Shown piece by piece: positions 1-64,000 of a stretch of DNA of 64,000 bases. This stretch comes from Candidatus Hodarchaeota archaeon. Lineage in GTDB: Archaea > Asgardarchaeota > Lokiarchaeia > Sigyniarchaeales > SOKP01. The stretch covers positions 160,001 to 224,000 of the forward strand of contig JBHLJY010000003.1 of NCBI GenBank assembly GCA_048887225.1, read 5' to 3'. The notes under the pieces are model-generated. The model did not search any database, was not told where the DNA came from, and saw only the letters and a program-made list of their open reading frames with translations. Every line of letters starts with the position of its first letter. Position 1 is the stretch's first letter. A program made the position numbers and the translations under genes.

Positions 1-203
1 GCGACCTTGAGAAGTGGCGATAATCTTTTCAGAAATTACAATAATATCTCCTTCTACCAGCGTTTCTTTATTGCTATTAATATAATTAATTAGGATCTCC
101 AATAATGGATCATTTTTCTTAATTAATGGAAGCTTTATGGAAAAAAGATTCATAGTATAAAAAAAATTAAACTTATTTGATATACTTTTTTTCTTAACAA
201 AAT

Positions 204-1076
204 ATGAGCAAGATTTATTTAAAATTATTTGATTTTTTAGAAATAGGCGACGATTATCCGACGATAATAATGGGTGTGTTAAATCTTAGTCCCGAATCTT
301 TTTATCAAGGATCGGTATATGATAATTTAAATGATTTAGAGCAAATTTCACTAAAGATGATAAAAAATGGAGCAAAAATGCTCGATCTAGGGGCACGATC
401 AACAGCTCCATGGTCACGAAAAATTACAATACAAGAAGAAATTAATCGTATCATACCTGCGATGGAATTACTTTGTAAAATAATACCAGATGACATCATT
501 TTATCAATTGATACCCAATATAGAAAAGTTGCAGAACCTTGTTATGAAATCGCTATTAAATCAAATAAAAAAATAATATTGAATGACGTTAGTTGTTTGA
601 AAACAGATCCTACATTAGGAGTATTCATAGTTGATCAAAATCTCCCTATAATCTTAATGGCATCTAAAAATATTCCTGGGGATTGTTTAACCATTACTGA
701 AATAATTAAAGAATTTGAATTAACTATTAAAAATTTACAATCAATAGGTTATAATGAAAACCTTGTTATTTTAGACCCGGGAATTGGTCATTGGATTAAA
801 GAAAAAACACATATATATGATTTAAAAATAATAAATAATTTAAATCAGCTACGAAAATTACAAAAACCTATCTTGGTTGCGATATCAAGGAAATCCTTCA
901 TAGGTTCTACCTTAAATCTTAAAGATCCATTAAAACCAGAAGATCGATATAATGGTACTCTTTCTGCTACAGCAATAGCAGTTTTTAATGGGGTTCATAT
1001 TGTTCGAACTCATGATATTAATAATCAACTCTTAGAAATCGTTAAAATTGCAGAGGAAATTAGAAGAAATAAATAG
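204..1076 (+). CDS. folP: Dihydropteroate synthase
   Basis: MGVLNLSPESF, DLGARSTAP, SIDT, LNDVS, LDPGIG, ISRKSFIG and IVRTHD motifs of the DHPS TIM barrel. Confidence 0.93.
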   Translation: MSKIYLKLFDFLEIGDDYPTIIMGVLNLSPESFYQGSVYDNLNDLEQISLKMIKNGAKMLDLGARSTAPWSRKITIQEEINRIIPAMELLCKIIPDDIILSIDTQYRKVAEPCYEIAIKSNKKIILNDVSCLKTDPTLGVFIVDQNLPIILMASKNIPGDCLTITEIIKEFELTIKNLQSIGYNENLVILDPGIGHWIKEKTHIYDLKIINNLNQLRKLQKPILVAISRKSFIGSTLNLKDPLKPEDRYNGTLSATAIAVFNGVHIVRTHDINNQLLEIVKIAEEIRRNK

Positions 1077-1284
1077 ATCTTAATACTTTTCGCGATTTAG
1101 TAAAGTCTTAAAATATGGATTCTAAATTAAAATTCTGTGAAAAATGAAATAAATTTTTGAAAATACTAGAGAAGATATACAACTTAATTAAGATAATCTA
1201 TAAATTTTATGATCTCCCTTTTTTGATTGATGGAAAACTGTGCAAACATTAATAAATTAGTAAAACATATATATATTATTGTAA

Positions 1285-3372
<2,088 letters not shown>

Positions 3373-3423
3373 TTTTATAAGTTTTTTTTCAATTTTAATT
3401 AAAAGTTAAAAAAGGTCTTAAAC

Positions 3424-5853
3424 TTGGTTATTGAAAGAATCAAAGATGTTTCTCTTAAGGATGAAATGCAAAGTAGTTATATAAACTATGCAATGTCAGT
3501 CGTTGTCGGTAGAGCAATTCCAGATGTAAGAGATGGATTAAAACATGTTCATCGTAGATTAATTTATGCCATGGTTAATAATAATTGGTTTTACAATAGC
3601 CCTCATGTAAAGTGTGCCAAAATCGTTGGTGAAACTTTAGGTAATTATCATCCTCATGGTGATGTTGCAGTGTATAATGCTCTTGTAAGATTGGCTCAAA
3701 ATTTTTCTTTAAGATATCCTCTAATAGATTCTCAAGGAAATTTTGGATCAATTGATGGAGACCCCCCAGCAGCTTATAGATATACAGAAGCACGACTCTC
3801 AGAAATAGCAAATGAATTGATTGAAGATATTAGGAAAGAAGTCGTAGAATTTCAGGCGAATTTTGATGATAGTAAAGTGGAACCAAAATTTTTACCTGCG
3901 AAGCTCCCAAATATTCTGATTAATGGTACTAAAGGAATTGCAGTTGGTATGGCTACTTCAATGCCTCCTCATAATCTAATGGAAATATGTCAAGGAATAA
4001 TCTCAACTATCGATAATTCAGATATCTCCATTGAAGAACTTATGGAGGTAATAAAAGGACCAGATTTTCCAACTGGTGGTATTATTTCTGATACTACAGG
4101 TATTTATAACGCATATTCGACTGGATTAGGGAATGTTCCTATTAGAGGTAAAATTGAATCCGAAACTAAGGGTAAAAAAAATAATTTAATAATTACTGAG
4201 ATTCCTTATTTAGTAAATAAATCGTCTTTAATTGAAAGAATTGCTAAGCTTATAAAAGATGGCGTCTTAAAAGATGTTAGAGACTTGAGGGACGAGTCAG
4301 ACAGAAAAGGAATGCGCATTGTATTAGAATTAAGAAAAAAAGCACAACCCATCATAATTAAAAATATCTTATTTAAACACACAAACCTTCATACCAATTT
4401 TAATATAATCAATTTAGTTTTAATAAATGAAGCCAAACAACCAAAAATTCTTAATTTAAAGGAATTAATCGAGGAATATATTAATCATCGTCTTAATATT
4501 GTCTATAAAAGAACGGAGTTTGATTTAAAAAGAGCTCAGAATAGATTGCATATAGTTGAAGGCCTCTTAATCGCATTAAGCAATATAGACAAGATTATAA
4601 CTATTATTAAAAACGCTAAAGATACTGAAGAAGCAAAAATTGGCTTAATAAAAGCTTATGAATTCAGTATTATTCAAGTAAAATCGATTCTAAATATGCC
4701 CCTTTCTAAATTAACTAGTTTGGAACAAAAAAAATTTGAAGACGAAAAAAAAGATTTAATTAAAAAAGTTGAAGAACTCCAGAAAATCTTAGAAAGTAAA
4801 CAAATACGGTTAAATATTATAAAAAATGAGTTAACTGAATTGAGCAAAAAATATGGGGATGAACGCCGAACGCAAATAGTTGAACAAGAAGAAATTGGTC
4901 AAATAGAAAAGAAAGATCTAATTAAAAAAGAGCCTACGATTGTTATTTTTACTAAAAATCATTATATTAAGAGAGTCTCATTAGAAGAGTATCGTACTCA
5001 AAGAAGAGGAGGTCGCGGAAAAAAAGGTATGACTGTAAATGAAGAAGACTTTATAATGGATTTATTTGTATGTTCTACACACGATACTATTTTATTCTTT
5101 ACTTCGAAAGGGAGAGTTTATACATTAAAAACTTTTGAAATTCCTTTACAAAGGCGAACTGCTAAAGGTAAACCAATAGTAAATCTAATAAAAATAAAAG
5201 AAGATGAGGAGATTTCAGAGATGATTCCCATTAATAATTTTAATACAGGTGAAATGCTCATAATGGTTACTAAAAATGGTATAGTAAAAAAAACACCGTT
5301 AAAATACTTCTCTAAAGTAAAAAGAAGTGGGGTTAGAGCTCAAATAATAAGACAGTACGATAAATTAGTTAGCGTTAAAAAACTTTTGAATGAGCTCCAA
5401 GATATATTTATAGCAACCAAGAAAGGTTATGCGATTAGATTTGATGAATCTGAATTAAGAGAACTTGGGAGAAATACAATGGGTGTAAAAGGCGCAGATT
5501 TAAGGGAGGGTGATGAAGTAATTGAAGGTCTTCTAGTTTCTGATGATGAAATTGTTTTAACTCTAACTGAAAATGGATATGGACAAAGAACATATATTAA
5601 GGAATATCGAAAAACGGGTAGAGGCGCAAAAGGAGTAATAAATATTACTCTCAATGAAGATGGAAACGATAATGTAATAGCAATAAAAATTGCTAAAGAA
5701 GATCTGCTGATTGGAAGCGAGCAGGGGCAGGTGATTAGATTGTCTGTTGAATCTATAAGAATAACACACAGAAAAGCAAAGGGCGTAAAAGTTATTAATC
5801 TTTATGAGAACGATTCTGTATGCGCAATTGGAAAATGTGCCGAAGAAGATTAA
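3424..5853 (+). CDS. gyrA: DNA gyrase subunit A (TTG start)
   Basis: RAIPDVRDGLK, YHPHGD, catalytic AYRYTEAR; GyrA-box QRRGGRG and beta-pinwheel repeats distinguish it from ParC. Confidence 0.97.
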   Translation: MVIERIKDVSLKDEMQSSYINYAMSVVVGRAIPDVRDGLKHVHRRLIYAMVNNNWFYNSPHVKCAKIVGETLGNYHPHGDVAVYNALVRLAQNFSLRYPLIDSQGNFGSIDGDPPAAYRYTEARLSEIANELIEDIRKEVVEFQANFDDSKVEPKFLPAKLPNILINGTKGIAVGMATSMPPHNLMEICQGIISTIDNSDISIEELMEVIKGPDFPTGGIISDTTGIYNAYSTGLGNVPIRGKIESETKGKKNNLIITEIPYLVNKSSLIERIAKLIKDGVLKDVRDLRDESDRKGMRIVLELRKKAQPIIIKNILFKHTNLHTNFNIINLVLINEAKQPKILNLKELIEEYINHRLNIVYKRTEFDLKRAQNRLHIVEGLLIALSNIDKIITIIKNAKDTEEAKIGLIKAYEFSIIQVKSILNMPLSKLTSLEQKKFEDEKKDLIKKVEELQKILESKQIRLNIIKNELTELSKKYGDERRTQIVEQEEIGQIEKKDLIKKEPTIVIFTKNHYIKRVSLEEYRTQRRGGRGKKGMTVNEEDFIMDLFVCSTHDTILFFTSKGRVYTLKTFEIPLQRRTAKGKPIVNLIKIKEDEEISEMIPINNFNTGEMLIMVTKNGIVKKTPLKYFSKVKRSGVRAQIIRQYDKLVSVKKLLNELQDIFIATKKGYAIRFDESELRELGRNTMGVKGADLREGDEVIEGLLVSDDEIVLTLTENGYGQRTYIKEYRKTGRGAKGVINITLNEDGNDNVIAIKIAKEDLLIGSEQGQVIRLSVESIRITHRKAKGVKVINLYENDSVCAIGKCAEED

Positions 5854-5901
5854 TACTAAAACGTTTAAACCCTAGATCTCTATTAATAATAGTGGGAATT
5901 T

Positions 5902-6432
5902 ATGATACAAGCAGAAAAAGACGAATTATTAATTGGATTAATATCTGATACACACATTCCTTCCCGTCGTCTGGAAATTCCTGAGATTATTATTGAAGAT
6001 TTTAAAGAAAATCAAATTGACTATTTGTTTCATTTAGGTGATTATGAAAGATTTAAAGTATATCAAAATCTTTTAAATACTTTTGGAAAAGATAAAGTAA
6101 TAGGGATATTAGGCAATATGGACGATTACAAATTGAGGAAATTTTTACCCGAAAAACTCGAATTTGAACTATATGGACGTAAAATTTTTATGACTCATGG
6201 CACTGGAGGTCCTAACATAATAATTAAAAGATTAAATAGAAATCACGATCTTTCGAAATACGATGTTATCATTTTTGGACATGTTCATTGTCCATACAAC
6301 GAAGTTTGGAAAGATGGTAAATTGTATCTTAATCCTGGTACTCCAACTGATAAAAAATTTACAAATATAAATTCTTACGGATACCTTAAAATTTCAAAAA
6401 ATAAATTAGAACCTAAAATTATTTATTTATAG
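5902..6432 (+). CDS. Calcineurin-like metallophosphoesterase, YfcE/MJ0936/Vps29 family
   Basis: ISDTH, HLGD, GNMD, THG, FGHVH and NPG motifs. Confidence 0.9.
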   Translation: MIQAEKDELLIGLISDTHIPSRRLEIPEIIIEDFKENQIDYLFHLGDYERFKVYQNLLNTFGKDKVIGILGNMDDYKLRKFLPEKLEFELYGRKIFMTHGTGGPNIIIKRLNRNHDLSKYDVIIFGHVHCPYNEVWKDGKLYLNPGTPTDKKFTNINSYGYLKISKNKLEPKIIYL

Positions 6433-6521
6433 TATCTGTGAATATTATCTTTTTAATAAGAGGGAAAACAAATTATTTTAAAAAAAATTACGCTTTTATA
6501 AATAAAGAAACAAATTTAGCT

Positions 6522-7142
6522 TTAAGCAGCACTTTCCATTGATGTACCGGAAAGTTTCTTATAATGGTTTAATACTGCTTGTCGTGCTGCGTATACGAAG
6601 GCTCTCTTCACGTTTATTCCAGTAATTGCTATTGTTTCGTAGATGAGACAGTGTGTGAGCTTAGCTGTATCTAAAACAGTTCTAATCTTAGCTATCTCCA
6701 CTAGGTCTTCTAAATCACGTTTATTAGCTAATAAAACTAATGGTACTTCAGGAGTAGGGTCATCTGGACTTGGAGGGATTAATTTATTTCCATAAAATTT
6801 TAACAATTCTTTCAAACTCCATATATTTTCCTCCCATTGGTCTATTAAAGAATCCCATGTAAAGATTACTGCATCAGTCCCTTTTAAAACAGTCTGTCTT
6901 TGGAATTTATGTCTACGCTGACCAGCGACAGTATAAACTTGAAAAACCACATTTGAAACTCTTGCTACGACACGATCAAAGAATAGAGTACGGCCTGTAG
7001 GATCTTGTATTTGTTGCATATCTCCTGATGCTAAACCTTCTCGATTGTAGACCCATTCTAGGGCTGTAGTTTTACCTCCAAGGCTTGGCCCATAAAAACA
7101 AATTTTGAAAACAAGTGTTCCATCCCCACGACGTGATGGCAT
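6522..7142 (-). CDS. MglA-type small GTPase
   Basis: KICFYGPSLGGKTT (G1), GRTLFFD (MglA Arg/Thr switch I), YTVAGQ (MglA-type G3), NKRD (G4). Confidence 0.9.
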   Translation of the reverse strand: MPSRRGDGTLVFKICFYGPSLGGKTTALEWVYNREGLASGDMQQIQDPTGRTLFFDRVVARVSNVVFQVYTVAGQRRHKFQRQTVLKGTDAVIFTWDSLIDQWEENIWSLKELLKFYGNKLIPPSPDDPTPEVPLVLLANKRDLEDLVEIAKIRTVLDTAKLTHCLIYETIAITGINVKRAFVYAARQAVLNHYKKLSGTSMESAA

Positions 7143-7259
7143 TTAAATGAGAACCTCAAATTTATTTTTCGAAAAATATTTTTTCTCTAATATTAAATCA
7201 AAAAAACTCATGAAATTTAAAAATTTGCTAAAACAAAAAAAAATAAAGAAAGAATTTTT

Positions 7260-9464
7260 TTAATAGTTAAAGACAATTTGATCTACGATATTATTTAGCG
7301 CATTTAATTTTTGAGTAATAATTATTTTTACTTTTTCTGTATTTATATCGGGATTTTTCATAAAAAGATCTTTTACAATAGATTCGCACTTAATTGCTTT
7401 TCTAGCTAATATTTTATGAGATTTGTTTGTTTTATCATATAGAGGTATTGGAAATGAGAATGGTCTTTTATGAATGTGTCTAGAACTCTTTATAAGTTTG
7501 ATATTTTTAGATAAAATTGGTGTGTTAAGAATGGCACATAAGTAATAAGCCTCTTCTTTAGAATCAGTCGAAAAATAATAATTTTCGGAGCTAACAACAA
7601 TTTTATTTTTTACGTTTTTAATTACTGCTGCTTTTAGATTAGATCCACTAGCATTATAAACGATTATATAATTTTTATTATCAATCTGTTTGGATAATTT
7701 ATTCCAATAATTTAAATTAGAGAATAACGTCTCAATGTTGCTTGTTTTTTTCTTTTTTGCTTGATATATATTGTTCATTTCGTTATAAAAGTTCATTGCG
7801 TATGTATATTGGTTAAGATATTCAAAATTAAATTTAAATTGATTATTAACGGGTAAGAAAACGTTTCGCTTACGTTTTAAAAGAAAAGGAATTAAATCTT
7901 TATTTAAAAACGTTTTATATTGAAAGCTTACTTCAATTTTTTTGTTTTGAAAATAATATTTCCAATTCTTTTTTGCTCTTGAATATATATCAGGATCGGT
8001 TGAGATTTCTAAATAATTATCGTCTTTTTTCTCTATTCGAAAAAACACAAGAGTTCTTGGAACTAACGTTGCTCCTTGGAAGAATTTGTTTTTATATCGA
8101 CTAACTGAGATTTTATTTATAATTTTTAATTGAGGTTCTGGAAGTATTAGCTTTACACCTTTTTTTTCGATTTTTAGACTCGAATAGTACGTTTGTTCAT
8201 AAAGCTCTAAATCATCGTTAAACACCTTAGCTTTAATCGGATATTTGTCTTTTATAGAAATCTTACTATCCTTACCAATATACTCCGCTTTCAAACAGAT
8301 ATGATTTATATTGAAAAAATAATTAGTAGGAAAATCCCAAATTTCTATATTATTAAATAACGAAAATGATCGAAATTTATAACAATGATCCCCGTTTAAG
8401 ACGCTTTTAGTAATTACAAAGAATATTTTACCTCCAATTTTTAAGAATTTTGTTGATGTATAAAAGAATAAAGTAGCTATTTCTATATGTGTGATGTATT
8501 GGCTAAGTGGTTTGATTCCAAATTCTTCTGCTAAATCACGAATTTTAATTTGATAATCTTTATCACTAATATCTTTATAAGTTAACCAAGGTGGATTTCC
8601 TATTATCAGATCAAAAGAATTATATAAATTTTTTAAGTTTATAAACATCAAATTTTCGTAATGCTGAGGAAATAGCGAATCTATTACATAAACATTAATA
8701 TTTGGGAGGATATCTTTCTGTGTGTCAAAATATTCTAAAAAAATTAAAAGAATATTGACTTTTGCTGTCATAGTTGCTAAAGGATTAATATCAAACCCGA
8801 ATACATTATTAATTGCTTTTTGTTTTAATTTATTTGGATTCTCAGAATTAAGGATTTTAACAATTATCTTAATTAAAAAATTTCCCGAACCGCAAGCTGG
8901 ATCTAAAACTTTTAAACCAACATTATAAGAATCGTCTACCATTTTACGAACGAGGTTAGAAGGAGTGTAGAACTCTCCTATTTTATGTCTAGTTATGGTG
9001 AAAAATATTTGCTGGTAGATATCAAGAAATAAATCTTCATAAGCCAAACTGGTAGATTCAATTATATTATATATTTTTTCAAATAGTTTCTTGTTGAAAT
9101 TTGTCCAATTATAGAAATAACCGAATTCAAACAGGTTGAATGCTTCTAGATTATTATTCTTACAATCATCGTAGCATTCTTCAAAATCGATATTTTGAAT
9201 AAAAGAGAGTTTTATTATTATCAAGGATTTCAATAACAAGGCAAAATATGTATGTTTCAAGAAAAGATCTGAGCTTAAAGATTCAGATTCACCAAAAATA
9301 TTCTTGAAAGTCTTATTCCATTGTTGAAATTTTACTTCAAATTCTTTTTTCTTGGATAAGGTTTTTTTTTCAAAATATTTCATTGATTCGTAGAAAAATT
9401 TTGAACTTAGACCAAAAAATTTAGCAATATCTTCACTACCTATAAGCTTTTTAGTACTAACCAT
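7260..9464 (-). CDS. N6-adenine DNA methyltransferase (gamma class, type IIG-like) with C-terminal target-recognition region; no evident nuclease domain
   Basis: GEFYTP, LDPACGSG (motif I), GFDINP, IGNPPW (motif IV). Confidence 0.85.
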   Translation of the reverse strand: MVSTKKLIGSEDIAKFFGLSSKFFYESMKYFEKKTLSKKKEFEVKFQQWNKTFKNIFGESESLSSDLFLKHTYFALLLKSLIIIKLSFIQNIDFEECYDDCKNNNLEAFNLFEFGYFYNWTNFNKKLFEKIYNIIESTSLAYEDLFLDIYQQIFFTITRHKIGEFYTPSNLVRKMVDDSYNVGLKVLDPACGSGNFLIKIIVKILNSENPNKLKQKAINNVFGFDINPLATMTAKVNILLIFLEYFDTQKDILPNINVYVIDSLFPQHYENLMFINLKNLYNSFDLIIGNPPWLTYKDISDKDYQIKIRDLAEEFGIKPLSQYITHIEIATLFFYTSTKFLKIGGKIFFVITKSVLNGDHCYKFRSFSLFNNIEIWDFPTNYFFNINHICLKAEYIGKDSKISIKDKYPIKAKVFNDDLELYEQTYYSSLKIEKKGVKLILPEPQLKIINKISVSRYKNKFFQGATLVPRTLVFFRIEKKDDNYLEISTDPDIYSRAKKNWKYYFQNKKIEVSFQYKTFLNKDLIPFLLKRKRNVFLPVNNQFKFNFEYLNQYTYAMNFYNEMNNIYQAKKKKTSNIETLFSNLNYWNKLSKQIDNKNYIIVYNASGSNLKAAVIKNVKNKIVVSSENYYFSTDSKEEAYYLCAILNTPILSKNIKLIKSSRHIHKRPFSFPIPLYDKTNKSHKILARKAIKCESIVKDLFMKNPDINTEKVKIIITQKLNALNNIVDQIVFNY

Positions 9465-9493
9465 CCTATTTCAAAAATCTGTTTTCTTTACTC

Positions 9494-9664
9494 TTAACCA
9501 ACCTTTATTAAAATCCAATCTAAATAATTTAAATCATAAATATTGTTATTAGAAGAATTATTTCTTTCTTCAGTTTTATATAAAGATGTATCATTGGTGA
9601 TAGAATTTAGCGCTGGCGTTATATTAAGCTTTTTAGCATTTATTGCTTTCTTATTCTTATCCAT
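9494..9664 (-). CDS. Possible 56-aa small ORF (MDKNKKAINAKK...DWILIKVG)
   Basis: Read by hand; ATG-to-TAA ORF filling the gap between two co-oriented genes; no family recognised. Confidence 0.3.
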   Translation of the reverse strand: MDKNKKAINAKKLNITPALNSITNDTSLYKTEERNNSSNNNIYDLNYLDWILIKVG

Positions 9665-9760
9665 AAGTAAATCCTATCTAGATTTTTGAGATTGAAAAGA
9701 AGCGATTTGAATTAATTTTTTATTTTCTTATATTTATAACTTTAAAAATTATAAGGTTTG

Positions 9761-10303
9761 CTATCGCATGAATGAGGGAAGCATTAGGTTAAAGATTTCA
9801 GCAATTATTTTTATACTTGCTACTTCTTTAATGGTAGTTATTATTAATACACTTCTCGAAAGCTCGTCTCGATCTAGAGTGCCACCAGAATATATTGCTA
9901 AATCATTATTAAACATCAATAAGTATTTCACATATGGATTGTTTATTACGTTAATTCCTTCAATGCTTTTTAACTCATCATAAATTCTTCGCTCTTTTTT
10001 CTCATATACATTTCGATCGCGTGTTATTAATAAAATTGGAATCCCTCTTTGAGCTGCCCTTTTTAATTCTATACTATAAAAATCATCTATTTTTGGGGTC
10101 ACAATATTTAGTTGGTCTTGTGTAGTTTGGATGAACTCTATTAATTTCTCGTTAAGTAATTCCTTGTTGTCACCTTCACCTGAAGACTCTATAACTATAT
10201 TACCTACTAATGCTAACACTCTTTTTTCGAATTCTTCTATTTGTTGTTTTAATCTTCGATTTTCTAGCCGTAATTCATTTATTCGATCAGTCAAGTCAGA
10301 CAA
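9761..10303 (-). CDS. N-terminal coiled coil plus degenerate PLD-like domain (no HKD motif)
   Basis: Heptad N-terminus; LNIVTPKID...LKRAAQRGIPILLITR resembles the PLD fold; HxKxxxxD is replaced by YVKYLLMFNND. Confidence 0.55.
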   Translation of the reverse strand: MSDLTDRINELRLENRRLKQQIEEFEKRVLALVGNIVIESSGEGDNKELLNEKLIEFIQTTQDQLNIVTPKIDDFYSIELKRAAQRGIPILLITRDRNVYEKKERRIYDELKSIEGINVINNPYVKYLLMFNNDLAIYSGGTLDRDELSRSVLIITTIKEVASIKIIAEIFNLMLPSFMR

Positions 10304-10410
10304 AACACATCAACTTCTACATTCTTTTTTGTTATTTTGCTTCTTATTATTTCTTTTATTTGTTAATCTATTTATAATTTTATTATTTTTACTTTTTAGA
10401 AAAACTTAAA

Positions 10411-12912
10411 TTATAGTTTGTTCCACGGCTTACCGAAATGTAAAAATGAACTAATTGCGATACCACTTTTACATTGTTGCCTAGCTCTAAGAAGTGAAGT
10501 TCCTTGGCTTTCATTATTAAATAAACTAAGGTAAAAATTCGCTATAATACTTTGAGTATCTTCATTAAAAAATGGATATGTCCTAGTTATTATACCTATA
10601 ATACGATTATAGTCAAATTGCCTAATGATCTCACCAAAAATTTCTAAGACATTATTTAGTTTTTCTCCTTCAACGTTAAAAACCTGCGCATTAAAAAACA
10701 AAAATGGATGCGAATTAGATTTATTTTTATCTATAGCCTTCTTTATTTCATTAAAGGTTATTAGAGTGTTATCATTCGTAAGAATATAACTATCTTTGGG
10801 ACTCATTCTGGAATAAAAAATATTTCCAACAAAATGAATAATATGAAAAGCCCCTTCTGAAATATTTGATAATATTTTTTCGCGAGTGGAATGTATTCCA
10901 GATAGAATAGTAAATTGATTAACATTTTCCGTTGTATTAAAAAAATCTGTAATGTGATTTAATTCATCGTGAGCATCAGGGAACGGAAAGATTAAAGTTT
11001 TATTTTTGTACTCCTCATTCCATTTTAAAGGCCCTTTTGCATTTGTAGCTTCAATTAATAAAACATTAAATAAGGTCTTAGTTGGGATTGTAATGGATTC
11101 CTCTTGAGCTAATTGTCCAAATTGAATACCAGCAAGAGGAGGTTCGCCGATTTTATAGCCACTTGAATATTTTAACATGAAAAATTTATCGTCATCATAC
11201 AAGAAACCAAAAGGTATTGTCATTTTATCTAAAATAAAATAAATATGAGGTATAAAATCTAACTTTTTAACTTTTAATTGCTTGAAAAAATCTCTCAATA
11301 AGTTTGGTAAGAATATATATAACAGCTTTCCAAATTCTATTATATTAAATTGATATCTCTTTTCTTTTCTTCCTGAAAAAATGTCATTAAAAATTTCCAT
11401 TATTTGATGATCGTTCCATAATTCATCAGTTATTTTTCCCTCAACTATTGCATAATCCTTAGATATCATACGAAAAGAAATCAGACCTTCTGAATTAATC
11501 CGTATTATTGCTTGATTCAAAATAAAATCAGGATTAATCGATGTTAAATCTTCTTCAAACGAATATATTTGATTTTTAATTGATTCACACTTATTGTATA
11601 AAGAATTTAAGTCAGTTAATTTTTCTCTAATATTTTCATCTAAATATGGGATTATTTTTTGTGCGAGATTAAAATCTTTTTCTTCGTATAAAGCGCGATA
11701 GAACATCATTCTCCAAAAATCAGCGGTTTCTAACGTGAAAAATTTGCTTTTAAATTGCCAGAGATAATTACAAGTATAGAAATAATGATAAATTTGAACC
11801 GGAGTTTGAGGTGTTTTTAAATGATTGCTTAATTTTTCCATAGATAAAAGCAAATATTTTCTTTCTTTAATATCAACAAACTTTTTACAAGCTTCAACCC
11901 ATAACTCAATTAAAGAAACGTCGTACCCTAAATCTGTTTTATCCATAAAAATATCTTCCAAAAAATCATATATTTCATAAGCAATTAAAAACCGATTTCT
12001 ATTTATAGAAAAATCAACAAATTTACGGATATAACTTAGGGCAACTTCAATAGTTTGAAATTCTTTTAATTTAGTAAAAGCATATCTTATTATTATAATA
12101 ATCCATGTAAATTCTCCAATGTTATTTAAATAATAAATTAATTCCTCCAAATCAGATAGAATTACACTAAAATTCTGCTCATTTACTGAAATTTCTCTCA
12201 TATTGGAGAAATCTTCTTTTAAATAATTTGGTAAGCGTTTTGCTATAATTTTATTAATAATTTGAACGAAATCTAGAGATTCCTTTGGTGAACCTTCAAT
12301 GAGGTGATATTTTATATTAACATTTTCCATAAAAACAAATAGTAATAACGCTTTTGTGCTCGGTTCCAGGTTATAAAGAATTTCTCCTAAAATTTTTAAG
12401 CTAAAACGGAATAAATCTGATGAAAATATTCTTTTTCTTAAATATGCTAATAAGAATTGTAATTCGATAAGTTTGAGATAATCTCCCCTTTCTTTAACCT
12501 TAAGTGAGAATGAATTTATAAATTTAGTTATTCCTTCAATAGATAATTCATCTACTTTTATGAAACTTTTTAAAAGAATCATCCAAAAATTATTAAATAA
12601 ATCAAATTCATCTAAATTGGAAAGAAAGGAAAAAAAACGTTTGTAAGCGTCAATATATCTGATTTTGTCAATTTTATCTTTTTGACTTTTCAAAGAATTT
12701 AAATAAATCCACCATGAATTTGCAATAATCATTATTAATTGACGCTTTTTTTGAGGAGCTAACCATTCTGTTTTTTCAATTTCAAAATATAAATTAGAAA
12801 ATAATCTACTTGCCCATTGATGATTAGCTGAATTAAGTAATTGCCTTCCTTGAAGTATTCCTTTTTGAAAATTCATTAAGAATTGATTTTTAATATCAGG
12901 ACTAATTGTCAT
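10411..12912 (-). CDS. Alpha-helical (TPR-like) protein with C-terminal CHAT (caspase/HetF) domain lacking the catalytic dyad
   Basis: FHIIHFVGN (cf. HFAGHG), FLFFNAQ (cf. LNAC), FYLSL...SLLRARQ, FLHFGKP (cf. FVLYGDP). Confidence 0.75.
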   Translation of the reverse strand: MTISPDIKNQFLMNFQKGILQGRQLLNSANHQWASRLFSNLYFEIEKTEWLAPQKKRQLIMIIANSWWIYLNSLKSQKDKIDKIRYIDAYKRFFSFLSNLDEFDLFNNFWMILLKSFIKVDELSIEGITKFINSFSLKVKERGDYLKLIELQFLLAYLRKRIFSSDLFRFSLKILGEILYNLEPSTKALLLFVFMENVNIKYHLIEGSPKESLDFVQIINKIIAKRLPNYLKEDFSNMREISVNEQNFSVILSDLEELIYYLNNIGEFTWIIIIIRYAFTKLKEFQTIEVALSYIRKFVDFSINRNRFLIAYEIYDFLEDIFMDKTDLGYDVSLIELWVEACKKFVDIKERKYLLLSMEKLSNHLKTPQTPVQIYHYFYTCNYLWQFKSKFFTLETADFWRMMFYRALYEEKDFNLAQKIIPYLDENIREKLTDLNSLYNKCESIKNQIYSFEEDLTSINPDFILNQAIIRINSEGLISFRMISKDYAIVEGKITDELWNDHQIMEIFNDIFSGRKEKRYQFNIIEFGKLLYIFLPNLLRDFFKQLKVKKLDFIPHIYFILDKMTIPFGFLYDDDKFFMLKYSSGYKIGEPPLAGIQFGQLAQEESITIPTKTLFNVLLIEATNAKGPLKWNEEYKNKTLIFPFPDAHDELNHITDFFNTTENVNQFTILSGIHSTREKILSNISEGAFHIIHFVGNIFYSRMSPKDSYILTNDNTLITFNEIKKAIDKNKSNSHPFLFFNAQVFNVEGEKLNNVLEIFGEIIRQFDYNRIIGIITRTYPFFNEDTQSIIANFYLSLFNNESQGTSLLRARQQCKSGIAISSFLHFGKPWNKL

Positions 12913-12938
12913 TAAGATTAATTACCCATTTTTTATGA

Positions 12939-14087
12939 TTACCCTTTATATTCTGGATTTGGTTTCCACCCTTCTTGTAACTGTTTTTTTGAGTATAATA
13001 TTGATGCCCCAATCCACGACATATTTTCACGACCAGAAACTGCAAACACATTAATTTTATCTCTTATTTTTTCGGAAAAATACTTAGTTAATTCAAGCTT
13101 CAATCTCTCCTTTAATCCAGGAATTAAACTACCTCCCCCCGCAAGAATAATATTAGGAAGTAATTCTTCCCAATTCTCTCGATCCCAGGATTTGATAACT
13201 TTAACTATTGCTTCATCTAATCCAAAATAATCTATATGAATTAATCCTGGATTAAATAAAGGTTCAGATAACATGAATCGCTCCTCGTTTATTTTTAAGC
13301 TGGATCCATCGGGAAAATTAACTTTTTGGTCGTAATTAGTAAGTCCATCTCTTATGCTATTGCTTTCACCTTCAGCATCTAATACACATAGTGAATATTT
13401 ATCTTTAATTTCTTTTGCAAGCCATTTATCAAGATAAAAATTCTCTTCTGACCCCTTTCTAGTTAATATCATATTAAGGAAATAATTTGTCAAATCCTTC
13501 CCTGCTATAGGAAAGATATCTCGTGCCATAATATTTGTGAATCCGTGAAAAATCGTGGAAAAATAAGTATTGGATTCTCCCATATTAACTACAACTCCGG
13601 TGGTTTTCTTTAAAGTTTGTAAAATAGCTTGACTTTCAGATAAAAATAATAAATAAGGGAAGTTTAAGTCTCGAAAAAAAATTTGTTCCAACTTAGTTTT
13701 TTCCAATTCTGTCATAAAAAAAGGAGAAATCACAATTATTGATTGTTTATTTTGATATTCAGATTGGATATTTAATTGTTGATAATAATAATGAAAAAAT
13801 TTTGAAAAAATATTGTAATTATTCTCTTTTTTAAACTCATGAATATTTAATATATTTTGGTATTTTAAGGCATTAAGGCCATATAAGTGCCTTTCAGTAT
13901 TTTCTTCAATAAAAAGTTCAGCAAGTCCATCAACTACATCTGATTCAAATATATAATCTGTAGCATCCACATGAACGCTAGGTACAATAATTTCTGGTGA
14001 ATCATCACCAGCCCAGCCTAAACGAAAAGTACTACTTCCGATGTCTAAAATCAAAGGTCTTAATTGCTTATTATCAGCAGATAACAT
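12939..14087 (-). CDS. Divergent Asgard actin-related protein
   Basis: LILDIGSSTFRLGWAGDDSP, TTGVVVNMG, IAGKDLT, EIKDK, FPDG...EERF..SEPLFNP, NIILAGGGSLIPGLKERL, SWIGASIL. Confidence 0.93.
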   Translation of the reverse strand: MLSADNKQLRPLILDIGSSTFRLGWAGDDSPEIIVPSVHVDATDYIFESDVVDGLAELFIEENTERHLYGLNALKYQNILNIHEFKKENNYNIFSKFFHYYYQQLNIQSEYQNKQSIIVISPFFMTELEKTKLEQIFFRDLNFPYLLFLSESQAILQTLKKTTGVVVNMGESNTYFSTIFHGFTNIMARDIFPIAGKDLTNYFLNMILTRKGSEENFYLDKWLAKEIKDKYSLCVLDAEGESNSIRDGLTNYDQKVNFPDGSSLKINEERFMLSEPLFNPGLIHIDYFGLDEAIVKVIKSWDRENWEELLPNIILAGGGSLIPGLKERLKLELTKYFSEKIRDKINVFAVSGRENMSWIGASILYSKKQLQEGWKPNPEYKG

Positions 14088-14119
14088 ATTAAATGAGATA
14101 TTTGATTAAAATTAATAAT

Positions 14120-14902
14120 TTATAACGAAAAAAGCTCTTTTTCATGAATATATTCGTCTGTCAATCTTTTTAATTGATATTCTTTAACTTGTAATTCAAG
14201 CATCCCTAAAACCTTTTTAAATTCAAGGGACATGGTTTCAATATTTACGCCAGAAACCTTTTCGATTTCATCCCTTTTCGTCTTAAATTGACTTAAATTC
14301 AATTTTATTTTATCGAATAGATTGTTTATTGAAGAAATTAAATCCTCGGTGTTTTTCTTGGTGAATTTTCGCATTTTCCTTAATATAGCTAATATATTGC
14401 TAATACTATTTTCCCATTGATTATATCTTTCGTTATAACCTTTCATAAAATCCTCTAAAAATACTTGTAAATTCTTATAAATATTATATTTAGGTGGTGT
14501 AGTCTCAATAGGTTTTTGAATGGGGGCACTACTTTTAGTTGTTTTTCTTTCAGATATAGGGATATCTTCTATAAGATAATCTTCAACAATTTCGCTTTTT
14601 CTCTCATAAGATAACTGTGGTTCAATTTTTTCTTCTGCTTTTTCTTCACGATGATACCAAGTTTCTTCAGATACTCCTGTTAATAATCCCTGTAAATCTA
14701 TTTGAGCCTCCTTGGCAGAGCTTAAAGCAGAACTCAATGCCGAGTCTAATGATAATTCCGTTTCTGGTATTTCTGCAGCTTTTAAAGTAGCACCCGAAGA
14801 AATTTCTAGTCCTTTTTTCTTGGTCGTTTTTAGAGCATCTTCCAATGAGGTGTCTGTTTTTTTCTTTTTAGACGATTTTTTTTTCTTTTTATTCTTAGCC
14901 AT
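14120..14902 (-). CDS. Hypothetical protein: Lys-rich N-terminus, disordered middle, helical/coiled-coil C-terminus
   Basis: 260-aa ORF ending 32 nt upstream of the actin-related gene. Confidence 0.75.
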   Translation of the reverse strand: MAKNKKKKKSSKKKKTDTSLEDALKTTKKKGLEISSGATLKAAEIPETELSLDSALSSALSSAKEAQIDLQGLLTGVSEETWYHREEKAEEKIEPQLSYERKSEIVEDYLIEDIPISERKTTKSSAPIQKPIETTPPKYNIYKNLQVFLEDFMKGYNERYNQWENSISNILAILRKMRKFTKKNTEDLISSINNLFDKIKLNLSQFKTKRDEIEKVSGVNIETMSLEFKKVLGMLELQVKEYQLKRLTDEYIHEKELFSL

Positions 14903-15025
14903 TAAGAATAAGCCTTTATTATTGTTTAATCTACTAATTTAATATTACAATTAATTTATAAATCTATTTTACAATCAATGTATTTTTAACAAGATTATTT
15001 TATTTATTGAATTGAACAAAATTTC

Positions 15026-15427
15026 TTACTCTAAGGGGATTATCTCTACTTCAAGAGCATCTCCTTCGATTTTTAAAATTTCTTTGAGCTTCTCAAGGTC
15101 CATCTCTTTTGGTCTCGGTCCAATCACAGTCCACATAGCGGTTTTCTCTTTTTCAATAGTTAACGATTCTCCATAAACTAGCGAAATCCCGTGATTTCCA
15201 AAAGTCGTAGCTATTTTTGCCAATGATCCAGCTTCATCCTTCATTAATATTCTAAATTTAAGAGAATCACCTTTAATTCCAACTGGGGTTATTCTGATTT
15301 CTTTTGTATCTGAATCTGCGATCATCATTAACTGTGAGTTCTCAGTCAGTCCTAGACTTTTTCTAATCGTCATTGGAATTACTATTCTTCCTCTATTATC
15401 TATAACCAAAAACTTGACATCCTTCAT
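15026..15427 (-). CDS. AbrB/MazE/SpoVT DNA-binding domain fused to an ACT domain (regulator)
   Basis: IDNRGRIVIPMTIRKSLGL; MKDEAGSLAKIATTFGNHGISL (ACT signature). Confidence 0.85.
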   Translation of the reverse strand: MKDVKFLVIDNRGRIVIPMTIRKSLGLTENSQLMMIADSDTKEIRITPVGIKGDSLKFRILMKDEAGSLAKIATTFGNHGISLVYGESLTIEKEKTAMWTVIGPRPKEMDLEKLKEILKIEGDALEVEIIPLE

Positions 15428-15593
15428 CTTTTTAATTAATTCTTAAAATTTTTTTAATAATTATTAAAGCTATTAAATATATAAATTAATACTTTAAAGG
15501 AGAAAAGAAATTTTATTTTCTTACTATGATATAACGTTAAATGATACTAGTTTGCTAATATAGAAAGACTTGGAATATTTAAAAATAAAATAC

Positions 15594-17768
15594 TTATGTT
15601 TTATGGGCCTTCAACTTCACTGTAAGGTCTCTTGCTCGCTTTGAATACCAGACCAATAAATCTCCAGCGTTTTCGGGCTTAAAATATTCGCCACCGCATA
15701 AAGTTGCAGCACGAGTCATTAATGCGTCATTAGGATTCCCCAACCCAACTATATAAATGACTACATTTAAATTCTCAGAGAATCTCTTTGCTGCTTCAAA
15801 AAACGCATTACCATCAGTAGGTTCACCATCAGTTAACAAAACAATCATGGTTGGCTGATCTGGGGATATTTTTTCAAATTCGTTTAGAATTAATTGAGCT
15901 TGTTCCATAGCATGTCCCATATTGGTGGCCTGTCCATATGAAGAGGCGATTCTATCAACGATCATCTTCGCAGCCTCCTCTAGAATTCCTTTTTTACCAC
16001 TAGCGGAATCCATATAAAATCCACCTCCAAAGGGTAGTACTTGGGCCTCATCAGCAAATCGGATAACAGCAACTTTTTCTCCAAAACCACGACCAACTTT
16101 TTCACTTAGGAATAGAACTGCTGCAAATGCAGCCGAAATTCTTCTTGGGATGTTGATGCCATCCTTGAATTTTTTTAAGAATTCTTGAATTTCACGAGAT
16201 TCCATTGCTGCCTTAATACCCTCAATTGCTGGCGCAATATTAGTTACAAGCACATCACGTGCCATCATGGATCGACTTATGTCAATTATCAAAATAGCAT
16301 TAAAAGGTATCAAACCCAATGGTGATAGGGTTAATGTTGTATTTTTCGTAATTTGAGCTAATATATCACCGGTTAAGTCTGGAACGCAATCAATAATAGA
16401 ACAAGCAATATTAACTGCGTTCCATCTTAATTTAATTCCCTTGAAAATGATATAATTTGAAAGCCAATCCTTTAAAGCTTCTACACTCTGTCTAGCATTG
16501 CTTATAATTTCCCACATATTCTCGCCAGAAATGGGTGAAACCCCTAAAGAAACGCTTTGTAAAGGAATGATTTGTCGTTGATTTTTTGAAATTTTTACTT
16601 CAAAGCTACCAATTCCAGACGCTTCTAAAATTTCACTATCAATAATAATTATATTATCAGGAACTGTTTCTACAACAACAACCTTACCCGCTCCAATTGC
16701 TCCCGTAAGTTCATCTTCGAATGCTAAAACATCATTATTTTGAATTGAAATTGTATGTTGCGTTCTTGGACTTACTTGACAAAAACCATTTAAATTTGGC
16801 TGCGATTGGACTTCTAATATTATTTCAGACGCTTTTTGAATTGGTGGCTCTGTAGAATATATTACGATTTGTTCAGCTTGAATATTCGTATCTTCTAATG
16901 TGTCTTTGCTCATTCTTATCTCAGTATCGCTAATTTGCGCTTGATCTATTCTCGCAGAACCCATAGATCTCGTTAGAGGGTCTTCCCATGCGATCAACAT
17001 ACCTTGTCCAAGGCCTAATTGTTGCAAAACGTTAAGACTTAGTTGTACTCGACCTCCTTCTATGTTATTATCTATAACAGGAGTTTGAATTATCCCTTTT
17101 TTCTGATTTTTTAACATATTTATATCAATCCTATTAGGATAAGGTTCTACTGGAGCTACTGGAGCGATGGTTTCTTGCGTCGGCATTGGTTGAAGTGTTG
17201 ATGGTGGTGGTGGCATTGAAGAAGGAGGGGCCCTTATTTGAGGAGGAGGTTTAAACTGTGGTGTTGGAGTAAATTGTGTGGGTGGGGGTATTTGTTTAGG
17301 TGGTGGTGGGTGTGCGGGCAGAGGTGCTTGTATAGGTTGTGTTGGTTTTATAGGTGGAGGTGTTGGTGCGAGCTGAGATGATGGAGGTGGTTGAGGTACA
17401 GGTGTAAATTGAGGTGCAACACTTGGTTCTGGTGGTTGAAGAGACGGTTGAGAAGTTAAAGCGGATTTTGATGGTACTGTAGGTTCGGCTTCTTGTGAAA
17501 TAGGTGGAGCTGCGGTGCTTGGTCTTATAATAACTTCAATACCTGTAAATTCTATTTCATCAATGATGTTTTTTGAAATCATCCCAGCAAAATCTAATGC
17601 AGAATTAGAAATTTCAGCAAGAGCAATAGTACTTCTGCCATTCTCTGGATTAATAATTTCTACAGACGATCTTGTTGAAATACCAAGTTTTTTAGCATTG
17701 GACGGACTAATAATTGCTTTATTTTTGGTTTCGTCTTTAATATCTACAAAAATCTTTATTTCTGGCAT
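15594..17768 (-). CDS. Cdc48-N-like double-psi-barrel repeats, Pro-rich linker and C-terminal vWA domain
   Basis: Three repeats like AIISPSNAKKLGI..VEI; MIDAS DISRS, ATNM, LLTDGEP; IYIVGLG; GGEYF. Confidence 0.75.
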   Translation of the reverse strand: MPEIKIFVDIKDETKNKAIISPSNAKKLGISTRSSVEIINPENGRSTIALAEISNSALDFAGMISKNIIDEIEFTGIEVIIRPSTAAPPISQEAEPTVPSKSALTSQPSLQPPEPSVAPQFTPVPQPPPSSQLAPTPPPIKPTQPIQAPLPAHPPPPKQIPPPTQFTPTPQFKPPPQIRAPPSSMPPPPSTLQPMPTQETIAPVAPVEPYPNRIDINMLKNQKKGIIQTPVIDNNIEGGRVQLSLNVLQQLGLGQGMLIAWEDPLTRSMGSARIDQAQISDTEIRMSKDTLEDTNIQAEQIVIYSTEPPIQKASEIILEVQSQPNLNGFCQVSPRTQHTISIQNNDVLAFEDELTGAIGAGKVVVVETVPDNIIIIDSEILEASGIGSFEVKISKNQRQIIPLQSVSLGVSPISGENMWEIISNARQSVEALKDWLSNYIIFKGIKLRWNAVNIACSIIDCVPDLTGDILAQITKNTTLTLSPLGLIPFNAILIIDISRSMMARDVLVTNIAPAIEGIKAAMESREIQEFLKKFKDGINIPRRISAAFAAVLFLSEKVGRGFGEKVAVIRFADEAQVLPFGGGFYMDSASGKKGILEEAAKMIVDRIASSYGQATNMGHAMEQAQLILNEFEKISPDQPTMIVLLTDGEPTDGNAFFEAAKRFSENLNVVIYIVGLGNPNDALMTRAATLCGGEYFKPENAGDLLVWYSKRARDLTVKLKAHKT
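17140..17520 (-). repeat. Low-complexity Pro/Gln/Thr-rich coding segment
   Basis: Repeated ggtggt/ggagg tracts on the + strand encoding PPPP, PQF.P.P, PPPQI. Confidence 0.85.
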
Positions 17769-17991
17769 ATTTTTTCAAATTGTATTCTTTTTTAAGGAAT
17801 TATTTAATTACATTAATTTTTTAAGAAATGACAGTAATTAAATTTTGAGATTGTTTTCGTAGATTGAATATATTTTACTTATTCTTCAAATATTTTTAAT
17901 GGTATTTAAAAGTTCAAATGGTTTTTATTTTTTTATAAGCACTTAAAAAAGCTTTTCTAAATGCGAGGAATAAATGATTACTATGATTAGA

Positions 17992-18381
17992 TTAAAGAGC
18001 GGGGTATCTTTTACCTATTTCTCCTGCATAATACCTAAAGACAGTGACAACTTTTCCTAAATCTGCTATCTTTCTTGAAGCGCCCATAAGGAAGAACCGA
18101 CCAGCAGCGCTAAGTATGATAAATGCGTCCTCACCTCTTAATACTACTTCCAACATATTATGATATCCCATTGTATCAACAGCGTCAGAACCACTCTTCA
18201 TAACAACTGCACTTAAACTTGAGAATAAATCAGGTTCAATTTCATAGCTTGGAATACAGCTAAAGGCCAATTGTAAACCTTCTCTAGTCACTAACGCGAG
18301 CGCTTCAAGCTCAGTGTGTTCAGTAATATTCCCTAAAAAATTCGATAAGCTTTTAGCCTCGTCTGGAGTTAAACTAACCAT
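17992..18381 (-). CDS. Roadblock/LC7 (MglB-like) protein
   Basis: LEALALVTREGL, LFSSLSA, EVVLRGEDAFIILSAAG pattern; 129 aa. Confidence 0.85.
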   Translation of the reverse strand: MVSLTPDEAKSLSNFLGNITEHTELEALALVTREGLQLAFSCIPSYEIEPDLFSSLSAVVMKSGSDAVDTMGYHNMLEVVLRGEDAFIILSAAGRFFLMGASRKIADLGKVVTVFRYYAGEIGKRYPAL

Positions 18382-18535
18382 TTTAACTTTTTTTCTAAAT
18401 TTATGTTCTATTTTAAATAATATTATTATGAGTTTTGAACTTAAAAATGTATAGTTCTTAAGGTAGGATATAAATTACAAATTAGAAAAGGATTATTACT
18501 CCACAAATTGAATAAAATAAATAGAGTCTAATTAA

Positions 18536-19405
18536 TTATTTAAACTCTCCAAGCTGCGTTTTAATTTGATCTTTAAGGATTTGCTTTTTATCTTTATATT
18601 CAGTGGCTCCTTTCACTTTTTTTGATGATTCACTTTTTAGAAACTCAATGGCGACAATCTTTCCATGCTCGGAAAGAACTCGTGGAGAATACCCTTCAGC
18701 AAAAAAAATACCCTCAGGGATTGATCCTACTTCTTCAATCTTTTTCTCAGTCTGTTTTTTACCTAAGAAGGTTGTAACTTTTTCGACAACCGAATATGCG
18801 TGATTACCAATTATTATTAATTCTCTTTCATAGCCGTCAGGAATTTTTATTTCTTCTAATTTCTGCATAATTTGATCAAAATCTATTGGCTTTTCCTCTT
18901 GAACATAGCTTTCCATTGATTCTTTACCTGTATATAACGGTCCTATATTAGAAGTCGAAGATTGAATTGTCTTGCTACCCGCTATATTCATACCTTCGGC
19001 AGGGGTAGGTGCTTCAAATGTAGCTTTTTCCCTTAAAGGATGCCCTCCACCTCCACCTGCCGCTTTAGCTGCTTTTTCTTCTTTAATCTCTTTTGCTATA
19101 CCTGCTTCTGTTTTCCCTCCAATGACTTTTAGAAACTCATCCGTTTCTTCTGCTTCGTCAAGGGGCACGACAGCATAATGCATTCCAACTTGTCCTCTAA
19201 TTTCTTGACTCCTTTTTGCACCTATAAATTTTGAACGGACGGATGATTGTATCCCCTTCCACAGAAAAACTTTTCGAAGATCATCCGCTACTATGACGTA
19301 ACACTCATCGGTTTTTAGAAGGTCTTTAACAGCCCCATCTGAGGTTAGTTCTGTGGTTGTACCGTCTGGATTGATTAAAAAAACCTGTAGGCCCAATTTC
19401 CTCAA
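18536..19405 (-). CDS. Single gelsolin-domain protein with C-terminal extra domain (1DGelX-like architecture)
   Basis: LLKTDECYVI...KVFLWKG..SS..KFIGA...DEAEETDEFL matches the gelsolin repeat. Confidence 0.85.
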   Translation of the reverse strand: MRKLGLQVFLINPDGTTTELTSDGAVKDLLKTDECYVIVADDLRKVFLWKGIQSSVRSKFIGAKRSQEIRGQVGMHYAVVPLDEAEETDEFLKVIGGKTEAGIAKEIKEEKAAKAAGGGGGHPLREKATFEAPTPAEGMNIAGSKTIQSSTSNIGPLYTGKESMESYVQEEKPIDFDQIMQKLEEIKIPDGYERELIIIGNHAYSVVEKVTTFLGKKQTEKKIEEVGSIPEGIFFAEGYSPRVLSEHGKIVAIEFLKSESSKKVKGATEYKDKKQILKDQIKTQLGEFK

Positions 19406-19558
19406 CTCTTTGGCTAATTTATTTTATTACAAATTACTTTTTTTATTTATATAATAATAGGTTATTTCTTTATAAAATTTTTAATTATAAGAAATGTATG
19501 TGCTTTCAGATATAATTATTTTTCTATTAAAATCATAAATAAATTTGGGGTAAAATTA

Positions 19559-21124
19559 TTAACTTCTAAGTAAATCTGAGACTGCCGAATTGATATGATT
19601 AATCATATCCATGGCTGTAAATCTAGATCCAACTTTACTTTTACAATATTCTCCGAAATAACCGTTTAAAAATGCTGCTGAACAAGCAGATCGGAAGGTA
19701 TCATTATTCATCGTAAGAAAACATCCGCATAAACCAGCTAAAACGTCTCCAGTGCCTCCAATAGACATTTCAGGACATCCAGTTTTATTAATTTTCAATT
19801 TTTTTCCATTGCTAATGTAATCGTATGGTCCTTTTACTAATAAAGTGAGGTCTAGCTTTTTTGCTAAATCAAAAATAATTTTTCCTCTCCCTTCAATATC
19901 ATCATAAGGAGGTAAATCGATACCTATCATTATTTTTAATTCACCCTCGTGAGGAGTTAAAATAACTGGTTGACCTTTGAGCAAATTAAGATAGTTACTC
20001 ACTAATTTTAATGCATCAGCATCTAAAACAAATGACTTTTTATCTTGTCTTAATTTTTCAAGTAATTTAACTAGAAGTTCTTCAGTTTCTTTCTCTTCTC
20101 CTATTCCTGGACCAATAATTATTGAATTAGACCAATCAATCAACCACGAGATCTCATCTAATGCATTTTTATTCAGGAAATCGCCTGGACTAGTTCTTAC
20201 GATCATATTTGGGGAATAACTCCTAACTACATCTCCTATAACTTCTGGTGTATAGGTTATAACTAAGTCAACTCCAAAATTAATACTAGCTAAAGACGAG
20301 TATGTGGGGGCGCCCGAGTAATTTTTCGACCCTCCTACTATTAAAATTCTCCCAAACTGCCCTTTATGGGTATCAGATTTTCTAACTTTCAGAGTAGGAA
20401 TTAGATCTCCTCTTCCTACAAATAATCTTGCTTCTAGAGGGATCCCTATTGATTTAACGATCATTTCATTAATGTATTTAGTATTAATCTTCATACCTTT
20501 CTTAATTCGATGGAAGGTTATAACTAAATCCGATTTTACAGCCTTATCTAAAACCTTACCATTGTCCGGATTTAAACCGGAAGGTACGTCAATTGAAACG
20601 ACTTTAATATTTTCTTCTTCCCTTAGAGCATTAATCAAATCTACTGCTGAAGAAATTGGCTCTCTGATGTTTCCACTTATTCCAGTTCCTAACAAACCAT
20701 CTATAATTAAATTATATCTTTTTTTCTCTTTAATAAGTGTGTCAATTTCTGTTAATTCAGCCGAATCCATTATAATTTTTATTTGTATTGAATGATTAAG
20801 ATGTTTTGTAATGATATTCCAATTTAAATTTGCCTCTTTAGTTCTTATATTTTCTGGGGCACCTAAAAGGATAACCAATACCTTTATACCATATGACGAT
20901 AAATGACGAGCGACCACAAATCCATCACCCCCATTATTTCCCGTACCGCAAAATATGGCAACTTTAGAATTTTCTTCCAGATTATACCTTTTGATGACTT
21001 CATTAGCAAAAGAATAACCTGCACACTCCATCAAATAACTTTTTGGTATTCCTAACCATTCTGTGTTATTATCCAAAATCGCAATTTCTTCAGATGATAT
21101 CTTTTCAGAATTTAATCGTTCCAT
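19559..21124 (-). CDS. nnr: Bifunctional NAD(P)H-hydrate epimerase/dehydratase
   Basis: LMECAG, CGTGNNGGDG, DGLLGTG, DVPSG; HKGQFG, GPGIG, LDADAL, TPHEGE, GGTGDVLAG. Confidence 0.95.
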   Translation of the reverse strand: MERLNSEKISSEEIAILDNNTEWLGIPKSYLMECAGYSFANEVIKRYNLEENSKVAIFCGTGNNGGDGFVVARHLSSYGIKVLVILLGAPENIRTKEANLNWNIITKHLNHSIQIKIIMDSAELTEIDTLIKEKKRYNLIIDGLLGTGISGNIREPISSAVDLINALREEENIKVVSIDVPSGLNPDNGKVLDKAVKSDLVITFHRIKKGMKINTKYINEMIVKSIGIPLEARLFVGRGDLIPTLKVRKSDTHKGQFGRILIVGGSKNYSGAPTYSSLASINFGVDLVITYTPEVIGDVVRSYSPNMIVRTSPGDFLNKNALDEISWLIDWSNSIIIGPGIGEEKETEELLVKLLEKLRQDKKSFVLDADALKLVSNYLNLLKGQPVILTPHEGELKIMIGIDLPPYDDIEGRGKIIFDLAKKLDLTLLVKGPYDYISNGKKLKINKTGCPEMSIGGTGDVLAGLCGCFLTMNNDTFRSACSAAFLNGYFGEYCKSKVGSRFTAMDMINHINSAVSDLLRS

Positions 21125-21209
21125 AACAATTAATTTTAAGATACTGAATTAAAAAACATTTGTTAATTATTACATCTTGAATTATATCATAAAAAAATGG
21201 TGAATATGC

Positions 21210-22379
21210 ATAACTAACTATAAAGAAGATATGGATGATGCAAAAGAGCGATTAAAAGCCTTTTGGGATCACGAACTCATCGATCGCCCTTGCATTTCTT
21301 ACCGCTATCCTATTTACGGAAAGAAATTACCTAAGGGAACTAATGTGATTGAATACTTTTTTCCATGGTTTATGGCAAAAAATTGGGACGATATTCAAAA
21401 ATTTCTAAAAGATTTTGAGGATATATCAAAATGCTTCTATTTTGGAGGTGAATGCATTCCACGATTATGGCCCAATTATGGTCCAGGTATTATGGCTTCA
21501 GTACTCGGTGTTGAGCCTGAATTCAATCCAAATTCTAAAACAGTCTGGTTTCATAGAGAAACGAAAGTTGATGATATAATTCCATTATTAGAAGGTGTAA
21601 AATTAAACAGAAATAATCCTTGGTATGATCGGCTTCTAAGAATTACAGAATACGCAGCTAAACAAGCGGGAAAAGATTATTGTATTGCTGTAACCGATCT
21701 TGGTGGAGTTTTAGATATCTTATCATCGTTCTTAGGACCTACAAAAATTATATTAACGATGAGGCGACAACCTGAAATCATTGATACATGTCGGGTAATT
21801 ATTCTTGAAAAATTATTAAAAGTCTATGACGATCTTCAAATCATTATAGAACGCTACGGGGATGGCTGCAGTGCTTGGATAGATATTTGGTGCTCAAAAC
21901 GCTGGTATCCTATTCAATCTGATTTTACTGCTTTTCTTTCGCCTAAATGGTTTAAAAGATTTGCTTTATCAGATATCATTGCTCAAGCTGAACATATGGA
22001 TTATGCTATTTATCATTTAGATGGTCCAGACGCTTTAAAACATCTTGATTCTCTATTAACTGTAGATTCAATAACAGGCATTCAATGGGTTCCAGGGGCA
22101 GGAAGAGAGCTTGCATGTAGCGATGCTTGGATGCCAGTCTATAAAAAAATACAATCAACGGGGAAGTTTGTGATAATTTATGTTTTTGAAATACTAAAAT
22201 CACTCTCACACTTTTATAAAGTGTTAGATCCAAAACTTCTATTCCCTATTAATATATCTATGGATCCTGTAAAAGCTCAATTCTATTTGCCTAAATTTGT
22301 TGGTGGGCAAGGAGGTTCTGGAAATTTTGGAAAATTTAAAAGAACAATGCGAAAATATTTGAAGAACAAAAATATTTAA
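21210..22379 (+). CDS. Uroporphyrinogen decarboxylase/cobalamin methyltransferase superfamily protein (ORF-track start 21231; probable ATA start 21210)
   Basis: PNYGPG, TDLGGVLD, IQSDF, YHLDGP, IQWVPGAG; GGTGA lies 6 nt before the in-frame ATA. Confidence 0.7.
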   Translation: MTNYKEDMDDAKERLKAFWDHELIDRPCISYRYPIYGKKLPKGTNVIEYFFPWFMAKNWDDIQKFLKDFEDISKCFYFGGECIPRLWPNYGPGIMASVLGVEPEFNPNSKTVWFHRETKVDDIIPLLEGVKLNRNNPWYDRLLRITEYAAKQAGKDYCIAVTDLGGVLDILSSFLGPTKIILTMRRQPEIIDTCRVIILEKLLKVYDDLQIIIERYGDGCSAWIDIWCSKRWYPIQSDFTAFLSPKWFKRFALSDIIAQAEHMDYAIYHLDGPDALKHLDSLLTVDSITGIQWVPGAGRELACSDAWMPVYKKIQSTGKFVIIYVFEILKSLSHFYKVLDPKLLFPINISMDPVKAQFYLPKFVGGQGGSGNFGKFKRTMRKYLKNKNI

Positions 22380-22401
22380 TTTTAAAAGAATTATATAAAA
22401 A

Positions 22402-22547
22402 TGCCGGTGGCGGGAATCTCAGACAGAGCAAAATGCTACTTCCATTTGAGCCCGCGACCTCCAGATTATGAGTCCAGCACATCTAGTCTGACCCATTTTT
22501 CAGAATGAGTATGTGTCTGGCGCTATAACCAACTAAGCCACACCGGC
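22402..22547 (-). tRNA. tRNA-Met(CAT), elongator type, with two introns (32/33: 22472-22514; 59/60: 22416-22444)
   Basis: Acceptor GCCGGTG/CACCGGC-A, anticodon arm CCAGA-CTCATAA-TCTGG and T-arm GCGGG-CTCAAAT-CCCGC after removing two bulge-helix-bulge-bounded inserts; mature length 74 nt. Confidence 0.88.
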
Positions 22548-22562
22548 TTTTCAATTTCATCA

Positions 22563-22635
22563 AGCCCCCGGCGGGGTTTGAACCCGCGACCTTTGCCTTA
22601 CCAAGGCAACGCTCTACCAGCTAAGCAACGGAGGC
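22563..22635 (-). tRNA. tRNA-Thr(GGT)
   Basis: GCCTCCG/CGGGGGC-T acceptor, TTGCC-TTGGTAA-GGCAA anticodon arm, GGTTCAAAC T-loop; 73 nt, CCA not encoded. Confidence 0.96.
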
Positions 22636-22796
22636 TCTTTTCAATTTTTAGATAAATATCTAAATCATTATTAAATTAAAAATTTTATTTGGAAATGATT
22701 CGAAAAAAATCAAACTAATTCTTATTTTTTATTAATTTTTAAATTAAGAATAATTAGTATAATTCTCGCTCTGCTTAAGATTATACATCTTTATGA

Positions 22797-23750
22797 TTAT
22801 TGCGACTTACTTAAAATTTTATATGCTACGTATATAAATGATTCATTAATATTTTCTCCTGTTTTTGCTGATGTAAGAATATAATGAAAACCAAGCTCAT
22901 CAGCAACAGATTTAATTTCTTCTTCGCTTATTACAATCTTATCTTTTAAATCAGATTTATTTCCTACTATTACAATTGGAATATTAGAGGATAAGTCTTT
23001 TGTAATATCAGCATACCAAGATTTAATACTCTTAATATTTCCTTGACGAGTACGATCTATAACTATAAATGCTGCATTTGCTCCACTATAAAATTGAGCT
23101 CTATACGGCGCCATAAATTGGATTTGTCCCGCAATATCCCAAATAACGAAAGTTATTTTAGTTTTTTCATTTAAATTATAATCCTTTTTTGAGATTTCAA
23201 CTCCTAATGTAGAAATATAATCATCTTTAAATTCATTTTTAGTAAATGTTCTTATTATAGAACTTTTTCCAACTTGATAATCTCCCGTAATAATTACTTT
23301 TTTTGTAAAGTCTCCTGTCGAAAGAGTCCCCTCTTTTGTTTTTGAAAGAAATTGAATCGCATCTGGGATTTCAAGAGAAATATCTTCCTGTCCCTCTAAT
23401 ATTAATTCAATTTTTCCTGCTATGTGCTCTGATAGCACTCTTAATTGAACATCAGGAGTAGATATTTCAGTTATAGCTGTTAAAATTGAATTTGGTCCCT
23501 GCGAACAAAATACAAATTTCTTATCGCTTGTAGTAGTCACATTAAAAAAGTTATTTTCAACACCAAATTCATCTTTTAATTGATCGATATACTTTTCTAC
23601 GTAGGTAGAAATTCCACCTATAACAATATCGTCTTGCTCCTCTCCTTCTGAAATAATGACAAGGCCGTCTATATCGCATACAGCTACTACTATTACTCCT
23701 TCTATATTATTCATATAATTTAATACTAAAGTTTTCAGTTGTTCTTTCAT
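22797..23750 (-). CDS. Roadblock-Rab/Ras-like GTPase fusion
   Basis: N-terminal roadblock (VAVCDIDGL); GDYQVGKS, YISTLG, WDIAGQ, NKSD, TSAK. Confidence 0.92.
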   Translation of the reverse strand: MKEQLKTLVLNYMNNIEGVIVVAVCDIDGLVIISEGEEQDDIVIGGISTYVEKYIDQLKDEFGVENNFFNVTTTSDKKFVFCSQGPNSILTAITEISTPDVQLRVLSEHIAGKIELILEGQEDISLEIPDAIQFLSKTKEGTLSTGDFTKKVIITGDYQVGKSSIIRTFTKNEFKDDYISTLGVEISKKDYNLNEKTKITFVIWDIAGQIQFMAPYRAQFYSGANAAFIVIDRTRQGNIKSIKSWYADITKDLSSNIPIVIVGNKSDLKDKIVISEEEIKSVADELGFHYILTSAKTGENINESFIYVAYKILSKSQ

Positions 23751-23881
23751 AAAAACACATTAGTTTCAATTAATTTACGAAAATAATAAATTTAAGCCAT
23801 TTAAATATAGCTTTTTCAATTAAAATATCCCTCTTATCGATTAATCTTATTTATAATATTAATATTGAAAAAAAGAATGCC

Positions 23882-24577
23882 TTATAGTAGTAAGGATAAT
23901 AATACTCCTTGAACTATAAGAAATTGCCCTAAAATGTATGTTAACATTATATAAATTCTAATGTTAGGAATTTTCATTTCCTTATTAAAAGTATCTATAG
24001 CGATCATAGAATCTGAAATCATAAATAATATAGACCCAAACCAAACTAAAAAGAAACAAGGACAATAGATTTCAAATAATGCTAATCGCAAAATAGCAGT
24101 AACATGCATTGTAAGGATTGCCACCATGTAAATATATACCGGAATTTTCAAATCCCCCATATGATCTTTATATTTTGGAAATGTTAAGAGTAGAATAAAA
24201 ATTACTGGTATTAATAAAACATATCCATATATAGGAAAAGCTATAATATTAACGCCTACAGACAGCAAAAACGAGATTATATAAAAAATATGCCCAAGTA
24301 AAAAAGCGGCCATTCCGTATATAAACCATTTATCCTTATTTTCAAGCATCAGGAAGATATCTCCAGCACATCCGCATAAAAGTGCTACAACGATTAACCA
24401 ATCTATATTAATTGCAATTGCTCCAAAAATATAATATAAAACTAACAAAGGCATCAATAAGGGTTTAGAAATATGTTCTAATATTTTTTTTTCTTTTGCA
24501 ACAGCAGCTATATCTGAAGCTGTGAAAACGAAAAATAAGACTAAAAAGAGGTACATATATACCATATTATTTTTCAC
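23882..24577 (-). CDS. Lysoplasmalogenase (YhhN/TMEM86 family) membrane protein
   Basis: SKPLLMP, GDIFL, FLLGHIFY, FMISDSMIA, TYILGQ. Confidence 0.9.
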   Translation of the reverse strand: MKNNMVYMYLFLVLFFVFTASDIAAVAKEKKILEHISKPLLMPLLVLYYIFGAIAINIDWLIVVALLCGCAGDIFLMLENKDKWFIYGMAAFLLGHIFYIISFLLSVGVNIIAFPIYGYVLLIPVIFILLLTFPKYKDHMGDLKIPVYIYMVAILTMHVTAILRLALFEIYCPCFFLVWFGSILFMISDSMIAIDTFNKEMKIPNIRIYIMLTYILGQFLIVQGVLLSLLL

Positions 24578-24718
24578 TTTAAATGAAGTTTTTTAATTAA
24601 ATAATTATCTTTGTTTTAATATTTAAATATCTGTGGATTTTAAAATTATTTAAATTTAAAAGAAGATATCTATTAAAAATAGAAATCAAAAATTGGTTAA
24701 ATTAATAGAGGGAATAAT

Positions 24719-25987
24719 TTGCCAGAATTAAAAGAAGTTGTAGTAGTTGATGGAGTTAGAACACCCATTGGGAAATCTGGATGGAAAGCTGCAAGCGGAG
24801 GCAAAAAGCCGGGAATTTTGTTTAATTCTACAGCTCACGAGATGTTAAAGACAGTAATTGAAAGATTGGTGGAAAATGTTAAAACTAAATCCAGTGCTTT
24901 TAATTCAGCTGAGATTGAGGATGTTGCTATAGGTTGTAGTGCCCAATATGGTGAACAAGCGGCAAATTTAGGAAGAATTGCGGTTCTTCTTGCTGAAAAT
25001 ATTCCAGACAACGATGTTCCTGGTAAAACTATTGATCGATACTGTAACGCTGGATTAGAAGCAATTAATAGTGAGGCTCAAGCTATTATGTGTGGAAATG
25101 GAGAGATAGCAATCGCTGGTGGTATTGAATTTATGAGCAAATACCCTTTAGGGAGTTCTCTTAATGCGACTATTATAAATGGCAGGAAGCACATCTTTCA
25201 TAGACAATTTATGAAAAAACAAAACATCATGGGTATGTCAGCTGAGATGGTTGCTGAAAAATATGGATTAACAAGAGAGGATTTAGACGATTTTGGTGCA
25301 TTGTCCCAAAAAAAAGCAGTATTGGCTATGAGAGATATAGAGTGGTATAAAAAAAGAATCGCTCCTGTAACTATTGTCGAGAAAATTGAAGGAAAACGCG
25401 TTAAAAATACTTATAATAAAGATGAAACCCCAAGAGAGGAATTTGCCAACAATTTTGAAGTTGCTAGAGAAAAAATGAAGACTTTAAAACCAAGATTTAA
25501 GCCTAAAGGTGGCATAGTTACAGCAGGCAATTCATCTGCTATTGTAGATGGGGCAGCAGCAGTTATGTTAATGTCTCAAGAAAAGGCTGATGAATTAAGC
25601 ATAAAACCTATGGCTAAAATACTCTCTTGTGCTGTTGCCGCTTCTGAACCGAGAATTATGTTATTAGGACCGATTCCAGCGCAAAAGAAAGCACTTCGAA
25701 GGGCGGGAAATCTAAGGATGGATGATATGGACATAATAGAACCTAATGAAGCCTTTGCCTCACCTTGTCTTGCTTTTGCTAAGGAATTTGGATATGCTTT
25801 TGATGATCCGAGAGTTAATCCCACAGGTGGAGGTATAAGCTTAGGTCATCCAATTGGAGCTTCTGGAGTGATTTATTTCTTGGAAATGGTCTGGGAAATG
25901 GTAAAAAAAAATCATCGATACGGAATTCAGACATTATGTGGTGGCGGCGGCGTAGGAATTGCAACTGTTGTAGAAAGAGAAAAATAA
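24719..25987 (+). CDS. Thiolase (acetyl-CoA C-acyltransferase)
   Basis: VRTPIGK, catalytic RYCNAG, TAGNSS..DGAAA, NEAF, GHPIGASG, LCGGGG. Confidence 0.95.
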   Translation: MPELKEVVVVDGVRTPIGKSGWKAASGGKKPGILFNSTAHEMLKTVIERLVENVKTKSSAFNSAEIEDVAIGCSAQYGEQAANLGRIAVLLAENIPDNDVPGKTIDRYCNAGLEAINSEAQAIMCGNGEIAIAGGIEFMSKYPLGSSLNATIINGRKHIFHRQFMKKQNIMGMSAEMVAEKYGLTREDLDDFGALSQKKAVLAMRDIEWYKKRIAPVTIVEKIEGKRVKNTYNKDETPREEFANNFEVAREKMKTLKPRFKPKGGIVTAGNSSAIVDGAAAVMLMSQEKADELSIKPMAKILSCAVAASEPRIMLLGPIPAQKKALRRAGNLRMDDMDIIEPNEAFASPCLAFAKEFGYAFDDPRVNPTGGGISLGHPIGASGVIYFLEMVWEMVKKNHRYGIQTLCGGGGVGIATVVEREK

Positions 25988-26159
25988 ATTAGAAGAATAC
26001 AAAATTTTATTCTTTAATATATAGAAGGTTCTAATATTTTTTTTAAAATAAGTTTAATTTGATATAAAGAGATCTTCTTATTAAATTAAATAATATAATT
26101 TTAAAGGTGAATTTATTATTACACTTTCATATGTAAGATGGTAAAATGGAGCAACGGTT

Positions 26160-26828
26160 ATGGGGGTCTTTATTTTTTCATGCTTATTTGGATTATTTTT
26201 TGTAATTAGAGCTAGAAAGCTAAATGTTAATCTTCTTTTATATCTCGGATGTACTTACTTTTTTGCAGGTCTAGTTTATTTAGGAGATGTATTAGATTTC
26301 GTAACAATTCTTTTAACTGGAAAAAATATTGATAATAGATTTGGACTAATAGGACTAATAAATTGGATGTGGTTTCCTGGAGCTGTTTTATGTGCCATAT
26401 ATATTGGTGTTGAGATATTAATACCCAATAAAAAATGGTATATTTTTGTAATATATTTAGTTTTAGGTATTCTCTTTGAATTATTCCTATTCTTAGATCC
26501 TTCAGGTTCTGTTACATATGCTAATCCAGCCACTCCGGGTGAGGATTTAATTAATGACAATCTCGTAGAAGATTCCATTATATACTATATAGCTTTGATT
26601 TTTTTGGTAACTATTATAGTATTAATTGGATTTGGATTTCTGGTTAAAGCTATACAATCAAGAGGCATTATTAGAAAGAAATTTTTTTATTTATCAATAG
26701 GAGGCTTTATTTATACTATAGGTGATATATTAGATGGCTTATTTTCTCCTGGTATAATCTTGGTATTTATTAGATCTGTAATGATTGGGAGCGTTTGGCT
26801 CTTTTATTTAGGTTTACAGCCAACTTGA
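26160..26828 (+). CDS. Multi-pass (about 7 TM) membrane protein, possibly N-terminally disrupted
   Basis: Hydrophobic helices throughout; upstream AGGTGA plus in-frame ATT codons, interrupted by TAA at 26142. Confidence 0.7.
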   Translation: MGVFIFSCLFGLFFVIRARKLNVNLLLYLGCTYFFAGLVYLGDVLDFVTILLTGKNIDNRFGLIGLINWMWFPGAVLCAIYIGVEILIPNKKWYIFVIYLVLGILFELFLFLDPSGSVTYANPATPGEDLINDNLVEDSIIYYIALIFLVTIIVLIGFGFLVKAIQSRGIIRKKFFYLSIGGFIYTIGDILDGLFSPGIILVFIRSVMIGSVWLFYLGLQPT

Positions 26829-26892
26829 ATCAAACCTAATGTGATTATTGTAGAAAATTAGATTATAATAAGTAGATCAAAAAATGTTTTGA

Positions 26893-27348
26893 TTAATCTG
26901 GAGTTAATTCGTCCAAGTCTGATAAATCCAATCCGGAATCTAGAGTCTCTGGAATTTCCGAAAGGAATTCGTCGAGAATTTCTTTCAATTCATCTCCAGA
27001 TCTCTTTAATATAAGTCTAATTAACCCAATGTTTATATCAGGATCGGAAATTAAACATAATACTCCTTTTGGTCCGCAGCTGGCTGCAAATATTTTTCCA
27101 CCTGAGAATTCGCTCGTAACTATATCTAAATCTCCTAATTCGAGATTTTTTCCTTGTTCTTCACTGGCACAGAATACTGCACTTGCAATAGCGCCAATTC
27201 CATCCACATCAGCTGGGAAATAGGAGAATTTCGACACGCTCGCGATAGTTAATCCCGTTCGATCAACCAATATTACCTTCTTAATGCCCGATTCGGACTT
27301 TATAATCTTACTGAGAATATTATCAAAACTTTTTGTATCAATACTAAT
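26893..27348 (-). CDS. Roadblock/LC7 protein with acidic tail (ORF-track start 27270; probable ATT start 27348)
   Basis: The frame stays open upstream as SIDTKSFDNILSKIIKSESGIKKVILVDRTGL, supplying the first roadblock helix; GGTG lies 7 nt before ATT. Confidence 0.85.
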   Translation of the reverse strand: MSIDTKSFDNILSKIIKSESGIKKVILVDRTGLTIASVSKFSYFPADVDGIGAIASAVFCASEEQGKNLELGDLDIVTSEFSGGKIFAASCGPKGVLCLISDPDINIGLIRLILKRSGDELKEILDEFLSEIPETLDSGLDLSDLDELTPD

Positions 27349-27566
27349 AGCAATACACCAATCAAATTATGATATTCTTTATAATATATTATTAGAATTT
27401 TTTATTATAAATACTCTTATGTTTATTAAAAAAAGAAGATGTATAAAAAATTATGTTTTTTGTTATTTACATCGATTTTATTCTCAAAACTCGTATGAAA
27501 AACAAGAAAATCGATTTCTTTTACTAAGGAAATTTCAAAATGAAGCTTTATTTTTAAAAACAAATC

Positions 27567-28877
27567 TTAAAGAAGATCGTTATCCTTGACTATTTTTTTA
27601 TAATGATCTCTTTCACGTCGTAATACTTTTAATTCTTTTTTCATATCAATTAATTCTTCAGTTAAATTATCTTGAACTTTTTGTTCTTTACTCGTTAAAT
27701 CCCTCAGCTCAATTTTCAAACTTGCGATTCTATCTAGGTGATCTTCGTTTTCTTTTTTCAAGTTCTCAATTTCTTGGTTCAACTCATCTATCCTAGTCTC
27801 TCTCTCTTCTATTTCTTTCTTTAATTCGTTTATATTACGCTCGAGTTCTTCTTTTTCTTCAGTTGTTTTATTAATACTTTCTTTCAAAGATTTATCAGCT
27901 TCTTTAATTTCTTCAATTTCAGCTTTATTAGTCTGAAATTCTGTAATAACCCTAGTAAGTTCCTTAATTTTTTCGTTTTTCTCGTTTAATTGAGTTTTTA
28001 AGTCCTTAATTTCATCTTCCAATACTTCTTTTTCAAGTTTTTCAAGATGTTTTTCAGGAATTCCACTTTCTAATTCTTCACTCATATTAACTTTTAGTTC
28101 TGAATCAATTACTTCGCTAACTTTCTCTTCACTTATCTCTCCTTCATTTACTACTTCTTCAATTACTTGCTCATCATCACTAATTTCTTCAATGTCTCCT
28201 ATAGAAGTTTCAGATAATTGGGTGATCTCTTTTTCCTCAACTTCCATCTGATACTGTTCTAATTCTTTAATGAATTTAGCTTTTAGTTCTGTATCAATTT
28301 CTTCACTAACCTCCTTTTCACTTACTTTTTTTTCTTCATCAATTACAATTTCATTATTTAAAAGCTCATCAGCAATTTCTTCTTCACTAACCTCTTCAAC
28401 GTCGCTAATAGGTGGAGTATATACCTCGGTTATCTCCTCTTCTTCAACTTCCTCCCAATATGGTTCTAAATCTTCACTTTTTAACATCAAAAAGAAATCT
28501 TTAAATATGTCATCGAAATCTGGATTATTATCTTTTTTAGGTAATAATATATGAGCGATTCTTCTTAACATTCCCTCAAAATCTTTTGGAATGCCAACTT
28601 TTTCAAATTCCTCGGTTTCGATAAACACAGTAATAGCATAACAAGGTAGACCTACATATCGGCCTGGCGAAAAACCAGAAAAAAAACTTGCAACTCTATA
28701 ATCAGCAAATTCTATTTTAAAAAAATTAGGTCCTTTTTTACTCGTCCAATGAAGCATATGAATATCCGTTAAATCAGTCATATTTATATTTAAATTTTTA
28801 AAAAGATCGTCTGGATATTGTGCATCAATAAAAGCTTCAGAATTCTCGTCAAACCCTAAAATCATAATTCCTTTCAA
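27567..28877 (-). CDS. Longin/uDENN-like N-terminal domain, acidic repeated linker and long coiled coil
   Basis: ILGFDE...IDAQYP start resembles longin/uDENN; Glu-rich duplicated middle; heptad C-terminus. Confidence 0.55.
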   Translation of the reverse strand: MKGIMILGFDENSEAFIDAQYPDDLFKNLNINMTDLTDIHMLHWTSKKGPNFFKIEFADYRVASFFSGFSPGRYVGLPCYAITVFIETEEFEKVGIPKDFEGMLRRIAHILLPKKDNNPDFDDIFKDFFLMLKSEDLEPYWEEVEEEEITEVYTPPISDVEEVSEEEIADELLNNEIVIDEEKKVSEKEVSEEIDTELKAKFIKELEQYQMEVEEKEITQLSETSIGDIEEISDDEQVIEEVVNEGEISEEKVSEVIDSELKVNMSEELESGIPEKHLEKLEKEVLEDEIKDLKTQLNEKNEKIKELTRVITEFQTNKAEIEEIKEADKSLKESINKTTEEKEELERNINELKKEIEERETRIDELNQEIENLKKENEDHLDRIASLKIELRDLTSKEQKVQDNLTEELIDMKKELKVLRRERDHYKKIVKDNDLL

Positions 28878-29054
28878 TTTGACTCACACGAGGTTTTATA
28901 AATCGCAAATTCAATTTATCATAATTGAGTACTGATTACTATAATAATAATCACAATTTATTGTTTTATCTTTTTTGCTATTAAGTTAAAGATAAAAATT
29001 TTTTTACTAATTCTCTAAATTCAATTACTTTTATTGGTTTTGAGACATTTTTTA

Positions 29055-30602
29055 TTAAAAAATTTGATTTAAGCTCTCTATAGCCTTATTTACGTCAGTT
29101 GCCAAGTATGAATGTTTAAAGAAGGATGCAAAAAACGCACGATCTTCTGGATTGAAGTATTTGTAACCAAATTTTTTCCATACCATATTGGGCTGCATAG
29201 GTGCTAAAAGGGAAACAGATTGATTTTCCAATAAATTCCTAAAGTATAAATTAATTTCTTCATTTGTACTATTCTTAATAGTTGTTATTAAAAGATCATT
29301 GGTAAATAAATTCCAAGAATCGTTAAATTGAAGGCAGAACTTCTTTATATCAATCTTCTTTTCAATAATTAAATTAGATAAAGCTCTTATAGCTATTTCA
29401 TAAGCACTTTTTTTATTTTGTTGAAAATCTGGATTAGAAATCATTATACATGGTAAATTTTTAGCATCTTTCTTTATTTGGGGTTGATTATATTCAGGCA
29501 AAAGTCGAATTAGGTTTAGTCCTAGTATGTTCCTTGTATCTTGAATGGTCCCTCCAGTTTCGAAAAACCGTTTATTAATTATATAGATTAATAATTTTTG
29601 AGCATGAATATCCCCAAAATAAGGATAATCCGTACCAAAAAGAAGATATTCGCTCCATTTACGGTTATCTACTGACTCTTTTTTATTCGAAATAAACCAT
29701 TCTCGAAAATCCTCTAAAAAATTTGCTGCGCCTTCCCCATGCAACATAGATAAATCGCCATAAGTATTGGGTTGAACGATGGTATCATAAACTTCGTGAT
29801 CACCAATATTTCCCTGAGCGAAATGTGCTATTATAACTTTAAAATGTTGTAATAATTTAGGGTGGTTTATTTCTAATACGGTTCTCGCTGATTTAATCAA
29901 TTCGCCAATTTCCATAATTGTCTTTTTTCCTCGTGTGTCCAAAATTATTGGCATTGAATATTTGGCAGCTTCTACTAAGATTTGGACTGCTTTATCTGAA
30001 CTAACATTATCAATCCATCCTTCGCTCCTAGGGTGTAATTTAAGCCCGCGCAACCCTAATACTTCCCTAGCGTATTTTACTTCATTAACAGCTTTTTCTC
30101 CTTCCATAGGATCACAACGGCCATAGCCGATTAATTTCATTGAGAACGGAAAGTGAGTTGTAAAGCGGGATATATTAATATTGCTTGCGCGATATAAAGC
30201 TTCAGGAAATTTATCTCGAAATTTATCTTGAAAGGGAAAAACGACACCTTGATCGATGAATGTATAAAACTTAGATTTTTCTTTTAAATCTGAATATAAT
30301 CTGCCCAGTTTCTCTAAGACGCCATATAAATTGTCAGTGAACGGATAAGGTGTAAAAGACCATGAAATCTTGGTGGATTTATTGTTTAGCGTTGTAGTAA
30401 ACGAGATTTCATTATTTTTTTTTAATTCTGCAAATAGTTTTCCTTGTACATTTCCCCAAAAATCGAAAGTCCCTGTACCTGGAGCCAATGGATTCATCAT
30501 ATTGGCATCGTCTACATCGTGGCCTAAATGTGAATGACAATCAATTACAAAGATATTTTCCACTCTTGTCCGTCCATTTTGTTCTATAGTCGCAGTTAAC
30601 AT
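29055..30602 (-). CDS. Amidohydrolase superfamily (Amidohydro_2) protein with C-terminal extension
   Basis: IDCHSHLG, GLKLHP, IIAHF, LLFGTDYPY. Confidence 0.88.
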   Translation of the reverse strand: MLTATIEQNGRTRVENIFVIDCHSHLGHDVDDANMMNPLAPGTGTFDFWGNVQGKLFAELKKNNEISFTTTLNNKSTKISWSFTPYPFTDNLYGVLEKLGRLYSDLKEKSKFYTFIDQGVVFPFQDKFRDKFPEALYRASNINISRFTTHFPFSMKLIGYGRCDPMEGEKAVNEVKYAREVLGLRGLKLHPRSEGWIDNVSSDKAVQILVEAAKYSMPIILDTRGKKTIMEIGELIKSARTVLEINHPKLLQHFKVIIAHFAQGNIGDHEVYDTIVQPNTYGDLSMLHGEGAANFLEDFREWFISNKKESVDNRKWSEYLLFGTDYPYFGDIHAQKLLIYIINKRFFETGGTIQDTRNILGLNLIRLLPEYNQPQIKKDAKNLPCIMISNPDFQQNKKSAYEIAIRALSNLIIEKKIDIKKFCLQFNDSWNLFTNDLLITTIKNSTNEEINLYFRNLLENQSVSLLAPMQPNMVWKKFGYKYFNPEDRAFFASFFKHSYLATDVNKAIESLNQIF

Positions 30603-30629
30603 TTTTACTATACTCTATTATAAATAATT

Positions 30630-32288
30630 CTACTCCCTCATCTCTTTAGGAAGAGTTAAAACTCCCGTAAGAGGATTATTTAAAGGATCTTTACAATATT
30701 CAATTGTGAAATAAATTAAGTCATATAAGATACTTGGATCTTCTCCTTGTTTTAATTTGTAGTCATATAAAGACAATTGATATTCGGCTTCTGTAATAGG
30801 GGGTTTTGCGTAGGAGACGTCACCAAAAACAGATTGCAATAGTGGTTTTAAATAAGGGGAATAGAGAAATCCTAACTCTTTTAGTGCATCTTTTAAATAG
30901 AAAAACATCCTTTGAACTGCCTGCGTCATATAACGTACAGGTTGGTCTTTAGGACCTAAATATTGCTCGGCAAAATCAGGATCATAACGAGCAAGAAATT
31001 CTCGCGTAAGAGTCGGGGCGGGTCTAAAAATAGAAATTAATCCTCTTTCTATTGCTCCTTCTCTATTAGTTGCAATTGTTTCACTTCCAGCATCGGGAAC
31101 CCAAGTACCACTGTCGAGAAGTTTTCTTGCTTTATAACACATCGCTTGAATTAATAATGCAATTCCTATTCGGCGACATATTGAAATTTGAGCATCACTT
31201 ATACGAACCTCAATGGTACCCCAATCTGTAAAGGGAAAGATGTCTTGGAAGCGTCCATCTTCCAAACTAGCTTTCTGGACAATTTGGAGGAAATAATTTT
31301 GAGCATTTTGGTCTGTTGATGTTAAATAAGGAATATAATGGTTTGGGTCGTTGTTACTTAGCATCGAGGTATTATGCTTTAATCTTAATGAGCGCACACA
31401 ATTTGGTGCTGTAATTCTATTATCTATTATTTTTATTACATCAGTAGGTTGATTATTCATTATAGGAGAATTACATGTGAGAGCAATTAAGTGAGGGATA
31501 AAATTTCTTATCATACAATAAGCTTGTACTTTTTCGAGTTCAGATTTAAAAGTCCCCAGATGATTATGGTCAGCTTGTGAAAGACCTCGTTGATATTCCT
31601 TTGCTGCTGGATTTATTGCCGAAGCAATAATATGCAAATCTTTGGGGAGTGTATTTTTTGCTAATAAAAATAATGTAGAAGCCCAATATGCAAGTTCTTC
31701 GACAAATTCACAAGGTGGAGTAACTAATTCCAAGATATAAGTGATTGCCGTAACATTTCCATCGCGCGCAAAAGAATCTATATCCACGTAAGATCCATCA
31801 GGCAGTTGATATCTTAATTTCATTGCAAAACCTTTTTCAATATCCTCTACGCCCCAAGGGTGTGCCAAAACCTTTTGACGTACATATTCAGGAACAGGTA
31901 AAAAATCGGCCCTCCTATTGTATAAAATTTGATCCATAATTTTAATGGCCTCCTTCACAATTTCTCGCATTCTAAACACCATTTCATCACCATCAGGATA
32001 TGCTCCTACATCATCAGCTATAATTAGTTCCATCTCTATACCGTGAGTGAAGGGTAATGGCCTCCATAGTTCTACATCAGCTAGTATTTCTGCCCAAGGT
32101 CTATCATAATGCCAACTATAGATTTCTCGATAGTCTGTTCCGATAAATAGATTATCGCCCGATCTATCAACTGGATTTCCTAATGAAACTCCTGGAGGTA
32201 ATCCTTTTACTTTTTGAATTTTCTTAGATACCTTCGATTTGCTTTTTCCTTTTTTCTTCTTTTTTCTCTTTTTTTTGTCTTTTGCCAT
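30630..32288 (-). CDS. Carboxylate-amine ligase, glutamate-cysteine ligase family 2 (YbdK/GCS2-like), with polybasic N-terminus
   Basis: HGIEMELII, LELVTPPC, HNHLG, LIALTCNSP, WGTIEVRISDAQ. Confidence 0.85.
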   Translation of the reverse strand: MAKDKKKRKKKKKGKSKSKVSKKIQKVKGLPPGVSLGNPVDRSGDNLFIGTDYREIYSWHYDRPWAEILADVELWRPLPFTHGIEMELIIADDVGAYPDGDEMVFRMREIVKEAIKIMDQILYNRRADFLPVPEYVRQKVLAHPWGVEDIEKGFAMKLRYQLPDGSYVDIDSFARDGNVTAITYILELVTPPCEFVEELAYWASTLFLLAKNTLPKDLHIIASAINPAAKEYQRGLSQADHNHLGTFKSELEKVQAYCMIRNFIPHLIALTCNSPIMNNQPTDVIKIIDNRITAPNCVRSLRLKHNTSMLSNNDPNHYIPYLTSTDQNAQNYFLQIVQKASLEDGRFQDIFPFTDWGTIEVRISDAQISICRRIGIALLIQAMCYKARKLLDSGTWVPDAGSETIATNREGAIERGLISIFRPAPTLTREFLARYDPDFAEQYLGPKDQPVRYMTQAVQRMFFYLKDALKELGFLYSPYLKPLLQSVFGDVSYAKPPITEAEYQLSLYDYKLKQGEDPSILYDLIYFTIEYCKDPLNNPLTGVLTLPKEMRE

Positions 32289-32339
32289 TGATCTATATCC
32301 TTTTTTTTAATTTGATCTTTGATGTACTTTTTCTTAAAA

Positions 32340-34268
32340 TTAAATTAAAGATTGTATAAACGATTTAAGAATATTATATTCGTTAATAAATTCGTAGGAT
32401 AAAATTAAATTTACAATTTTGCACATATTTGGTGGAAATAATTGCTTCAAATTGTCTACAGTGGCACCATCCTTAAATAAAGACTCATCAATTATCAAGT
32501 TCGCAGAGTCACCAAGGTTTTCAATAATTTTAGAATTTATTTCATCATCTATTCCTGATTCAGAAGATAAGATAATTGTAGGTTTTCCTAAGTAAGGAAT
32601 TAAGTCTAAATTAAAGATTAAAATAGGATTGGGGGCATTTTTTAAACTGGAAGCTAAAAATTGTGTGAGTGTATTGTTTATAGTCATTAATTCGGATTGA
32701 CTATGATTTTCTTTTGAGGGATAAATATAATACGCAAACGATTTGTTCAAATTAAATTTTAAATCAGAATAGACTCGATCAAGTATAGGAAAAATACTAA
32801 AATCATAACTAAATAATGAAACGATTATTGCGTTAAAATTGAAGTCATTCATAAGGATATTATTACTTATGTTACCTCCCGTTAGAGAGAAACTATTTAC
32901 AAATTCATTGATTTTTGATATAAATGTGTTAAATAAATAATAATGCGAATAAACCGGCGATGGTTCCATTCTTGTTCTTATTTCATCTACCATCTCGTAA
33001 ATGGTATCAAATAAATCCTTAGCAACTTTATCTTTGATCTCCCTTAAGTTAAATCCTATTATTATTGTATCCGCCGCTTGAGGAGAATCAATTTCTGCTA
33101 ATGCGCATATCGCATCTTTATAGAAATTATAAGCTGAATTATTAAAATTATTTTCAGACAAATTTAATTTAGATGATTTTTCAATTACATTAATAATTTG
33201 ATTTAAAACTTTTGAAATCTCTGTTTGACTATTTCTTTTGTGCAATTCTTTAACTATAGTATATAAAATCTTAACTTTTAATAAACCATCACTAATAAGA
33301 GTACATATTTTAGCAGCAACACTAGGATTTAAATTAATTGTATTGTTAACGATATCAATTATAAGATTTTCTCTTTTCAAAGGATCTTTAATTAAATAAG
33401 CTACTTTTGGAGCTTGTTCTGGATCCCTTTTTACCAAATCGAAAGCTAAATTCATAATTAACGAAAGCTTTTTGTCATTATTCGTAATGTTCTTTATAAC
33501 TTCAATAGAGCCATCTAAATTTATAGACGCATAGGCTCTGATTAAATAATGATAAAAACTCGCTTTTTCTTGTTCATTAGACAATTTCAACGCTGAATTT
33601 AGCGATTTTTCTAGGTTTTTATTATAAAGATAGCCTTTTGCCAACTTTTTAGAACAATTGTCAATTTCTTCTAAAAGTCGTTTTTTATTACTCTCAATTT
33701 CTTCAATGCTCATTTCTGTCTCTGATTTCTCTGTTTGAGTCAAAATATTTTGCTTTAATAAGTGAAAAGAGTGATATTCTTTTTTTTTTTTCTCTAATTC
33801 TTTTTCTATTTGAGTTAATTCATCCATTGTTATTGAAATAATAAAATCGTCTATATTGAAACCATCGGCAAATTTAGAGACTTTTAATATAGGTTGTCTT
33901 TCTAAAATTTCGTTAATTTGACTTTTAGGAACCACATTTCTTACTTTTTTTACTTTTACAGTATATTCAACAATTTTCATCCAATTTGCAAACATTGACA
34001 ATTTTCCAAAACCATCAATAGTAGGAATTAACTTAATTTCGAAATTTTTGGTTTCTCCCGGGCCAAATTGGATAGCATCCTTTTTTAATTCGTCAGGTAT
34101 TTCAATTTTTAAATTTTCTACTTCAAAAGCAAATTTGAAAAAGGCTTGCTTATTAGTACGATTTATTGCTTCAAAAATTATATTGTTATCATTAGAAGGA
34201 ATTAACAAATTCTGTGGAAAGTGTGTTATTTTCAATGAGATCGTTTTTTCTGGGTCCGTAATTTCCAT
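32340..34268 (-). CDS. Hypothetical protein: beta-sandwich-like N-terminus, coiled coil, alpha-solenoid repeats
   Basis: 642-aa ORF; FGPGETKNFEIKLIP (Ig-like); repeated DPEQAPKVAYLIKDP / NPSVAAKICTLISD helices. Confidence 0.7.
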   Translation of the reverse strand: MEITDPEKTISLKITHFPQNLLIPSNDNNIIFEAINRTNKQAFFKFAFEVENLKIEIPDELKKDAIQFGPGETKNFEIKLIPTIDGFGKLSMFANWMKIVEYTVKVKKVRNVVPKSQINEILERQPILKVSKFADGFNIDDFIISITMDELTQIEKELEKKKKEYHSFHLLKQNILTQTEKSETEMSIEEIESNKKRLLEEIDNCSKKLAKGYLYNKNLEKSLNSALKLSNEQEKASFYHYLIRAYASINLDGSIEVIKNITNNDKKLSLIMNLAFDLVKRDPEQAPKVAYLIKDPLKRENLIIDIVNNTINLNPSVAAKICTLISDGLLKVKILYTIVKELHKRNSQTEISKVLNQIINVIEKSSKLNLSENNFNNSAYNFYKDAICALAEIDSPQAADTIIIGFNLREIKDKVAKDLFDTIYEMVDEIRTRMEPSPVYSHYYLFNTFISKINEFVNSFSLTGGNISNNILMNDFNFNAIIVSLFSYDFSIFPILDRVYSDLKFNLNKSFAYYIYPSKENHSQSELMTINNTLTQFLASSLKNAPNPILIFNLDLIPYLGKPTIILSSESGIDDEINSKIIENLGDSANLIIDESLFKDGATVDNLKQLFPPNMCKIVNLILSYEFINEYNILKSFIQSLI

Positions 34269-34499
34269 CTTAAAACCAAGTATATTCTTTCTAATTATCT
34301 ATATGAAATAATATAATACATAAATTCTTTATTAATAGTAATTACCCAAGAGGCTATAGCAAAATATCTTACTGTCAATAATAATATAAACAATGGAATA
34401 AGTTTTTTCCACTCAACCATATTCTTTTTAAAAAAGAACTTGATTTTAAATCTTTATGAAAAAAAGATTCTAAAAAAAAGGCAATTCTAGAAAGAAGAA

Positions 34500-35237
34500 T
34501 TATTTTCCCTTCCGCCTATTTCTACTAATATAATCTTTTAAATCTTCTAACAGTAATTCTTCGTTATATTCAGGCCAAAATTCGTTTCTAAATTTAAATT
34601 CTGCATATGAAGCATCCCATAAAAGAAAGCCAGAAATTCTAGCACCATCTTCCATTCCAGTGCGAATTATTAAGTCCACTTCAGGAAATTTGTTTGTATA
34701 TAAATAGTCTTTAATAATTTTACGATCAATATTATTTGGATTAATATTATCTTTAATTATATTTTTTACTGCATCGCAAATCTCAGCTTGCCCATCGTAC
34801 ATTATTAAAACATTCACGAAGGCACCATCAAAATCTTTCGTATATTCGATTAACTCGTCGATTTTATCACGCACATCTTGCGGCAATAACTCTAATCTGC
34901 CAAGTACATTGAATTTAACTTTTTCTTCGGTAACAATCGGTTCGTTTCTTACTGTTTCTACAGCCAATTTTATTATCTTATATATATATTTTAACTCATC
35001 TTTGGGTCGCTTTAAAGCATTTTCGAGAGATAGAGCATATAAAGTAAGATATTTAATTCCTGCTTCAAAGCAAGCTAACAAAATCTTCTTTACTACTTCG
35101 TATCCCCTATAATGTCCTACATTTCTATGGACATTATTTATTCGTGCCCAACGACGGTTGCCATCTGGAATTAAGCCAATATGTTTTGGAATTTTATCAT
35201 TCGGCAATTTCTGCAATTCTGTAAGTTCAGTTTCCAA
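34500..35237 (-). CDS. uppS: Cis-prenyltransferase (UppS family)
   Basis: PKHIGLIPDGNRRWA, YALSLEN..RP, DLIIRTG, RISGFLLW. Confidence 0.95.
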   Translation of the reverse strand: METELTELQKLPNDKIPKHIGLIPDGNRRWARINNVHRNVGHYRGYEVVKKILLACFEAGIKYLTLYALSLENALKRPKDELKYIYKIIKLAVETVRNEPIVTEEKVKFNVLGRLELLPQDVRDKIDELIEYTKDFDGAFVNVLIMYDGQAEICDAVKNIIKDNINPNNIDRKIIKDYLYTNKFPEVDLIIRTGMEDGARISGFLLWDASYAEFKFRNEFWPEYNEELLLEDLKDYISRNRRKGK

Positions 35238-35660
35238 TTAATCTAACACCTATCAGTAAAAATATAAGTTTATAAAAAAATTTTGCGAATTTTTTTAACC
35301 CACGGGATACAGATTTTAACTTTAGTTTTAAGATCTATAATAATATTAAATGATATAAATAATACATTTAATAAAATAAATATGTATTTATTTTTAGGAA
35401 AACAAGAAATTATCAATAAAAAGACCTCTCTCTTTGAAAAAAAATCTCTCTTCTAATAGGAGAGCTGAAAAGTTCATTAAAAAATAGTTATATAAAGGAT
35501 CAAAAATATTTATTAAAAAATTCAAATATTTTTAATAAAATAAAAAATTCTAATTAATCTTAACTTTTAATGTTAAAAAAGGGAAAAAATTAATTTGCGC
35601 AATTACTTATATAAATTTATTTAAATAGTCTTGAACAAATAAAGAAAAAATGATGATCCA

Positions 35661-37298
35661 TTGATCTCTAATGAATACTTATTTACAAATATCGGTATTG
35701 ATTCTGTAGGCTTCCATGCCCCGAGATATTATGTTGATTTAGAAGAGCTAGCCGTGAAGCGTCAAATCGATCCAGACAAGTTTAAAAAAGGTTTAATGTT
35801 AAGAGAAATGCGTTTTCCGGAAGTGGATGAAGATATTATATCCTTGGGCCTTAAGGCAGGTTATAATGCTTTGGCAAGAGGAAATATTTCTCCAAAAGAC
35901 ATTGATGCTGTTTTTGTCGGAACAGAAACAATGACCTATGCTGCAAAGTCGGTATCTAATATTTTTACTGAATTACTTGGCGTTTCGCCAAATTCAATGA
36001 CACAAGATGTCTATAATACGTGTGCTGCCGGGACTCTTGCAATGCTAAACGCGATTTCTTTAATAGAAAAAGATATCATAAATAAAGCGCTGGTTATAAA
36101 TGCTGATATTTCTTCATATGAATTAGGTAGTTTGGGCGAACCTACCCAAGGTTCGGGAGCGACAGCATTCGTTATTTCAAAAAATCCTCGAGTGGCCGCA
36201 TTTAGTAAAAAATTTGGCAAGGTTTCTGGTAATGTTAATGATTTTTTTAGACCAGTAAACGAAATTAATGCGCAGGTGCCAAATGGTCAATATTCTGTTG
36301 ATACTTATTTAAATTTCCAGTTAAGAGCTTACGATGATCTTATTAATAATGTAGGTGATTTTCATGCTGATTATTACACTTTTCATGCACCTTATTCTAA
36401 ATTACCAATAAAGTGTATGCAACAAATAATACTTAAAAGATGGGTAAAACATATTAACAATCTTCCAAAATTAGATGTAGATGAAATTAAGAGCTCACTT
36501 TTGAAAAAAATTGATAATTTTCTACATGATGTTTCTGTACTTCCAGGATATATATATTTGAAATTAAAAGAGAAAGGATACTCATCCTCTAGATTAGAGA
36601 ATTGGGCACATTGGGTAAATACTAATGTTAAAGCAAAATTACTTCCTCAATTAAGAGTACCTATGCATTTTGGAAACATGTATTCTGCTGCTTTATGGGC
36701 CCAAATTATTTATATCCTTGAGAACCATGCTCGAGTAAGTGATACGATTTATTTTGGCTCATACGGTTCCGGTGCGACTTGTATATCAGGATTATTAAAA
36801 GTAAGGCGAAAATTTAAATCTGTAGTAGAAAATGGACCAAAAATAGTAGATTATATTAATTATAAGCAAAGAAAAAGTGTCACAGAATACGAACTAATAA
36901 AGTATGGCGTTCTAAAACCTCAAATCCATATTGGACGCGTGATTGAACATAAGTTAAATGAAAATAGATGTTTTACACTTCATTTTTGTAATAAGGGTTG
37001 TATTATCCCAAATATACCCGGATTAAATTATTGTCCTAATGGGCATTCTGGTTATCATAAAATGGTATTCCCACTCTATGCTGTTTTAAAGTCTAAACCA
37101 CTATTAAATCCTAACATTAATGATCTTACCTATCTAAGAAAGGGATTAGTAAGAGTTTCACCAGAAGCGAGTATAGGGAATTCTTTAGAGTATGAATTGA
37201 GACGTGTGGTAATTGACGATGAGAATGCTCATAAAGCACTTAGTTCATTAAATTGGTCCCCTATGTATGTTCCGGTTCACAACATTTATTATATTTAA
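35661..37298 (+). CDS. HMG-CoA synthase with C-terminal DUF35-like (Zn-ribbon/OB) extension
   Basis: VGTET, catalytic YNTCAAG, GEPTQGSGA, DFFRP, FHAPY, GNMYSA, SYGSG. Confidence 0.9.
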   Translation: MISNEYLFTNIGIDSVGFHAPRYYVDLEELAVKRQIDPDKFKKGLMLREMRFPEVDEDIISLGLKAGYNALARGNISPKDIDAVFVGTETMTYAAKSVSNIFTELLGVSPNSMTQDVYNTCAAGTLAMLNAISLIEKDIINKALVINADISSYELGSLGEPTQGSGATAFVISKNPRVAAFSKKFGKVSGNVNDFFRPVNEINAQVPNGQYSVDTYLNFQLRAYDDLINNVGDFHADYYTFHAPYSKLPIKCMQQIILKRWVKHINNLPKLDVDEIKSSLLKKIDNFLHDVSVLPGYIYLKLKEKGYSSSRLENWAHWVNTNVKAKLLPQLRVPMHFGNMYSAALWAQIIYILENHARVSDTIYFGSYGSGATCISGLLKVRRKFKSVVENGPKIVDYINYKQRKSVTEYELIKYGVLKPQIHIGRVIEHKLNENRCFTLHFCNKGCIIPNIPGLNYCPNGHSGYHKMVFPLYAVLKSKPLLNPNINDLTYLRKGLVRVSPEASIGNSLEYELRRVVIDDENAHKALSSLNWSPMYVPVHNIYYI

Positions 37299-37432
37299 AT
37301 CAAAATAACATACTTTAGATTTTATTTGAAAATTTTCTAAAATTAAAACAAAATCCATTTTAATTTGGATAAATTTATAAAATCTTAAATAAATCTTTAT
37401 CATTTAGAAAAATTATTTGAGTTGAAAAGTGG

Positions 37433-38614
37433 ATTTCTGGTTTTAAAATAGAAGATGAAATCTCATATGATGAATTTGGTCCTGAAAAGATCATTATTTT
37501 AAGCGATCCTAAAGTAAATATGAAGGGCTTTTTAGTAATTGATAATTCTGCTTATGGAGTTCCAGCAGGAGGTATAAGATTTGCTCAAAACCTCACTTTA
37601 AGCGAGATGACAAGATTAGCTCGTGCAATGTCTTTAAAATTTTCCTCCTATGGATTTCCAACGGGGGGTGCGAAATCGGGCTTAATTGGAAACCCGTTTG
37701 ATAATAATCGTGATTTATTAATAACAAGCTTTGCTCTCTCACTAGCTCCATTTATTAAAGAAAAAATTTATTATCCTGGACCAGATATGGGCACATATGA
37801 TTCGGATTTGGAAAGAATATTTAAAATTGCCGGTACGCCAGAGCTAGTTCCTCGGAAAATTGGATTAATGAAAGACGATATTCCGATTGAAGAATTATTT
37901 ACTGGATACGGGGTAGTTAATTGTCTAAAGACTGTCCTTCAATATAAAAAACCTAAAAATAATAAGCTAAAAATAATTTTAGAAGGCTTTGGTAAAGTTG
38001 GAACCAGTATTGCACTTTACTTAAGGGAATCAAATTACAAATTAACTGGAGTTTCAACAATAAAAGGTGCCATATACGATGACGATGGGCTCAATATAGA
38101 TCAATTATTAAGATTAAAGAATGAATTTGGAGGAGACGAATTAATTAATCATTATGAAAGTAAAAATGTAATTAAAATTCTAAAAGAAAAATTATTTGAA
38201 TTATCTTCAGATTATCCAACAGACGTCATAATCCCTGGAGCAAGACCAGATGTTATTAATAAAGATAATATTGATAAAATAAAAGCAAAATGGATAATTC
38301 CTGCCGCTAACATACCATATCAAAAAGGTGTAATAGATATATTAGAAGAAAAAGGGATTGTCTGTTTTCCTGATTTTGTGTCCAATGCTGGAGAAATCTT
38401 AGCTATAGCTGTAATTAATAACCCAATAGGCGAAGCAGAGATTTTTAACTATATTAAAACGAAAATTTCAGAAAAAACTTTGGAAATATTGAATGGCGCA
38501 AATGAACAAAAAATACCTCCTTTTCATTTTGCTGAAAACAAGGCTCTAAATGCTTTGAGAAAAAAAATAATAAAAATTAAAAGAAAAATTGAAAGAATAA
38601 ATAGAAAATTTTAA
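37433..38614 (+). CDS. Glu/Leu/Phe/Val dehydrogenase family (ORF-track start 37520; conserved N-terminus extends upstream to ATT 37433 or ATA 37448)
   Basis: DEFGPEKII..SDP lies upstream of the ATG; AGGIR, MSLK, GGAKSG, GPDMGT, TGYGV, EGFGKVG, PDFVSNAG. Confidence 0.88.
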   Translation: MSGFKIEDEISYDEFGPEKIIILSDPKVNMKGFLVIDNSAYGVPAGGIRFAQNLTLSEMTRLARAMSLKFSSYGFPTGGAKSGLIGNPFDNNRDLLITSFALSLAPFIKEKIYYPGPDMGTYDSDLERIFKIAGTPELVPRKIGLMKDDIPIEELFTGYGVVNCLKTVLQYKKPKNNKLKIILEGFGKVGTSIALYLRESNYKLTGVSTIKGAIYDDDGLNIDQLLRLKNEFGGDELINHYESKNVIKILKEKLFELSSDYPTDVIIPGARPDVINKDNIDKIKAKWIIPAANIPYQKGVIDILEEKGIVCFPDFVSNAGEILAIAVINNPIGEAEIFNYIKTKISEKTLEILNGANEQKIPPFHFAENKALNALRKKIIKIKRKIERINRKF

Positions 38615-38618
38615 ATTT

Positions 38619-39908
38619 GTGGGTTTAATGGGTAAAATCAATTCAGAAATTTCTGGTTTCTATAAATTGTCTATTGAAGAACGTCATAAGATTTTATCCA
38701 ACCTTTTTGATTTAACTCAAGAAGAAATAAAATTATTACGTAATTTTGGTTATTTTACCCAAACTCAGCTGGATACATTGATAGAAAATGTAGTTGGAAG
38801 TTTTCAATTACCAATGGGTATAGCATGCAATTTTAAAGTAAATCATAAAGATTATTTTATCCCTATGGTAATAGAAGAACCTTCTGTCGTTGCCGCTGCT
38901 TCAAATGCAGCTAAATTCGCTAGAAAACATGGTGGTTTCCATTCTGGAAAAATTAAATCAGTTATGATTTCTCAAATTCAAATTACTCAATTAGAAGATA
39001 TAAATGCCGCTAAAGAAAAATTAATAGAGCATAAAGAAAAAATCTTAAATATTGCTAATAATCAAGATCCAATCTTAAAAAAATTAGGCGGTGGAGCATT
39101 TGATTTTGAATTTAGAGAATTGGATACAAAAAAGGGAAAGATGCTAATTCTCCACTTATTAGTCGATGTTTTAGATGCTATGGGAGCTAATTTAGTTAAT
39201 ACTATGGCAGAAGCAGTAAGTCCTTATATTGAAGAATTATGTGGTGGAAAAATCTATCTTCGAATTGTATCTAATTTAGCAGCCAAGCGCATTGCGAGGA
39301 GTAAAGCTGTTTTTGATAAGGAATTATTAGGCGGAGAAGAAGTGGTTGAAGGCATTTTAAATGCTTATGAATTTGCCTTAGAAGATCCCTTTAGAGCAAC
39401 TACTCATAATAAAGGAATAATGAATGGGATTATCGCATTAACTTTAGCTACTGGTAATGATGCACGCGCTATTGAAGCAGGTGCTCATGCCTATGCTTCT
39501 TTAAGTGGAAAATATAAACCTTTAACTAAGTTTGATGTTGATAAAGAAGGAAATTTAATTGGAGAAATAGAAATTCCACTAGCGCTGGGAATAATTGGAG
39601 GAATGACGAAGGTCCATCCAATGGCACGATTAACTCTAAAGATTTTAAATGTTGAAAGTGCTGAAGAGTTGTCTCAAGTTGCTGCCGCTGTTGGTCTAGC
39701 CCAAAATGTTGCTGCCTTAAGAGCATTATCTGCTGAAGGTATACAGAAAGGTCATATGGCACTTCACTCACGAAATATCGCTAAAATAGCTGGAGTACCT
39801 GACAATTTAATAGAAGAAGTTGCTAAAAAATTAGTTGAAGATAAAAAAATTCGCATAGATTACGCCAAAGAGATTTTAAATAATCTTTCAAAAAAGAATC
39901 AAAAATAA
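38619..39908 (+). CDS. mvaA: HMG-CoA reductase, class II
   Basis: SGFYKLS..ER, IENVVG, EEPSVVAAAS, DAMGAN, THNKGIMNG, EGIQKGHM.LH. Confidence 0.95.
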   Translation: MGLMGKINSEISGFYKLSIEERHKILSNLFDLTQEEIKLLRNFGYFTQTQLDTLIENVVGSFQLPMGIACNFKVNHKDYFIPMVIEEPSVVAAASNAAKFARKHGGFHSGKIKSVMISQIQITQLEDINAAKEKLIEHKEKILNIANNQDPILKKLGGGAFDFEFRELDTKKGKMLILHLLVDVLDAMGANLVNTMAEAVSPYIEELCGGKIYLRIVSNLAAKRIARSKAVFDKELLGGEEVVEGILNAYEFALEDPFRATTHNKGIMNGIIALTLATGNDARAIEAGAHAYASLSGKYKPLTKFDVDKEGNLIGEIEIPLALGIIGGMTKVHPMARLTLKILNVESAEELSQVAAAVGLAQNVAALRALSAEGIQKGHMALHSRNIAKIAGVPDNLIEEVAKKLVEDKKIRIDYAKEILNNLSKKNQK

Positions 39909-39920
39909 TGTATTATCCAA

Positions 39921-40472
39921 TTATATTTCTCCCCATCTCTTTATTCCAATATCTATCCCAATTTGATCAAGTATCCTCCCAACAGTATAATTAACTAATT
40001 CATCTACGCTTTCTGGCTTTGTATAATAAGAGGGGATTGGCGGAGCAATAATAACTCCTAGTTTTGCGAGTTTAAGCATATTTCCAAGATGTATTACACT
40101 TAAAGGGCTCTCTCTCACAATAAGTATAAGTTTTCTTTTTTCTTTTATCGTCACATCTGCAGCCCTTGTAATTAAGTTATCTGCATAACCATTTGCGATG
40201 GCAGCTAAAGTTTTCATTGTACAGGGGACAATAACCATAGCATCAATTTTATGTGAACCACTTGCAGGAGGGGCAGCTAAATCATCAGCTTCATAATATT
40301 TTGTGGAAAATTGATGTAAATCCGCAATCTTATATTCCGTCTCAGCTTCAATCACTTTCTCTGCAGCTTTAGATATAATAAGTTCGGTATTAGTTCCCTT
40401 ATCTTTTAGAATTTTAAGTAATTTAACTGCTATTATGATTCCTGATGCACCCGTAATCGCAATTATTATCAA
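39921..40472 (-). CDS. ubiX: Flavin prenyltransferase
   Basis: ITGASG, ASGS, PCTMKTLA.IA.G..DNL..RAADV..KE.R, RESPL. Confidence 0.96.
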   Translation of the reverse strand: MIIIAITGASGIIIAVKLLKILKDKGTNTELIISKAAEKVIEAETEYKIADLHQFSTKYYEADDLAAPPASGSHKIDAMVIVPCTMKTLAAIANGYADNLITRAADVTIKEKRKLILIVRESPLSVIHLGNMLKLAKLGVIIAPPIPSYYTKPESVDELVNYTVGRILDQIGIDIGIKRWGEI

Positions 40473-40542
40473 ATTGAATCACCGATGTTAATACTATAAT
40501 TTCGAAAAGATTTTTTATTTTCATTTATGTCTTTTTTTTTTT

Positions 40543-40645
40543 ACGGTGCGACTCAACAAACCTACCTTCTATTATTAGGTTTGGAAACTATGGCTTGTTG
40601 TCATCAAATCTTTACGGTCTTTGGCGCTAGTGCCAATTTATTTTT
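40543..40645. other. GC-enriched, potentially structured intergenic element between divergent ubiX and ubiD-family genes
   Basis: CAAACCTA/TAGGTTTG, CAACAAACC/GGCTTGTTG and TTGGCGC/GTGCCAA inverted repeats; TTTACGGT direct repeat. Confidence 0.4.
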
Positions 40646-40901
40646 ATTGATACTTTCCTTGATTATTTTTATTAGATTAGCAGAATAGATCTACTATTAA
40701 TCACTATAATCAATATTCTTTATTAAAATCTATTATTATAATAAGATAATTCTGCTTGAGAATAATTAAAATTAGATTTTACAAGCATTATTTAAATTAA
40801 TGGATTAATTGATATTATTCAGAATCTTTCTAATAATCGTATCATTTTCATAATAATAGCTAAAAAAAAAATTAAAGAAATAAATTTTTGAGATAGCATT
40901 T

Positions 40902-42203
40902 ATGGGATTTAGAGAATATTTAGAAAAAATTGATAAGAAAGGACTTCTTCGAAAGGTAAACGTTGAAGTTTCGAAGATATTAGAGATCTCTGGTATTTTA
41001 AAGGAGAGTGAACCAACCCCCGTAATGTTCAATAATGTTAAAGAATCCGAATTCCGATTGGTTGGCAATGTATTCTGTACTAAGAATGTAATTGCTTCAT
41101 ATTTTGGTGTGAATCCCACAGATCTCATACCAATGCTTTCTAGTGCAATTGCACAACGCTCAGAACCAGAAGTCATATCAGACGCTCCTTGTCAAGAAAT
41201 AATAGAATCAAGCGTAGATTTAGAGAAATTACCAATTTTGTTTCATTGCGAAAAGGATGGCGGAAATTATATTAGTTCCGCGGTTGTTATCACTAGGGAT
41301 CCTGATTATGGACAAAACATGGATTTTCATAGAGCTATGCAGTTTTCCAAAGAAAAGTTTGCTACTCGAATAGTTAGAGGACGTCATTTTCATAAATTTT
41401 TAGAAAAAAATGGTGAACTAGATGTTGCTTTTTGTATAGGGAATACCCCTAACGTTCTAATTGCGGGAGCAACTTCTGTGGATATTGGAGTTGATGAATT
41501 ATATATTGCAAATGCTTTAGAGCCAATTAAAGTTGTTAAAGCAAATTCAGTTGATCTCTTAATTCCTGCAGAAGCCGAATTTATCTTAGAAGGACGGGTC
41601 TATATGGAAGAAAAACATGCTGAGGGTCCTTTTGTCGATTTAACAGAAACATATGATATTGTAAGAGAAGAACCTGTTTTTGAAGTCAAAAGAATCACTC
41701 ATAGAAAGGATGCAATTTGGCAAGCTTTATTACCTGGTGCGCTTGAGCATAAAATATTGATGGGAATGCCACGAGAACCAACCATTTTCAATAAAGTGAA
41801 TGAAGCGGGAGTTCAATGCTTAGATGTCAATATAAATCCCGGAGGTTGCTCATGGTTGCATGCAATTGTACAAATTGATAAAAAATCAGAAGAAGATGGT
41901 GAAAAAGCTATTAATGGTGTTTTTGCTGGCCATAGTAGTTGTAAACACGTGTTTATTGTAGATAAGGATATTGATATTTATGACCCATTATCTGTGGAAT
42001 GGGCTATGGCAACTCGATTTCAAGGTGATGTCAGAATGGTTATTAAAGATAAAGAACCGGGAAGCAGTTTAGATCCTAGCGCAGAGCCGGGAACAAAAAT
42101 GACAACTAAAATTGGATTTGATTTAACAAAACCACTCATAGCTAAAGCAAAGAGCTTTGATAAATCGGATTTCCCAAAAGTAGACATGAACAAATATTTT
42201 TAA
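40902..42203 (+). CDS. UbiD-family decarboxylase, probable trans-anhydromevalonate 5-phosphate decarboxylase
   Basis: KDGGNYISS, EGPFVDLT, VDKDIDI, VEWAMATR, GSSLDPS; same operon as the AcnX subunits, MVK and IPK. Confidence 0.9.
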   Translation: MGFREYLEKIDKKGLLRKVNVEVSKILEISGILKESEPTPVMFNNVKESEFRLVGNVFCTKNVIASYFGVNPTDLIPMLSSAIAQRSEPEVISDAPCQEIIESSVDLEKLPILFHCEKDGGNYISSAVVITRDPDYGQNMDFHRAMQFSKEKFATRIVRGRHFHKFLEKNGELDVAFCIGNTPNVLIAGATSVDIGVDELYIANALEPIKVVKANSVDLLIPAEAEFILEGRVYMEEKHAEGPFVDLTETYDIVREEPVFEVKRITHRKDAIWQALLPGALEHKILMGMPREPTIFNKVNEAGVQCLDVNINPGGCSWLHAIVQIDKKSEEDGEKAINGVFAGHSSCKHVFIVDKDIDIYDPLSVEWAMATRFQGDVRMVIKDKEPGSSLDPSAEPGTKMTTKIGFDLTKPLIAKAKSFDKSDFPKVDMNKYF

Positions 42204-42213
42204 TATATAAGAG

Positions 42214-43416
42214 TTGATAATAATTAAGTTAGAACTAGAAGAGAAAGATATGCTGGAAGGGAAGCATGGAAAAGCTGCACAAAAATCGATGGAGATATTA
42301 ACAACATTAGGCGAAATATTTGATGCTGAATGTATGGTTGACGTTCATAGTGTTCAGATAGCAGGAGTTTCCTATGCTAATCTTGGCGAAGCGGGGTTGG
42401 AATTTCTAAACGAAATGGCTGAAGATGGGAATGTTAGAGTTTTAACAACTTTAAATCCAGCAGGAATGGATCGCCAAAATTGGCAAGCATTAGGAATAGA
42501 TGAAGAATTTGCTAAAAATCAGAATAGCGCCATAGATGCCTTTGCTAAGATGGGAATAATTACAACATGTTCTTGTACACCATATCTAATTGGAAACACA
42601 CCTCACTATGGACAACATATTGCTTGGGCTGAAAGTAGTGCTGTTTGTTATTCTAACTCAGTTATTGGAGCTCGAACAAATCGCGAGGGGGGACCAAGCG
42701 CATTAGCAGCAGCTTTAACTGGCAAAACGCCTAAATACGGTTACCATATAGATGAAAATCGTCATGGTCAAATCTTAGTTAAAATAAATGCTCCAGTTAA
42801 AGGCACTGACGAATTTGGAGTATTAGGAAAAATAATTGGAGACAAATTAGTTGAATTAGGAAAAAAAATACCCCATATTACGGGAATTCCTTCCGCTACT
42901 GTTGAAGAACTCAAGTCTTTTTGTGCTTCCATTGCTACGTATGGTGGAACAGCATTATTCCACATGGAACAAATAACTCCGGAGTATAAAGAATATCCTA
43001 AACCAAGTGATGTTGTGTTTGAAATTAATCAAGAAGATTTAGATAATACTCGTGCTGAACTTATAGACGACGATCTTGAAATAGATTTTGTAAGTATTGG
43101 TTGTCCTCACGCTTCAATTCACGAAATTGCAGAAATAGCAAGGTTATTAAGAGGAAAAAAAGTAAAGAAAGAATTTTGGATTACTACTGCTCGACCTACA
43201 AAAAAAATCGCAGATGAAGCTGGTTATTCTAAAATTATTGAAGATGCTGGAGCAAAATTCGCAGCGGACACTTGCTGTGTTGTAGCTCCAATTAAAGGAC
43301 GCTTCAAGGGAATCATGGTTGATTCAGCAAAAGCGTGTTATTACGGGCGCGCAAAGAATAATTTTAAAGTAAAAATTGGTACAATCGAAAAATGTGTTGA
43401 GGAGTCCATTAAATGA
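42214..43416 (+). CDS. Phosphomevalonate dehydratase large subunit (aconitase X)
   Basis: TTLNP, CSCTPY, AWAESSA..NSV.GARTNREG, IGCPHAS, DTC.VV.P, DSAK. Confidence 0.93.
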   Translation: MIIIKLELEEKDMLEGKHGKAAQKSMEILTTLGEIFDAECMVDVHSVQIAGVSYANLGEAGLEFLNEMAEDGNVRVLTTLNPAGMDRQNWQALGIDEEFAKNQNSAIDAFAKMGIITTCSCTPYLIGNTPHYGQHIAWAESSAVCYSNSVIGARTNREGGPSALAAALTGKTPKYGYHIDENRHGQILVKINAPVKGTDEFGVLGKIIGDKLVELGKKIPHITGIPSATVEELKSFCASIATYGGTALFHMEQITPEYKEYPKPSDVVFEINQEDLDNTRAELIDDDLEIDFVSIGCPHASIHEIAEIARLLRGKKVKKEFWITTARPTKKIADEAGYSKIIEDAGAKFAADTCCVVAPIKGRFKGIMVDSAKACYYGRAKNNFKVKIGTIEKCVEESIK

Positions 43417-43802
43417 AATTAGAAGGAAGAAAAATCTATAAAGGAATTGCTGAGGCAGAAGCGATTGTAACGAAAGATGGAATATCTTTTTATGGTGGCG
43501 TTGACCCTGATACTGGCAAAGTTGTTGAGGTTGGACATGAACTTGAAGGTCAAACCATAACAGGAAAAGTTTTAGTCTTTCCTACTGGTAAAGGTTCGAC
43601 TGTAGGATCATACACTATGTATAGAATGAAAAAAAATAATACGGCTCCAGTAGCAATCGTAAATGAACAAATAGATACGATCATAGCAGTAGGTTGTATA
43701 ATAAGTGAAATTCCCTGTGTAGATAAAATTGATATTAATTATATTAAAACTGGACAAAAAGTTATTGTCAATGGTTCAGAAGGTACTGTGGAGGTGGCAT
43801 AA
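43413..43802 (+). CDS. Phosphomevalonate dehydratase small subunit (DUF126)
   Basis: ISFYGGVDP.TG, GKGSTVGSY; start overlaps the large-subunit stop region. Confidence 0.93.
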   Translation: MKLEGRKIYKGIAEAEAIVTKDGISFYGGVDPDTGKVVEVGHELEGQTITGKVLVFPTGKGSTVGSYTMYRMKKNNTAPVAIVNEQIDTIIAVGCIISEIPCVDKIDINYIKTGQKVIVNGSEGTVEVA

Positions 43803-44738
43803 ACGGGAACTGGCAAAGGATATGGTAAGACAATCTTATTTGGAGAACATTTTGTGGTTTTTGGTTTTCCGGCTATTGCATCAGCATTAGGCTCCTATAC
43901 AACTGCAGATGTTAAAGTCGTTGAAGGAAAAAGCTGGACTGTCAATGATCAGAGACCTGCTACGCCCGGCTATAAAAAAAAGAAATATAGTGAGGCAATG
44001 CAATCAATTAAGAATATAATCGAGCATTTAAAAATAGATACGGAGAGTCAAAAACTTGAAATAACTTTCGCCGGAGATTTAATTGCTGCTAGTGGAGTTG
44101 GTGCTTCTGCCGCTCAATGCACATCTTTAACTCGTGCCTTAAACGATAGTTTTAATTTAAAGTTAGATGATGAAAAGATAAATGAAGCTGCGTATGAAGG
44201 AGAGAGGGCCTACCATGGAACACCATCCGGTATTGATAACACGGCTTCAACTTATGGTGGATTGATTTGGTTTGTGAAAAACTTAAGTGGGGGAAAAAAT
44301 ACAATGGAGCTCCTTCAATCACCAAAAAATATACCATTAGTAATCGCAAATTCAGGAATCACGGCCTCAACAACAGAAATAGTTGCTGAAGTCCGGCGCT
44401 TAAAGGAAGCTAACCCAGAAAAATTTGAAAAAATATTTAATGAATATAAGGCATTATCAGAAAAAGCAAAAAAAGCCTTACTTGAAGGAGACATCGACAC
44501 TATAGGAAATTTAATGAATCAAAACCACAAATTACTTCAAAAAATCACCGTTTCAGGGGATATAAATGACAAATTAGTTGATATAGCACTGAAAAATGGA
44601 GCATTAGGTGCTAAAATGACGGGAACAGGGCGGGGTGGTTTGATTATTGCTTTAGCAAAAAACGAAGCAATACAAGAAAATATTGCCAAATCTATAGAAA
44701 AAGAAGGATATGATGCCTGGAGAACATTGATTGGTTGA
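43803..44738 (+). CDS. mvk: Mevalonate kinase (ORF-track start 43854; probable start ACG 43803)
   Basis: GKTILFGEHFVV motif lies upstream of the GTG; SGVGASAA, HGTPSGID, GAKMTGTGRGG. Confidence 0.92.
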   Translation, partial: TGTGKGYGKTILFGEHFVVFGFPAIASALGSYTTADVKVVEGKSWTVNDQRPATPGYKKKKYSEAMQSIKNIIEHLKIDTESQKLEITFAGDLIAASGVGASAAQCTSLTRALNDSFNLKLDDEKINEAAYEGERAYHGTPSGIDNTASTYGGLIWFVKNLSGGKNTMELLQSPKNIPLVIANSGITASTTEIVAEVRRLKEANPEKFEKIFNEYKALSEKAKKALLEGDIDTIGNLMNQNHKLLQKITVSGDINDKLVDIALKNGALGAKMTGTGRGGLIIALAKNEAIQENIAKSIEKEGYDAWRTLIG

Positions 44739-46644
44739 GTGTGAATTAAAATTGAAAAGTAGTAATGAAATAATTCTGTTAAAGTTAGGTGGAAGTTTAT
44801 TAACCGATAAAAATAAATCTTTTTATATTAGAGAAAATGTTGTAAAAAGCGCAGTTCAACAAATAATTGATGCTAATGAAAAATTAATCTTAATTCATGG
44901 TGGAGGTTCATTTGGCCATCCTCTCGCTAAAAAGTATAGCATTTCGAAAGGACTTGATATATCCATTCCAAATCAAATTCTTGGACTTGCTGAAACTCAC
45001 GAAGCAATGAACAAATTAAACACCTATATAATTAACAGATTTCTTGAAAAAAACAGTCCTGCTATATCAATTCAAGCTTCAAGTATTTTTATAAAAGATT
45101 CTAAGAAAATTTCCACTCAATCCATTGATGTCATTGAGGCAGCTCTTGATATTGGAGTAATTCCCGTTTTATACGGCGATATAATCCTTGATAAACAAGA
45201 TTCATTTTCAATTATTTCAGGAGATCGTATAATTTTGGAATTATGTAAGAACTTACAAAAATTTACAGTTTCAAAAGTTATTTTTACGATTGAAAAAGAT
45301 GGTATTTACATTAAGGATAAAAAAGAAAATATCAAATTGGCTTTGGAACTTAATCATAAGGAATTAGACAACATTCGCCTTGCTGAATTAGATCAAAAAA
45401 TAGATGTTACTGGTGGGATAGAAGGAAAAATTAATTCAATTAAAGAAATTTCTAAACTAAAAATTCCTGTTCAAATTATAAATGGATTAAAAGAAAAATT
45501 TATATTTAAGGCTTTAAAAGGTTTAGATTTAAGATGTACCAATATCAAAATTAGTACTGTAAAAGCAGAAATAGAAGAAATTCGTGATAGAAAGCTAGAT
45601 CATTTAAGAATTCCTATTGAATACAATGTACAGCATTCAGAAAATTATTTTAAATATATTAAGTTAATTCACAATCCTCTTCCAGAAATGGATTATGACG
45701 AAATTGATCTCTCTATTCAATTTTTTAATAAGGAAGTCTCTGCTCCCATTTGTATTGCTGCGATAACTGGCGGCCACCCCATTTCTAAAGAAATTAATCG
45801 AATTTTGGCTGAAGCTGCCGAAAAAGAAAAAATTATAATGAGTGTAGGAAGCCAACGTGCTGGATTAGTTGATCCTACTCTGATAGATTCCTTTAATATC
45901 GTAAGAAATGTAGCACCTAGTATTCCCATTATTGGAAATATAGGTATAGGTCAATTAAGTGATCCCAATTTTAATTTAGAGGATTTTAATAAATGTATTA
46001 AGATGATAAATGCTGATGCCATGGCTATTCATTTTAACGCGTTACACGAATTGGTCCAAGATAAAGGAAATCGCTCTTATAAATATTTCCGAGATAATTT
46101 CCAAAAAATAAGAGCATCAACTAATACTCCTATAATTGCAAAAGAGGTAGGTGCTGGTTTTAATCAAGAACTTGCCTTAAAACTCAATAATCTCGGATTT
46201 GATGGTTTTGATGTTGGAGGTGCTGGCGGTACTAGTTTTGCTGCTGTTGAATCTCACCGTAATTTCAATTTCAGTGAAAATTTTACTAGAAATCCCGCAG
46301 AAATATTTAGAGAATGGGGCATCCCTACTCCTGTAAGTGTATATTATATTAGAAAAGTCACAAAAAAATTAATAATTGCAACTGGCGGGTTAAGAACAGG
46401 AATAGATATTGCTAAATGTATTTCTTTAGGGGCAGATATTGGTGGATTCGCTTATAAATTTCTTTTATCCTCGTGGAAAGATTATAAAAATAACTCAATT
46501 TCTCACACTATCAAAGAAATTAGAACATTAAAAAACGAATTGCGCTCTTGTCTATGGTTAATGAACTTAAAAAATATTATTGATTTAAAAGGCAACATAA
46601 ACAAAAGAGTAATTCTTGGTAAATTAAATCAATGGTTAAGTTAA
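44731..46644 (+). CDS. Isopentenyl phosphate kinase fused to type 2 IPP isomerase (IPK-IDI2)
   Basis: KLGGS.LT.K, HGGGSFGH, GD, SGD, DVTGG; then RKLDH, ITGG, GSQR, H.N..HE.VQ, KEVG, GAGGTS, TGGLRTG.D.AK. Confidence 0.93.
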   Translation: MVECELKLKSSNEIILLKLGGSLLTDKNKSFYIRENVVKSAVQQIIDANEKLILIHGGGSFGHPLAKKYSISKGLDISIPNQILGLAETHEAMNKLNTYIINRFLEKNSPAISIQASSIFIKDSKKISTQSIDVIEAALDIGVIPVLYGDIILDKQDSFSIISGDRIILELCKNLQKFTVSKVIFTIEKDGIYIKDKKENIKLALELNHKELDNIRLAELDQKIDVTGGIEGKINSIKEISKLKIPVQIINGLKEKFIFKALKGLDLRCTNIKISTVKAEIEEIRDRKLDHLRIPIEYNVQHSENYFKYIKLIHNPLPEMDYDEIDLSIQFFNKEVSAPICIAAITGGHPISKEINRILAEAAEKEKIIMSVGSQRAGLVDPTLIDSFNIVRNVAPSIPIIGNIGIGQLSDPNFNLEDFNKCIKMINADAMAIHFNALHELVQDKGNRSYKYFRDNFQKIRASTNTPIIAKEVGAGFNQELALKLNNLGFDGFDVGGAGGTSFAAVESHRNFNFSENFTRNPAEIFREWGIPTPVSVYYIRKVTKKLIIATGGLRTGIDIAKCISLGADIGGFAYKFLLSSWKDYKNNSISHTIKEIRTLKNELRSCLWLMNLKNIIDLKGNINKRVILGKLNQWLS

Positions 46645-46693
46645 ATCTTTAAAAAAAAAATTATTAAATTTAGGATTTTACATACTGTTTTTC

Positions 46694-48934
46694 TTATTTT
46701 GGTAGAAATTTGAATACCCCTTCTAAATTTTTTGAAATTGCATCCCGCGAAAATAAAAAAGGTATATACTTGCCTCGAACATATGATTTCATTAAGTCTT
46801 TATAGTGCTTATGAAATGGCAATCCTGATTGACCGCCTGGAATAATCCCGATCGACTTATCCCAATCAGAGAGGTCATGAATTTGCCGGTACGAAGGTCC
46901 TACAGTCATTGCAAAATCACTTAAAGGATCGTAATAACCATTATTGAGCGTGTTCAAATCACCACCAATTTTGAAAGGGCCAATATTTAATGCTTTAGCA
47001 GCATCATCAGCGAGAGAAAATGGATGAACAAGCGTAAGTTTATGGAAATTCCCCCATTCCCACTTGTTATAATCTGAAGAAATTTTTTCAGACAATGAAT
47101 TAATTGTTTTTTCTAATGTGTTAACAAGAATTTCTTCAAGTCCCTCGGGTTTATCATCGTAAATTTTAAATAATCTATCGAGTTCATAAGGGCAACCACT
47201 TAAAGAAGCATCGAGAAATTCTTTATCAATATACGGATTAAGTATCGCTTTTATAGTTTCTAAGTGCCAGACCTTGTAAATAGTACCTGCCACACTCTTA
47301 CTTGTTAATTTATAATCCCACTTTTCTAATATTGATATTATTTCTGGAATTATTTTGGATATTGCTTTTGATTTTACTTTTTTTAGCATAATTGGTAGCA
47401 ATTCAGCAGCTTCTTCAGAAAACTGATCGTTTTGAAAATTTTTAATATCTTCTATCGAGAATTTTTCTTTTGACTGGAGTAAATTTTTTAATCTTTTTTG
47501 TCTGTAGAATCCTATTGAGTCTTGAGATATAAGTGCCCCATTAGGAGCTTTATCTTCGTTATAATTTGCTGTATACACAAAACTATAATCTGGATTGAAA
47601 ACTGAAAACATTTTTTCGAATGGAACTAAACCACACCAGTTGTATTTTTCATCCGTGCCAGGAGTAACCATGGCCCCATTCCCATATTTCCTTGTAGGGA
47701 TCTTTCCACCATGCTGATGCCCAATATTACCGTCTATATCGCCATAAAGAAAATTCTGAGGTGTAATAGTCATCAATTTCGTGCCATCTCTAAATTCATC
47801 CCAATTTAATGCTTTGTTAATTTTAAGGAATCCTTCCAAATTATCTTCAAGTTTTGCTCCGAAACTCGACCAACGCAAGGCATACTTTCCAGGGAGTTTT
47901 ATTCTATATATTTTATTATCTATCTCGAAATACTCTACGACAGGGCCAAATTTTGTCATTAACACTTTAAATGGTATAGGATTGGGCTCTTCCCTAATAG
48001 TTATTGGTTCTTCAATGATCTCGAAGTCTATCCATTGTTCGTTGTAAAGGTATTGGTTCTCATTTTCAGGATTTAATTCTAATTTAAATAAATCTACATT
48101 ATCTGCCGAGACATTTGTACATCCCCAAGCAATTCTTTTGTTATGTCCTAAAACAACACCAGGGAGCCCTGGAAAAGAAGATCCAAAAACATTTAAATCA
48201 GGGCAGTTTAGATGAATTAAAATCCATATAGCTGGCACAGTAAGAGGTAAATGTGGGTCGTTTGCGAATAATACTGATCCTGACACTGATTTATTAGGAC
48301 CTATTACCCATCCATTACTTCCGATAGGGTTCTCTAATTTAGCTCCTGAATAGAGTGGGATAATTTTATCTGCCATTTCAGGTCCTAATTTCATAACAAG
48401 ATGTTCACGCAATAACTCCAAAGGATAATTTCCACTCAAACCCCATTCAATTAAACTAACGATTTTAAAAGAATCTTCAAGCTTCCATTCCCTTGGTTTT
48501 ATCTCAAGAACTGAGAATTCGATCGGGGGATTAATCCTTGCTTTTTCAATACCTGCATTAACACCTGTTATATATGATTGTAACAATTGAAGTTGTTCAT
48601 TATCTGGTTCTTTCAATAATCTTTCGACACAATTTCTCGCGATCCGATGTAATCCAATTATTTTATAGTGTTTATCCATATCAAGAGTAACATTGCCAGT
48701 AAGTTCTGAAATTTCTCCAGTCGTTAACCGCCTAAAAAGTTCCATCTGCCATAATCGATGGCGTGCATGGATGTATCCTTGGGCACAATATGCATCTTCG
48801 AGTGATTTAGCATAAATATGGGGAATTCCCCATTTATCCCAAAGAATTTCAACCTCCTCTTTGATCCCTTCTAAAGATTCAGAACCTTCAGTAGGAGGAA
48901 AAGCATTTTTTGCAATTTGAAGTATTTCTTCCAT
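46694..48934 (-). CDS. Penicillin acylase family Ntn-hydrolase
   Basis: DKWGIPHIYA, AQGY.HA..RLWQM, GSNGWV (nucleophilic Ser), ANDPHL, GGQSG. Confidence 0.93.
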   Translation of the reverse strand: MEEILQIAKNAFPPTEGSESLEGIKEEVEILWDKWGIPHIYAKSLEDAYCAQGYIHARHRLWQMELFRRLTTGEISELTGNVTLDMDKHYKIIGLHRIARNCVERLLKEPDNEQLQLLQSYITGVNAGIEKARINPPIEFSVLEIKPREWKLEDSFKIVSLIEWGLSGNYPLELLREHLVMKLGPEMADKIIPLYSGAKLENPIGSNGWVIGPNKSVSGSVLFANDPHLPLTVPAIWILIHLNCPDLNVFGSSFPGLPGVVLGHNKRIAWGCTNVSADNVDLFKLELNPENENQYLYNEQWIDFEIIEEPITIREEPNPIPFKVLMTKFGPVVEYFEIDNKIYRIKLPGKYALRWSSFGAKLEDNLEGFLKINKALNWDEFRDGTKLMTITPQNFLYGDIDGNIGHQHGGKIPTRKYGNGAMVTPGTDEKYNWCGLVPFEKMFSVFNPDYSFVYTANYNEDKAPNGALISQDSIGFYRQKRLKNLLQSKEKFSIEDIKNFQNDQFSEEAAELLPIMLKKVKSKAISKIIPEIISILEKWDYKLTSKSVAGTIYKVWHLETIKAILNPYIDKEFLDASLSGCPYELDRLFKIYDDKPEGLEEILVNTLEKTINSLSEKISSDYNKWEWGNFHKLTLVHPFSLADDAAKALNIGPFKIGGDLNTLNNGYYDPLSDFAMTVGPSYRQIHDLSDWDKSIGIIPGGQSGLPFHKHYKDLMKSYVRGKYIPFLFSRDAISKNLEGVFKFLPK

Positions 48935-48990
48935 ATTTATCTCATTAAATTTTATTTAATTTAAATATTAAACTTTAAATCTATAAGAGG

Positions 48991-49425
48991 TTAAAACGAT
49001 ATTATCTTGAGATTTTCTTTAGAATCTGTTTGACCTTTTAAAATACAACTAAAAGCGCTTAAATTATTAAATTTTAATTTGCTATCTTTAGCAATTATAC
49101 AATTTTCTAACTCGAATTTATCACCTAGCACGACATTGTCAAATAAAATAGTATTAACTAATTCTGTGTAATTTCCTATTTCACAATTATTTCCAATGTA
49201 AACATTTGGACCTATAAGAACATCTTCTCCTATTTTTACATTAGAACCAAGATGAACAGGCTCAATAAAAGTTGGAAAATCACCGATATACTTATCAACA
49301 CAGTGTTGCCCTCTTAATTCATTTTTAATGAAATTTATTTGGCTCTCTCTAACTTTATCTGTATCGATCTTTTTTTCAGAAATTAGTTTTTCAATTTCTT
49401 CTAAACTCATTTTCATTGAATTCAT
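48991..49425 (-). CDS. Stand-alone left-handed beta-helix protein (resembles NDP-sugar pyrophosphorylase C-terminus)
   Basis: PVHLGSNVKIGEDVLIGPNVYIGNNCEIG hexapeptide repeats. Confidence 0.75.
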   Translation of the reverse strand: MNSMKMSLEEIEKLISEKKIDTDKVRESQINFIKNELRGQHCVDKYIGDFPTFIEPVHLGSNVKIGEDVLIGPNVYIGNNCEIGNYTELVNTILFDNVVLGDKFELENCIIAKDSKLKFNNLSAFSCILKGQTDSKENLKIISF

Positions 49426-49446
49426 ATTTATCTAATAGATAATTAA

Positions 49447-50163
49447 TTATAATCCTAAGATTTCAATTAATTGCTCAATATTTTCATCATATTTTGCGCT
49501 TGTTGTAATGACAAGAATATTAGGATTAAATTTCTTGGCATCCTTTATCATTTTTTCTACATTAGTGCCTAATCTTTCAGCCAGGTCTATTTTATTTATT
49601 ACCACCACGTCAGATATTTTAAACAGCATAGGATGTTTTTCAACTACCCATTCACCTTCTGTTGTCGAAACTACTACAACTCTTTTATCAGTTCCAAGAG
49701 AGAAATCTGATGGACAAATTAAGTTTCCAACATTTTCAATGAATATAGCATCGTAGTTTGTTAAATCTTTATTATTTATTATCTGATATATATGATAAGC
49801 ATTTAGCGCACATTCACGTCCCGTATTAATTTGAACCGTTTCAGCGTTATGTTTCTCGATTCGGTCTGCATCAACCCTAGTTGTAATATCTCCACATATG
49901 ACTAGAATTCTATATTTCGAAGATAATTTTTCACTTATTTTTTCTAAAATCGCTGTTTTACCTGCTCCAATTGCTCCGACAATATCATAAGATTTTATTT
50001 TATATTGTTTAAACTCTTTATTTATCTGTTCAGCAAGAAATTCGTTGCTTTTTTCAACTTCTTTTTTTGTTTCAATTACCAAATCCCTTATTTCTTCTCT
50101 AGCTAAATTAATACTTTCAAGTTCTCGAATTCTATGAATTTCTCTCTCGTCTTTATCTGACAT
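49447..50163 (-). CDS. hypB: Hydrogenase nickel incorporation GTPase
   Basis: GAIGAGKT, GDI....DA.RI, INTG.EC.L, ENVGNLICP..F.LG, EG....KHP..F, NKID. Confidence 0.92.
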   Translation of the reverse strand: MSDKDEREIHRIRELESINLAREEIRDLVIETKKEVEKSNEFLAEQINKEFKQYKIKSYDIVGAIGAGKTAILEKISEKLSSKYRILVICGDITTRVDADRIEKHNAETVQINTGRECALNAYHIYQIINNKDLTNYDAIFIENVGNLICPSDFSLGTDKRVVVVSTTEGEWVVEKHPMLFKISDVVVINKIDLAERLGTNVEKMIKDAKKFNPNILVITTSAKYDENIEQLIEILGL

Positions 50164-50279
50164 GTACTATAAATATAATGTTTTTATTTACAACTCTAAA
50201 AAAAATTATTATGTAAGTAAATTACAAATGAAAAAAAAAGATATTTAAAATTCAATAATGGGTAAATTTCTTTTGAATA

Positions 50280-51347
50280 TTAAAATCTCCTTTCTGCGAC
50301 AAAATCTAATAGACTATCAAAAAATTCTAATTCAGATTGATTGATGACGGATTTTAATTTATTCAAAGAGGATCTGGCTTCTTGTACAAAAGAATTTGCC
50401 AAAGTCCTACATGAATTTACTACATCTGCTTCAACGAAAAACTCTTTAACTTCTTGAACATCGTTACTTGTCATATCTTGTTTCTCAATTAATTTATTAA
50501 GCCGATTTTTTTTCTTGTTTTCCAATTTATTATATGCCTCTATTAATAGGCAAGTTTTTTTCCCTTCTCTTATATCTCCTTCAGTTGGTTTACCAGTTAT
50601 TTTTTCGTCGCCAAAGGTTCCCAAAATATCATCAATAATTTGAAATATAATTCCTAGGTTTATACCATAAGTAGATAAGAACTGTAAATATTTAGCATCT
50701 ACATTTGAATAATTTGCTCCTATTAAAATCGATTTTTCTAATAGAGCTCCTGTTTTAAGTGAAATCATTTTAATATAATCTTGAATATTTAATTTTTTTT
50801 GACTTACCATGTCTATTTCGATAAGGACTCCATCACTGATTTCTTTAAAAACTTCTTCATAGTAATTTATTGCTTTAAGATTTAGCTTGTGTTCAAATTC
50901 ATTGAAGATATATGCTTCTAATCCCATGAAAAATGCTGTGTCGCCACCTATTATTCCAATATTTGTACCAAAATCTTTAGCAACTATTTTTTTTAAATCA
51001 TATTTTTCGTAATATTTCCTAAATCTATAATGAAAAGCAGGTTTTCCTCTTCTGAAATCGTCTTTATCTATGATATCGTCATGAATTAAAGATGCGTTGT
51101 GTAAAAACTCTATTCCAACACTAGGGATTACAATTCTTTCATCGGTTTTCTTTTTGAATGAATTGTATGTAGCAATGCATAACAAAGGACGGATTCTTTT
51201 GCCCCCTGATAAAAAATAATCCTTTAGTGTTGAATAATAGTCTTTAAGAAATTGATTTTTAACACTTTCCAACTTTCGGTCATAAATTAATTTTATTGCG
51301 TCGTTTATTTTAGGTTTGTAATTTTTAATATATTCGGCAAATTTCAT
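50280..51347 (-). CDS. Trans-polyprenyl diphosphate synthase (IdsA/GGPPS family)
   Basis: GGKRIRP, ASLIHDDIID....RRG, KT, FQIIDDILG, GDIREGKKT. Confidence 0.95.
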   Translation of the reverse strand: MKFAEYIKNYKPKINDAIKLIYDRKLESVKNQFLKDYYSTLKDYFLSGGKRIRPLLCIATYNSFKKKTDERIVIPSVGIEFLHNASLIHDDIIDKDDFRRGKPAFHYRFRKYYEKYDLKKIVAKDFGTNIGIIGGDTAFFMGLEAYIFNEFEHKLNLKAINYYEEVFKEISDGVLIEIDMVSQKKLNIQDYIKMISLKTGALLEKSILIGANYSNVDAKYLQFLSTYGINLGIIFQIIDDILGTFGDEKITGKPTEGDIREGKKTCLLIEAYNKLENKKKNRLNKLIEKQDMTSNDVQEVKEFFVEADVVNSCRTLANSFVQEARSSLNKLKSVINQSELEFFDSLLDFVAERRF

Positions 51348-51358
51348 AAGATAATACC

Positions 51359-52480
51359 TTAATCTAATAGTTTCTTCATTATAATCTCAGAACTTCGATG
51401 CTTTTCCCACAACGACAAGAACTTTTTTAAGTTCTCGTCATTTTGAAATATTTTATCACGTGCTACTCTTTTAGCCTTTAACACTTTAAGAAATTTTCTA
51501 TCTAATAATCTCTCGTAGTGAATACCTAATTTATCTAATTTATCTCTTTTTTCACATGTCTTAATTGATTCAATAGCATATAGTCCAGACATCATAGCGT
51601 AAGGAATTCCTTTACCTGAGATAGGATCGACGATCCCGCCAGCGTCACCCACAGCAAATACATTATTATCGTAAAGTTTTGGTCTTAGACCAACAGGAAT
51701 TAAATGCGGTTTGAAAATTTCTGTTTTTGAGTTAACTAATGCTTCTTTTACAAATGGAAGTGAAGTAAATTTTTTGAATTCATTTCTTGAATTCTTAATT
51801 AAATTAATTTGATTGCCCCACCCTACTGTTATAGTTTCAGTTTTTGGAAATAACCAAGCATATCCAACAGGGATAAGATTTTCAATACCAAAAAACAAAT
51901 GAACAGTATCAACTCCTAAAATCTTATCAATATACGATTTCGTTGTTTTCATTTCTTTGGTAATTGTTAAAATTATGTTCTCTTTTTTAAAATAAGGCCA
52001 ATTTAATTTTTTTAATGTTTGAGAGGTAACACCATCAGCCGCAATTACATAGTTAGCTATATATACATCATTACTAGTTGTAATTTGGTAAAAATCATCA
52101 AGTTTATCAATATTAATTAATGGTTCTTTTTCTTTTAGTATTGCTCCACTCTCAACAGCCATATCTGTTAAGAATTTATCAAAAATATTTCGCCAAATAA
52201 CTGCACCTTTTCCTTTTTTAGAATAGTCTTCTCCGTCTACATGGTGCAATTCTAAAGATTCAATAACCCTTGCTATTTTCTCTTCTGGATAATTAACTTC
52301 TTCTACTAATTCCCATGCCATTGCCCCGCCACATGCTTTATATCTTCCATTTCCTCCAATAAGTTCTTTTTCAAGTAGTAATGTTTTATATCCATTTTCA
52401 GCTGCAGCTTTCGCAGCAAATGATCCGCCAGGACCAGCACCAACAACAATTATATCAAATATGTTGTCAATTTTTTCCAT
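51359..52480 (-). CDS. Geranylgeranyl reductase family flavoprotein
   Basis: GAGPGGS, KACGG, R..FD..L, AADG, GYAWLFP, GDAGG.VDP.SG.GI. Confidence 0.9.
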   Translation of the reverse strand: MEKIDNIFDIIVVGAGPGGSFAAKAAAENGYKTLLLEKELIGGNGRYKACGGAMAWELVEEVNYPEEKIARVIESLELHHVDGEDYSKKGKGAVIWRNIFDKFLTDMAVESGAILKEKEPLINIDKLDDFYQITTSNDVYIANYVIAADGVTSQTLKKLNWPYFKKENIILTITKEMKTTKSYIDKILGVDTVHLFFGIENLIPVGYAWLFPKTETITVGWGNQINLIKNSRNEFKKFTSLPFVKEALVNSKTEIFKPHLIPVGLRPKLYDNNVFAVGDAGGIVDPISGKGIPYAMMSGLYAIESIKTCEKRDKLDKLGIHYERLLDRKFLKVLKAKRVARDKIFQNDENLKKFLSLWEKHRSSEIIMKKLLD

Positions 52481-52667
52481 AATGAATCAAATTTGAAATT
52501 TATATATTATACTGTAAAAAACATTCTAATTTAAGCTATTTCAAATGGATTGAGAAAAGTAATAAATCCTAGTATTTTTAATTTTTTTCTTGTTTTATAA
52601 ATTAAATTAAATAATTATTTAATAAGACAAAAGAGATATTTTATTTTTAAAATGAGTTCAGAAAAAT

Positions 52668-54161
52668 ATGAAAAATGCTAATATTATTATTCATGTTATT
52701 TTTATTGGGAAGCCACAATGGGAAGCTGGCTGGCCATATATAGGCTATAATAATGAAAAATTGATACAATCAATACTCACCTATTTAAAAAAAAAGTTCC
52801 CTGATATTAATTTTAGTAATAATGAAATTGTTGGTATTTATAACGAGGAATTAGTTAAGAAAATCAAAGAAAATATATTAAAAGCAGATGGAGTAATAAT
52901 TTTTACAATAGGACATTATGGGTATCCAGGAATCATAAAGGCTGGAGTTGAATTTATCGAGATAGAAAAGCCAGGTATTCTAGCAAATTTGATATACGCT
53001 GGAGACCATACCTTTACAAAACTCTATGTTAGTATAAAAGAAAAAAATTATCGTTTTTATCCAATATCTTCTAAAAATATTGAAGATTTTGATAAGCCTA
53101 TTGAAATTTTGTATAATCTTTTACGACTTAGAGGTACTAATGTTTTAGTTTATGCTAGTGATAAAATTAAAATGGATTGGGAAGTAATTTTAGGATTATT
53201 TACTCCTGAAAGAAGGAAACTTTTAAAAACAAATCCAGAATTTATTGAACAAGTTGGAAAAATGAGTGGAGATGCGAGTTTTGAATTTTATACAGATACA
53301 ATAGGATTTGACCAAGCACATCAATGGAGAAAAGATGAGAACAAATATAGAGAAAATTTGAAAAAAATTTTTGACGTAGGGATGATAAGAGGAGATCCCG
53401 ATGAAATAGTTAAATATTATCAAACGGTAAATGAAGAACAAGCCAAAGAAATAGCCGATAAATGGATTAAAAATGCAAATAAAGTTGAGCCTACAGAAAA
53501 AACAATATTAAATTCCGCGAAATTATATCTGGTTTTTAAAAAAATCTTAATGGAAAGAAATTGTAAAATATTTGCTCCAGATTGTGGAACTTTTTTATTA
53601 ACAGGTAAATTACCAGCATATCCTTGTATGCCTTTTTTCGAGTTAAGCAAAGAGGGTTATTATGGTATCTGTGAATCTGATATGGATTGTGCTATGAGTT
53701 TTCTTTTTGGCTTATATTTAACGGATCGACCGGGATTTGTTTCAAATCATACACTAGATTCTGTAAATAATCAAATAACATATATGCACTGTGTGGCGCC
53801 AAGTAAATTATACGGAATTGATGGTCCTATAGTGGATTATGAAATTTTATATCATGGAGAGACTAATTATTTAGGAGCTTCTCCTTGTGTTAAATTCCCC
53901 ATTGGAGAAGTTGTTACGACCATAAAAATTAGTGTTTTTGAAAAGAAAATGGAAATCAGAACTGGTGAAATTGTTGATAATGTTACAAATAAAGGGGGTT
54001 GCATCTCAAAAATGCTTGTAAAAAGTGATGTCAAGAAAATCATTGATGATTATGATTGGGATACATTTGGTTGGCATAGAGTGACTTTTATAGGAAATTG
54101 GAAGGATGAGTTTACTATTGGTGCTAGACTATTAGGCCTAGAAATTGTTGATTTAGGATAA
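52668..54161 (+). CDS. L-fucose/L-arabinose isomerase-like protein
   Basis: YPCMPF, CESDMD, HCVAP, GWHRV motifs. Confidence 0.7.
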   Translation: MKNANIIIHVIFIGKPQWEAGWPYIGYNNEKLIQSILTYLKKKFPDINFSNNEIVGIYNEELVKKIKENILKADGVIIFTIGHYGYPGIIKAGVEFIEIEKPGILANLIYAGDHTFTKLYVSIKEKNYRFYPISSKNIEDFDKPIEILYNLLRLRGTNVLVYASDKIKMDWEVILGLFTPERRKLLKTNPEFIEQVGKMSGDASFEFYTDTIGFDQAHQWRKDENKYRENLKKIFDVGMIRGDPDEIVKYYQTVNEEQAKEIADKWIKNANKVEPTEKTILNSAKLYLVFKKILMERNCKIFAPDCGTFLLTGKLPAYPCMPFFELSKEGYYGICESDMDCAMSFLFGLYLTDRPGFVSNHTLDSVNNQITYMHCVAPSKLYGIDGPIVDYEILYHGETNYLGASPCVKFPIGEVVTTIKISVFEKKMEIRTGEIVDNVTNKGGCISKMLVKSDVKKIIDDYDWDTFGWHRVTFIGNWKDEFTIGARLLGLEIVDLG

Positions 54162-54231
54162 TATTACTTCACTCTATTATATAATTAGATCAAAAATTAT
54201 TTAAATTAAAAATGAGAAATAGATTATCACA

Positions 54232-55596
54232 ATGAGTGAGATTAATTTTAGCGAAAAAGAGCGGATACATTCCCGTAAAGGATATTTTCTATATTCGCTT
54301 GGTGGTGTAACATCAGCGCTTCCATATAATATGGTGGGTACATTTTTTGTTTTCTTCTACGTTGTAAAAGTGGGATTATCACTTGAGCTTGTTGGTCTTG
54401 TTTTCATATTATATGGATTATGGAATGCAATCAACGATCCTCTGTTTGGATATTATATGGATAAAAAAGTCACGAAATGGGGGCGTCGTGTACCTTATAT
54501 AATACTTGGAACAATTCCCCTTGCAGTAGGATTCATTATGATATGGTATGTTCCATGGACTTCTGAGATTTTAATTTTTTTTCATGCTTTTTTCATGTTA
54601 TTTTTATTCGACACGGGATTTACTTTGGCAATAACTGCTTGGGCAGCATTATACACTGAAATGTATGAGGAAGAAAAAGAACGAGCAACAGTAGTCGCCA
54701 TAAAAGATACAATTGCGTTTACCTCATCCTTAATAGGCATTATATTTCCTCCACTCATAGCTTCCGCAATTGGTTGGTCATATACCGGTTTAATTCTTGG
54801 AATTGTAATATCAATAACAATGTATCTCTCTCTTCTTGGAACTAAAGAAAGGAAAGAATATCAAATTGATGAACCATTACCTGTTATTCCAGCATTTAGA
54901 GAAACTCTAAAAAATAAACCATTTTTGATAATGGCTTTAACATATACCTTGATGGATTGTGTTTTCGCCATAACTTTGATTGGACTTCCTTTATATGCTA
55001 AATTTGTACTTAAGATGGATGAGGCTTTAATAGGATTTTCGGCTATTGGTATAGCATTAGGAACTCTTATGAGTATACCTTTTTGGAGATGGATCTATGC
55101 CAATAAAGGTCCGAAATATGGATTATTATTAGCAATTGGTATTTTTGCAGGGGGAATCTGGGCAGTTTTTCTTATAAGAGATTTCATTTTACTAGTATTT
55201 ATTACATTAATTCCAGGATTTGGGATAGGAGGGATTATTATGACAGAGGTACCGTTTAGTGCAGCTATAGATTATGATGAATTAATAACTGGAAAAAGAC
55301 GAGAGGCTACGTATAATGGAATATTAAGCTTAATAGCTAGATTAGCAATTGCTCTTTCGGGCTTAGCTTTAATAATTGTTCAATTCTTTTTTGGATTTGA
55401 AGCAGGAAGCGAATCTCAAACTCCATTAGCTCTACTTGGTTTAACATTATTAGTTTCATTAATTCCATTTATAATTGCTCTACTTGGTTTAATAGTTTTC
55501 AGCTCCTTTCCAATAAATTATAGAAGATTTAGTGAAATGCAAGAGGAATTAAAAAATCTCCACGAAAAAAGATTAGAAGAATTTAAAAAATACTAA
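54232..55596 (+). CDS. MFS transporter, glycoside-pentoside-hexuronide (MelB-like) family
   Basis: WNAINDPLFG..D...TKWGRR.PY, IDYDE..TG.RRE..Y; about 12 TM helices. Confidence 0.92.
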   Translation: MSEINFSEKERIHSRKGYFLYSLGGVTSALPYNMVGTFFVFFYVVKVGLSLELVGLVFILYGLWNAINDPLFGYYMDKKVTKWGRRVPYIILGTIPLAVGFIMIWYVPWTSEILIFFHAFFMLFLFDTGFTLAITAWAALYTEMYEEEKERATVVAIKDTIAFTSSLIGIIFPPLIASAIGWSYTGLILGIVISITMYLSLLGTKERKEYQIDEPLPVIPAFRETLKNKPFLIMALTYTLMDCVFAITLIGLPLYAKFVLKMDEALIGFSAIGIALGTLMSIPFWRWIYANKGPKYGLLLAIGIFAGGIWAVFLIRDFILLVFITLIPGFGIGGIIMTEVPFSAAIDYDELITGKRREATYNGILSLIARLAIALSGLALIIVQFFFGFEAGSESQTPLALLGLTLLVSLIPFIIALLGLIVFSSFPINYRRFSEMQEELKNLHEKRLEEFKKY

Positions 55597-55614
55597 AATA
55601 AAAATAAAATAAAT

Positions 55615-57135
55615 TCATTTTTGATTTAGTATTGAATGTCCTACCACACTCCACTGTGGCTTAATTCCTAACAAATCCAATAAAGTTGGAACTAAATCCG
55701 TAGTCTTGCAATAGTTAAGCAAGAAATTGGGAATAGTGGAGGATCCTCCAATAATCAACGGAACGGTCATGGATTTTTTAAGACCAATATCGTGGGAATA
55801 AACATGTGGATTTTTAGTTTTACCATGTTCGTATCCAAATCCATATTCGCCACATGTAGATATCATAATATCACAGGAGCGTGGATTTTTAAAATATCTT
55901 GGAATTTGGTCGATAAGAATTGGAAAATCAATGGAATAGGTTGCTCCTAACCACTCATTGATATTATGAAATTTATTATCCAATAGTTTGGCTGCCTCTT
56001 CATGAAGCTCATACCCAAATAAATCTTTAATATCAAAATTATATTTTGTTTTTTGCTCTTTTCCATGTCCGCTATATTCTATTTGCCCTTTTAATTCTTT
56101 AGATTTTTGATCCCTTAGAACAAGATGAATAATCCCATGATCTGGTGTATTTTCATCATCACGATAATACATTAATTTTGTTCCAGGAATTTTCCATAAA
56201 ACTTCAAATAAATTTAATTTTTTACTCCCCGTGCCACTTGTTTGAAAACTTAGCATTTGCTTTACTGTTGGATGATGATGCCATGAGTCTCCTGGAAAAT
56301 TAAAAAATCCAACTGATCCCATCTCGGCATCAAAATCTCCAGTTTTCTTCTTAGGTAGATATGGAGTCAAGCCTATCTCGGAAAAGAAAGGTTCTAAATT
56401 ATACATTTTTTCTGCTTTATAATTACCATGATCTGAAATAATACAAATTGCTGTATCTTCATAATAACCCTTGTCTTTAAGGGTTTTGATTAAAGAACCT
56501 AGATACATATCACAATCTAATAGTTCATGGATATATTCTGGGTGATTAAATCCTTTTTCATGCATAATTTCATCTGTTTTAGGTATATAGATGACTGTAA
56601 CCTTAGGAACCGCTTTATTTTGAAAATATTTTTCAGGAGTTATAAATGCTTTTTCAGCATTTCTGAAAATTCGCTCTGAAGTAAAATCTCTTGGAATTAC
56701 AATTTTAGAACCTCTATATACAACATTTAACGAGCTTAGAAAATTACCTTGATCAGCTTGTTCAAATATCGTTTTAACATTATCACCTAAATGGTTATTC
56801 AGTTTTCTTAGATAACGCCCGCTACTATAGTTGCAGATAAATGGTACTCTTTCTCCCACTGAAGGAGGATCTGTTCTTGCTACCCAATGATAGGTAGGAA
56901 TTCCAGATCCTTCTTTAGGGTAATATCCAGAATATGCTCCTGTAATTATATTTGAATAGCAAGGAAAGGTAATACTTGGAAAACTTGTGATACAATCTCT
57001 ACAAACAATTCCATTTTGAGCTATCTGAGCAATATTTGGAAGCTTTCCTTCATCCATTAATCCAAAAAGATGTTCGGACCTTAAATCATCTATTAAAATT
57101 ACTATAACTTGATTAATTCGAGCATTGCGACTCAA
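55615..57135 (-). CDS. Alkaline phosphatase superfamily nucleotide pyrophosphatase/phosphodiesterase
   Basis: ILIDDLR, FPSITFP (Thr nucleophile), DEIMH, ISDHG, SHD, D..PT. Confidence 0.88.
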   Translation of the reverse strand: MSRNARINQVIVILIDDLRSEHLFGLMDEGKLPNIAQIAQNGIVCRDCITSFPSITFPCYSNIITGAYSGYYPKEGSGIPTYHWVARTDPPSVGERVPFICNYSSGRYLRKLNNHLGDNVKTIFEQADQGNFLSSLNVVYRGSKIVIPRDFTSERIFRNAEKAFITPEKYFQNKAVPKVTVIYIPKTDEIMHEKGFNHPEYIHELLDCDMYLGSLIKTLKDKGYYEDTAICIISDHGNYKAEKMYNLEPFFSEIGLTPYLPKKKTGDFDAEMGSVGFFNFPGDSWHHHPTVKQMLSFQTSGTGSKKLNLFEVLWKIPGTKLMYYRDDENTPDHGIIHLVLRDQKSKELKGQIEYSGHGKEQKTKYNFDIKDLFGYELHEEAAKLLDNKFHNINEWLGATYSIDFPILIDQIPRYFKNPRSCDIMISTCGEYGFGYEHGKTKNPHVYSHDIGLKKSMTVPLIIGGSSTIPNFLLNYCKTTDLVPTLLDLLGIKPQWSVVGHSILNQK

Positions 57136-57292
57136 AAATAATTCAACTTATTTTCATTTCTTGCAATAATTTTAATAAAATAGAATAAGTAAAAAACTAC
57201 AGCTTTCTTATTTTTGTTTTAATATGAAAATTTTAATAAATAATAATTCTTAGAGAATTTTACAAATTATAATTAAAAGCTCATTTATTAAA

Positions 57293-58366
57293 ATGGAAAC
57301 TTCTCATCAAATATTTTTAAAAAATTCTAATGATATGTGCGAAGTCGTATCAGATACAGTAGATTTAATAATAACATCACCACCCTATCCCATGATAGAG
57401 ATATGGGATTCATTATTTTCATCAATTAACGAAGATATTAGAGAAGCACTTCAAGTTCAAGATAAAAATGGACAAAGAGCTTTTATATTAATGCACGATG
57501 AATTAAATAAAATATGGAAAGAATCAGTTCGAGTTTTAAAATCTGGAGGAATTATATGTATTAATATTGGAGATGCTACAAGAAAGATTAATAAATGCTT
57601 TCAATTGTTTCCAAATCATGTCAAAATCACTAATTTTTTTTTAAAAAATGGGTTTATTGCATTACCTTTCATTTTGTGGAGAAAACCAACTAATATTCCA
57701 ACTAAATTCTTAGGATCAGGAATGTTGCCTCCCAACGCCTATGTGACACTTGAACACGAATATATTTTAATTTTTAGAAAAGGAAATAATAAAAGAAAGA
57801 TTCCCCCGAAAATGAAACAAAGATATTATAGTGCTTATTTTTGGGAAGAGAGAAATAGTTGGTTTTCGGATGTATGGACAGATATAAGAGGAACATCTCA
57901 AAAATTAACCTATAATAATGGCCAGCAAAATAAATTAAGAGAAAGGTCAGCAGCTTTTCCATTAAAATTACCTTATAGGCTAATAAATATGTTTTCTATT
58001 TATGAGGACACAATTTTAGATCCATTTTTGGGAACTGGAACAACATCTCTAGCAGCAATGGCTTCAGCAAGGTCCTCCATTGGATATGAAATTAATCCCG
58101 AATTTATGGAATTGTTTAAAAGAAATGTAAGGGCAATAAAGGAATTAACTAGTTCCATCAATATTAGTAGGATAAGCCAACATATTGAATTTATTAAAAG
58201 ATATAAAAAGGATAGAAAAAAAGTTTATTATAACTCTATTAATTATAGATTTCCCGTCATTACGCAACAAGAAAAAAACATATTACTCTATTCTATAAAG
58301 AATTACAAAGAAAAAGGGAATAGATTTATCGTTAATCACGAAAAATTTGAATACAATCACAAATGA
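57293..58366 (+). CDS. DNA methyltransferase, beta class (probably N4-cytosine)
   Basis: ITSPPY (motif IV) precedes LDPFLGTGTT (motif I). Confidence 0.92.
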   Translation: METSHQIFLKNSNDMCEVVSDTVDLIITSPPYPMIEIWDSLFSSINEDIREALQVQDKNGQRAFILMHDELNKIWKESVRVLKSGGIICINIGDATRKINKCFQLFPNHVKITNFFLKNGFIALPFILWRKPTNIPTKFLGSGMLPPNAYVTLEHEYILIFRKGNNKRKIPPKMKQRYYSAYFWEERNSWFSDVWTDIRGTSQKLTYNNGQQNKLRERSAAFPLKLPYRLINMFSIYEDTILDPFLGTGTTSLAAMASARSSIGYEINPEFMELFKRNVRAIKELTSSINISRISQHIEFIKRYKKDRKKVYYNSINYRFPVITQQEKNILLYSIKNYKEKGNRFIVNHEKFEYNHK

Positions 58367-58438
58367 AAACGTTTTAAATCTTGTTTAATATCTTAAAAGA
58401 GATAATTTTTGAGAGAAATCCTACCTGCGCTTAGGTAA

Positions 58439-58482
58439 TTCATCAAATAACTTTCCATGACCGGGTTTTTTATTTGAATCAT
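58439..58482 (-). promoter_or_regulatory. Candidate eukaryote-like SECIS element in the 3' UTR
   Basis: AUGAU-UCAAAUAA-AAAAC-CCG-GUCA-UGG-AAAG-UUAUUUGA-UGAA: AUGAN/NGAN core, perfect 8-bp helix, unpaired adenines, apical mini-stem. Confidence 0.72.
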
Positions 58483-58492
58483 TATTTTGGAT

Positions 58493-59422
58493 TTATTCAT
58501 CACAATCTTGAGCTTGTTGGAGATTTATTTTTATGAATCCAGCTTCTTGAATATTTCGCTGCTCTGATTTCACCGACCTATTAACTTGATTTAAATATTT
58601 TATTGCATCTCTTTTACCATCTGTAATATTTCGAATTAACTCGTCCTTGTTTAATCCACCGCTAATTGTCAGTGCTGTTTGGAATGATTGTTCTGGTTCT
58701 AAGGTTTTAAATTCTATTTGAAGAGCTGAGAGGATTTCACCAGGCTCTTCTTGTAGTTTATTCGAGAGATTTAATTTATCATTATTAATTTTAAACTCTT
58801 TAGTTAAGATACTTTCATAGTAAGTTGGTTTAGATATTGTAGAAAATCCAGCATGAATCCCAGTATAATCGTATTGATAAATAATATCATGTTCTTCATC
58901 ATATCCAGCAGTATCATTATCAAATCCAGAGAGTCCATTAATGTCGAAATCGAATACAAAATACATTGAAAAATCTATTAAATTAAAATTAGAGTTATTC
59001 TTTAACGTAAAGTATGTATTCATATATGGTGCTTGTCCTCGACGGAGAAAAATGTCAAGATATAGCCGTATTCGATTCTGCTCTTTTTTTAATGTGATTG
59101 GCTCCAATTTATTTTCTTCGATTGTTTTTTTTATATATTCATTGATATCAAAATCTAAGGTAATTCTATCGATAGCAGTTCCTGTTCGGCTATTTACAAG
59201 CTGATAAATAGGGGTTGGCTCAATATTTTTTAATATTACAGGTAAGGTTCCTATAGATTCTCCTTTCAATTTAAAGCTAAACCAAGGTCCAGAAAGCGTT
59301 GGTTCCGTGAGATATAATAAGTATTTTTGTTTAAATGTGATTTGTTTTATTGAAAATCCCATAAGGTAGCCAGCCGTGTTTCAAGTTGCAAAGATCTCAT
59401 TAAATAATACCTTTAATACTAT
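58493..59422 (-). CDS. Candidate selenoprotein of unknown family (309 aa, Sec at codon 14; the ORF track gives only 58493-59362)
   Basis: AGGAGGT, 9 nt, ATA GTA TTA AAG GTA TTA TTT AAT GAG ATC TTT GCA ACT TGA AAC ACG GCT GGC TAC CTT ATG, in frame with the 289-aa ORF; SECIS-like hairpin downstream. Confidence 0.68.
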
Positions 59423-59519
59423 ATTTCTCTTACCTCCTTTTATTTGAATTAATTTTAAATGATCTATTACTACTTAATTAAGAAAAAGTAATTTAATTAA
59501 ATAAATTTAGTTAAAAAAA

Positions 59520-60488
59520 TTAAACCGTTTCTATAAATCTATGTGCAATATATAGAAAAGCATCGTTAACATTTTCACCAGTCTTGGCGGATGTAATTAT
59601 ATAACGATCTCTGTATTCATCAGCAACCTCTTTAATATCAAATTCGCTCACAACAATATCATCAATTAAATCAGATTTATTACCAACAATAACAATAGGG
59701 ATATTTGTAAGGATGGAAGATTTAATTTCATTATACCAAAAATGAACACTTTCCTGATTATTTGGACGAGTTCTATCAACTACGATGATAGCAGCATTTG
59801 CTCCAGAATAGAATCGCTTTCTAAAAGGTATCATTTCCTGTTTTTGGCCACCAATATCCCAAATTATAAATTGAATTTTGGTTTCTGAACTAAGATCAAT
59901 AGTTTTTTTAGAGATTTCCACTCCAATTGTTGAAATATAATCTTCTTGAAACGAATTTTCGACGAATCTTTTAATTAAAGAAGTTTTACCGACTTGATAA
60001 TCACCGATTAAAATTAATTTTGTAGAATACTCACCTTTAGGGAGTACTCCTCCCTTGGATTTGGAAAGGAGTCTAATAATTTCAGGTATCTCAAGCGTTA
60101 CCTTTTCTGTACCAGAAATTAATAATTCTGCCTTTCCTGCTATATGTTCCGAATATACTCTCAATTCGAGGTCTGTCGTAGAAGGATCAGCTATAGTTGT
60201 AAGTATACTGTGAGGCCCTTGACTACAATATGCAAATTTTTTATCTTCTGTTGAAGTGATATTTAAAAAATTACTTTCTGTTCCAAACTCCTGTTTAATT
60301 CTATCAATATAGTTATCAAGAACCGCCGAAATGACACCAATAATCGAATCACTATCAGATTCTTCCCTGCTTTCAGAGGCAATAATTAATCCATCTCTAT
60401 CACAAACTGCAATTGCTTCCACGCCCTCAACATCATTCATGTAATTTCTAAGTAATTTACGAAAATCGTCTCGAAGCGACAATTTCAA
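59520..60488 (-). CDS. Roadblock-Rab/Ras-like GTPase fusion (paralog of 22797-23750)
   Basis: IAVCDRDGL; GDYQVGKT, YISTIG, WDIGGQ, NKSD, TSAK. Confidence 0.92.
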   Translation of the reverse strand: MKLSLRDDFRKLLRNYMNDVEGVEAIAVCDRDGLIIASESREESDSDSIIGVISAVLDNYIDRIKQEFGTESNFLNITSTEDKKFAYCSQGPHSILTTIADPSTTDLELRVYSEHIAGKAELLISGTEKVTLEIPEIIRLLSKSKGGVLPKGEYSTKLILIGDYQVGKTSLIKRFVENSFQEDYISTIGVEISKKTIDLSSETKIQFIIWDIGGQKQEMIPFRKRFYSGANAAIIVVDRTRPNNQESVHFWYNEIKSSILTNIPIVIVGNKSDLIDDIVVSEFDIKEVADEYRDRYIITSAKTGENVNDAFLYIAHRFIETV

Positions 60489-60674
60489 AACTCAATGTTA
60501 TTATCTTATTTAAAATAAAATTATCTTAACCTTTTTTAAATGTATTTATTTAAATATTTTAATTTTGTTAAATTTGTGTTCTAAATATTAATAGGAGATA
60601 TTGTTAAGAGATATATAGTTAAAATATCACCATACTATATCATTTTATATCTTTTTCTTTTTCGCATATCATAT

Positions 60675-60824
60675 ATGATAGAAAATGACTTAGAGAAAGA
60701 ACTTAACTTAGAAAAAGTAATAAATCGCGCTATGAGTCTATTTAAGCAAACAGGTCTTGCTGAACTTGCTGAAAAATTTGATAAAATTCTTAAAAATTAT
60801 AAGAGACAAAAAATGGTTAGATAA
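60675..60824 (+). CDS. Possible 49-aa small helical protein (MIENDLEKELNLEKVINRAMSLFKQTGLAELAEKFDKILKNYKRQKMVR)
   Basis: Read by hand; ATG-to-TAA ORF with protein-like amphipathic composition in a ~430-nt intergenic gap. Confidence 0.5.
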   Translation: MIENDLEKELNLEKVINRAMSLFKQTGLAELAEKFDKILKNYKRQKMVR

Positions 60825-60921
60825 TCTTTTTTAATTCTTTTCCAAATTTCGGTGCTTTATATTGTAATTTAATCATATTTAAGAGAATTTAATTAAAAAA
60901 AACAGATATAATTTTAATTAT

Positions 60922-62142
60922 TTAATTGTTATTAGCAGATTTTTTTTTCTCTTTTGCAGCTTTCTTTTCTGCTTTCTTTTCAGCTTTTTCTCTTGCTTTT
61001 GTAATTTTTTCTACCTGTTTTTTGCTTGTTTTTGCTCTTTCTTTTCTCAGTTTAACTCTTTTTCTCTCCTTCTTCATAGATCCATATTTAGCGATTCCGT
61101 ATATAGACATTACAATCATTAATGGAATAACGAGATAAAATACCGCAACACTTTTCATTACTGTTAACTCACCAGGTGTGGCCATCAATATATAATCTGA
61201 ATATTCAAATGCTGCCTTAGCAAATATTAACCAAATTAAAACGGCATCCGCACTAAGAATTTTTAATTTCTTACCGAGAAGTTCAGCCTTTTTTCCTGCA
61301 AGTCCTCCAATAGTTATTAGTAAAATGAACATATCAAAAGCGAACATTAAGATTCTAGCGATTAATATGGGTAACGTTCTACCTGTTTTTATAGTAAATA
61401 ACGCACTTATCATTAAATAAGTAATGTAGCCTCCAATAAAAACGAAGAAAACACCAAGCCATGCATTAAATCTTCCTCCAATAATGACAATTGCAATGGC
61501 AACAAGCGTAAAAAAAAGAATCATACCAATTACAATTATCGGCATCCAATATAGCATTAATGCTAATTCTAGTGTTTCAATTTTTGTTGGATCTACTGGG
61601 GCAATTCCAGCAATTATACTAGGGGTGTATAAGATTAAAAAAATGCTTACGAGTATTCCAAAAATGAATAAACCCCAGCGTGTTAAAAATGCAACAAAAG
61701 TTGGCGCTTTATAAACTGTATCATCGAATTTAACTCCTTGTACAAAGCAATAATGCAACGAAAATAAAGCAGTAATAAAAATATAAGAAAATATTGAAAT
61801 TACAAACATTAATGACGTAAAAAGATCTATCATGATGAAAAATACAACATATCCAAGGAGTAAATAAATGAAAATTGCTGTTAAAAAGAATAAACTAACT
61901 TTTCCTATGTTTTTCCATGAAAGTTTTCTGACATCTCCTCGAAAAAATGCTGCGTAGATAAATAACACTAAGCAAACGACTAACAGGGGAAAAAAGATCA
62001 ATTGAGCCAACCAAACAATCCTTATCTCTCGTAATGATAATGCAAAATACAGAATTGTGTATGCAGTAAGCAGCCATAAAACTAAAATGCCAAATACAAT
62101 ATTTCTGCCTTTAAAAAGTCTTCCTAAATCCTTAAAACCCAT
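60922..62142 (-). CDS. Multi-pass membrane protein with Lys/Arg-rich C-terminal tail
   Basis: About 10 hydrophobic segments; KKERKRVKLRK...KAEKKAEKK tail. Confidence 0.8.
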   Translation of the reverse strand: MGFKDLGRLFKGRNIVFGILVLWLLTAYTILYFALSLREIRIVWLAQLIFFPLLVVCLVLFIYAAFFRGDVRKLSWKNIGKVSLFFLTAIFIYLLLGYVVFFIMIDLFTSLMFVISIFSYIFITALFSLHYCFVQGVKFDDTVYKAPTFVAFLTRWGLFIFGILVSIFLILYTPSIIAGIAPVDPTKIETLELALMLYWMPIIVIGMILFFTLVAIAIVIIGGRFNAWLGVFFVFIGGYITYLMISALFTIKTGRTLPILIARILMFAFDMFILLITIGGLAGKKAELLGKKLKILSADAVLIWLIFAKAAFEYSDYILMATPGELTVMKSVAVFYLVIPLMIVMSIYGIAKYGSMKKERKRVKLRKERAKTSKKQVEKITKAREKAEKKAEKKAAKEKKKSANNN

Positions 62143-62266
62143 TATCGATTCGACTCACTTGTAAAAGATATTTTAAAATTATTAAAACTTATAGAAGATT
62201 TAATCACAAAATTTTTAAAACTTTGGATTACAACAAATGATAAATTGAAAAATTTCCAATCTATTT

Positions 62267-62842
62267 TTAGAGCATACCCTTTGTGGAAGGAATTTCGCTA
62301 GAAACAATTTTTTTTGCTTTTTTTATTGCCCATGCTAGTGCTTTGAACGCCGATTCAACAATGTGATGTTGATCTTCTCCATAAAGAACATGTAAGTGTA
62401 GATTCATTTTAGTATTTTCTGAAAAGGAATTGAAAAAATGTCTAATATCTTCGACCGCAACATCCTCTATATTATAATCTTCTTTCAAATTGAGATTCAG
62501 GACTATTGATTTCCGACCACTAAAGTCTATTGCGCATTGTGCTAAAGCTTCGTCCATTGGAATAAGCGCATAACCATAACGATTTATTCCTTTTTTATCT
62601 CCTAAGGCTTTTGAAAAGCATTCTCCCAAAGCTATGCCAATATCCTCAATTATGTGATGTGTCAAATCACCTAATGCTTTAAGCTTTAGATCAATTCTAG
62701 AATGTCTTGTTAATAAAGTTAACATATGATCCATAAATTTAAACCCAGTATCAATTTCACATTTACCTGATCCGTCCAAATTTAACTCAATAGAAATATT
62801 TGTTTCAGCTGTTTTTCTAGTTATTTCTGCTTTTCTTTCCAA
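62267..62842 (-). CDS. hisB: Imidazoleglycerol-phosphate dehydratase
   Basis: RKTAET.I, DHML, HH.IED.GI.LG, PMDEAL, HH.VES.FKA, IPSTKG. Confidence 0.96.
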   Translation of the reverse strand: MERKAEITRKTAETNISIELNLDGSGKCEIDTGFKFMDHMLTLLTRHSRIDLKLKALGDLTHHIIEDIGIALGECFSKALGDKKGINRYGYALIPMDEALAQCAIDFSGRKSIVLNLNLKEDYNIEDVAVEDIRHFFNSFSENTKMNLHLHVLYGEDQHHIVESAFKALAWAIKKAKKIVSSEIPSTKGML

Positions 62843-62870
62843 GTTTAACTCATCTCATTATGAAAAAAAA

Positions 62871-64000
62871 TTACTTATTAAGATTAGAAATAAAATTAGA
62901 AATATATTCTTGATCTTTATTAGAAATCCTATATAAATTAAAAACTCGTGAATCAATTTCTTTCTGAATTTGTTCAATGGTGGCTAAATGTTCATTTTCA
63001 AAATTTAACATTTTTTCAACATATAATTTAATCTCAAGTGCTATGTTTCTTTCCTCATTAGTATTAGGTATTTTAATCGGTAGAGATTTTATTTTCTCTA
63101 TTAGAATTCGCGAAAATAATTTTTTATAAGAACAAAAAGACTTAATGAAATAATATGATAAAAGTTTGGAATTAATAATACCAAGTAAATATAAATGATT
63201 AAATTCAGCTATTGGAGATTGCAAAATTTTCAAATTGTAAAAAGATTGAGAGGTTAATGATAAGTCTTTGTCGTAAGTAGCACAAATTAAACTATTTTGA
63301 CTTAATTGCCTTATGATAATTCGATCCTCGTAAATATCTAAATTTTTGTAATTAATTCCGTTTTTACTTATATCAATATACTTATTGTTTTTTATTTGAT
63401 ATCTATTAATTGCGTATAAAAACCTCTTGAAATCTTCATTTTTATTTTCGGGAATTTTTTGGTGAATAATTTTTTCTATATGCTCAGTTTTTAAGTGAGA
63501 TTTACATTCAGAACAGATTAAAGCTTTTTTAGGAACGGGAAAGTATGCTCCACATCTTTTGCAAAAAATTATCTCTCCGGTCTTTGCTAACTCAACACCC
63601 CTGCTTAGATTTATTTTGATTTCTTCATTTTTGTTTAAATTTTTCAATTTAGGAAACTTTTTGTTTAAATGCTCGATAATGGATATATCTGTCTCATTTA
63701 AATGTATTAAGAACTTAAAATCCCATTGCTTTAATGTTTCCTGGGTAATTTGTATTTCTTGTTGATTTGATAATTTGATTTTAATAATATTTTCATCTCT
63801 TATACATGATTCGCTCTCTTTTTCTAAAATTAATATGATGTTAGACACGATTGCATCATCGAATTTTGGACCAGTATGATAAATTTCTTTGATTTTGGTT
63901 GTATAATAAATGAATTTTCTAATAATTGAACGGTTTGTTAAAGCTAGAAGTGAGTCAGGTACAATATAACCGAATTTTCCTTGATTCTTTAATAATTTAA
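62871..64000 (-). CDS. C-terminal part of a type IIG/TaqI-like adenine DNA methyltransferase (5' end outside the window)
   Basis: Frame is open to the window edge (LLKNQGKFGYIVPDSLL, MTase motif); TaqI_C-like IIIRQL...YLLGIINSKL..YY...LPI. Confidence 0.85.
   Translation of the reverse strand, partial: KLLKNQGKFGYIVPDSLLALTNRSIIRKFIYYTTKIKEIYHTGPKFDDAIVSNIILILEKESESCIRDENIIKIKLSNQQEIQITQETLKQWDFKFLIHLNETDISIIEHLNKKFPKLKNLNKNEEIKINLSRGVELAKTGEIIFCKRCGAYFPVPKKALICSECKSHLKTEHIEKIIHQKIPENKNEDFKRFLYAINRYQIKNNKYIDISKNGINYKNLDIYEDRIIIRQLSQNSLICATYDKDLSLTSQSFYNLKILQSPIAEFNHLYLLGIINSKLLSYYFIKSFCSYKKLFSRILIEKIKSLPIKIPNTNEERNIALEIKLYVEKMLNFENEHLATIEQIQKEIDSRVFNLYRISNKDQEYISNFISNLNK

Follow-up and report, generated by a model that had tools for sequence, protein, structure and literature searches.

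Four open reading frames occupy positions 9761 to 14902 of the window (the whole 64,000-nucleotide stretch of DNA that was analyzed), all in a single orientation on the minus strand and separated by intergenic gaps of 32, 26, and 107 nt; their coordinates agree with the layout given in a first-pass annotation. In order of reading they are gene 1 (14120 to 14902; 260 amino acids; UYP47648.1 in L. ossiferum and QEE15651.1 in P. syntrophicum MK-D1), gene 2, which encodes an actin-related protein (ARP) (12939 to 14087; 382 amino acids; UYP47647.1 and QEE15652.1), gene 3, which encodes a pseudo-CHAT protein (10411 to 12912; 833 amino acids; UYP47646.1 in L. ossiferum), and gene 4, which encodes a PLD-like protein (9761 to 10303; 180 amino acids from a TTG start; UYP47645.1 and QEE15654.1). 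Co-orientation, short gaps, and an order preserved despite changed flanks are the marks of an operon. The four-gene extent proposed for it needs qualification: the order held, but the conserved run additionally takes in an AbrB/MazE-ACT regulator gene (15026 to 15427, minus strand) that lies 123 nt upstream of gene 1 and precedes it at every same-family locus that extends far enough to show it, as well as in one sister-family genus and at L088. The AbrB-ACT gene is possibly part of the four-gene unit or its regulator.

Gene 2 matches the Pfam Actin family (PF00022; E value of 3.4e-48), and its monomer model (pLDDT of 89) aligns with F-actin over 350 residues (Z of 41.1, rmsd of 2.1). In a tree made without eukaryotic ARP sequences, it falls in a clade of 14 rows with long branches (support of 100/99), separate from Lokiactin, of which the same genome has its own copy (C5:137632). 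The ARP belongs to its own fast-evolving clade outside the Lokiactin clade, as the description "non-Lokiactin" had implied; in a published tree, UYP47647.1 groups with ARPs of eukaryotes and with other ARPs of Asgard archaea. UYP47647.1, the orthologue of the ARP, is one of three non-Lokiactin homologues of L. ossiferum (PMC9834061), an assignment on which that paper's primer and an accession look-up agree. In the passages of PMC9834061 drawn on here, Lokiactin is expressed severalfold above these homologues, and no function, partner, or gene context is given for them; below, a candidate partner is proposed together with its interface.

Comparison with Lokiactin bears out the altered nucleotide-site residues: Q137 is replaced by E151, and further changes are D154N, D157E, G158S, H161Y, G15S, and K18R. 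The residues at the hydrolysis and sensor sites (E151, N168, S172, and Y175) vary across 42 orthologues, the H73 sensor loop is deleted, and the C-terminal helix is absent; G13, G156, G182, K213, and G301 are kept. A reading in which Q137 was retained proved to be misregistered: the Gln of a neighboring SQA does not align with this position, which is E151. The cleft that would receive the D-loop of Lokiactin is altered (Y143 to S/Q/T, L349 to K/Q, M355 to G, and I287 to R), W-loop residues G168 and F169 are kept, and two barbed-side residues, W301 and R303, are invariant in the clade. A lengthened, clade-conserved segment replaces the D-loop itself (residues 42 to 60; 13908 to 13964, minus strand), with a pLDDT of ~49 in the monomer model. 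Judged from these residues, the ARP looks non-polymerizing.

Gene 3 matches Pfam CHAT above the cutoff (E value of 2.5e-6), and fold searches likewise return a caspase-like fold; a sequence search of the PDB gave no match. A helical solenoid (residues 1 to 448), a pseudo-protease domain (~464 to 590), and a caspase-fold domain (613 to 833) make up the protein, an architecture in common with separase, Csx29 (Craspase), and DdvA. The helical part of Csx29 binds a regulator. In VIA comparisons, the Z and rmsd values were 16.2 and 3.8 over 282 aligned residues for separase 5fc2, where the likeness is one of architecture, 17.4 and 2.9 over 183 for SAVED-CHAT 8tl0, and 18.6 and 12.2 over 372 for Csx29 7y9x. 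The catalytic dyad is dead (10684 to 10824, minus strand), its His replaced by Asn697 and its Cys by Gln743. The loss that the first-pass annotation had read from this copy extends across homologues: Asn697 is found in 104/104 and 42/42 sequences of two sets, and neither set contains a Cys at position 743. DdvA, in contrast, keeps its His-Cys dyad, and a relative from another order has His and Cys (HYAGH and LNSC) aligned at positions 697 and 743. Compared with TPR or helical-repeat CHAT proteases, the protein differs by a clade-specific hairpin insert (residues 624 to 638) and by a predicted partner with an actin fold.

The outer genes encode smaller proteins. Lysine makes up 14 of the first 31 residues of gene 1, consistent with its description as Lys-rich and coiled-coil, but that part is variable and only a C-terminal helical domain of ~120 amino acids (about 14129 to 14491, minus strand) is conserved among homologues. 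The variable N-terminal half, which carries the short conserved motifs DLQxLL and PxL, is probably disordered. No Pfam family scored above the cutoff for gene 1, and searches of PDB, Pfam, and ESM Atlas gave no informative match; a WH2-like motif was discarded because the stretch is present only in this copy. Gene 4 consists of a coiled coil of ~30 amino acids and a single putative PLD-fold domain with conserved motifs NDR, NNPNV, and LPSFMR. PLDc_2 falls below the cutoff for this copy (E value of 7e-4) and is matched by 72 of 92 homologues; UniRef names UYP47645.1 a TrmB C-terminal domain protein. Gene 4 aligns with HxK proteins, and its closest non-orthologous matches carry H-x-K/R. At the PLD HxK(x4)D site it reads N-P-x-V-K/R-Y-L-L-V-F-N with no conserved His, so that the catalytic motif is indeed missing. 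With its putative single PLD-type domain, gene 4 resembles Nuc-type HKD nucleases and the non-catalytic TrmB/FilR1 domains; it differs from PLD-fold proteins in having no HKD, no HTH, and an N-terminal coiled coil. Since non-catalytic PLD folds are already known, gene 4 is a less surprising part of the arrangement.

Conservation of the gene neighborhood, named at the outset as a check on the arrangement, was found in 43 of 52 same-family genomes, which carry the complete order, and in both cultured species, L. ossiferum (NEF87_003933-930) and P. syntrophicum MK-D1 (DSAG12_01478-81), in each with different flanking genes; three further sister-family genomes carry the intact run with other flanks. 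Wherever the positions of the two can be determined, the ARP and CHAT genes are adjacent and co-oriented. The CHAT gene directly follows the actin gene at 73/73 metagenome loci with room, more than expected by chance; the median ARP-CHAT gap is 24 nt. Gene 1 precedes the ARP gene at 72/72 loci (L177 corrected), and gene 4 follows the CHAT gene at 46/47. The four-gene module was not found outside one lokiarchaeal order, which includes both cultured species. Among 301 genomes searched, no full-length CHAT orthologue, and among 120 genomes of the class, no ARP orthologue, occurred beyond two families of that order, and a spread across Asgard classes was therefore rejected.

Departures from the order divide the run. 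Five sister-family genomes, including a closed one, have genes 1 and 4 side by side but neither the ARP nor the pseudo-CHAT gene; in one same-family genome a 3.3-kb deletion removed the actin gene and most of the pseudo-CHAT gene. Joint absence is weak evidence of a link between the two, because adjacent genes vanish in one deletion. The CHAT gene is interrupted and the ARP gene intact at G225, G138, L136, and L193, with the reverse at L177; these interruptions may reflect recent decay or assembly errors. The gene run behaves as two modules, the ARP and pseudo-CHAT genes on the one hand and genes 1 and 4 on the other.

Prediction of the complex of the ARP with pseudo-CHAT residues 1 to 625 gave an ipSAE of 0.67, compared to 0.01 for the best of 3 controls, so that the proposed interface check was passed by this pair. 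The value is twice the pass mark. Of solved pairs 58/80 attained that mark, and of mismatched pairs 2/110, although these counts hold only roughly with our own alignments; according to the tool's note, 7/44 blind neighbors passed the same test. The runs share at least 94% of contacts, with a partner pLDDT of at least 85, and we know of no solved actin-CHAT complex that the predictor could recall. In the model, N-terminal helices of pseudo-CHAT (residues 21 to 138; 12499 to 12852, minus strand; conserved L25, N30, H31, W33, D88, F94, and S134) clamp the remodeled D-loop on the pointed face of the ARP. Loop 42 to 60, the predicted core of the interface, is placed with ~1 Å expected error, in contrast to its low confidence in the ARP alone. 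A second part comprises ARP residues 75 to 80 (13848 to 13865, minus strand), beside the deleted H73 loop, with L80 invariant. The predicted interface spans the pointed face only and leaves the barbed face, including W301 and R303, free. On the CHAT side, conservation is higher at the interface than elsewhere in the solenoid (0.65 versus 0.57; P = 0.004, uncorrected for burial); on the ARP side, conservation was not significantly raised (P = 0.14). Covariation across 140 non-redundant ARP-CHAT pairs (Meff of 47) was not enriched at the predicted interface, and the top pairs were variable columns; an intraprotein control likewise failed, which indicates that this test was without power. ARP-CHAT fusion or stop read-through was rejected (no fusion among 139 loci, with the frames evenly split, 52/45/42). 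The predictions support binding of the ARP to pseudo-CHAT.

The explanation that we consider best, and somewhat probable as a whole, is that the ARP and pseudo-CHAT form a dedicated non-filament heterodimer. The N-terminal helices of pseudo-CHAT would fold the remodeled D-loop and cover the pointed face of the ARP (subdomains 2 and 4), so that no further actin could be added there. The ARP, with its retained glycines and K213, may serve as a structural and possibly nucleotide-binding scaffold subunit, and the dead protease end of the scaffold may bind putative clients without cutting them. Such a scaffold could derive from a once active Lokiarchaeia helical-repeat CHAT protease whose dyad disappeared and that became coupled to a duplicated actin. 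Genes 1 and 4 would form a separable, probably co-transcribed pair, a helical adaptor and a PLD-fold binding domain, whose products may dock on the scaffold and would not need it.

The first-pass annotation had placed all four products in one structural or scaffolding complex around the ARP; the ARP-CHAT interface is the part of that proposal favored by prediction. A single obligate four-protein complex is unlikely, even though the order survives the change of both flanks between two families, genes 1 and 4 so regularly adjoin the pair, and W301 and R303 are free for another partner. Against it, G129 and the five sister-family genomes have intact, conserved copies of genes 1 and 4 without the ARP and CHAT genes. 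No gene 4 turned up in G065, a genome 100% complete, or behind the CHAT gene at L176; in G252 gene 4 is located elsewhere, and relatives of it stand alone on Helarchaeales-labeled contigs. This persistence suggests that at least genes 1 and 4 have an ARP-independent role.

Less probable still is a role for the pair as a cap or template at the pointed end of Lokiactin filaments, comparable to that of Arp11 with p62 in dynactin, whose filament terminates in an Arp11 subunit wrapped by p62 (PMC8047447). An interface confined to the pointed face and the retained W-loop residues are compatible with capping; the altered D-loop cleft and the missing C-terminal helix argue against it, as does the main text on Lokiactin co-immunoprecipitation, which lists profilin, gelsolins, an ARF GTPase, and BAR proteins and no ARP (PMC13716822). 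An end cap would be rare, which qualifies that absence. Comparably doubtful is a broader version, in which Lokiactin filaments would be capped or anchored by a multi-subunit complex: the dead separase-like scaffold, gripping the pointed face of the ARP, together with the products of genes 1 and 4. Such a complex would be an archaeal counterpart, evolved independently, of the dynactin Arp11 end complex. That the genes merely share a transcription unit as conserved neighbors, their products being physically unlinked, is improbable: gene order around the locus is broadly conserved in the family, including AbrB-ACT and a DNA methyltransferase, and blind neighbors do sometimes pass the prediction test, but the ipSAE far exceeds near-zero controls, the interface lies on a clade-specific loop, and the block stays while its flanks change. 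DNase I binds actin on the D-loop side. Pseudo-CHAT might by analogy act as an inhibitor or chaperone that sequesters a polymer-competent ARP as a monomer until a signal frees it, and TPR-CHAT proteins are allosteric switches (PMC11506125), but the loss of filament contacts at either face of the ARP, and of its hydrolysis residues, makes this very improbable.

The heterodimer reading names a candidate partner and a residue-level predicted interface for one non-Lokiactin Asgard ARP that is present in both cultured species, for which proteome and co-immunoprecipitation data already exist (PXD074767 and PXD068820). In the crenarchaeal arcade cluster (crenactin and arcadins 1 to 4; PMC5173319), an archaeal actin gene is likewise clustered with genes of binding partners; here the partner is predicted. 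Crenactin polymerizes and arcadin-2 binds its hydrophobic groove (PMC5173319), whereas this ARP looks non-polymerizing and its predicted binding is on the D-loop side. Pfam family searches of the four genes gave no arcadin likeness. The suggested analogy to eukaryotic ARP complexes stands, as dynactin Arp11-p62 and the Arp4/Arp8 modules of INO80, SWR1, and BAF also combine a divergent ARP, eroded filament contacts, and a dedicated partner (predicted in our case), but homology of the partners was not found: Pfam, PDB, and fold searches, the last without gene 1, listed no ARPC, p62/p25/p27, or HSA subunit. Being confined to one lokiarchaeal order and dispensable in some lineages, the ARP-CHAT system is most likely a parallel invention and not an ancestor of the eukaryotic complexes. 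If binding is confirmed, archaea, like eukaryotes, also made a duplicated actin into a non-filament subunit of a hetero-complex, and an actin fold would be linked to a separase-like protein.

Literature searches found no published description of the module, PADLOC gave no match that would make the four genes a defense system, and a promoter and terminator scan of the locus with a bacterial model gave nothing above chance. In MK-D1, RPKM values of the four genes (195, 175, 170, and 250) resemble those of neighbors (140 to 254) and so show expression only. RNA-library (Logan) contigs from one study bridge genes 1 to 3 at the L. ossiferum locus, although contigs cannot show one transcript. NCBI records labeled Thor-, Hod-, Hermod-, or Odinarchaeota share 52 to 95% identity with the protein here, and one of them is a same-genus genome in GTDB, so these labels look wrong.

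Four co-oriented ORFs on the minus strand of the window, at 14120-14902 (gene 1), 12939-14087 (gene 2), 10411-12912 (gene 3; 833 amino acids [aa]), and 9761-10303 (gene 4), are separated by 32, 26, and 107 nucleotides, exactly as the first-pass annotation had recorded. Pfam identified gene 2 as an actin (E = 3.4e-48; the actin-related protein, or ARP) and gene 3 as a CHAT protein (E = 2.5e-6). The match of gene 4, a coiled-coil protein, to PLD-like domains was weak (E = 7e-4), and gene 1, with its Lys-rich N-terminal half and helical domain, had no Pfam family. The genome is 98% complete and encodes four actins; genes 1, 3, and 4 are each single copy. Upstream of the block and co-oriented with it (15594-19405) are gelsolin-like, Roadblock, and Cdc48N-like/Pro-rich/vWA genes; in about half of same-family loci these genes accompany the block, and in the others they lie apart from it. 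Downstream (6522-9464) lie a DNA methyltransferase gene (Eco57I/type IIG-like) and then a small Arf/MglA-like GTPase gene; the former adjoins gene 4 in most same-family loci, a stability unusual for such a gene.

Synteny across Asgard genomes had been proposed as a check on this arrangement, and the order proved to be kept in two families of one order, the Sigyniarchaeales, between differing flanks. Among 54 sampled genomes of the window's own family, each gene was matched in 49 to 51, and all four stood in order within 6 kb in 43 of the 52 with any tallied match. Most incomplete cases look like contig breaks; the exceptions (G138, G129, G177, and G065) were treated singly. In a set of 80 metagenome loci anchored on ARP and counted where there was room, CHAT followed ARP in 73/73, gene 1 preceded ARP in 72/72 (with L177 corrected), and gene 4 followed CHAT in 46/47; these loci are kin and not independent events, and the sister family is the better control. 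There, the block is intact in G251, G256, G257, "Candidatus L. ossiferum" (G253; 6,035,313 bp; NEF87_003933-930), and P. syntrophicum MK-D1 (G258; DSAG12_01478-81), with a Hef-type helicase gene and a PHP gene on its upstream side and an unknown gene on its downstream side; the same-family flanks are an AbrB-ACT regulator and the DNA methyltransferase. A more divergent contig, L088, carries AbrB-ACT and all four genes. No full-length orthologue was found outside this order for CHAT (301 genomes) or ARP (120 genomes of the class). Several metagenome-assembled genomes (L216 and others) bear NCBI labels of other Asgard classes, with a protein 52 to 95% identical to the window's; GTDB places L216 in the window's own genus, and labels of this kind can give a false impression of wide distribution.

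In five sister-family genomes (two genera, one genome closed), gene 1 lies directly beside gene 4, and profile searches found neither ARP nor CHAT elsewhere. In G129, a single 3.3-kb deletion removed ARP and about two-thirds of CHAT. Searches did not recover gene 4 in G065 and placed it at another site in G252; its relatives stand alone in Helarchaeales-labeled contigs. This separate occurrence indicates that ARP and CHAT are a tight pair and that genes 1 and 4 work without them, although joint loss alone is weak evidence because the two genes are adjacent. With the conserved order speaking for it and these separations against it, one obligate complex of all four proteins is unlikely. Only one of ARP and CHAT is interrupted in a few loci, by in-frame stops in G225, L136, L193, and L177 and by an insertion in G138; every broken CHAT copy retains at least 330 N-terminal residues. 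A multigene insert, possibly an integrated element, splits the pseudo-CHAT gene of G138 (L101, 313-3870) near codon 325; the C-terminal half of the gene starts another contig. In G177, where no ARP was found, gene 1 is followed at the contig end by an ORF resembling, by eye, an IS transposase (L086, 2-571). One Helarchaeales-labeled gene 4 relative (L092, 788-8570) lies after a gene for a 2,397-aa FG-GAP beta-propeller protein, with vWA-RING and JAB genes close by.

The ARP has an actin fold (Z, 41.1; rmsd, 2.1 over 350) and, as claimed earlier, is not a Lokiactin: it forms its own clade (support, 100/99), with branches much longer than Lokiactin's. Where it falls among the other paralogues is uncertain, as long branches come together there. 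The L. ossiferum orthologue, UYP47647.1, is one of the three non-Lokiactin homologues in PMC9834061. In its frame (L074, 10703-11791), ATG, GTG, and TTG are all absent ahead of the phosphate-1 loop; GenBank holds a 307-aa form lacking the N terminus, and RefSeq gives 362 aa for both strains, which makes a noncanonical start probable. G13, G156, G168, F169, G182, K213, and G301 are retained, and the reported nucleotide-site alterations were found at G15, Q137, D154, D157, G158, and H161. In place of Q137, the window's ARP has E151 and sister-family ARPs have N, H, or G; the nucleotide site is more eroded in that family. The H73 loop and C-terminal helix are absent, Y143, L349, M355, and I287 are all substituted, and the D-loop is lengthened and conserved inside the clade. 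Given established actin biochemistry, an ARP with these changes should hydrolyze ATP little or not at all and should not form actin-type filaments; it may bind nucleotide. That ARP-CHAT caps the pointed end of Lokiactin, in the manner of Arp11-p62, is quite improbable: its acceptor cleft has changed residues, and the main text of the Lokiactin co-IP paper (PMC13716822) names no ARP. Two genomes from other lokiarchaeal orders (L131, 1477-3810; L132, 70-2652) each encode a divergent actin fused to ~400 to 480 extra residues, which comprise a short helical stretch, possibly winged-helix-like by eye, and a low-complexity tail with repeated FTF/PTF-x-K/R-I-D motifs. G099 and G273, in neither of which the operon ARP was found, carry a second, faster-evolving Lokiactin copy adjoining a UvrA-like gene (L097, 5800-6936; L098, 5779-6984).

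Complex modeling, also proposed as a check, was applied to ARP with CHAT and predicted an interface. With CHAT 1-625, ARP 8-380, and a 42-row alignment for each, ipSAE was 0.67, and the highest of three controls reached 0.01; the pass mark was attained by 58/80 solved and 2/110 mismatched pairs, counts only approximately valid with these alignments. Runs shared at least 94% of contacts, with partner pLDDT of at least 85. In the predicted complex, CHAT 21-37, 83-98, and 117-138 contact ARP 42-60, 75-80, 218, and 258-261, that is, the subdomain 2/4 face and the remodeled D-loop, which is low confidence in the monomer model. On the CHAT side, conservation exceeds that of the remaining solenoid (P = 0.004, uncorrected for burial); on the ARP side, it is not significantly raised (P = 0.14). 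A covariation check was without power. The model supports binding of ARP to pseudo-CHAT, and that the two are mere gene neighbors is highly improbable. We favor, as the probable arrangement, a nonpolymerizing heterodimer of ARP and pseudo-CHAT that would act as a scaffold; the unit would also include genes 1 and 4, a pair separable from the other two.

The pseudo-CHAT model (pLDDT, 87; pTM, 0.81) comprises a helical solenoid, a pseudoprotease domain, and a caspase-fold domain; its best structural matches are Csx29, SAVED-CHAT, and separase. A 1,013-aa helical-repeat CHAT protein from another lokiarchaeal order (L100, 1530-4568), with no actin in the 10 kb of sequence that includes its gene, matches profile positions 170-821 (E = 1.8e-20). 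Its dyad is intact (HYAGH, LNSC), and it is the nearest active-looking relative found. The catalytic residues are missing from both CHAT and PLD domains, as the first-pass annotation had it: Asn697 and Gln743 replace the His-Cys dyad, no pseudo-CHAT orthologue has His or Cys there, and the HKD histidine, present in the nearest nonorthologous matches to gene 4, is absent from gene 4 itself. We infer that pseudo-CHAT descends from an active protease; that it is a sequestering inhibitor is barely credible beside the favored scaffold.

No published description of the four-gene arrangement was found in a search mostly outside subscription journals. The ARP-CHAT system would work like a eukaryotic ARP hetero-complex or the arcade cluster, a likeness that does not establish membership in either. 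New here are the controlled interface prediction, the intact-dyad CHAT relative, the deletion map, and corrections of the Q137 register and of the range, which is confined to one order. RNA-library contigs, which cannot prove a single transcript, span genes 1 to 3 of the L. ossiferum locus. In MK-D1, all four genes are transcribed at 170 to 250 RPKM, similar to neighboring genes.

Follow-up and report, generated by a model that had tools for sequence, protein, structure and literature searches.

A predicted Asgard selenoprotein family with a glycosidase-type beta-supersandwich fold, concealed by an ATA start codon and an early in-frame UGA

Introduction

Does a gene whose annotated product is a 'hypothetical protein' of 289 residues in fact begin 20 codons further upstream, at an ATA codon, and read an in-frame TGA as selenocysteine (Sec)? 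The question is raised by a locus within 64,000 nucleotides of a Lokiarchaeia genome (Candidatus Hodarchaeota archaeon, GCA_048887225.1, contig JBHLJY010000003.1, positions 160,001 to 224,000), which we refer to as the window. The initial annotation had proposed an unannotated selenoprotein of a non-thioredoxin fold, based on a Shine-Dalgarno (SD) motif followed by ATA, 13 codons, TGA, six codons and the annotated Met, a SECIS-like hairpin after the stop codon and a lone Cys at the extreme C-terminus. The body was guessed to be a beta-supersandwich like that of glycoside hydrolase (GH) N-terminal domains, resembling no described lokiarchaeal selenoprotein. If this were right, orthologues should be conserved on both sides of the TGA, Cys-for-Sec homologues should lack a SECIS, and the genome should encode the Sec machinery; a residue such as Trp or Arg at the TGA position would refute it.

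Published surveys count 11 selenoprotein families in archaea and 7 in Asgard archaea, the latter being SelD/SPS, HdrA, VhuD/FrhD, VhuU/FrhA, PrxL, AhpF-N-like and DsbA-like (PMC4989117; PMC11227280). The largest Asgard survey searched solely by homology to known families.

Results

Reading frame and start codon

The proposed layout was confirmed on the minus strand (Table 1), with six codons leading from the TGA to the ATG at 59362, where the annotated ORF begins, and a TAA at 58495-58493. Translation with TGA as U gives 309 residues with U14 and, as anticipated, a single Cys near the end of the chain. The same layout is conserved in 79 loci found by searching GTDB contigs, from Promethearchaeota/Lokiarchaeia-type MAGs (62-84% identity). 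The codon at the SD-defined start is ATA in 68 of them, ATT in 7, ATG in 3 (orthologues L066, L067 and L071) and ATC in 1, so ATG and near-cognate codons interchange at one site. Elsewhere in this genome, vhuD (G000 C1 about 229900, minus strand) and an ORF at C21 about 1900 (plus strand) have apparent ATT and ATC starts behind an SD, and other SD-led genes start with ATG, GTG or TTG; non-AUG starts may be enriched among its selenoprotein genes.

Table 1. Positions of the features discussed (window coordinates unless a contig or locus is named).
Feature	Position	Strand	Remark
Shine-Dalgarno AGGAGGT	59432..59438	-	SD-like motif 7-11 nt 5' of in-frame start codon in 79/79 loci
Non-canonical start codon ATA	59420..59422	-	9-nt spacer after SD; aligns with Met1 of ATG-started Cys homologues
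Unannotated 20-codon N-terminal extension	59363..59422	-	coding-type conservation; predicted first beta-strand and turn of sandwich
In-frame TGA, putative Sec14 (degenerate CxxU: F-A-T-U)	59381..59383	-	invariant in f1
Full predicted CDS, 309-aa selenoprotein	58493..59422	-	annotation covers 58493-59362 only, 289 aa
C-terminal Cys307, flexible tail	58502..58504	-	pLDDT under 50 (predicted models)
Eukaryote-like lokiSECIS (type II-like)	58415..58492	-	conserved with compensatory changes
SECIS AUGA	58482-58479	-	10 nt past stop codon
SECIS perfect 8-bp helix	58477-58470 with 58450-58443	-	
SECIS UGAA	58442-58439	-	
SECIS side hairpin	58435-58424	-	
SECIS closing helix, 4 bp	58492-58489 with 58421-58418	-	
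BHB-type insert site (this genome without insert)	59379..59380	-	insert in L033, L037, L057, L177, L263, L264
BHB-type inserts	L033:2953-2983, L037:2952-2983, L057:2956-2983		one base after putative Sec UGA
Roadblock/LC7 + Rab-like small GTPase fusion gene	59520..60488	-	Pfam Ras E 1e-37, Robl_LC7
Convergent N6/N4 DNA methylase gene (PF01555)	57293-58366	+	commonest f1 downstream neighbour, about 35/79
tRNA-Sec, two introns (29 nt D arm, 31 nt T loop)	G000 C4:44554-44706	+	directly upstream of secS

Conservation of the TGA and the extension

The TGA stands seven codons before the internal Met in 76/76 uninterrupted loci (this window counted); in the remaining 3/79 it is present and falls in frame once an insert is removed. 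No Trp- or Arg-type residue that would have refuted the reading was found at this site, where only TGA or Cys occurs. Mean conservation over the 12 codons before the TGA is 0.74, 0.90 and 0.51 at codon positions 1, 2 and 3, respectively, compared with 0.86, 0.91 and 0.63 in the body and 0.54, 0.50 and 0.54 upstream of the start. As the six codons between TGA and Met are also conserved as protein, the expected conservation on both sides of the TGA is met. The extension frame contains exactly one TGA and no further stop. A frameshift via the out-of-frame ATG at 59401 was rejected, since in most loci stop codons interrupt both alternative frames. The sequence around the UGA shows no conserved RNA stem in excess of what its codons would predict (mean z 0.11 over 71 sequences), and this reading was likewise rejected. 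The best 120 protein matches are annotated as 285-292 aa, and all begin at the internal Met. In profile searches of Asgard genomes, the family gene was found in 123/134 sampled genomes of the Lokiarchaeia family f1.

A lokiSECIS element behind the stop codon

The hairpin seen after the stop codon is borne out as a SECIS by conservation, despite its weak folding energy (z -1.62; 13/200 shuffles equally good). All 8/8 pairs of helix II form in 77/79 loci, AUGA is present in 78/79, and the apical A-run is kept. Across 20 diverse sequences, 98.8% of helix II is paired and 5/8 pairs show changes on both sides, a result that no shuffled or slid control came near; because the structure was derived from the same 20 sequences, the count is biased in its favour. 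Rfam returned no SECIS family match for the element. Its AUGA, stem (7-15 bp), apical As, GA/AA and 3'-UTR location meet the eSECIS criteria, and it fits the eSECIS model of Huang 2024 (PMC11227280). With the lokiSECIS/eSECIS elements of Mariotti 2016 and Huang 2024 it shares the 3'-UTR AUGA_GA core, the apical A-run and a loop ending in AG. It differs in its apical part of 17-20 nt (19 nt here, comprising the A-run and a mini-stem), which resembles the longer SPS-type lokiSECIS (type II form) of Mariotti 2016 (PMC4989117) rather than the 11-nt loop of the others, and in the addition of a conserved side hairpin and closing helix. The SECIS scan of this genome also recovers the elements behind selD, vhuU and vhuD.

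Sec machinery

The genome, which is 98% complete, encodes the expected machinery: SecS, SelB/EFSec and SelD (with one TGA) score above curated cut-offs, and a PSTK homologue (E 1.8e-45) falls below its cut-off. The tRNA-Sec has a UCA anticodon, a 9-bp acceptor stem and a long variable arm. Neither Rfam at its cut-off nor ARAGORN on the unedited genome called it, Rfam having missed it because of its introns; after manual removal of both introns, ARAGORN calls tRNA-SeC. A permissive ARAGORN intron run returned noise and was discarded. Archaeal-type Sec machinery and a tRNA-Sec with a 31-nt T-loop intron are shared with other lokiarchaeal/Asgard selenoprotein systems, for which Mariotti 2016 reported the T-loop intron of tRNA-Sec only (PMC4989117).

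Distant homologues with CxxC and CxxU

Profile searches of Asgard genomes found full-length homologues in six genome families (f1, f2, f3, f4, f28 and f31). The f3 proteins, which include Promethearchaeum syntrophicum DSAG12_02345 and Lokiarchaeum ossiferum NEF87_004727, are uninterrupted, ATG-started ORFs with a CxxC motif, which 44/45 f3-type clade proteins have. When all are aligned jointly, Met1 of the f3 proteins lies opposite the ATA and their second Cys (C14) opposite U14, with no gap between. We looked for a SECIS behind these f3 Cys genes and found none, so they are the Cys-for-Sec homologues that the selenoprotein reading called for.

A CxxU motif, the U of which aligns with U14, occurs in genus g2 of f1 and in f2, f4, f28 and f31; in the main f1 clade, a hydrophobic residue replaces the first Cys. 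In f31, which is Thorarchaeia-like by Atlas taxa, many genes possess an eSECIS of their own that overlaps the UGA stop. Behind the CxxU genes of f4 and f28 we found no canonical SECIS. Three f4 loci (L121, L124 and L133) carry a conserved small hairpin 3' of the stop, in place of the canonical AUGA_GA SECIS, which is possibly a variant SECIS element. The occurrence of CxxU in separate, well-supported clades suggests an ancestral motif that reverted to Cys in f3, although the tree does not resolve its deep branches.

The C-terminal Cys is also conserved in f1, f3 and f4, lying within the last 6 residues of 120/120 f1 proteins and in a terminal WC in 45/45 CxxC-clade proteins. One Thorarchaeia-like f31 member (L142/P0150) lacks the first Cys and has no other Cys either, and three proteins carry a CxxCxxC variant (P0137, P0141 and P0154). 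An apparent vWA fusion in L143 was not trusted, as there are masked bases at the joint. Full-length members are found almost only in SecS-bearing families, the exception being one 66%-complete genome; as related genomes are not independent, we treat this as a pattern rather than a statistic.

A probable mRNA intron beside the Sec codon

Six relatives carry an insert of 31, 32, 28, 32, 29 and 31 nt, respectively, exactly one base past the TGA. The inserts are all different, none is a multiple of 3 and each breaks the frame, which is restored in all six by excision at canonical bulge-helix-bulge (BHB) positions. Common to all six are a central helix of 4 bp, two 3-nt bulges and an interior that is self-complementary but differs in sequence. 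The central and inner helices and the 5' bulge are readily recognised; the exon-exon helix is displaced outwards by a few nt. All three carrier genomes checked encode EndA domains. Scanning metagenomes for the intron pattern produced 92 matches, and among the matches listed only one lay in a family gene. We consider the inserts a probable Asgard mRNA intron of the BHB, EndA-type, confined to one subclade, with splicing inferred from the sequences. That six different inserts have been kept precisely removable implies that the region must be read through, which supports the Sec reading.

To our knowledge, mRNA introns have rarely been described in archaea, the cbf5 intron being the classic case. 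This best-known example is crenarchaeal and EndA-spliced (PMC2738675). The inserts described here are likewise short, frame-breaking and of BHB geometry within a protein gene; they differ in their Asgard host, in their position one base past the putative Sec codon and in their restriction to a subclade of the relatives. Asgard tRNA genes often gain such introns (bioRxiv 10.64898/2026.10.13.758758).

Predicted fold

Searches of Pfam, NCBIfam and PDB sequences gave no match for the protein. The predicted model of the 289-aa ORF (P0001; pLDDT 79.5) has a disordered start (pLDDT about 50 over residues 1-20). By structure comparison it resembles the beta-supersandwich at the N-terminus of GH94, GH15 and GH116 enzymes (Foldseek E about 1e-7; VIA Z 17-18.5). 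A natural full-length Cys homologue, P0185, was modelled at pLDDT 88.6 and pTM 0.88. Here residues 3-13 and 18-30 form a beta-hairpin with CxxC at its turn, segment 21-40, which matches the disordered start of the 289-aa model, is well ordered (pLDDT 89), and the C-terminal Cys lies on a tail with pLDDT under 50. Alignments of P0185 reach 8-10 residues further towards the N-terminus of the GH94/GH15 domains, and the top Z is 20.7 vs 18.5. Although this compares models of different proteins (P0185 and the 289-aa ORF), the longer reach and higher Z indicate that the extension supplies a structural strand. Overall, the VIA matches (Z 18-20.7, rmsd about 3 A over 217-242 residues) have only 7-14% identity to the GH domains, and the best of them are beta-supersandwich domains spanning nearly the whole chain. 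With Z values of 17-20.7, the original guess at this fold is confirmed: as modelled, the protein is a beta-supersandwich of the GH94/GH15 type that stands alone and places (C)xxU at the turn of its first hairpin. It is probably cytosolic, as no signal peptide is evident.

The fold is shared with the N-domains of GH94, GH15, GH116 and GH65 hydrolases/phosphorylases, including the linker helices after the sandwich, and with a related domain of secreted S8 proteases; a wide profile also weakly matches GH15-like N-domains and S8-associated domains in sequence. However, the family protein lacks the (alpha/alpha)6 catalytic barrel of GH94/GH15/GH116, ends about 50 residues after the sandwich, and has two features of its own, (C)xxU on the first hairpin and a Cys on the C-terminal tail. 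No gene for an (alpha/alpha)6 barrel was recognised among the conserved neighbours. It thus has the fold of a glycosidase N-terminal domain, yet is not a glycosidase. The same sandwich domain was seen inside S8 subtilase-like proteins of roughly 1400 aa from several Asgard lineages, and at the start of GH15-like proteins of roughly 620 aa (L156-L170).

Gene neighbourhood

The nearest upstream gene on the same strand is a Roadblock-GTPase in 75/79 f1 loci and in 8/9 f3 loci, i.e. in every f3 locus with upstream DNA; this linkage is limited to f1 and f3 and absent in f4, f28 and f31. The AT-rich gap between the two genes, which contains T-runs, is 97 nt here and 63-201 nt elsewhere. A predicted complex of P0185 with its upstream GTPase scored 0.00, which counts neither for nor against an interaction. 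Any link between the GTPase and the selenoprotein gene, co-transcription included, rests on synteny only and is unproven. In two f28 loci (L127 and L131), the family gene lies two genes from secS, with a gcvH-like gene between and an frhB-like gene nearby.

Discussion

The invariant TGA, the Cys homologues, the SECIS, the machinery and the sandwich fold together support the proposal of an unannotated selenoprotein of a non-thioredoxin fold. On this comparative evidence, without RNA or proteomic data, we are close to certain that the gene is a genuine selenoprotein in which UGA14 encodes Sec. The competing view is that the TGA is a true stop, which would leave a 13-codon leader peptide and re-initiation at Met21 to give the 289-aa product. 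Met21 is indeed invariant in f1 (76/76 loci, 120/120 proteins), ATA initiates weakly, and the genome's SD-led long ORFs showed no second clear case of an ATA start. But Met21 has no SD of its own and is not kept as Met in other clades, and re-initiation there would not account for protein-level conservation of the codons between TGA and Met, for continuous ORFs in the Cys homologues, for a SECIS conserved only behind TGA forms, or for an N-terminus that is disordered when truncated and ordered in the full homologue. We regard a true stop as highly improbable, although the invariance of Met21 in f1 means that a short isoform in addition to the selenoprotein cannot be excluded.

How such a protein might work is far less settled. 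Ribosomes would initiate at the SD-led ATA, EFSec and tRNA-Sec would decode UGA14 as Sec under control of the 3'-UTR lokiSECIS, and the first beta-hairpin, judging by the model of the Cys homologue, would present (C)xxU at its turn. Sec14 could then be the exposed redox nucleophile of a redox switch or thiol/selenol oxidoreductase, with the sandwich holding the substrate, either a protein or a small molecule. In CxxU members Cys11 may resolve the oxidised selenol; in the clade without Cys11, the invariant Cys on the mobile C-terminal tail may do so. This unproven pairing of Sec14 with the C-terminal Cys would be at most one of two routes, because the motif inferred to be ancestral is a local CxxU, and L142, without any Cys, indicates that a resolving Cys is not obligatory. 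Low, selenium-dependent expression is the probable consequence of the weak start and the early UGA, again by inference. We know of no solved relative of the beta-supersandwich fold that is a redox enzyme, and the case for a redox role depends on motif logic only. CxxU/UxxC motifs usually signal redox selenoproteins (PMC13188914). Given a selenoprotein, we lean slightly towards this role.

Two further functions would keep the selenoprotein and change what the Sec is for. As a metal or metalloid ligand, together with Cys11 and/or the C-terminal Cys, it could serve a metal sensor or chaperone; CxxC, CxxU and CxxCxxC at a beta-hairpin turn would suit a knuckle, and retention of the terminal Cys in f1, f3 and f4 agrees with this. 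The main clade, however, offers only U14 and one terminal Cys, and L142 only U, which is too few for a Zn ribbon, and no metal-resistance genes were recognised among the neighbours, so that we consider this function unlikely without dismissing it. Quite unlikely, in our judgement, is a role in selenium handling or sensing, as a Se carrier or Se-dependent switch, possibly reporting to the neighbouring Roadblock-GTPase. The proximity to secS in f28, the near-complete restriction to SecS-bearing families, the conserved weak start with its early UGA, and the GTPase synteny in f1 and f3 would all fit; against it, f3 genomes use the Cys form despite having SecS, the gene is missing from several SecS-positive families, and the GTPase linkage from f4, f28 and f31. 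A fuller scenario builds on the redox role: an ancient Asgard-specific family (CxxU probably ancestral, with Cys reversion in Promethearchaeum/Lokiarchaeum) would have adapted an accessory beta-supersandwich of glycosidases to act as a selenol redox switch that regulates the neighbouring Roadblock-Rab-like GTPase in Promethearchaeales. Its synthesis would be gated by a non-AUG start and by Sec recoding, and in one subclade also by EndA splicing of the mRNA intron next to the Sec codon. This whole is speculative, and we doubt that all of it holds.

The impression that the protein resembles no described lokiarchaeal selenoprotein held up. It shares the in-frame UGA with known lokiarchaeal/Asgard selenoprotein genes (PMC4989117; PMC11227280), but is unrelated to all seven families and has a non-ATG start. 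By sequence and fold we found no homology to SelD, HdrA, VhuD, VhuU, PrxL, AhpF-N, DsbA-like, FdhA, FwdB or HesB-like proteins. Judged by names and domain identifiers, such a fold is absent from the 119 prokaryotic selenoprotein families listed in a 2026 review, and the family is not among the three Sif/Jord selenoproteins. We found no published description of it, including in Asgard and prokaryote lists from 2016-2026, within an incomplete coverage of the literature that left most subscription papers outside. We conclude that both the family and its fold are new to selenoproteins, within a recoding system that is already known, and that the gene fulfils every testable criterion for an Asgard lokiSECIS selenoprotein. 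It was overlooked because of its ATA start and the mere 13 codons before the UGA. Its presence in most sampled f1 genomes, and probably in most Thorarchaeia-like ones, means that it may rank among the commonest Asgard selenoproteins.

The family adds a fold to selenoprotein chemistry and points to a probable Asgard mRNA intron. Its conserved, covarying SECIS can be used for studying SBP2-free recoding, and both cultured Lokiarchaeia, through DSAG12_02345 and NEF87_004727, offer Cys homologues that can be tested. More unannotated selenoprotein candidates with SECIS elements were seen elsewhere in this genome, at G000 C21 about 1900-2700 and C18 about 47490-47810 (both plus strand): an ORF with two terminal TGA codons, a GDCCVxC-like ORF with several TGA codons, and an AhpD/CMD-like CxxU protein.
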